Origin: a virus
Lineage: Duplodnaviria; Caudoviricetes
Length of the DNA: 25,634 bases
Direction: 5' to 3' (one strand)
IMG/VR virus record: IMGVR_UViG_3300008116_000483
Location: 1-25,634 of that record
The notes beneath the pieces are model-generated. The model was not told the DNA's origin and made no database searches. It saw only the letters and a list, made by a program, of their open reading frames with translations. A program made the translations under genes and the position numbers. Every line of letters begins with the position of its first letter. Position 1 is the first letter of the stretch. Positions 1-25,634 of this stretch are shown piece by piece.

Positions 1-438
1 TCTCCATTCTTTAACATAGGACTAAGTCTCAGTTTAGATAAAATTTCTACCCCAAACATAACTGTTGCTGAACCAACAGTTGTAGAAAAACAACAACCTG
101 CTGAAGTTACACCTATATCTAACGTTGAACAGATTTCTGTTGCATCTCCAACAGAAGCTGTTATAGGTACAAAAGCTAAAAGATCTGCTTCTAAAAAAAC
201 TCCAGCTACTCCAGTTACTGCAGATACTAAACTTGTAACTCCAGTTGAAACTATGTCAGATGAAGAAATTAAAATTTTTAAAAGTTTAAATAAGGATCTT
301 AAAGAATTCTTAGATAATGGTCTTGATTTTGAAGACTTTTTAGAAAGTTATTCGATAAAGATAGCAAAAGGTCGTAACTTGCAGGTTACAAATAAGTGGA
401 TTGCAGAAAAAACTAAAAAGTATTGTAGTAACTCTTAA
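1..438 (+). CDS. C-terminal 145 aa of a large protein, probably virion cargo; 5' end lies outside the window
   Basis: Frame 1 is open from base 1 (SPFFNIGLSLSLDKISTP...) through a Pro/Thr/Val/Ala-rich linker into the listed 253..438 ORF, ending KKYCSNS*. It sits directly upstream of the vRNAP gene. Confidence 0.8.
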   Translation, partial: SPFFNIGLSLSLDKISTPNITVAEPTVVEKQQPAEVTPISNVEQISVASPTEAVIGTKAKRSASKKTPATPVTADTKLVTPVETMSDEEIKIFKSLNKDLKEFLDNGLDFEDFLESYSIKIAKGRNLQVTNKWIAEKTKKYCSNS

Positions 439-450
439 AAACTGGTTAAT

Positions 451-3400
451 ATGAGAATTTCTTGTCCAAATCTATCCGACGAACAATACTTAAAGCTTGA
501 AAAATTATATGGAGCTACAAACGCAGTAGCTCTCTATATGCAATATGGTGCAGAAATACCTGCTCAGTTATATGAACTTGGGGGTGTACTTCCATCAAAT
601 ATGGAAGACATAAAAAGTGCATTTAGAACAAATGTAAATTTTAATGAGGTTATAGATATACCTAAAAGTTTATTCTTAGCAGCTTTAGATGGAGATGTTG
701 TCGAACCTGCAGTTTCAGAAGAAACTCAAGAGGTTACTGTTAAAGGGGGCGTAAATGAACTATTTGAATCTAATCCAGATTTAGCTGCTATTGGAACGGC
801 TGAAGAATATTCTCAATACTTGGATACTATATTTCCTGATAGTCAAGTAAAAGATATTGTTTATCATAATTCTCCTAATAAATTTGATAAGTTTGATAAT
901 TTAAAAGTAGGAACTACTACATCAGGAGTAGGGAGTGAAGATAGATTTTTAGGTATATTTTTTACTTCCGATAAAAATGCCTATGAAGGATTCAATATTA
1001 AAGGATTTCAATATCCTTCATTATTAAATTTAAAAAATCCTATAAATGGAGGAATAAATTATAATAATTTACCTAATTTAAAAACTGAAGAAGATTTTAA
1101 AAATTATCAAAAACAATTAATAAAAGATAAATATGATGGTATTCAATATGGTAAAGCTTTTATGGACATGGAAGATGGAAAATTTACTATTCCAATTTTA
1201 GAAGCAGTCGTATTTAAACCAGAACAAATCCATATACTAGGAACCAACCAAGATATAGAAGGATTTAAAAAGTGGAAAGAGCAAGAAGTTTCACAACCAT
1301 CTAAAAAAGAAATTAAAAAAGAAACATTAAATAAGCTGCAAAAGTCTTTAGGAAATTCTACTGAAAAGTCTGGATCAGTTTATGAAACAATAAAACAGTT
1401 AAGAGACTTTTTAGATACATATAGTAGAGGAGAAGATTTTAATATAGATCTTCCAATCGCAATAAATTTAGATGGAATATTTAATAGACCAGAACTAGAT
1501 GATGATCAATTTGATGATCATTTAAATGATATATATGACGTTTTAAATAGGTTAGAATCCAATTGGTTGGATTACAGAGGAGAAGTCACAGGAAAGATCT
1601 ATAAAGGATTTAGATCATATACAGTGCAGAGTTTGAGAGAGTTTGGATGGAGTATTGAAGATGCTTCAAATTTAGAAACAGTCCTTGCTGAGGAAGATTT
1701 AAACGAAGACGAGCCTCAAGGAGATGAGATTCCAGTATCTCAAAAAGATGATGTAGCTCTTGCAGAGAAGAATTATTCTATATCAAATTTTGAAATTGAT
1801 CCAGCAACTACTGTCTCTCAAGAAGTAAAGAGACTTCTGCAAGGTATTAAAGCTACAACTCCTGGGAGATATGGTTTTATACCACATATACCTGTATCTC
1901 GTATATATGGGAAGGCTATGAAATTAGTCTCAAACTTAAATACATATGAGGAAATGATAAGTGTTCTTGAGGCTAAAGCTAAAAAGGACAATGAGATAGC
2001 AATTTTAGTCAATTTTATTAAGAATGCAACTAGCGCTCAAAAAGCACAATTCTTCAAAGTACTTAGAAATGATAAGACTGACTTTTTTGTGTATGAGCAG
2101 GGAGGTAAGATTGTAGAAATTGAAGAAGAGTATAGTGAAGAAACTCAACAGATAGAGAAACTTAAAGATACTAAAAAAGAATATCAAAAATCTAGTAGCA
2201 TCATATCATTAACCTCGATAAACTCGGACACAATTTTAGTTAATAGATGGAAAAAGAATATGATGGGGGAATCAGCGTCAGTTGTAAATCCACATTTATA
2301 TTCAATTAAAACAGATTCTCAAGGGGATGAAGTAATTTCAATTAGACCTACAACTACAGACGGGAAGGATAGATTATCTTCAATACGGAATAACTATAAC
2401 GTAATTATTTCTGCAAAACTTAGAAATAATTTAGAAGAAAACATTGTAGCTATTGGGAATCTATTGTGGGATTTTGGGATTAATATGGGGAGTACAAGAG
2501 AAACTACTATTGACGCTGTTAGAGAATATGCTGATGGGAATATTAATACATTAAATAGACTCATTAATCCACTTAAAAAAGTGCTTGAAGGAGTTGTTGA
2601 AGTTGAAAGAAAAGGTGCTAATATAGTTGGGATAAAGAGTTTAAAATCAAAGATAACAACACCTGTATATTCTACTGCTGCTAAAAGTATTGGAGATATA
2701 GCTAGAGAATTATCTAAAGTATTTACAGAAGAGACAGCTACTTCTCAAATTAATGGAAAGGGTAATGCTTCATTTCCACATGGTAAACCTACGTTTATGA
2801 CTATGACCTTGAATGATATAAATTCAGGTACTAGTTCTAAACAATCTAATACATATTTAGAATTATCACAAGATATCTCTTTAAATCCATCTGAAGATCA
2901 TAGATTGCTGTTACTTAAACTTATTGAAGATGGAGTATATAAATTAAAAACTGACCAATTTAGTGCTTCTAGATATGAGGGAGATGATGTTAATGAGGCT
3001 AAAGATTATAGGGAACTAGGGGATAGAAATCTTTTAATTTTATTCTTAGATAATTATTTAAATACGGGGGGAGAGGATATGAGAATTCCAATTCCTACTC
3101 AGGAATCTAGAGAAAATCTTCCTTTTATGACTCTCCCAAGATTTTCTTCCAGTGCAACAGGGAAATCAGATCCTAGAATTAATAAAAGTGAAAGGGAGAT
3201 TATACAATCTATTATTATTAGAGACCTAGTTAGAATAAATAGAGACTCTAAAATATCTAATGGAATTAGTGACTATCATGGTACAAATAGAGTAAACTCT
3301 ATGACTCTCTCCGGAACATCTGATCTTAAATTAGAAGACGGAAATAACTTATCTAATGATATTTTAAATATGTTAGAGTACGGAAGAATTCAATACTCTA

Positions 3401-6400
3401 AAGAATGGGCTGCTCTAGATAGTCTTGTAGATAATTATTTAAATGTAACTCTTCAAGCAAAGATTGAGGAGTTTAAAGGAATTCTAAAATCTCTTAATAT
3501 TACTAAATCTAATTTAAATGCTGAGAACTACGATAAATTATTTAAAGATAATTTTGATGAGTTTATTCGTAGATATGTATTTGATACAATAGTATCCAAT
3601 ATTGAGTTAACAAACTTATTTAGAGGGAGTCAAACTTATTTTGGGAGTATTAATAAACTTTACAAGAGATGGGGATTTTTAAACACTCCAGGCTCTAATC
3701 TTTTTTTACAAGGCAGTGACCCAAATAACCCAGAATATGGGATGTTGAGAAAGTTCAATCAGGTTGCATTTAATGATTTATCTGCAGGTACTGATGAAAA
3801 TCAATTTAAAGTTCATGAAGCAATTGCTGATGCATACGAAAAAGTTTTATTAGACCAAGGACTGTCTCCAGAAAGAGCTAAAGCATTAGCAAGCTCATTT
3901 CGACCAGGAAAAGCTAAGGGTACAGATGCTCTTGCTCTTATTAGTCCAGAGATGTTTAGACATGTTATGCAGGGGGGAGGTGGCTCATTTGTATGGAATG
4001 AGGACCACGAAAAGATGTATAATAATTACAAAGAGACGGGAGAGTGGAAGTTTGATTTTACCCCAGGTTTTAAGTATGGTTATGACAGCACCGGAATTAA
4101 AAATATAGGAGGTCAGAATATATATGCATCTGAATTAGATAAAAACTCTTGGTTTGTACTTACACCAGAAGTAGCTAAAGGAAATCCAATTCTGGAAGAC
4201 ATGTTGTCTGCTATGAATGGGAAATATACTAATGGAGTTCCTATTCACATATTTAATGCAGTTAGTGCTAAGAAGGGTATATCAACAAATGTATTCAATA
4301 TTGATACAACTAAAACTGGAGAATTTTTTGAAGGTGTTCAATATAATGAACAAGATGCTAATAGGCTTGTAGAACCTCAAATATTGTCTGGTAATACTAA
4401 AGAATCCATCAGATTTAATAGCCAGATTAGAAGACACGCTGTCTTTAATTTGGAGATGGATGGATTATATAATATGTCTGGAGAGACTATATCGGGGGAG
4501 GATCTTTTTGGGATATACCAGAAGAGTATATATGCTAGACTAAATACCTCATTAAAAGAAGTAGCGGCGGAAGTTGGGTATTCAGAGTATCTAACAGCTA
4601 TGCAGAATAATGATCGAAAAGGTATGGGAGTTGCTAAAGCTAAAATGCTTAAAAAGATTGCAGAGCTTGCAATAGATTCTGCTAATAGAAATGGGAAACT
4701 AAATAATGATCTTGAAGAACAGCTTCGAATTAGACAAGTCATAGATGATTTTATAACAGACTTTGAAGTACCTGTAGGATTTCCCACAAATGAAAGAGAC
4801 TTAATGTCTCAATTTATTAGCATATTTAGAGCTAAAGCTGCTAAAGTACTTGTTCCAGGTATTGAAGCTGTTCAGGTTGGAACGTTGGGAAAAATGAATA
4901 TCAATGGTGAGTTGAGAGAACTTAAATTCTTTGATATTTCAAATAATGAGTGGTACGCTGAAGTTGCATTGTCTGAAGATATATTAGAGGCTTTGGGAAT
5001 AGAGATTGGGGATTCACTTGATTTGTCTGACCCAAAAATTCAAGATAAACTTATGATGCTTGGATATCGTATTCCACACCAGTCTCTTGCATCTAGTATA
5101 GTATTAAAAGCTGTAGCAGCTCTTCCTAAATCATACAAGAAGCATATTGTAGTTCCTGCAAACTTTGTTCAGGCTACAGGTTCCGACTTTGACTGGGATA
5201 AGCTGTACATAATTAGACATGATATAGATAAGAGTGGGGAAATAGCATTGCCCAGTGTTCCTCTTATGCAATTAGCTCAACAAAGCCCTGAGTATTTTAC
5301 AACTTTAGACCCTAAAATATTAAATAATTTAATACTTAGGGCTCAAATGGCAGTATCTCAATCTCCACAACATTTAGAAGAAATGTTAAGTGGGGTAGAG
5401 GCCGAAGAATATGCAGCTACAGCAGCTAGAATTGAAGATTTAAGGGGGAAAAGTGCTACAGACGAAGTATCTCTAGATGATCCCTCCATCAATATTAAGA
5501 TGTACAGAAAGTTTATGAGAGCTGCTGGACTTGTGGGGCAATATGCAAATATGGATGCTGGGTTGGGGGTAGCAGTGCATGGAAATCTTGGGGATAATGT
5601 AAGAGGTCTTGCTCTTAACCCAAATGCAACTGTTACGTGGATTGAGGGAGATATGGTATTTGAGTTAAATCAGATTAAAAATAGATCTGATGTAACGGGG
5701 TTAAGAATTAATTCATTCTTTACCAGTCACTTATCTGCAGCTCTTGACGTTGGGGGACAGGAAAATCCACTTCAAGATAGAACAAATGATAGTTCTGAAA
5801 CAGCAAAAGTATCTCTACATTTAGCATCTGTAGGAGTTCCACAATCTGGAGTTATTGCATTTAGAATGCAGCAACTTGTAGAAGATATGTTGAATCTTAT
5901 AAATAATGGAGATGGGACTAAATCATATACTCCATACGCAGCATTTACAAAAGTACTTATAGATAATGGGGTAGGAAAAAAATCTGCAAGTAAGTTTATG
6001 GGCTCAGCACTTTCTGGAAAAGTTCAAATGACTCCTATGAGTATGGGGTCTATTGAACTAAGCATGCTAGAGGATAAAAATAGCCCACTGAATATAGAAC
6101 TATTTAAGAACTTTATCATTTCCTACTATAGAGGAAAAGATCTTTATCAAGCTCTTAAAAAGATTACTCCAGATACTTTAGATGGGTTAAATGATCTTGG
6201 ACAGATGCAGGCTACTGTAGAAAGTGCTGAAAATGAATTATCTGCAGATCCTAATAAAGTTATAATAGCTTACGAAGATTTAAATCAATTTTTAGAAGGA
6301 GATAGATTCTTAGTATCGAAAGCTTTCCATGAATACTTTAAAGTAGTTTTTAATGCTGCAGGAGTAGTATTCCCATCTGCATCAGAGTCATTTGTAAAAT

Positions 6401-7527
6401 TTAAAGAGATTCTGAAAAATACTTTAGGATTAGAAAATCTTACTGGAGCACAGCATAGAAAGATTAATAGACTATTGCTTTATTGTATATTAACTAAACC
6501 TGGGAGTAGAGCAAATAATCTATTCTTAAGTTTTAGTCAAAAGACTAGTATTTCGTCTAAGTCACCTAGCGTATTAGTTAAGAAGCAGCAAGATAATATT
6601 TTTACTATGCTCAATACTATGATTAATAAGTATCCTCTTATGAGGAATGATGATTTATTAAGCAGTTTGGAGCTAGATGTAGCAGATAAAGATAAGAGGT
6701 TAATTAGAATGATTTTAAACTCTAAGGGTCGTATTACCTCAGATAGATTTAATGACTACAGAAGAACTATGGAAAGATTAGTATATGCTCCAGAAACATT
6801 TATTGGGCCTAATGCTACAGAGGAACAAAGAAAAGAAGTTGCAAATTTTGGACACTCTCTCATTCAGTATGCATTGATTTCATCTGCATTTTTACCTGGG
6901 GATAAAACTTTATATAAGTATATTCCCGGAAAGTATTTTCAAGATTTAGGGATATTTGATGAGTATAGAGCTGAGCTATCTCAAGTAATGTCTAATCCAG
7001 AATACTTTGAAAATTCTGAATTCGTTATGGAATTTATTAGAAACTTTGGATTATCTGCTGGTCTTGTTCAGAATAGAAAAGTATATTCAAAGTATGATTA
7101 CATCTCCAAGCAACAAGTTAAAATAACTATTGCAGGGAAGAAGCATACTGTTTTTAGTATTAAAGATCCAGATGCTCCTTTATTTGTTAAGTCTTACAGA
7201 AGTATCGATAAAAAGCAAGAAGGATTAGCTGATAGAACCATGCTTTATATGAAAGTTGGGAGAACTGAAACAGAATCTCAATACATTGCTGTAGTATCCA
7301 AAAGCTCAAGAAACAAATTTTATGAGATGAATATAAATTATCCTTCTACATTTACTGGAGGAAGTGCTATCTCTGGAAGGGGTCAGGAAAATAATTTTGC
7401 TGTTTCCAATATTACTTATGAACTTGGGGCACAGGTTGAGTCTATGATTAAGAGTTCTTCAATTCCTCAATTTTATAACAACATTCCTGAAACTGTAAAG
7501 AATTACGGGCAAGATTGTAGAGGTTAA
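451..7527 (+). CDS. Virion-packaged DNA-dependent RNA polymerase (crAss-like/phi14:2 gp66-type two-barrel RNAP) with N-terminal ART-like module
   Basis: 2358 aa. GYRIPHQ (nt ~5062) is followed by GSDFDWDKL (DxDxD at 5185-5199). Upstream KR...TPG (3664), TD (3922), KxSxFxLxP and SAxKG segments resemble crAss-like RNAP motifs. Confidence 0.88.
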   Translation: MRISCPNLSDEQYLKLEKLYGATNAVALYMQYGAEIPAQLYELGGVLPSNMEDIKSAFRTNVNFNEVIDIPKSLFLAALDGDVVEPAVSEETQEVTVKGGVNELFESNPDLAAIGTAEEYSQYLDTIFPDSQVKDIVYHNSPNKFDKFDNLKVGTTTSGVGSEDRFLGIFFTSDKNAYEGFNIKGFQYPSLLNLKNPINGGINYNNLPNLKTEEDFKNYQKQLIKDKYDGIQYGKAFMDMEDGKFTIPILEAVVFKPEQIHILGTNQDIEGFKKWKEQEVSQPSKKEIKKETLNKLQKSLGNSTEKSGSVYETIKQLRDFLDTYSRGEDFNIDLPIAINLDGIFNRPELDDDQFDDHLNDIYDVLNRLESNWLDYRGEVTGKIYKGFRSYTVQSLREFGWSIEDASNLETVLAEEDLNEDEPQGDEIPVSQKDDVALAEKNYSISNFEIDPATTVSQEVKRLLQGIKATTPGRYGFIPHIPVSRIYGKAMKLVSNLNTYEEMISVLEAKAKKDNEIAILVNFIKNATSAQKAQFFKVLRNDKTDFFVYEQGGKIVEIEEEYSEETQQIEKLKDTKKEYQKSSSIISLTSINSDTILVNRWKKNMMGESASVVNPHLYSIKTDSQGDEVISIRPTTTDGKDRLSSIRNNYNVIISAKLRNNLEENIVAIGNLLWDFGINMGSTRETTIDAVREYADGNINTLNRLINPLKKVLEGVVEVERKGANIVGIKSLKSKITTPVYSTAAKSIGDIARELSKVFTEETATSQINGKGNASFPHGKPTFMTMTLNDINSGTSSKQSNTYLELSQDISLNPSEDHRLLLLKLIEDGVYKLKTDQFSASRYEGDDVNEAKDYRELGDRNLLILFLDNYLNTGGEDMRIPIPTQESRENLPFMTLPRFSSSATGKSDPRINKSEREIIQSIIIRDLVRINRDSKISNGISDYHGTNRVNSMTLSGTSDLKLEDGNNLSNDILNMLEYGRIQYSKEWAALDSLVDNYLNVTLQAKIEEFKGILKSLNITKSNLNAENYDKLFKDNFDEFIRRYVFDTIVSNIELTNLFRGSQTYFGSINKLYKRWGFLNTPGSNLFLQGSDPNNPEYGMLRKFNQVAFNDLSAGTDENQFKVHEAIADAYEKVLLDQGLSPERAKALASSFRPGKAKGTDALALISPEMFRHVMQGGGGSFVWNEDHEKMYNNYKETGEWKFDFTPGFKYGYDSTGIKNIGGQNIYASELDKNSWFVLTPEVAKGNPILEDMLSAMNGKYTNGVPIHIFNAVSAKKGISTNVFNIDTTKTGEFFEGVQYNEQDANRLVEPQILSGNTKESIRFNSQIRRHAVFNLEMDGLYNMSGETISGEDLFGIYQKSIYARLNTSLKEVAAEVGYSEYLTAMQNNDRKGMGVAKAKMLKKIAELAIDSANRNGKLNNDLEEQLRIRQVIDDFITDFEVPVGFPTNERDLMSQFISIFRAKAAKVLVPGIEAVQVGTLGKMNINGELRELKFFDISNNEWYAEVALSEDILEALGIEIGDSLDLSDPKIQDKLMMLGYRIPHQSLASSIVLKAVAALPKSYKKHIVVPANFVQATGSDFDWDKLYIIRHDIDKSGEIALPSVPLMQLAQQSPEYFTTLDPKILNNLILRAQMAVSQSPQHLEEMLSGVEAEEYAATAARIEDLRGKSATDEVSLDDPSINIKMYRKFMRAAGLVGQYANMDAGLGVAVHGNLGDNVRGLALNPNATVTWIEGDMVFELNQIKNRSDVTGLRINSFFTSHLSAALDVGGQENPLQDRTNDSSETAKVSLHLASVGVPQSGVIAFRMQQLVEDMLNLINNGDGTKSYTPYAAFTKVLIDNGVGKKSASKFMGSALSGKVQMTPMSMGSIELSMLEDKNSPLNIELFKNFIISYYRGKDLYQALKKITPDTLDGLNDLGQMQATVESAENELSADPNKVIIAYEDLNQFLEGDRFLVSKAFHEYFKVVFNAAGVVFPSASESFVKFKEILKNTLGLENLTGAQHRKINRLLLYCILTKPGSRANNLFLSFSQKTSISSKSPSVLVKKQQDNIFTMLNTMINKYPLMRNDDLLSSLELDVADKDKRLIRMILNSKGRITSDRFNDYRRTMERLVYAPETFIGPNATEEQRKEVANFGHSLIQYALISSAFLPGDKTLYKYIPGKYFQDLGIFDEYRAELSQVMSNPEYFENSEFVMEFIRNFGLSAGLVQNRKVYSKYDYISKQQVKITIAGKKHTVFSIKDPDAPLFVKSYRSIDKKQEGLADRTMLYMKVGRTETESQYIAVVSKSSRNKFYEMNINYPSTFTGGSAISGRGQENNFAVSNITYELGAQVESMIKSSSIPQFYNNIPETVKNYGQDCRG
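742..1278 (+). other. ADP-ribosyltransferase-like domain (ART-PolyVal type) within the vRNAP
   Basis: VYH (862)...GIFFTS...LNLKNP...YDGI...EAVVFKPEQI pattern characteristic of ART domains in phage polyvalent proteins. Confidence 0.7.
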
Positions 7528-7561
7528 AGTATATTTACAAAATCTATAAATTAAAGAAAAA

Positions 7562-10500
7562 ATGGCTTGTGTATATACAGTTAATGGGGTAGGAGATTTG
7601 TTAGCAACATCTGTATTTCAATTAGTAGAGGATATTAATCCAGAATCCAGAACTCCAGAAATGATAGAAGATATATTATTATCTGAGAAGGTTATTATAG
7701 ATACTGCTGAAGGTAATAGAATTTTAAATCCCATAAATCAATCTGAAGCTCTCTCTAAAATAGATGATTTAAATACGATTGCAGTTAAAAACTTTAATAC
7801 TGATATAAATAATCCTCTTATTCGTACAATACGAATTGGGAAAAACTATAAAATATTAGTTGATTACAATGTTCTTAAGAGACTTAAGAAAATAGATCAA
7901 GATGTATACGATTTTACTACTAAGATAACTGAGCCTCAAGATGGGGAAACCGGAGAGTATTATACTGCAGAACAGATATATGCAGATTCCATTGAAAGTA
8001 AGTCTGAAGAAATTGAAAGTATAAGAGAAGATGGGAAAGCTTTAACTGAATTACTTATACAGAAATTAGAGGGAGAGATTAGAAGATTACAAGAATCTGC
8101 AGTTAAAGCTGGAAAAAGAAGAAGTGATCAAGTATCTCTGAAGCAGAAAGAAATACAAGCCATTATTAATAAGATTAAGAAATCTCATCAAAATATTGAA
8201 GATCTCTATACAATAGTGCATTATCTACATGATATGTCTGTCAAAGCTGAATCTCAAATGAAGGCTATTGAAGATATATATGAGAAACAAAATGCTCTTG
8301 GAAGAGTAGATAACGCCGCAAGAGAAGCATTACTTCGCAAGGTTTCAGAACTTAAGCAAACTATAGATGCTTTCTATTCAAATAATACTTCTAGATCTGC
8401 TATTACACTGTTAGGAACTCAAGTAACTAGAATTCTTAGTGCGGGTATGACAAATCGTACTGCAGCTGCACAAGATCTACTAGAGTATATCAATAACGCA
8501 GAGGCGAGAATGAGAAATATTGATTCAAAATTTTTAGACAGTGTACTTCCAATACACGTAGATTATTTACTTGAGTATGCCCCAATTGATATCAACACGC
8601 AGTTGAATGCTAAGATTACTAGAATAAAAGAAAATAAAGTATTAGTAGATTTTAATAGATTTGATGTTAGATATTTAAAGGCAAGGGCTCAAGGATTTGA
8701 GGCAATGCTTGAACTTAATATAAAGCAACTTCAAGATAAGATGATTGGGAGAGAGGCTATTCTCTCTGAGTTAAAATCTACACATAGAGAGGCTGGGTTC
8801 TTCTCCACATGGTTAGATCCAATTGTATACAATAGAAAAACTTCTATTCAATTATTTGCAAACGCTGTTAAAGGCAAACTGTTTGAAGCATATCAATCTA
8901 CGATTGATACTAAATATGAATTAGCTCCTGCTTATAGAAAGTTTGTAGATTACAAGGGGGTTGGGGAAGATAATGTTGAAAAGCTCTATGAAGATATAAT
9001 TGAAGAAATTTCCATATCTACTAGAGGAAAAGATGGGGAAAGAAAGATTCAAAAGGTTATGGCATTTGTTCAAAGATATAATGTAACTAAGTTTAATGAG
9101 AATCTAACTAGTATATATAATACTCTTAAAGAGCAATTTAACTTCCCCAAAGATGCAGATCCAATTGATAAAGATAAATGGTTTAAATCTCCTGAGGGAA
9201 TAGATTATCAAAATGCTATAGATAGATGGTGGAAAGAGAATACAGTCCCTACTGAAAATGCAGAAGAAGAACTTGCTATTCTAGTAAATGCTAGATTAGC
9301 AGTAGGAGATGAGATTGCAAATTTTCAAGGATCAGAATCTGACTTAGCTAGTTTGTATAGAAAAGCATACACACTTGAGGCAGAAATGAGAAGTGTGTAT
9401 AGTAATAACACATTTAAGGGAAGACTTGCAGTTCCTAATAATTCTTACATCAATGAGAAATTTACTCAGATGCCTGCAGAAGCTAGAGAATATTATGATC
9501 TGTTATTAGAGACATATAAAAATGATCAGTTAGATAAGATTGGGGGTACATATCAATACAAGAACTCTTGGGATAATTTTTCATATTTACTTCCCTCAAT
9601 TGGTATTTCCGCTGCAGAAAAATTATATAGCGGAAATGGGGTAATATCTTCTGCTAAAAGACTTGTAGCTGATGGGGCTACTTTCCAAGAAACAGATACT
9701 GAATTCGGGGAATTAGTTTCATTAAACGGAGAAAAATTAAAGCTCATTCCTCTTCATTTTGCTGGAACAATGAGTTCTAATCTAGTATCTAAAGATGTGA
9801 CTAATAGTATCATTAAGTTTAATGATATGGCTAATAGATTTAAGAGTAAATCTGAAATCAATGGGGTAGTTAATATTATGAGATCAGCTCTTGAGAATAG
9901 GAAAAGAACAGTTATGCTTCCTACAGGAGATTTTGCTACAGAATACTATGCTGAAAAACATGGAATTAAAAAGCTTTATGAAAATATAAATACTCAAGCA
10001 GGATTATCCGGAGATTTAATACAATTAAATGAGTGGTTGGAAAGTATATTTTATGATAAACAATCTGCAGAACAATTTAAAGATGGATTATCTACAACTA
10101 AGATAACTTCTGCCTTGACTAGTTTTACAGCTATTGGAGCTTTAGGTCTTAATGTTCCTCAAGCTTTCAATCAGTATATAATGGATAATGTAGTAGCAAC
10201 TCAAGAAGCAGTATCTGGGGGATATTTTACTGCTGCAAGTCTTGGGAAAGCAAAGCTATATATGGGTAATTCTATTGGGAATTTGATGGAATCTGCATCT
10301 GGGAAGATGACTAAGTCAAATAAAATTGGGGGATTCTTAGAATTAGTTAACGCTTTCCAAGAAGGTTCACAGTCATTTGAAAATTTAACAGGGAGTGCTG
10401 CTAAAAAAGCATCAAGTGTTAATAGTTTGACGTTTATGCAAAAAGCTGCAGATATAAGTATGATGGGGGAGAAGGTATTAGCTATGGCCTTTGAGTATGA

Positions 10501-11377
10501 GGGTAAACTCTTGGATGCTAATGGGAATGTTATAAAAAATAAAGCTGGGGAGGATGCCGACTTGTATGATATGATAATACAAGATTCTAAGGGCAAGTGG
10601 ATCGTTGACCCACAGGTAGCTAATTTCAGCTTACCAAAATTTGTTGCAAAAGTGTCTGCTATGTCTAAGTCACTTAACCAATTAAGAGGAAGTGTTGATG
10701 TTGTAGCAGCTCAACGTAGAAGTATACCTAGGCTTATGCTTCTCTTTAGAAGTTATTTTGTCCCAGGTCTACGTAGAAGATTTGGGTACCTCGATGGGGC
10801 ACATATTGATGTAGAAAGTGGGGAGCTTACAAATGGGTATTATAATACATTTTTTGGGGCATTGATGAACTTATATTATACAAAGAGTTTATCGAAAACA
10901 TACACGAATCTTACTCCATCAGAAAGAAAGAATATGCATAGAGCCCTAATGGAGTTTACATTTGTAATACTCGCAGGGATAGTAGCTAGTACAGTTAGGG
11001 GAATGTTTGATGATGACGATGAGAAAAACCCATATTGGGCTGGATTTGTGATGTATCAAGCTCTAAGACTTAATACAGAATTATCTTCATTCCTTGACCC
11101 ATTAGAGTTTATTAGGATGGCTCAAAGTCCTACAGCTACATTTACTCCTGTTAAAAATGCATTTGAATTACTTGGAACTACAACAAATACAATAGGATAT
11201 GGTGTTGGATTTCCAGGTATAGACGAGAAAGATGTTTTTTATCAAAGACAATCTGGAATTTATGAAAAGGGAGATTTAAAGATTACAAAAGAACTTACAG
11301 ATGTTCTCCCATTATTTTCAGGTGTTTCTAAATCTTTAGATCCTGAAAGAATAGCTAAATTCTATGAAGATAATTAA
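7562..11377 (+). CDS. Giant virion cargo/ejection protein, helical, with C-terminal hydrophobic segments
   Basis: 1271 aa, last gene of the + strand block after the vRNAP. Coiled-coil-like N-terminal part and hydrophobic stretch ALMEFTFVILAGIVASTV. Function inferred from position and size. Confidence 0.65.
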   Translation: MACVYTVNGVGDLLATSVFQLVEDINPESRTPEMIEDILLSEKVIIDTAEGNRILNPINQSEALSKIDDLNTIAVKNFNTDINNPLIRTIRIGKNYKILVDYNVLKRLKKIDQDVYDFTTKITEPQDGETGEYYTAEQIYADSIESKSEEIESIREDGKALTELLIQKLEGEIRRLQESAVKAGKRRSDQVSLKQKEIQAIINKIKKSHQNIEDLYTIVHYLHDMSVKAESQMKAIEDIYEKQNALGRVDNAAREALLRKVSELKQTIDAFYSNNTSRSAITLLGTQVTRILSAGMTNRTAAAQDLLEYINNAEARMRNIDSKFLDSVLPIHVDYLLEYAPIDINTQLNAKITRIKENKVLVDFNRFDVRYLKARAQGFEAMLELNIKQLQDKMIGREAILSELKSTHREAGFFSTWLDPIVYNRKTSIQLFANAVKGKLFEAYQSTIDTKYELAPAYRKFVDYKGVGEDNVEKLYEDIIEEISISTRGKDGERKIQKVMAFVQRYNVTKFNENLTSIYNTLKEQFNFPKDADPIDKDKWFKSPEGIDYQNAIDRWWKENTVPTENAEEELAILVNARLAVGDEIANFQGSESDLASLYRKAYTLEAEMRSVYSNNTFKGRLAVPNNSYINEKFTQMPAEAREYYDLLLETYKNDQLDKIGGTYQYKNSWDNFSYLLPSIGISAAEKLYSGNGVISSAKRLVADGATFQETDTEFGELVSLNGEKLKLIPLHFAGTMSSNLVSKDVTNSIIKFNDMANRFKSKSEINGVVNIMRSALENRKRTVMLPTGDFATEYYAEKHGIKKLYENINTQAGLSGDLIQLNEWLESIFYDKQSAEQFKDGLSTTKITSALTSFTAIGALGLNVPQAFNQYIMDNVVATQEAVSGGYFTAASLGKAKLYMGNSIGNLMESASGKMTKSNKIGGFLELVNAFQEGSQSFENLTGSAAKKASSVNSLTFMQKAADISMMGEKVLAMAFEYEGKLLDANGNVIKNKAGEDADLYDMIIQDSKGKWIVDPQVANFSLPKFVAKVSAMSKSLNQLRGSVDVVAAQRRSIPRLMLLFRSYFVPGLRRRFGYLDGAHIDVESGELTNGYYNTFFGALMNLYYTKSLSKTYTNLTPSERKNMHRALMEFTFVILAGIVASTVRGMFDDDDEKNPYWAGFVMYQALRLNTELSSFLDPLEFIRMAQSPTATFTPVKNAFELLGTTTNTIGYGVGFPGIDEKDVFYQRQSGIYEKGDLKITKELTDVLPLFSGVSKSLDPERIAKFYEDN

Positions 11378-11385
11378 TGAAATAT

Positions 11386-11450
11386 AAAAAAGCTTAGTCC
11401 CCTTTTACAGGGACTAAGCCTTTCTTATAGGGGACTATGTCCCCTTTTTT
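11386..11450. terminator. Tandem hairpins forming a bidirectional intrinsic terminator between the convergent blocks
   Basis: AAAAAA-GCTTAGTCCC(11392-11401)-8 nt loop-GGGACTAAGC(11410-11419), then AGGGGAC(11429-11435)-TAT-GTCCCCT(11439-11445)-TTTTT. Confidence 0.85.
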
Positions 11451-11791
11451 CATCTCTTACTTTTAGTCAAAGCTACTTGCAGAAGCAGTAAATACCCTAT
11501 CAAGTCTTTGACTGAATCTTCAGTGTCTTCAGTAATTCCACTATTAGATATTCTGCTTAGTTTATCATCAATTCTTACACACAATCCCTCCATAGCACTT
11601 ACGTTAGAAAATAAACGTAAGGGATTCAGAGCAGAATTTCCGTATGCAGTATTCTTACTGTTCAGCATTTCAATAATCTCATCTGCTATTTCTTTAGCTC
11701 TCATTACTGTTGGGTCAGTATAGCTCTTTTGCCCTTTGTACGAGAAAGTCTCTGGGCCTGTGTTTTGCTGAAACCAAATACCGTCGCTCAT
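11450..11791 (-). CDS. DUF1599 / nucleotide-modification-associated domain protein
   Basis: KNxxYG...RIxDKxxR...EDSxxDLIGY pattern. Confidence 0.72.
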   Translation of the reverse strand: MSDGIWFQQNTGPETFSYKGQKSYTDPTVMRAKEIADEIIEMLNSKNTAYGNSALNPLRLFSNVSAMEGLCVRIDDKLSRISNSGITEDTEDSVKDLIGYLLLLQVALTKSKR

Positions 11792-11812
11792 GATTTTTAT
11801 TTTTAGGAGGTT

Positions 11813-12493
11813 TTACTGAATCCAATTGATGGGCTCTAGGCCCTTAGCTTTCAACATTTCGTTTACTTGCTTAAAATGATTATTCCCAAAATATCCCCCA
11901 CTTCCATAAGCTTCAGCTGCTGGATGTGCACATTTTAGGATATTACATGAAGGAATAAGGTAGCTAAAGCTTTGTGCATGTTTACCCCAAAGAATAAAGA
12001 TAACATCATCGCATTTAGAATTGCAGATTGTAGATAAAACATCTGCTGTCCACCATGCCCACAGTCTTTGATGAGAACCTGGGTTATTCTTTGCTACTGT
12101 AAGGTATGTGTTGAGTAATAATACACCTTGACTAGCCCAAGAATACAGAGAATAATCAAACTTAGATATGTCTAAATCTGGGTATTCGTCATGCAATTCC
12201 TTGACTATTACTTTTAGACTTGGGGGAACTTTTGATACAGACGTGTCTACCCCGAAACAAACACCTATAGCCTCTCCACGATGATAAGGATCCTGACCGA
12301 GGATTACAACTTTGAGATCTTTAAATTGACAGAGCTCAAAAGCTTTGAATATCTTATCATCCGAAGGATATATGGTTGTTCTAGATTTCTCAACTCTGAG
12401 CTGACTACGAATATGATCAAAAGAAGAGTTGGAGAAATGAGGGGACAATATGTCCCCCCAATCTCCTAATTGATTCTTAAGTCTTTCGGTCAT
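11813..12493 (-). CDS. ung: Uracil-DNA glycosylase (family 1)
   Basis: ILGQDPYH, VPPSL, GVLLLN, PGSH, LWG and HP motifs. Confidence 0.95.
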   Translation of the reverse strand: MTERLKNQLGDWGDILSPHFSNSSFDHIRSQLRVEKSRTTIYPSDDKIFKAFELCQFKDLKVVILGQDPYHRGEAIGVCFGVDTSVSKVPPSLKVIVKELHDEYPDLDISKFDYSLYSWASQGVLLLNTYLTVAKNNPGSHQRLWAWWTADVLSTICNSKCDDVIFILWGKHAQSFSYLIPSCNILKCAHPAAEAYGSGGYFGNNHFKQVNEMLKAKGLEPINWIQ

Positions 12494-13263
12494 TTAGATT
12501 TATCGATAGATGATTTTATGCTTGGGGCATAAAATTCAAAATTCAGTTCTTCTACATTGCGGTCTATAATGCTGTGTAATTCAGTGTCTTCAGATAACGT
12601 AATATCTAGATTCTCCTCAATCTTATTTCTAAGTCTAGAGTCCCTGAATAGTATTTGCCCAGTGTGCCCATCAATATCAAACCCATGAAAATCTAAGATC
12701 TTTAGTTTCCATAGGTCATCAATCTCAGAATACCTCCCATTCACAAAGTGATTGTAAGAGGCTTTAGCTTCCTCTGGGACATTAAAGACAAATACTACAT
12801 GATAAGGATCTGGATCATATCTATTAGAGAATGTTCTGAATGAGCATAATGCAGATTCAAACTTCGTAAATAGAATATTCCCTGAGAATCTATACAGCAA
12901 TGCAATACATTCTGGGTTATCTGGGACTGCAATAAATGCATTCATAAACATTGAATCCCAAAGCATCAATCGTCTGTTACCCCCAAGGAAAGGAAATGCA
13001 AATATGCTAGAATTGTTTACCATACAAACAATAATATCATATGCTACAAGTCCTTGTTGAGTGATAACAGCTTTTATATAATTTACCTTATACGGTGTTT
13101 TCCCTGCTCTCACAGTATCCCCTATCTTGAGTTTGTATTCCTCATAATACAATGCCTGTATCTGAGAATCCTCTACATCCTGCATCAGCATAGATATAGT
13201 CCCAACGAGTCTAGCTTGTCTAGAATTGACAACTACGACGGATATGTGAAATGGCTGTGTCAT
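12490..13263 (-). CDS. Hypothetical phage protein
   Basis: 257-aa ORF coupled by 4-nt overlaps to both neighbours; no motif recognised. Confidence 0.75.
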   Translation of the reverse strand: MTQPFHISVVVVNSRQARLVGTISMLMQDVEDSQIQALYYEEYKLKIGDTVRAGKTPYKVNYIKAVITQQGLVAYDIIVCMVNNSSIFAFPFLGGNRRLMLWDSMFMNAFIAVPDNPECIALLYRFSGNILFTKFESALCSFRTFSNRYDPDPYHVVFVFNVPEEAKASYNHFVNGRYSEIDDLWKLKILDFHGFDIDGHTGQILFRDSRLRNKIEENLDITLSEDTELHSIIDRNVEELNFEFYAPSIKSSIDKSK

Positions 13264-14069
13264 TCGTCCCAGAGATTTACTTGTGAAGGTATATCATCTG
13301 AGACCAACTTCTCAAATCTTCGTTCTAAAATTTCTGGGGCTTTTGGGAGTAGGTTGATTCTGAAAAACCATGTTATATCAGAGTCATCCTTGAGCAATTT
13401 TACAAGTGAAAACGATTGATAGAACTTTCTAACACCTTCAGTTGACCCAAACTTGTCAATATACTGTTTGAGTGCGAAGACTTCAAAGTCTTTGGTGCGT
13501 CCTTTCAACCAATTATCAGCTGTTTTCTCTCCAACACCTGGAAGTCCAGGTATGTTGTCTGTACTGTCTCCCATAAGCACCTGTTTCCAAAGAAAACTAG
13601 TTGCTTCTTCTTCAGTAGTTTCGATAAATTGAGCTGTCCGATAATTATAATGAGTTCCAACACACTGATAGAGTACATCTTTATCTGGGGAACAAATAAT
13701 GGGGGTGGCTATATTAAATGTAGTGAGAGCATTAGAATAATAACTTACTAAGTCATCTGCTTCTAATCCTTCTACTGCTGTAAAACCCCATTCCTTCTTA
13801 AGATACTCTACCAAAGACGGAAAGATGATCGGACGATCACCCTTTCGTTTACGCTTTGCCTTGTATAGAAAGTCTACGTTATATCTGAAACATCTTCCTT
13901 CTGTCAAGAATGCTACATACCGATTGGTATTGCATTTTGCTAGAATGTCAGAGAGTCTCTCGTCGAGGCCTTTACAAGCTTCTTCGAAAGACTCTCTTCC
14001 CATTTCATAATACAACAAGGAATCTCCATCTATAAGACAAACGTTGTCTAGTTTTCCTTGTTCTATCAC
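13260..14069 (-). CDS. 5'-3' exonuclease / flap endonuclease (PIN-like, T7 gp6/T4 RNase H type)
   Basis: LIDGDS, EADD, SPDKD and H3TH motif GDSTDNIPGLPGVGEKTA. Confidence 0.92.
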   Translation of the reverse strand: MIEQGKLDNVCLIDGDSLLYYEMGRESFEEACKGLDERLSDILAKCNTNRYVAFLTEGRCFRYNVDFLYKAKRKRKGDRPIIFPSLVEYLKKEWGFTAVEGLEADDLVSYYSNALTTFNIATPIICSPDKDVLYQCVGTHYNYRTAQFIETTEEEATSFLWKQVLMGDSTDNIPGLPGVGEKTADNWLKGRTKDFEVFALKQYIDKFGSTEGVRKFYQSFSLVKLLKDDSDITWFFRINLLPKAPEILERRFEKLVSDDIPSQVNLWDE

Positions 14070-14098
14070 TGTGCTTTTATTTACAGATTACACAGTGA

Positions 14099-15343
14099 TT
14101 ACACTCCAAGATCATTATCCTCGTCGTAATCATCATCGTCATACATATCATCCCAATCATCCTCTAACTCGGATTTTAGATCAGAAAGATTCTGTGTAAG
14201 AGCATTCCCAAGAGTATTGTTAAGTTCAATAACAACATCCTTGCGCATCATATCCCACTCTAAGTCTGTTTTAGCAGCATAGGTAGAAGAATGATAGATA
14301 CTCCCATTGACTCCGGCAAGACTAGAATGTACAAAATACTGAAGGCAACGAATAGCTCCGTTATCATGATCAGGAATAGCCCCGATATGCATAGGATCTA
14401 CAAACACATTGTGAATCTCTCCCTGATATCCATTGATATAGTAGAGACCCCCAACATGCAATCCAGGAACACAAGATCTTGTATCATCTGTGTTTACTTT
14501 ATCCCAAGAATCGAGATAGTGAACACATCCAACCTTGATAAAGTGCCCAGGATCTGCAAATCCGTTATTCCCTTCGCATGCAAAAGCATCTCCTCTATTC
14601 CCCATAACAGCGGGCTCAAAGAGTCGATCTTCTACAAACTCAGGTAATCCTTCAGATTTAATTTTCCCTGTGTTTACATCGAAAGTTCTAGTGTATCTAG
14701 GAACTTTCTCCCCAGTTTCCTCATCATACTTATGCATGATTTCTCTGGAGACTTTGTACCCATTGAGCAATCCCTCTTTCGTGATCTTGATCTGATAGAT
14801 AGTTGCTCTACGTTCAGCGATATCTTCACTAAGACCATGAGCTGACATTAGTTCTTCTTTCAACTCGGGGTGAACATATTTCATGTTCACAAAGTTGAAG
14901 AACCTATCTGAGAAATCCTTCCCAGTCCCATTCTTCATCTTAGCTGCAAGAACAGGATTCCGTAACCATCTCATCCATAATTTGATGAGAGGCATGAAAT
15001 CCACATCTGCATCCATAGACTCGTAGATACGATCTACAAGGGCTTTGGGCATAGGAATTTTAGATAGCTGTCCTTCATAGTTTAAGAAGAACTGCCCAGT
15101 TACATTGTTTACACTGATGTAAGGGCACTTAGATTGCACAATTTTAGCATAATCCTTAGCTGGGTTTAAGATAGCCATAAGTCTATCTACATGTGCATCA
15201 TACTCTTCTTTTGTGTTAGAAGTGTTAGCTAAGTCTGCAATGGTATTAATCTCATTGTAGAGACTTGAAGAATACTCAACCATGAATGGTTTTTCCCCAA
15301 TAGAACCTACAATGCACCCATTGATTAGATTGATGTTAATCAT
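14099..15343 (-). CDS. rIIB-like protein
   Basis: GYKV...SCVPGLHVG...VFVDPMHIGAIPD...RCLQY resembles the rIIB C-terminal core. Coupled to an rIIA-like gene; acidic tail. Confidence 0.75.
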   Translation of the reverse strand: MININLINGCIVGSIGEKPFMVEYSSSLYNEINTIADLANTSNTKEEYDAHVDRLMAILNPAKDYAKIVQSKCPYISVNNVTGQFFLNYEGQLSKIPMPKALVDRIYESMDADVDFMPLIKLWMRWLRNPVLAAKMKNGTGKDFSDRFFNFVNMKYVHPELKEELMSAHGLSEDIAERRATIYQIKITKEGLLNGYKVSREIMHKYDEETGEKVPRYTRTFDVNTGKIKSEGLPEFVEDRLFEPAVMGNRGDAFACEGNNGFADPGHFIKVGCVHYLDSWDKVNTDDTRSCVPGLHVGGLYYINGYQGEIHNVFVDPMHIGAIPDHDNGAIRCLQYFVHSSLAGVNGSIYHSSTYAAKTDLEWDMMRKDVVIELNNTLGNALTQNLSDLKSELEDDWDDMYDDDDYDEDNDLGV

Positions 15344-18014
15344 CGTTAGAGATTTTTAAGATGTCTTTAATAATAGCAACTGCAGAGGGGAGACAGGCCG
15401 GAATCTGCATATCTAATTTACCCCTTACTTTTAGATATGCTTCCATTTCATTTATAAACTCAGTAGTATCAGTCTCTCTAGAATTTTCATAAATGTTATC
15501 TAACAATATTGACACTGTTTCTGTAAATTCTTTCACAAAGGTATTGATTTCCAGGATATCATCGTAGAAAACATCAATATCTTTTATATCCAAATGAAAT
15601 AGTTCTCTTAGCTTTTCTGCAATTAAATCATCTCTATTAACATCATTTAAGACCTTCAATTTATACTTAGAAAATCTAACTATATTTTTCCATAGTTCAC
15701 ATTCGTGGTAGTTATCTATTAGTATATCATCAATATAGTCATTCATAGCAGATATTACAAAGGCAACATCTTTAAATTCTGGGTTTATATCTTTTATGTA
15801 ATTAAACCAATGTTTTAGTCTTGGGACTTCTTGATTGGTTATAATCAATTTTAAGAAAGGATTTAGACTTAATGTCCCATCCCCATTATCTTCCCAGAAT
15901 AGATGCGATATGTGCTTAATATTAGGATTTAAGTCTAGAAGTTCTTCTGTTTTTTCACTTACTTGAATCAACTGAACTCTAAAATCAGGGTTTGATAATC
16001 TCCTTTTAATTACTTTAGTATCTGGGAAATGCTGGAATCTAGTTGGGAGTTTATCCCAGTAATATGAGTTATCCTGATACCAATTCCATCTATTATGTTC
16101 GTATTTATAACTAAATACTTTGAATAGATAGAATGCTGCTACAAGCTCTTGATGATCTTCCTTTGTACAATAGTATGTTGGGGTTTGTGAAGATAGCAAT
16201 AAACTTGTTTTAGGCTCAACTTTGTCAAGTACAATCTCAGTACGAGTTCTACGTGCATCTTCTCGCAGTGTGTGTATTACACTATTCCCTTCTAGTTTCC
16301 TACGTTCTGCAGGAGACATATCCCTAAATGACTTCGTTACATCCTCAAGATTTATTGGGGGTTTGAAGTCTTCAGGAATCTCTACATCATCATAGGACTT
16401 ATAGTATTTAGACTTCTTAATAAAGTCAAGTACTATTTGTTCCTCAGCTCTAGCTTTAATAAATAATGCATTCCCTTTAACTTCATCACTAATCCCATTC
16501 AGCTTAGAAGTATTCTCTCTTAAGATATAGATAGCAGCATTGTCTATATTTTCACTCTGAGACAATAAGTAATAGTCTTTTACCTGGCTTCTACGATCGT
16601 CTAATACATAGAAATTATTTAGATCTATAAGACTCCACTGAAATACATCTGATAGTTGAAGACCAACTCCTCTAACATTGACTTTATATACGCTGTAATA
16701 AGGCAATGCACTTGATAAAGTCTTGTAAACTATAGAGTTATTAAGACTAAATCTTGGAGTTATCTTCTCTAAACTTAAGAATCTGGCAAGTTTCCCAACT
16801 AATAAAATAGACTTTGACTCATCATTGTTCCCAGTTATTGTGGGATTAACAATGATAGAGCACTTCTTTGTCCACTCTAAGAAATCAGTCTCAGACTGCA
16901 GCTCAGTATCAATAAGACCTGCAATCTCATCATGAGCTTTATCTATCAGTTCTTCAATATATCTCTTGGTCTTGTCATTCCAAATAACTTTCTCACGGCT
17001 TGGGGTAACTTCAACCCCATCTTGAATAACATGCTCTACTCTGTCAGAGTCAATATAAGATTGTCGTATGGGGCACTTTAAACCAACAGCCCCAAACAAT
17101 TGCTCCATCTCTAACTCTCTAAACTCTATGTGTCCGTAGTTTATCCCAGTGTTTGCTTCTGGGGATTTTACAATGACAATATGAGGTTTAGAGTAATACC
17201 CTCCATCAGATACTATAATGTTTGAAGAAGTGTCTTCTTCTTTGTAGAAAAATCTTAGTCCGGGAATGTACATCAATTGATCTTCAACGGCTTCACTAAA
17301 CTTATATCTATTGTGTCTCTTTACCCCAAAAGATATCTTAGTGTAGTTCTTCCCTGAATAGTTCTTGTAATAAGCAATATTATCATCGTTTAGACGTATC
17401 TCCCCATCTGATTCCCATTTAGAAATCATGAAGACAGTCTTGTAAGGGAAGCACTGAAACTTTACATACTTCCCATTGTATGCACTCTCTACGACGTAGA
17501 AATCTACCCCAGTAGACAATGCAACCTTGCTTCCTAAACCGAAAGCTCCAAAGTTCTCAGAGGTATTACGCTTTGTAGAATATCCAAGCTCGGACATTCC
17601 AATAAGGCGGTTACCCCCAACTCCAACACCGTAATCTTTGACTGAGAATTCATCGCAGAAACCTATCCCCTCGTTCTCAATATATGTTAGTTCAACATCA
17701 TTGTTTTCTAAATCCAGGTAATTGAGATCATAATATGATTTGTCAAAGTTTGAATCCTTATACTGCTCATCATCTCTTTGAATATAGTAATCCTCTATAG
17801 ATTTATTCCCTGTAAGAATATCCACTGCAATTTCTTTCTCCCTCTGTGCATCTAGTGCATTTGTAGCTAATTCTCTTACGGTAGAGGAGATGGGGGTAGA
17901 ATACTGAGTAGCCTGCAGAATATCAAATACTAGACGTTCTGCGCCTTTGTTTATCTTTTTCTCTATTCCTATAGAGTTAGAAGTAACATTACTCCCAATT
18001 GTTTTTATGCTCAT
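15336..18014 (-). CDS. rIIA-like protein with N-terminal GHKL (HATPase) domain
   Basis: VRELATNALDA, VKDYGVG, YSTKR, GAFGLGSK GHKL motifs and later TPSRE; immediately upstream of the rIIB-like gene. Confidence 0.8.
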   Translation of the reverse strand: MSIKTIGSNVTSNSIGIEKKINKGAERLVFDILQATQYSTPISSTVRELATNALDAQREKEIAVDILTGNKSIEDYYIQRDDEQYKDSNFDKSYYDLNYLDLENNDVELTYIENEGIGFCDEFSVKDYGVGVGGNRLIGMSELGYSTKRNTSENFGAFGLGSKVALSTGVDFYVVESAYNGKYVKFQCFPYKTVFMISKWESDGEIRLNDDNIAYYKNYSGKNYTKISFGVKRHNRYKFSEAVEDQLMYIPGLRFFYKEEDTSSNIIVSDGGYYSKPHIVIVKSPEANTGINYGHIEFRELEMEQLFGAVGLKCPIRQSYIDSDRVEHVIQDGVEVTPSREKVIWNDKTKRYIEELIDKAHDEIAGLIDTELQSETDFLEWTKKCSIIVNPTITGNNDESKSILLVGKLARFLSLEKITPRFSLNNSIVYKTLSSALPYYSVYKVNVRGVGLQLSDVFQWSLIDLNNFYVLDDRRSQVKDYYLLSQSENIDNAAIYILRENTSKLNGISDEVKGNALFIKARAEEQIVLDFIKKSKYYKSYDDVEIPEDFKPPINLEDVTKSFRDMSPAERRKLEGNSVIHTLREDARRTRTEIVLDKVEPKTSLLLSSQTPTYYCTKEDHQELVAAFYLFKVFSYKYEHNRWNWYQDNSYYWDKLPTRFQHFPDTKVIKRRLSNPDFRVQLIQVSEKTEELLDLNPNIKHISHLFWEDNGDGTLSLNPFLKLIITNQEVPRLKHWFNYIKDINPEFKDVAFVISAMNDYIDDILIDNYHECELWKNIVRFSKYKLKVLNDVNRDDLIAEKLRELFHLDIKDIDVFYDDILEINTFVKEFTETVSILLDNIYENSRETDTTEFINEMEAYLKVRGKLDMQIPACLPSAVAIIKDILKISNDD

Positions 18015-18047
18015 GGATTGTAGGTATTATAAACAAAAAACCCCAAC

Positions 18048-18536
18048 TTACGTTGAGGCTTTTATTGCTTGGATAAGCTCTATAGTCTTTAGAACCTGAT
18101 TTTGATTCCGTGGGACATATAGTTTGGGAGGGTTTCCGTTTCGCAAAAGTAGCTCTTTAAACATTTTCCATTTCATTGGGAAACGTTCATTTGCATACCC
18201 CTTACACTCAATTACCCACCTCCCTTGGGGATCTGTAAAATCTGGAGTGTAAGTTATATCTCTGACTTTATATGCTTGCTTGTCATTAAACCCAGTCTTT
18301 CCATTGTCTTCGAAAGATTCTTCTGGGTAATAAAAGCCTTCCATAAGAACATATTTGTGTTGTTCATACTCAAACTTTAGTCCTGACTCCTTAAGTTTAG
18401 AGTAGCAGAAAGCTTCAAGCAAACTCTTGAATTTAATTCCATCTACTTCTAATCGCTTTGCATTCCTTACTCTCCCACGGTTGGGACTAGGATTTCGTAC
18501 AGTTCCGGATCTAAGTCTTTTATTTCTTGAAGCCAC
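18048..18536 (-). CDS. PD-(D/E)XK endonuclease (DUF1064 / T7 endonuclease I-like)
   Basis: DGIKFKSLLE...YTPDF...IECKG. Confidence 0.82.
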   Translation of the reverse strand: MASRNKRLRSGTVRNPSPNRGRVRNAKRLEVDGIKFKSLLEAFCYSKLKESGLKFEYEQHKYVLMEGFYYPEESFEDNGKTGFNDKQAYKVRDITYTPDFTDPQGRWVIECKGYANERFPMKWKMFKELLLRNGNPPKLYVPRNQNQVLKTIELIQAIKAST

Positions 18537-18682
18537 TCTTTCTCTAGTTTTTTAGCTGTTTCTCTATCCTTTACATCCAACGAGGTTTTCATCCCAACAT
18601 TTGCCATCATTTGCACTGTCTTAAACAGAATTTCGTCTATCCGTTTTCGTATTTCTGGGTTGGATTTATATGAGCCTCGCAT
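18467..18682 (-). CDS. Small hypothetical protein
   Basis: 71-aa helical-looking ORF filling the gap between primase and nuclease, overlapping both. Confidence 0.65.
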   Translation of the reverse strand: MRGSYKSNPEIRKRIDEILFKTVQMMANVGMKTSLDVKDRETAKKLEKEWLQEIKDLDPELYEILVPTVGE

Positions 18683-19659
18683 TGCTGTAAGAATAATTTA
18701 GCTGTTTGCAAACCTTTGTTCTTTATCAAATCAGAGATATCTTTTGATTCGAGTTGTGAAGGTATACAAATATTTATAAAACTAGGATATTTTTCTATTA
18801 TTTTTTTGGCCATAGATTGCCCAGGATTGATCTCAGAAGTGTAATCGTTATCGTAGAGTATCAATAATCTTTGAAAACGTTCCTGTATCTCCCTGAGTAT
18901 GTGTTCTGGTGGCATCTGCATCTCTGATTGAAAAGCAATGGATGCGCGACCAAGCACGTCCAGACACATGACATCCTTGAGGGAACTTGTGATATATAAA
19001 GTTTCCCCATTCTCAGGAACCTGGTTACCCCCTTGGACAACTTCATTCCCAACGTTGCTGAACCATTTGTACGTTTGGTCGTACGGTCTGTAGATTTTGA
19101 ATCCTTCATTGAATTTGAATGCATAGGTTATTGTATCTGCTTTAAATCTGGTGTCGTTTATCCAATAATAGTCTATCGGAAAGACCGCAAATTTAGCTAA
19201 TACTTTCTTTGAGATATGATACTTGGTCCAGAAAATTCTATCATCCTCATTCCAAGATCGGACTCTAATCTTTATTTCTGATTTTCTTCGTGAACTTTCT
19301 CTTCCCAAGCTATGAGAGAATCTATTACCCAAGAGAGTATCATTCCCACTGAAACTGTTAGAAAAATCACGATAAATGATATTGAGAGCCCCAATAAAAT
19401 CGGTGTTATACTTGAAAGCAACATAACTAAAGCAATTAAAGGTGTGTTCCAAATTTCCGAAGTCCTTATATAGTAATTTCCCATTCCACTCAACGATGCT
19501 AACAGTGGGGGAATTATCACGTCTAAGTTCACTTCTGAATTTGACCCCTAATTTAGTGAAATTGCTACAATATCTCCTAAAAATATCATACTCAGTTAAA
19601 TAGCTTAGTATATAGTCAGAATGTAATACTAAGTTGCTGTCTTTATAGTCTACTCCCAT
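18637..19659 (-). CDS. DNA primase (DnaG/TOPRIM type as in crAss-like phages)
   Basis: SELRxDxxP...YKDFG N-terminal region; ITSSLKDVMCL, YDND and KDISD TOPRIM motifs. Start moved from 19725 to ATG 19659 because the upstream stretch contains a terminator hairpin. Confidence 0.82.
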   Translation of the reverse strand: MGVDYKDSNLVLHSDYILSYLTEYDIFRRYCSNFTKLGVKFRSELRRDNSPTVSIVEWNGKLLYKDFGNLEHTFNCFSYVAFKYNTDFIGALNIIYRDFSNSFSGNDTLLGNRFSHSLGRESSRRKSEIKIRVRSWNEDDRIFWTKYHISKKVLAKFAVFPIDYYWINDTRFKADTITYAFKFNEGFKIYRPYDQTYKWFSNVGNEVVQGGNQVPENGETLYITSSLKDVMCLDVLGRASIAFQSEMQMPPEHILREIQERFQRLLILYDNDYTSEINPGQSMAKKIIEKYPSFINICIPSQLESKDISDLIKNKGLQTAKLFLQQCEAHINPTQKYENG

Positions 19660-19686
19660 AGCAATATATTTTATATTTATGGGAAT

Positions 19687-19723
19687 AAAGAAAGGGGGAG
19701 CGAGCTGGTTGCTCGCAACCCCC
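19687..19723 (-). terminator. Intrinsic terminator after the SSB-like gene
   Basis: - strand GGGGG-TT-GCGAGC-AACCA-GCTCGC-T-CCCCC followed by TTTCTTT. Confidence 0.75.
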
Positions 19724-19746
19724 AATCTTTATCGTTGATTGGTTAA

Positions 19747-20502
19747 TTAGAGAACCCAGTCATCTGAATCATCTACAGTTGCAACCTCTGAGGGAGCTAC
19801 CAGCTTCTCAGTATAGGGAGCAAGACGTAAATCTTCAGGATAAGCAGAGTTAAACCCACCATAATCAGAATTAAGCTCCTTCGTAAACATGTCATTACGC
19901 TGGGGCTTAAGTCTCCCAAAATGCTTCGTATAAGTCTGTTGATACTTTCCATCTTTTACCCCGAGAAGGATTCTTACACGGTTATCTTGAAGAGCCTCAA
20001 CAAGCTTCTTAAGCTCAGTGACATCACCCTTTACAATTTTATCAATCGTCTCAAGATAACAATCCCCATTCGAAGATACGTTACCCCAAGCTTTGATAAA
20101 GTTCAAAAGGACATCCTCTCCTGAGTAAGCTTTACGCTCTCCTTCAGCCTTAAACCAATCATATTTAGAAGATGGGGCTTCGTCAGACCAAGTAATTTGA
20201 CCACGATTGTTAACCCACATGAACTTACTCCCGTCCTTGCTAGCACGAGGAGTGTCCTTCATTAGAATCTCAACTCTAGTTGTAATATCAGGAGAGGTAT
20301 GTCTTACCCAAAAGCTCAACTTTGTGTACTTCTCCCCACTAAGTTCAATAGCATACTCAGGATCACGCTTTGTATTTACTCCGAGACTATTCAACTCATC
20401 AAGAGTAGGATTAATCGCCACTACTTGCATGGGGGCAATCCCGTAGTAGAGGTTAATACCTCCTACTACTTCCTCTTCACTTTTATTTGTGGCAATAGCC
20501 AT
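19747..20502 (-). CDS. Putative single-stranded DNA-binding/replication protein
   Basis: 251 aa between a Sak4-like ATPase and primase, ending in an SSB-type acidic/aromatic tail (DDSDDWVL). Function is inferred. Confidence 0.55.
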   Translation of the reverse strand: MAIATNKSEEEVVGGINLYYGIAPMQVVAINPTLDELNSLGVNTKRDPEYAIELSGEKYTKLSFWVRHTSPDITTRVEILMKDTPRASKDGSKFMWVNNRGQITWSDEAPSSKYDWFKAEGERKAYSGEDVLLNFIKAWGNVSSNGDCYLETIDKIVKGDVTELKKLVEALQDNRVRILLGVKDGKYQQTYTKHFGRLKPQRNDMFTKELNSDYGGFNSAYPEDLRLAPYTEKLVAPSEVATVDDSDDWVL

Positions 20503-20549
20503 TTTATTTATGTATTTTAAGGTTAATTAAATCAGTTAATTCAAGTAAT

Positions 20550-20882
20550 TCAGCTATTTACAGAGTACGAATCCCAAGGGGTCGTATCTTGCTCATCATC
20601 ATCTTCGTCATCTCCTGGGTCAGTAGCTTCAGAAACAGGAGCTTGTTCTTCAGTATCATCAACTAAGGTGAATTTTAGGATTTTTGAGCGCTTTACACGC
20701 TTTCCTGATAATTTTGGGTGCTGGAAGATCAATTTGGTCTCTTCTACAGAAAGATTGTACTTCTCTCTGATAGCTTTTCTATCCAATCCTGCATTTAAAT
20801 CTGCAAGGATTTGAGATACTGTGATAACTTGTTTTTGTTTCTCAACAACTTGAGGAACGTTTTGGATTTGCACGTCAATCAT
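20550..20882 (-). CDS. Small putative HTH DNA-binding protein with acidic tail
   Basis: ILADLNAGLDRKAIREKYNLSVEETKLIF is HTH-like. ATG 20882 preferred because the longer start overlaps the ATPase gene by about 95 nt. Confidence 0.55.
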   Translation of the reverse strand: MIDVQIQNVPQVVEKQKQVITVSQILADLNAGLDRKAIREKYNLSVEETKLIFQHPKLSGKRVKRSKILKFTLVDDTEEQAPVSEATDPGDDEDDDEQDTTPWDSYSVNS

Positions 20883-20901
20883 AACTGTGTTTGTTAAAGG
20901 G

Positions 20902-21600
20902 TTAGTCGATGAAGATTTTATCCCAATCAAAGGGAATTGTTTGACCTTTAAGGTGGTCACACCTAGAACCTGCATTTTGATCGTCCTTAGAATCAAATGA
21001 TACCATCATCTGATCTGACTCTCTGAATACATACCCAATTGCATCTGCATTTGCGCATGTAATGTTTCTGATTTTCCCAGTAAGATCTAAGTCCTTGCTT
21101 GATACCTCCTTTCCTTTCTTTTCAATCATCTTGTCTTTTAAATGACCTACTAAGATAACGTGAGGAGCTAGCTGAGATATCCTATCCAACCATTTCTTGT
21201 ACGCTATTCTAAGATACAGATACCCAGCACCCTGAGGTAATGAGAGAACAGATAGGCCTTTGTTATCTGAATCGAAGTTCTTCCCCATTTGGGTATTTCG
21301 ATACAGCTCTTTTGCCTCTTGTTCAGCCCATACTTCAAGCTGTGTGATTGTGTCGATAGCTACATACTTATAGGGTTTGTTCCCCTTGATAATGGCTTTC
21401 CCTATCTCACTTAATTCAGACAATGATGTGGCTTTGAGCTTTAGAGCACTAACCATATCACTCCCATCCTCAAGATCAATAATTAGACATCCATCTAGCT
21501 TTGACAAAATAGTGGTCTTCCCAATCTTTGGGGGACCATATATGACAATATTCTTTGGACTCTTTCTACTAGCTGGGATTACTTCTTTTGGAAGTTGCAT
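20902..21600 (-). CDS. AAA_24 / Sak4-like P-loop ATPase (putative recombinase)
   Basis: Walker A GPPKIGKT, IDLEDG, Walker B VAIDTIT, ILVGH, ADAIGY. Confidence 0.85.
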   Translation of the reverse strand: MQLPKEVIPASRKSPKNIVIYGPPKIGKTTILSKLDGCLIIDLEDGSDMVSALKLKATSLSELSEIGKAIIKGNKPYKYVAIDTITQLEVWAEQEAKELYRNTQMGKNFDSDNKGLSVLSLPQGAGYLYLRIAYKKWLDRISQLAPHVILVGHLKDKMIEKKGKEVSSKDLDLTGKIRNITCANADAIGYVFRESDQMMVSFDSKDDQNAGSRCDHLKGQTIPFDWDKIFID

Positions 21601-21613
21601 TAGATTGTGTTTA

Positions 21614-22579
21614 TTATGGTTTAGCTGGACGTTCCTCTATAGTGAATGTAGACAAATCAGTTTGAAAAGGTATTAAACCTAGTAGTCCATCACGATTCTT
21701 CTCGATGTGGCAAGCCAATAATCCTATAGGGTCTTCACCGCAATAACTGTCCGTTATATTATACAAATCATAGGGTCTTTGCATCATTAATACAACATGA
21801 GCATCCTGTCCAATAGAATCACCTCCAAATAAATCAGTCAGTAAAGGTTGGTACTGTTGCTTTGCACGAAACTCCTGTTCTATGTTTCTGTTGAGCTGCG
21901 ATAGCAGAATCGTAATTGTCTGCATCCTAGCTTGCAACCACATACATCCCTTAGATAGGGTATTTAGTTTCTGCAGTTCAGTATCCTCTCTCCCTAGAAC
22001 CAATCTACTATGATCAATCAAATTGATAACTGTCTTTGTTGGGTACTTCATAAATACTTTCTCATTCACTTTGCGAATCCTATCCATATCCTGAGGAACG
22101 TTACAAAAGAAGATAGGATAGGATCTGTACTTATCAACTGCGTTTACATAGGAATTGAATTTATTAAGGTCTAGTGTGGTATCAACTGACAGTAATTCAA
22201 ACGTTTGCAGTTTTGTATCCTTAGAACCAGCACGAAGAATCTGCTGCTCACCCGGCATCTCAAAACTCCAATACAATACAATCAACTCATTTTTATTCAG
22301 ATCTAAAGTATCGAAAATCAACTGATTGCTAAAAGCTGATTTCCCAACACCAGGACGACCTGCAACGACATACATCTTTCCTGGTTGTAGCCCACCCATG
22401 AGATTACGATTGAGTCTTTTCCATTTTGTGGGGAAGACCTTTCGTTTCCCATTCATAGAATCCTTTACATAGCTTATAGATTTATCTACTGATTTAGATA
22501 TATGTACTAACCCAGTAAATGCATCAAAGCTTTCTTGTGATTCTGTGTCCTGATTGTGATTGTTCGTGTTCTCCTGCAT
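21614..22579 (-). CDS. DnaB-like replicative helicase (C-terminal ATPase domain only)
   Basis: AGRPGVGKS, SFEM, LIDH, LLSQLNR, SIGQDA, KNRDG. Confidence 0.92.
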   Translation of the reverse strand: MQENTNNHNQDTESQESFDAFTGLVHISKSVDKSISYVKDSMNGKRKVFPTKWKRLNRNLMGGLQPGKMYVVAGRPGVGKSAFSNQLIFDTLDLNKNELIVLYWSFEMPGEQQILRAGSKDTKLQTFELLSVDTTLDLNKFNSYVNAVDKYRSYPIFFCNVPQDMDRIRKVNEKVFMKYPTKTVINLIDHSRLVLGREDTELQKLNTLSKGCMWLQARMQTITILLSQLNRNIEQEFRAKQQYQPLLTDLFGGDSIGQDAHVVLMMQRPYDLYNITDSYCGEDPIGLLACHIEKNRDGLLGLIPFQTDLSTFTIEERPAKP

Positions 22580-23090
22580 CGATACTTATGTATTTCTCCC
22601 ATGTGTGCTGATTTAACCACGTATCAAGATTCTGCATAAACTCCATCTGATTGCTCTTTCTGCGTATATCAAGCTCATTCTGCAAACCCTTAATAACTTC
22701 AGTATGCTTTGCGAAACTCTTCCCAACATACTTTTGATATCTACTTTTTGCTTTTTGATTTGATTGTACTTCAGGATCCTTTGCCCTCAGAACTCGAATA
22801 CCTCCTCCTCTAGTAGACACCTTTAGAGGAAAATGGGACAGAAGTTCAAACCACATTTGATCAAACGAGGTTTCCTGCACATGCTGAAAACCATATCTAA
22901 CCACATGGGATTTGATACCCTCTGCCCCAATTTTAATCAAGCCTTTGGTTTGCAGATCTTCTACAGAAACATTCAGATTTAAGCTTTCTAATTCTTCATA
23001 CTCTTGTAGGAAAATCAGATACAAATATACATATTCAGTGGGAGTTACGCAAAGTTTCTTGAGAACTTCGGTAGATATGTCTATCTGCAT
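22524..23090 (-). CDS. Putative replication initiator / helicase-associated protein
   Basis: F..MW...FPLK...KA and C-terminal TWLNQxxWE, as in phage replisome-organiser proteins. Directly upstream of the DnaB-like gene. Confidence 0.55.
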   Translation of the reverse strand: MQIDISTEVLKKLCVTPTEYVYLYLIFLQEYEELESLNLNVSVEDLQTKGLIKIGAEGIKSHVVRYGFQHVQETSFDQMWFELLSHFPLKVSTRGGGIRVLRAKDPEVQSNQKAKSRYQKYVGKSFAKHTEVIKGLQNELDIRRKSNQMEFMQNLDTWLNQHTWEKYISIDAGEHEQSQSGHRITRKL

Positions 23091-23091
23091 T

Positions 23092-24249
23092 TTATAACCA
23101 TATTACATTGCTCAGATTTCTAATTGCTGACTTTAACCATTTCTCTTCCTGAGAATCTTGCACATACAAAATGTATATCTTCCCAGTTTTATCCTTGTTT
23201 AGTCGCAGTAATCTCCCAACTCTCTGAATCATTGGGAGTGCTTTGCTATCCAAACCTGCAATAATCCCAACAGAAGCATCAGGGACATCAAATCCTTGAT
23301 TTAGAGCTTTTGTAGAACATAGAATCTTGTTCTCTCCACTCTTAAATCTATCAAGGACTGATACTCTTTCTTTCTTACCCTTGTTAGAGTGATAACTCTC
23401 TCCCCCAAGCTCATGAGCCATAGTATCTGTAAACTCATTTGTACCTGAGAATACTAGAATCTTATCTTCCTCATGTTTAGATATTAGCTCAGAGGCTTTA
23501 ATTACCTTATTTACAGCATGTTGTACTACATTCTTTCTAGCTTTAATAGAATTGTAGAACATAGCAGCAGCTGCTTTATCCCCAGCCATACTCCCACTCA
23601 TAATCCTTTTAGCGTTATCAAACGCATTAAACTGCCCAAGTCTGTACTTAGCATGCACAAATACATTGTTTGCTTTTACATACTCTTTACGTTCATCCTC
23701 TGACAGTTGTACAGGAATACAAATTATTGTATACGGAGATACGAGCCCAAGAGATACACATTTATCTAGAGAGATAAAGTATCTCAGAGGAGCCATCTTA
23801 AATAGATAATCTTTGTACTCTTCTTCCTCAGGGATAGTAGCAGTCATACACAATAACTTAGTGTATGTGTTATTCTCAAAGAATTTACGATAAACAGGGC
23901 TTAATCCTAAATGAATCTCATCACATACAACAATATCAAAGTGCTCATCTTGTAATTTATGTGCAGACTGATAACACATGATTGTTGTTTGTGGGAGAAC
24001 ATTCTCATAACCCCACTTTTTGAATTCCTCTTCGAATTGTGCTTGAAGTTGAGTTGTAGGGACCAGTACAATAGCCCTCTCTCCTTCTTTTAACAATTTC
24101 CCTATAGCTAGAATCCCACATCTAGATTTCCCAAAGCCTGTTCCTGCAATAATGCTTCCTAAGTAACCTGCTTTTGCCCAGGCATTAAGAGCATTACGTT
24201 GTTCTTGATCCTTGATCTGTAATACATCCATTGAAGTTATGTTAGTCAT
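23092..24249 (-). CDS. Superfamily 2 (DExH) helicase
   Basis: GTGFGKS, LVPT, DEIH, TAT, GFDVP, QRVGR. Confidence 0.92.
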   Translation of the reverse strand: MTNITSMDVLQIKDQEQRNALNAWAKAGYLGSIIAGTGFGKSRCGILAIGKLLKEGERAIVLVPTTQLQAQFEEEFKKWGYENVLPQTTIMCYQSAHKLQDEHFDIVVCDEIHLGLSPVYRKFFENNTYTKLLCMTATIPEEEEYKDYLFKMAPLRYFISLDKCVSLGLVSPYTIICIPVQLSEDERKEYVKANNVFVHAKYRLGQFNAFDNAKRIMSGSMAGDKAAAAMFYNSIKARKNVVQHAVNKVIKASELISKHEEDKILVFSGTNEFTDTMAHELGGESYHSNKGKKERVSVLDRFKSGENKILCSTKALNQGFDVPDASVGIIAGLDSKALPMIQRVGRLLRLNKDKTGKIYILYVQDSQEEKWLKSAIRNLSNVIWL

Positions 24250-24524
24250 TAATCATCATCTTTATAATCTTCCCAATCATCAAATTCCCTTTGTTTCTCT
24301 TCATGTTCTAAGATTTGTTTGTAAAATAAATCAAATACTGGTCTGGCAAGTAATCCGATTATATCCCATTGAGATATATTCCCTTTTTCATCGCATAAAT
24401 AGACCTCATGGATGTTAATTTGATCCGGTTCTGACGGCTCTTTATAACTCCATGTTTTTCCTGGGATAAATTCATACTCCACTATGAAAGGAATATCCCA
24501 AATCTCTACGGCAAGTGTGGGCAC
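24249..24524 (-). CDS. Hypothetical acidic protein (GTG start)
   Basis: 91-aa ORF coupled to the helicase by a TAATG overlap. Confidence 0.6.
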   Translation of the reverse strand: MPTLAVEIWDIPFIVEYEFIPGKTWSYKEPSEPDQINIHEVYLCDEKGNISQWDIIGLLARPVFDLFYKQILEHEEKQREFDDWEDYKDDD

Positions 24525-24906
24525 GGTAAGTGTGTTTTAATTGTTCTTCGACAAGTTCAATAGCCTTCTCATACTTAACCTTGAATGGGGGATATACTTT
24601 TAGTAAGTCCTCCGCTTGGTTATAGCTATGAAGGATTGTAGCATGATGTCTCTTCCCGAGATGCTTTGATATCTCTGTGTACGTTACTTTGAGTCTATCT
24701 CTGATAATTTTGATGGCTGCATGTCTTGCAAGGGCGACTCTGCTTGACCTGTTTTTACTGTAGATAGCCTCATATTGTACACCAAAAGCTTCTCCTGTAC
24801 ATCTAACAATCCCTTCAATTGTATTAACATCAGGGGTGTAATATTTAATGGCATAGGGTCTAATGAGATTAGGTAGGCCTAAATAAATCCAAGGGCTAAT
24901 ATTCAT
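24472..24906 (-). CDS. Stand-alone DnaA C-terminal (domain IV) HTH protein
   Basis: SKNRSSRVALARHAA...TYTEISKHLGKRHHATILHS matches the DnaA domain IV pattern (R...V..ARQ.AMY...SL.EIG..FG.RDH.TV.HA). Confidence 0.8.
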   Translation of the reverse strand: MNISPWIYLGLPNLIRPYAIKYYTPDVNTIEGIVRCTGEAFGVQYEAIYSKNRSSRVALARHAAIKIIRDRLKVTYTEISKHLGKRHHATILHSYNQAEDLLKVYPPFKVKYEKAIELVEEQLKHTYRAHTCRRDLGYSFHSGV

Positions 24907-24909
24907 TAT

Positions 24910-25101
24910 CTATGTAATGATTAGCTCAATTTTAGATACACTAGCTTTGTCTTTCCCAGTTCTAGTGTTGTAATGTGCCGCAAATTCAATTGCTTCTTGC
25001 GGTCTAAATGTCCCTAGGACAGCTTCTTTATCTATTATAACTACCCACAGATGTTGATCTTTAGATAGAGATAGAAAGAATTTTGCAAGTTGTTTAAACA
25101 T
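24910..25101 (-). CDS. Small hypothetical protein
   Basis: 63-aa ATG ORF ending 3 nt before the next start. Confidence 0.6.
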   Translation of the reverse strand: MFKQLAKFFLSLSKDQHLWVVIIDKEAVLGTFRPQEAIEFAAHYNTRTGKDKASVSKIELIIT

Positions 25102-25200
25102 AGCTTTGGTTTTAGGTTTAACATCCCTTTCGGGTATATTTCGGATTCCAATTCCAATATTGTACCCTTTTGGGTATAGTTGAGATCACAAATTGTGATT

Positions 25201-25359
25201 TCATTTTTTACTCTCTTTTTCTTTTTCAAGAAACTCTTGCCCCATAACTACAACACTCAATAATATCTCAATTGTGTGTTTTCCATACGTTGTACTTCCA
25301 TCAATGATAGCTGCACGTTGCCTAATCTTATCGATGAATTGTTCTAACTGTGTTTTCAT
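25201..25359 (-). CDS. Small hypothetical protein (52 aa, not in ORF track)
   Basis: Hand translation MKTQLEQFIDKIRQRAAIIDGSTTYGKHTIEILLSVVVMGQEFLEKEKESKK*. Confidence 0.6.
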   Translation of the reverse strand: MKTQLEQFIDKIRQRAAIIDGSTTYGKHTIEILLSVVVMGQEFLEKEKESKK

Positions 25360-25545
25360 TAGTCCTTCTTGTCCGGGTCAATCCTTATAGTACTCTTCTT
25401 CCCAGCCGCATTTATTCTCGTCACAGTAGCAATCTCCACGGTGAGCATCCCAATAATCCTCACCATCTTCAAACACCTTTCCGCAATGCTTGCACCTTTC
25501 GATTGTTTGTGTCCTGCGTTTCATTAGTCCTCTTTGTTGGGGTCA
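25354..25545. repeat. Imperfect 27-bp direct repeat pair (25354-25380 and 25519-25545)
   Basis: TTTCATTAGTCCttcTTGTccGGGTCA vs TTTCATTAGTCCtctTTGTtgGGGTCA, 23/27 identical. Confidence 0.75.
25378..25524 (-). CDS. Small Cys-rich putative zinc-binding protein (48 aa, not in ORF track)
   Basis: Hand translation MKRRTQTIERCKHCGKVFEDGEDYWDAHRGDCYCDENKCGWEEEYYKD*; TAATG-coupled to the upstream gene. Confidence 0.6.
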   Translation of the reverse strand: MKRRTQTIERCKHCGKVFEDGEDYWDAHRGDCYCDENKCGWEEEYYKD

Positions 25546-25634
25546 TGAGCATTAACAAGGTCAAATTGATCACCAATCTCCCTCAATGCGCCTCCTAAAA
25601 TCTTTGCAAGATTTCTAACTGCCTCAAGTTCAAG
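25524..25634 (-). CDS. C-terminal end of a gene starting beyond the window
   Basis: Open frame LELEAVRNLAKILGGALREIGDQFDLVNAHDPNKED*, with the stop overlapping the next ATG. Confidence 0.55.
   Translation of the reverse strand, partial: LELEAVRNLAKILGGALREIGDQFDLVNAHDPNKED

What the first reader, a model, noticed from the sequence alone, without database searches (positions are those of the whole stretch)
424..7570. Terminal-cysteine 'daisy chain' across three consecutive giant virion proteins
Seen: by my count the ~3770 visible residues of the three + strand proteins hold only 5 Cys, and 4 lie within 5 residues of a terminus that faces the neighbouring gene. Protein 1 ends KKYCSNS* (TGT 424). 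The vRNAP starts MRISCP (463) and ends GQDCRG* (7516). Protein 3 starts MACV (7568), its only Cys. The last protein of the block has no C-terminal Cys, as expected for a chain end. The only exception is one internal vRNAP Cys (6484). The - strand enzymes use Cys freely. Known: crAss-like phages package giant proteins including the vRNAP and deliver them into the host. Inference: the proteins are joined C-to-N in gene order by disulfides (or shared metal sites). This would give a redox-releasable 'pseudo-polyprotein' fixing packaging stoichiometry and ejection order, which falls apart in the reducing cytoplasm. I am not aware of a description of this, but cannot check the literature.
Basis: partly seen in the sequence, partly recalled or inferred. 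Interest (0 to 1): 0.85.

Follow-up and report, generated by a model that had tools for sequence, protein, structure and literature searches.

The report
Terminal cysteines chain crassvirus cargo proteins
Three giant proteins that this crAss-like phage likely packs and injects, with its RNA polymerase in the middle, carry a cysteine at each end that meets the next protein, and relatives keep such a pair where the genes are separate and lack it where they are fused, which points to likely but unshown head-to-tail disulfide bonds that would tie the proteins into one thread.

Summary
Observation confirmed: 5 Cys in 3774 residues, 4 at junction-facing ends. The genes are the Crassvirales cargo block: A (gp47/gp67-like), B (vRNAP), C (gp49/gp65-like). 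Across 174 loci in 72 clusters, 149 of 153 junction-facing ends carry a terminal Cys, against 0 of 106 outer ends. Fused junctions lack the Cys pair and show no copy of the N-terminal cap; six of eight triple fusions have no Cys at all. Split and fused states change at least six times per junction on the vRNAP tree. The rule follows domain order A-B-C, not gene adjacency. There is no metal motif. The same signature (sole Cys at facing ends) marks the one such bond seen by cryo-EM, cyanophage A4 gp27 Cys1715-gp26 Cys5, between unrelated proteins. Best reading: docking caps locked by head-to-tail disulfides (about 0.75). The bond, its timing and its role in ejection are not shown for any crassvirus, and complex folding was unavailable. 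I found no description in print. This scan noted the same pattern before on other genomes.

The parts
1..438 (+). C-terminal end of cargo protein A (gp47/gp67-like), cut by the contig start; ends ...KKYCSNS
   Evidence: L028 extension matches a profile of 22 A proteins at E 8.8e-18; W50, E53, C59 invariant in 4 aligned tails
424..426 (+). C-terminal Cys of A (junction 1, tail side)
   Evidence: present in 25 of 26 clusters
451..7527 (+). Cargo protein B, virion RNA polymerase, 2358 aa
   Evidence: tblastn to Crassvirales RNAP genes at 20-29% identity; core profile hits PDB 6VR4 (phi14:2 gp66) at E 3.4e-31
451..630 (+). N-terminal cap of B (C-P-N, then a predicted helical hairpin), with Cys5 at 463-465; likely docking module of junction 1
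   Evidence: alignment A4: C5, A25, P37 invariant in 14 sequences; AlphaFold2 helices 11-20 and 22-32, mean pLDDT 67, about 80 in the hairpin; docking role inferred
856..1233 (+). ART-PolyVal-like (ADP-ribosyltransferase) insert in B, residues 136-261
   Evidence: Pfam PF18760, E 3.3e-6, 28.3 bits, below the 31.2 cut-off
5185..5199 (+). DFDWD catalytic motif of the vRNAP (residues 1579-1583)
   Evidence: invariant in alignment A2
6484..6486 (+). The one internal Cys (2012), not conserved
7516..7518 (+). C-terminal Cys2356 of B (junction 2, tail side)
   Evidence: invariant in A2; 50 of 51 clusters
7562..11377 (+). Cargo protein C (gp49/gp65-like), 1271 aa; Cys3 (7568-7570) is its only Cys; no C-terminal Cys
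   Evidence: tblastn to crAss001 and phi14:2 g065; 13 of 14 homologues have Cys3 as sole Cys, the 14th lacks the N-terminal part; 47 of 47 clusters
11386..11445 (.). Terminator-like hairpins on both strands closing the cargo block
   Evidence: consensus scan; not tested further

Best explanation
The three genes encode this phage's relatives of the crassvirus cargo proteins (A, the RNA polymerase B, and C), and the single cysteines at their meeting ends likely form two head-to-tail disulfide bonds, A to B and B to C, that would stand in for the peptide bonds of the fused polyprotein found in other crassviruses. Shown: the pattern, its pairing by junction, its loss on fusion, and the absence of a metal motif. 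Inferred steps: (1) the tail of the upstream protein docks non-covalently on a short N-terminal cap of the next one; the two caps of this phage are unrelated, which would keep the order specific. (2) The pre-docked cysteines oxidise in the particle, probably after lysis. (3) During infection the cargo is threaded, partly unfolded, through the tail; docking contacts would be lost, so the covalent links would keep A-B-C as one thread in fixed order and ratio. Purging of all other cysteines avoids mispairing in the periplasm. (4) Cytoplasmic reduction could then free the polymerase, but this step may be dispensable.
For: 149 of 153 junction-facing ends versus 0 of 106 outer ends and 0 of 41 ends of the preceding cargo gene. 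Background is 0.52 internal Cys per 1000 aa. At least 6 split/fused changes per junction on a 56-taxon tree. Fully fused proteins: 6 of 8 have 0 Cys, the others 1 and 3. No internal copy of either cap in 225 long proteins. phi14:2 gp67/gp66/gp65 have 4 Cys in 5398 aa, all at junction ends. An intron break inside a vRNAP has no Cys (L024), while breaks beside GIY-YIG genes in L143 have Cys at both ends. Precedent: A4 gp27 Cys1715-gp26 Cys5 disulfide in cryo-EM (PMC12002296); these are the sole Cys of both proteins and the pair is kept in 4 of 4 relatives fetched. crAss001 virions contain other inter-subunit disulfides (PMC10172136).
Against: No bond has been seen in a crassvirus: gp47/gp49/gp50 are unresolved in the crAss001 map, and gp66 was crystallised alone with reductant, a few terminal residues untraced. 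A4 gp26/gp27 show no homology to A, B or C, so the precedent is an analogy. Several named gut crassviruses carry internal Cys in the cargo (up to 3 per 1000 aa), which weakens strict exclusion. Three of 82 junction C-ends in the second set lack a Cys in the last 10 residues and stay unexplained (P0115, P0137, P0170). Two loci have the Cys 22-24 residues from the end (L056, L059). Clusters are related, so the counts overstate independence; about 12 events is the fairer number.
Confidence: 0.75

Rival explanations
1. The two cysteines of a junction share a metal ion (a zinc clasp) instead of a disulfide.
For: It would also need one Cys from each partner and could form in the reducing cytoplasm during packaging (inference).
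Against: 0 of 71 junctions have a second Cys within 6 residues on either side; His lies within 6 residues in only 3 of 71 N-ends and 7 of 71 C-ends. No invariant His in either cap alignment. A Cys4 site built from two chains is not excluded.
Confidence: 0.07
2. The terminal cysteines bond to something else (capsid, portal or tail proteins, a lipid, or the same end of another copy) rather than to each other.
For: crAss001 has many inter-subunit disulfides in its tail; no structure shows the partners.
Against: Fusion removes exactly the two Cys of the fused junction and leaves the other pair. The outer ends, equally available as anchors, have 0 of 106.
Confidence: 0.06
3. The junction is a non-covalent docking pair; the Cys are conserved contact residues or a redox switch and a disulfide is incidental.
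For: Caps are present only in split forms, and assembly takes place in a reducing cytoplasm (general knowledge).
Against: Cys is the only residue common to unrelated caps and to tails that share nothing else, in proteins otherwise purged of Cys. A packing role would tolerate Ala, Ser or Val.
Confidence: 0.08
4. The cysteines drive a peptide ligation or thioester chemistry (split-intein-like or transpeptidation) that makes a true polyprotein.
For: It would also explain equivalence with gene fusion.
Against: The N-side Cys sits at position 3-6, never first, and the C-side Cys 0-4 residues from the end (69 of 71), with no shared flanking motif. No intein-type Pfam hit on the block.
Confidence: 0.04

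Closest known systems
Cyanopodophage A4 (Anabaena phage A-4L, Saffermanviridae) pre-ejectosome pair gp27-gp26, disulfide Cys1715-Cys5 (PMC12002296)
   Same: Giant ejection proteins whose only Cys lie at the facing C- and N-termini of neighbouring genes; a C-terminal helix docks on the partner and is locked by the disulfide; pair kept in 4 of 4 relatives.
   Different: No detectable homology to A, B or C; one link, not a chain of three; no vRNAP reported among them; in the passages and Discussion read, the paper treats it as a stabilising contact and states no rule about fusion or conservation.
Crassvirales vRNAP cargo block: phi14:2 gp67-gp66-gp65, crAss001 gp47-gp50-gp49, and the fused polyproteins
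   Same: Homologous proteins in the same order; the same terminal Cys are present in these model phages.
   Different: The preprint notes fusion into a polyprotein but has 0 hits for 'cys' or 'disulf'; the crAss001 structure paper reports disulfides only in tail and vertex proteins.
Schitoviridae (N4, DEV) ejection proteins
   Same: Ejected giant proteins purged of cysteine, attributed to passage through the periplasm (PMC11445570).
   Different: No cysteine at all and a single-chain vRNAP of another polymerase family; no terminal pairs.
Docking (COM) domains of polyketide and non-ribosomal peptide assembly lines (recalled, not from a call)
   Same: Short terminal modules that order separate polypeptides and vanish on fusion.
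   Different: Non-covalent, cytoplasmic, no cysteine lock; no sequence relation was tested.

Membership tests
Crassvirales vRNAP cargo block | Giant protein with DFDxD motif related to phi14:2 gp66 | tested here: met
   DFDWD 1579-1583; profile hit to 6VR4 at E 3.4e-31; direct phmmer of the protein found no PDB hit
Crassvirales vRNAP cargo block | gp49/gp65-like partner after the vRNAP | tested here: met
   tblastn E 1e-22 to crAss001 and 6e-11 to phi14:2 g065
Crassvirales vRNAP cargo block | gp47/gp67-like partner before the vRNAP | tested here: met
   via near-identical contig L028, E 8.8e-18 against the A profile, with high composition bias
Crassvirales vRNAP cargo block | Crassvirus capsid, portal and terminase genes in the same genome | not testable with these tools
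   the held genome is only this 25.6 kb contig, and these genes are not in it
Crassvirales vRNAP cargo block | Proteins present in the virion | not testable with these tools
   inferred from orthologues found by mass spectrometry in crAss001 and phi14:2 (annotation)
A4-type terminal disulfide between ejection proteins | Sole Cys at facing C- and N-termini | tested here: met
A4-type terminal disulfide between ejection proteins | Homology to A4 gp26/gp27 | tested here: not met
   no hit to profiles A, B or C (best E 0.15)
A4-type terminal disulfide between ejection proteins | S-S bond observed | not testable with these tools
   needs virion biochemistry or a structure
Inter-protein zinc clasp | Further Cys or His ligands near each Cys | tested here: not met
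Split intein / ligation | Cys at position 1 of a fragment, conserved flanks, intein domain | tested here: not met

The most novel reading that the evidence does not exclude
A cap-plus-cysteine pair is a portable, self-locking coupling that podoviruses use as a stand-in for a peptide bond: wherever the ejection polyprotein gene is broken a new pair appears, the whole vRNAP cargo is pulled through the tail as one disulfide-linked thread of about 5500 residues, and extra effector modules can be spliced into the thread (as the 345-aa ART-bearing link of L143 suggests). It arose at least twice (Crassvirales and Saffermanviridae).
Probability: 0.45. Interest if true: 0.9.

Novelty: new variant of a known kind. 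Interest (0 to 1): 0.78.

Why it matters
How crassviruses pack several megadaltons of cargo and eject it in order is stated as open in the crAss001 structure paper and in a 2026 N4 paper. This rule names four residues per phage that would set order and ratio, explains why split and fused versions of the block are interchangeable, and can be tested with one non-reducing gel on phi14:2 or crAss001. If true it also gives a simple sequence signature for ordering ejection proteins in unannotated phages.

Tried and rejected
Complex folding of the A tail with the B cap was not available, so docking is untested by modelling. Folding of the C cap and fold searches of the B cap could not be run. The ESM Atlas search of the B cap gave only an unnamed 59-aa cluster at 0.90 with no family: uninformative. 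Profile comparison of the two caps found no relation (probability 0.2%). A single-sequence scan of viral contigs found nothing. A contig scan with the cap alignment was impossible (too little conservation). Pfam and PHROGs name neither cap nor protein C, and C has no PDB relative. The IQ-TREE run did not finish; FastTree was used. p-crAssphage could not be fetched under the accession tried, so it is not in the counts. The Nature version of the gp66 paper is not held. The crAss001 paper ran reduced and non-reduced virion samples, but the table contents and one scanned supplement were unreadable; they may bear on the claim, as may the closed bioRxiv supplements. Rejected: chance; an effect of gene adjacency such as overlap or translational coupling (L001, L016, L056 keep the Cys without adjacency); lipid or prenyl motifs (no signal peptide or lipobox seen by eye in the aligned ends, not run as a test; CaaX-type chemistry is eukaryotic, general knowledge).

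Full report
Observation. The + strand holds three ORFs: a 5'-open 145-aa end (1-438), a 2358-aa protein (451-7527) and a 1271-aa protein (7562-11377). Together they have 5 Cys in 3774 residues, at nt 424, 463, 6484, 7516 and 7568; the 17 - strand genes have 55 in 4518. Four of the five lie within five residues of an end that faces a neighbour. The held genome is only this contig. A near-identical contig, L028, extends protein 1 to 816 residues with no further Cys.

Identity. Protein 2 hits Crassvirales RNA polymerase genes at 20-29% identity (95 records) and has DFDWD at 1579-1583. A profile of its core finds phi14:2 gp66 (PDB 6VR4) at E 3.4e-31, although the single sequence found no PDB hit. 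Protein 3 hits crAss001 'RNA-polymerase subunit' and phi14:2 g065. Protein 1, through L028, matches a profile of gp47/gp67-like proteins (E 8.8e-18). I call them A, B and C. Capsid genes and host are not visible.

Named phages. crAss001: gp47 has one Cys, 2 residues from its end; gp50 has Cys5, one internal Cys and Cys2404 of 2412; gp49 has only Cys5. phi14:2: gp67 has only Cys1797 (its last residue), gp66 only Cys3 and Cys2179, gp65 only Cys3. Four Suoliviridae records fuse A and B: no N-terminal Cys, a Cys 3 from the end, and C starts with Cys at 3-6. Three Intestiviridae records fuse B and C: A ends in Cys, BC has Met-Ser-Cys at or shortly after the annotated start and no terminal Cys at its end.

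Survey. I pooled the window and 177 loci. Four had no motif-bearing ORF under my pattern and were left out (L010, L014, L022, L024). The other 174 form 72 clusters at 70% identity of the vRNAP core. Ends were classed by domain content, not by Cys, and scored by majority per cluster (first 8 residues from the first ATG, or last 10). Junction-facing ends: A tail 25 of 26, B head 27 of 29, B tail 50 of 51, C head 47 of 47, in total 149 of 153. Outer ends: 0 of 45 heads, 0 of 61 tails. The end of the cargo gene before A: 0 of 41. At 50% clustering the figures are 103 of 107 and 0 of 78. The four misses have the Cys after a later ATG (L003, L047) or 22-24 residues from the end (L056, L059). Architectures: 22 clusters A|B|C, 20 AB|C, 7 A|BC, 7 ABC, 16 partial. 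Caveats: the inverted A genes of L001 and L016 were added by hand; L050, L056, L080, L083, L099 and L114 carry broken frames that look like frameshifts; the counted B end of L114 is such a break, though the piece after it also ends in Cys. Control: among 73 opposite-strand ORFs of 300 aa or more, 3 have an N-terminal and 8 a C-terminal Cys, and that set can include the two inverted A genes. Internal Cys in the cargo average 0.52 per 1000 aa; 33 of 72 cluster representatives have none, and the highest is 3.2.

Second set. A profile search of 50%-identity representatives found 2417 proteins and listed 150; the 129 of at least 1500 aa were classed the same way. Junction heads 51 of 56, junction tails 79 of 82, outer heads 2 of 61, outer tails 0 of 40; 12 heads and 7 tails could not be classed. 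The two outer heads with Cys have no A domain and were misclassed by my length threshold. The five heads without Cys align to internal parts of longer relatives and look truncated. Three tails (P0115, P0137, P0170) remain unexplained. This set overlaps the first and is not independent.

Independence. On a FastTree of 56 cluster representatives, A/B changes between split and fused at least 6 times and B/C at least 6 times, so about 12 events underlie the counts. Fully fused proteins of about 5500 aa have 0 Cys in 6 of 8 sequences (one of them 5'-incomplete), 1 and 3 in the others. In 20 BC-fused proteins, 17 have no Cys between the end of the B match and the start of the C match, and three have 1-2 within spans of 800-1400 aa. 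Neither cap profile has an internal match among 225 long proteins.

Natural experiments. (i) In crAss001 and cr106_1 the A gene is on the opposite strand after C, and in L056 an AdoMet decarboxylase gene and another gene separate B from C; the Cys remain. The rule is domain order, not gene adjacency. (ii) In L024 the vRNAP is interrupted by a LAGLIDADG ORF flanked by group I intron pieces (E 2e-10 and 5.5e-6, below the gathering score), and that break has no Cys. (iii) In L143, B is followed by a 92-aa and a 345-aa ORF, each followed by an overlapping GIY-YIG gene; both have Cys at both ends, and the longer has an ART-PolyVal domain. No Rfam intron reached threshold there. This is one locus only. 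(iv) Lbo-JY46, a cyanophage, has an A-like protein ending in Cys and a C-containing protein with Cys4, with no DFDxD motif in either.

Anatomy. In 71 junctions the N-side Cys is at position 3-6 and the C-side Cys 0-4 from the end in 69. None has a second Cys within 6 residues; His is that close in 3 and 7 cases. In the 16 three-way-split loci with both junctions, the two caps fell in the same profile only once (L114), and in four neither was assigned.

Literature. PMC12002296 (passages and Discussion) shows by cryo-EM that the C-terminal helix of A4 gp27 inserts into gp26 and is locked by Cys1715-Cys5. The lead came from earlier scan notes. I checked that these are the only Cys in 1717 and 1114 residues and that four relatives keep the pair (one has two extra internal Cys). 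The A4 proteins match none of my profiles. PMC10172136 (passages, methods section, supplement search): cargo gp47/49/50 detected but unresolved, partial unfolding proposed, disulfides reported for tail and vertex proteins only. bioRxiv 10.1101/2020.03.07.982082 (passages and one section): notes fusion into a polyprotein; no mention of cysteine. PMC11445570 (passages): Schitoviridae ejection proteins lack Cys. PMC13434306 (passages): crassvirus ejection called unresolved. Nine searches found no description of the terminal pairs in crassviruses; the library lacks most subscription papers, and I did not read the comparative genomics papers on crAss-like phages.

Mechanism. Shown: pairing by junction, loss on fusion, no metal motif. 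Inferred: docking of tail on cap, oxidation in the particle, a covalent thread during unfolded passage through the tail, optional reduction in the host. I put the head-to-tail disulfide at 0.75; non-covalent docking only 0.08, metal bridge 0.07, other partners 0.06, ligation 0.04. The functional claim (order of ejection) is less certain than the bond.

Verdict. It is a new variant of a known kind: one such bond is published for an unrelated phage, but I did not find the chain rule or its equivalence with fusion in print. Eight earlier notes of this scan describe the same pattern on other genomes; they are unchecked AI notes and are not counted as evidence. My reading was recorded before I saw them. 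Interest 0.78.

Noticed in passing
L143:7356-9949: After the vRNAP come a 92-aa and a 345-aa ORF (the latter with ART-PolyVal and a weak GNAT match), each with Cys at both ends and each followed by an overlapping GIY-YIG endonuclease gene; may be newly split links or plug-in effectors.
   Followed up: partly
window 856-1233: ART-PolyVal-like insert near the vRNAP N-terminus, absent from the Pfam column of the closest homologues, which are about 200 aa shorter.
   Followed up: partly
L022 (Leptolyngbya phage Lbo-JY46) 8432-21338: Cyanophage with A-like and C-like cargo proteins and a terminal Cys pair but no DFDxD motif in either.
   Followed up: partly
L126:14306-14797 and L074 from about 5690: A ferritin-like gene sits between B and C in L126; an ORF of similar look follows B in L074.
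   Followed up: partly
L016, L027, L003, L047, L069 versus L004-L039 and L101-L123: Internal Cys are nearly absent in the window's wider clade but reach 1.4-3.2 per 1000 aa in several other lineages, including named human-gut crassviruses; may track oxygen exposure.
   Followed up: no
L002 6567-8240, L003 5274-6080, L022 2335-4359, L020 2172-4211: Some C1-like cargo genes upstream of the block have a Cys near one end (for example a Cys-Gly-Gly motif close to the C-terminus); not part of the A-B-C rule.
   Followed up: no
window 15336-18014 (-): 892-aa protein with a weak HATPase_c_3 match, followed by a 414-aa gene; the 892-aa gene lies near the cargo block in most close relatives. Possibly an rIIA/rIIB-like pair (recalled, untested).
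   Followed up: no
window 24472-24906 (-): Small protein with a DnaA C-terminal helix-turn-helix domain (E 1.3e-15).
   Followed up: no
L024:638-930 and 14209-15089: Two group I introns in bajarodcaudo virus 1, one within the vRNAP gene with a LAGLIDADG ORF.
   Followed up: partly
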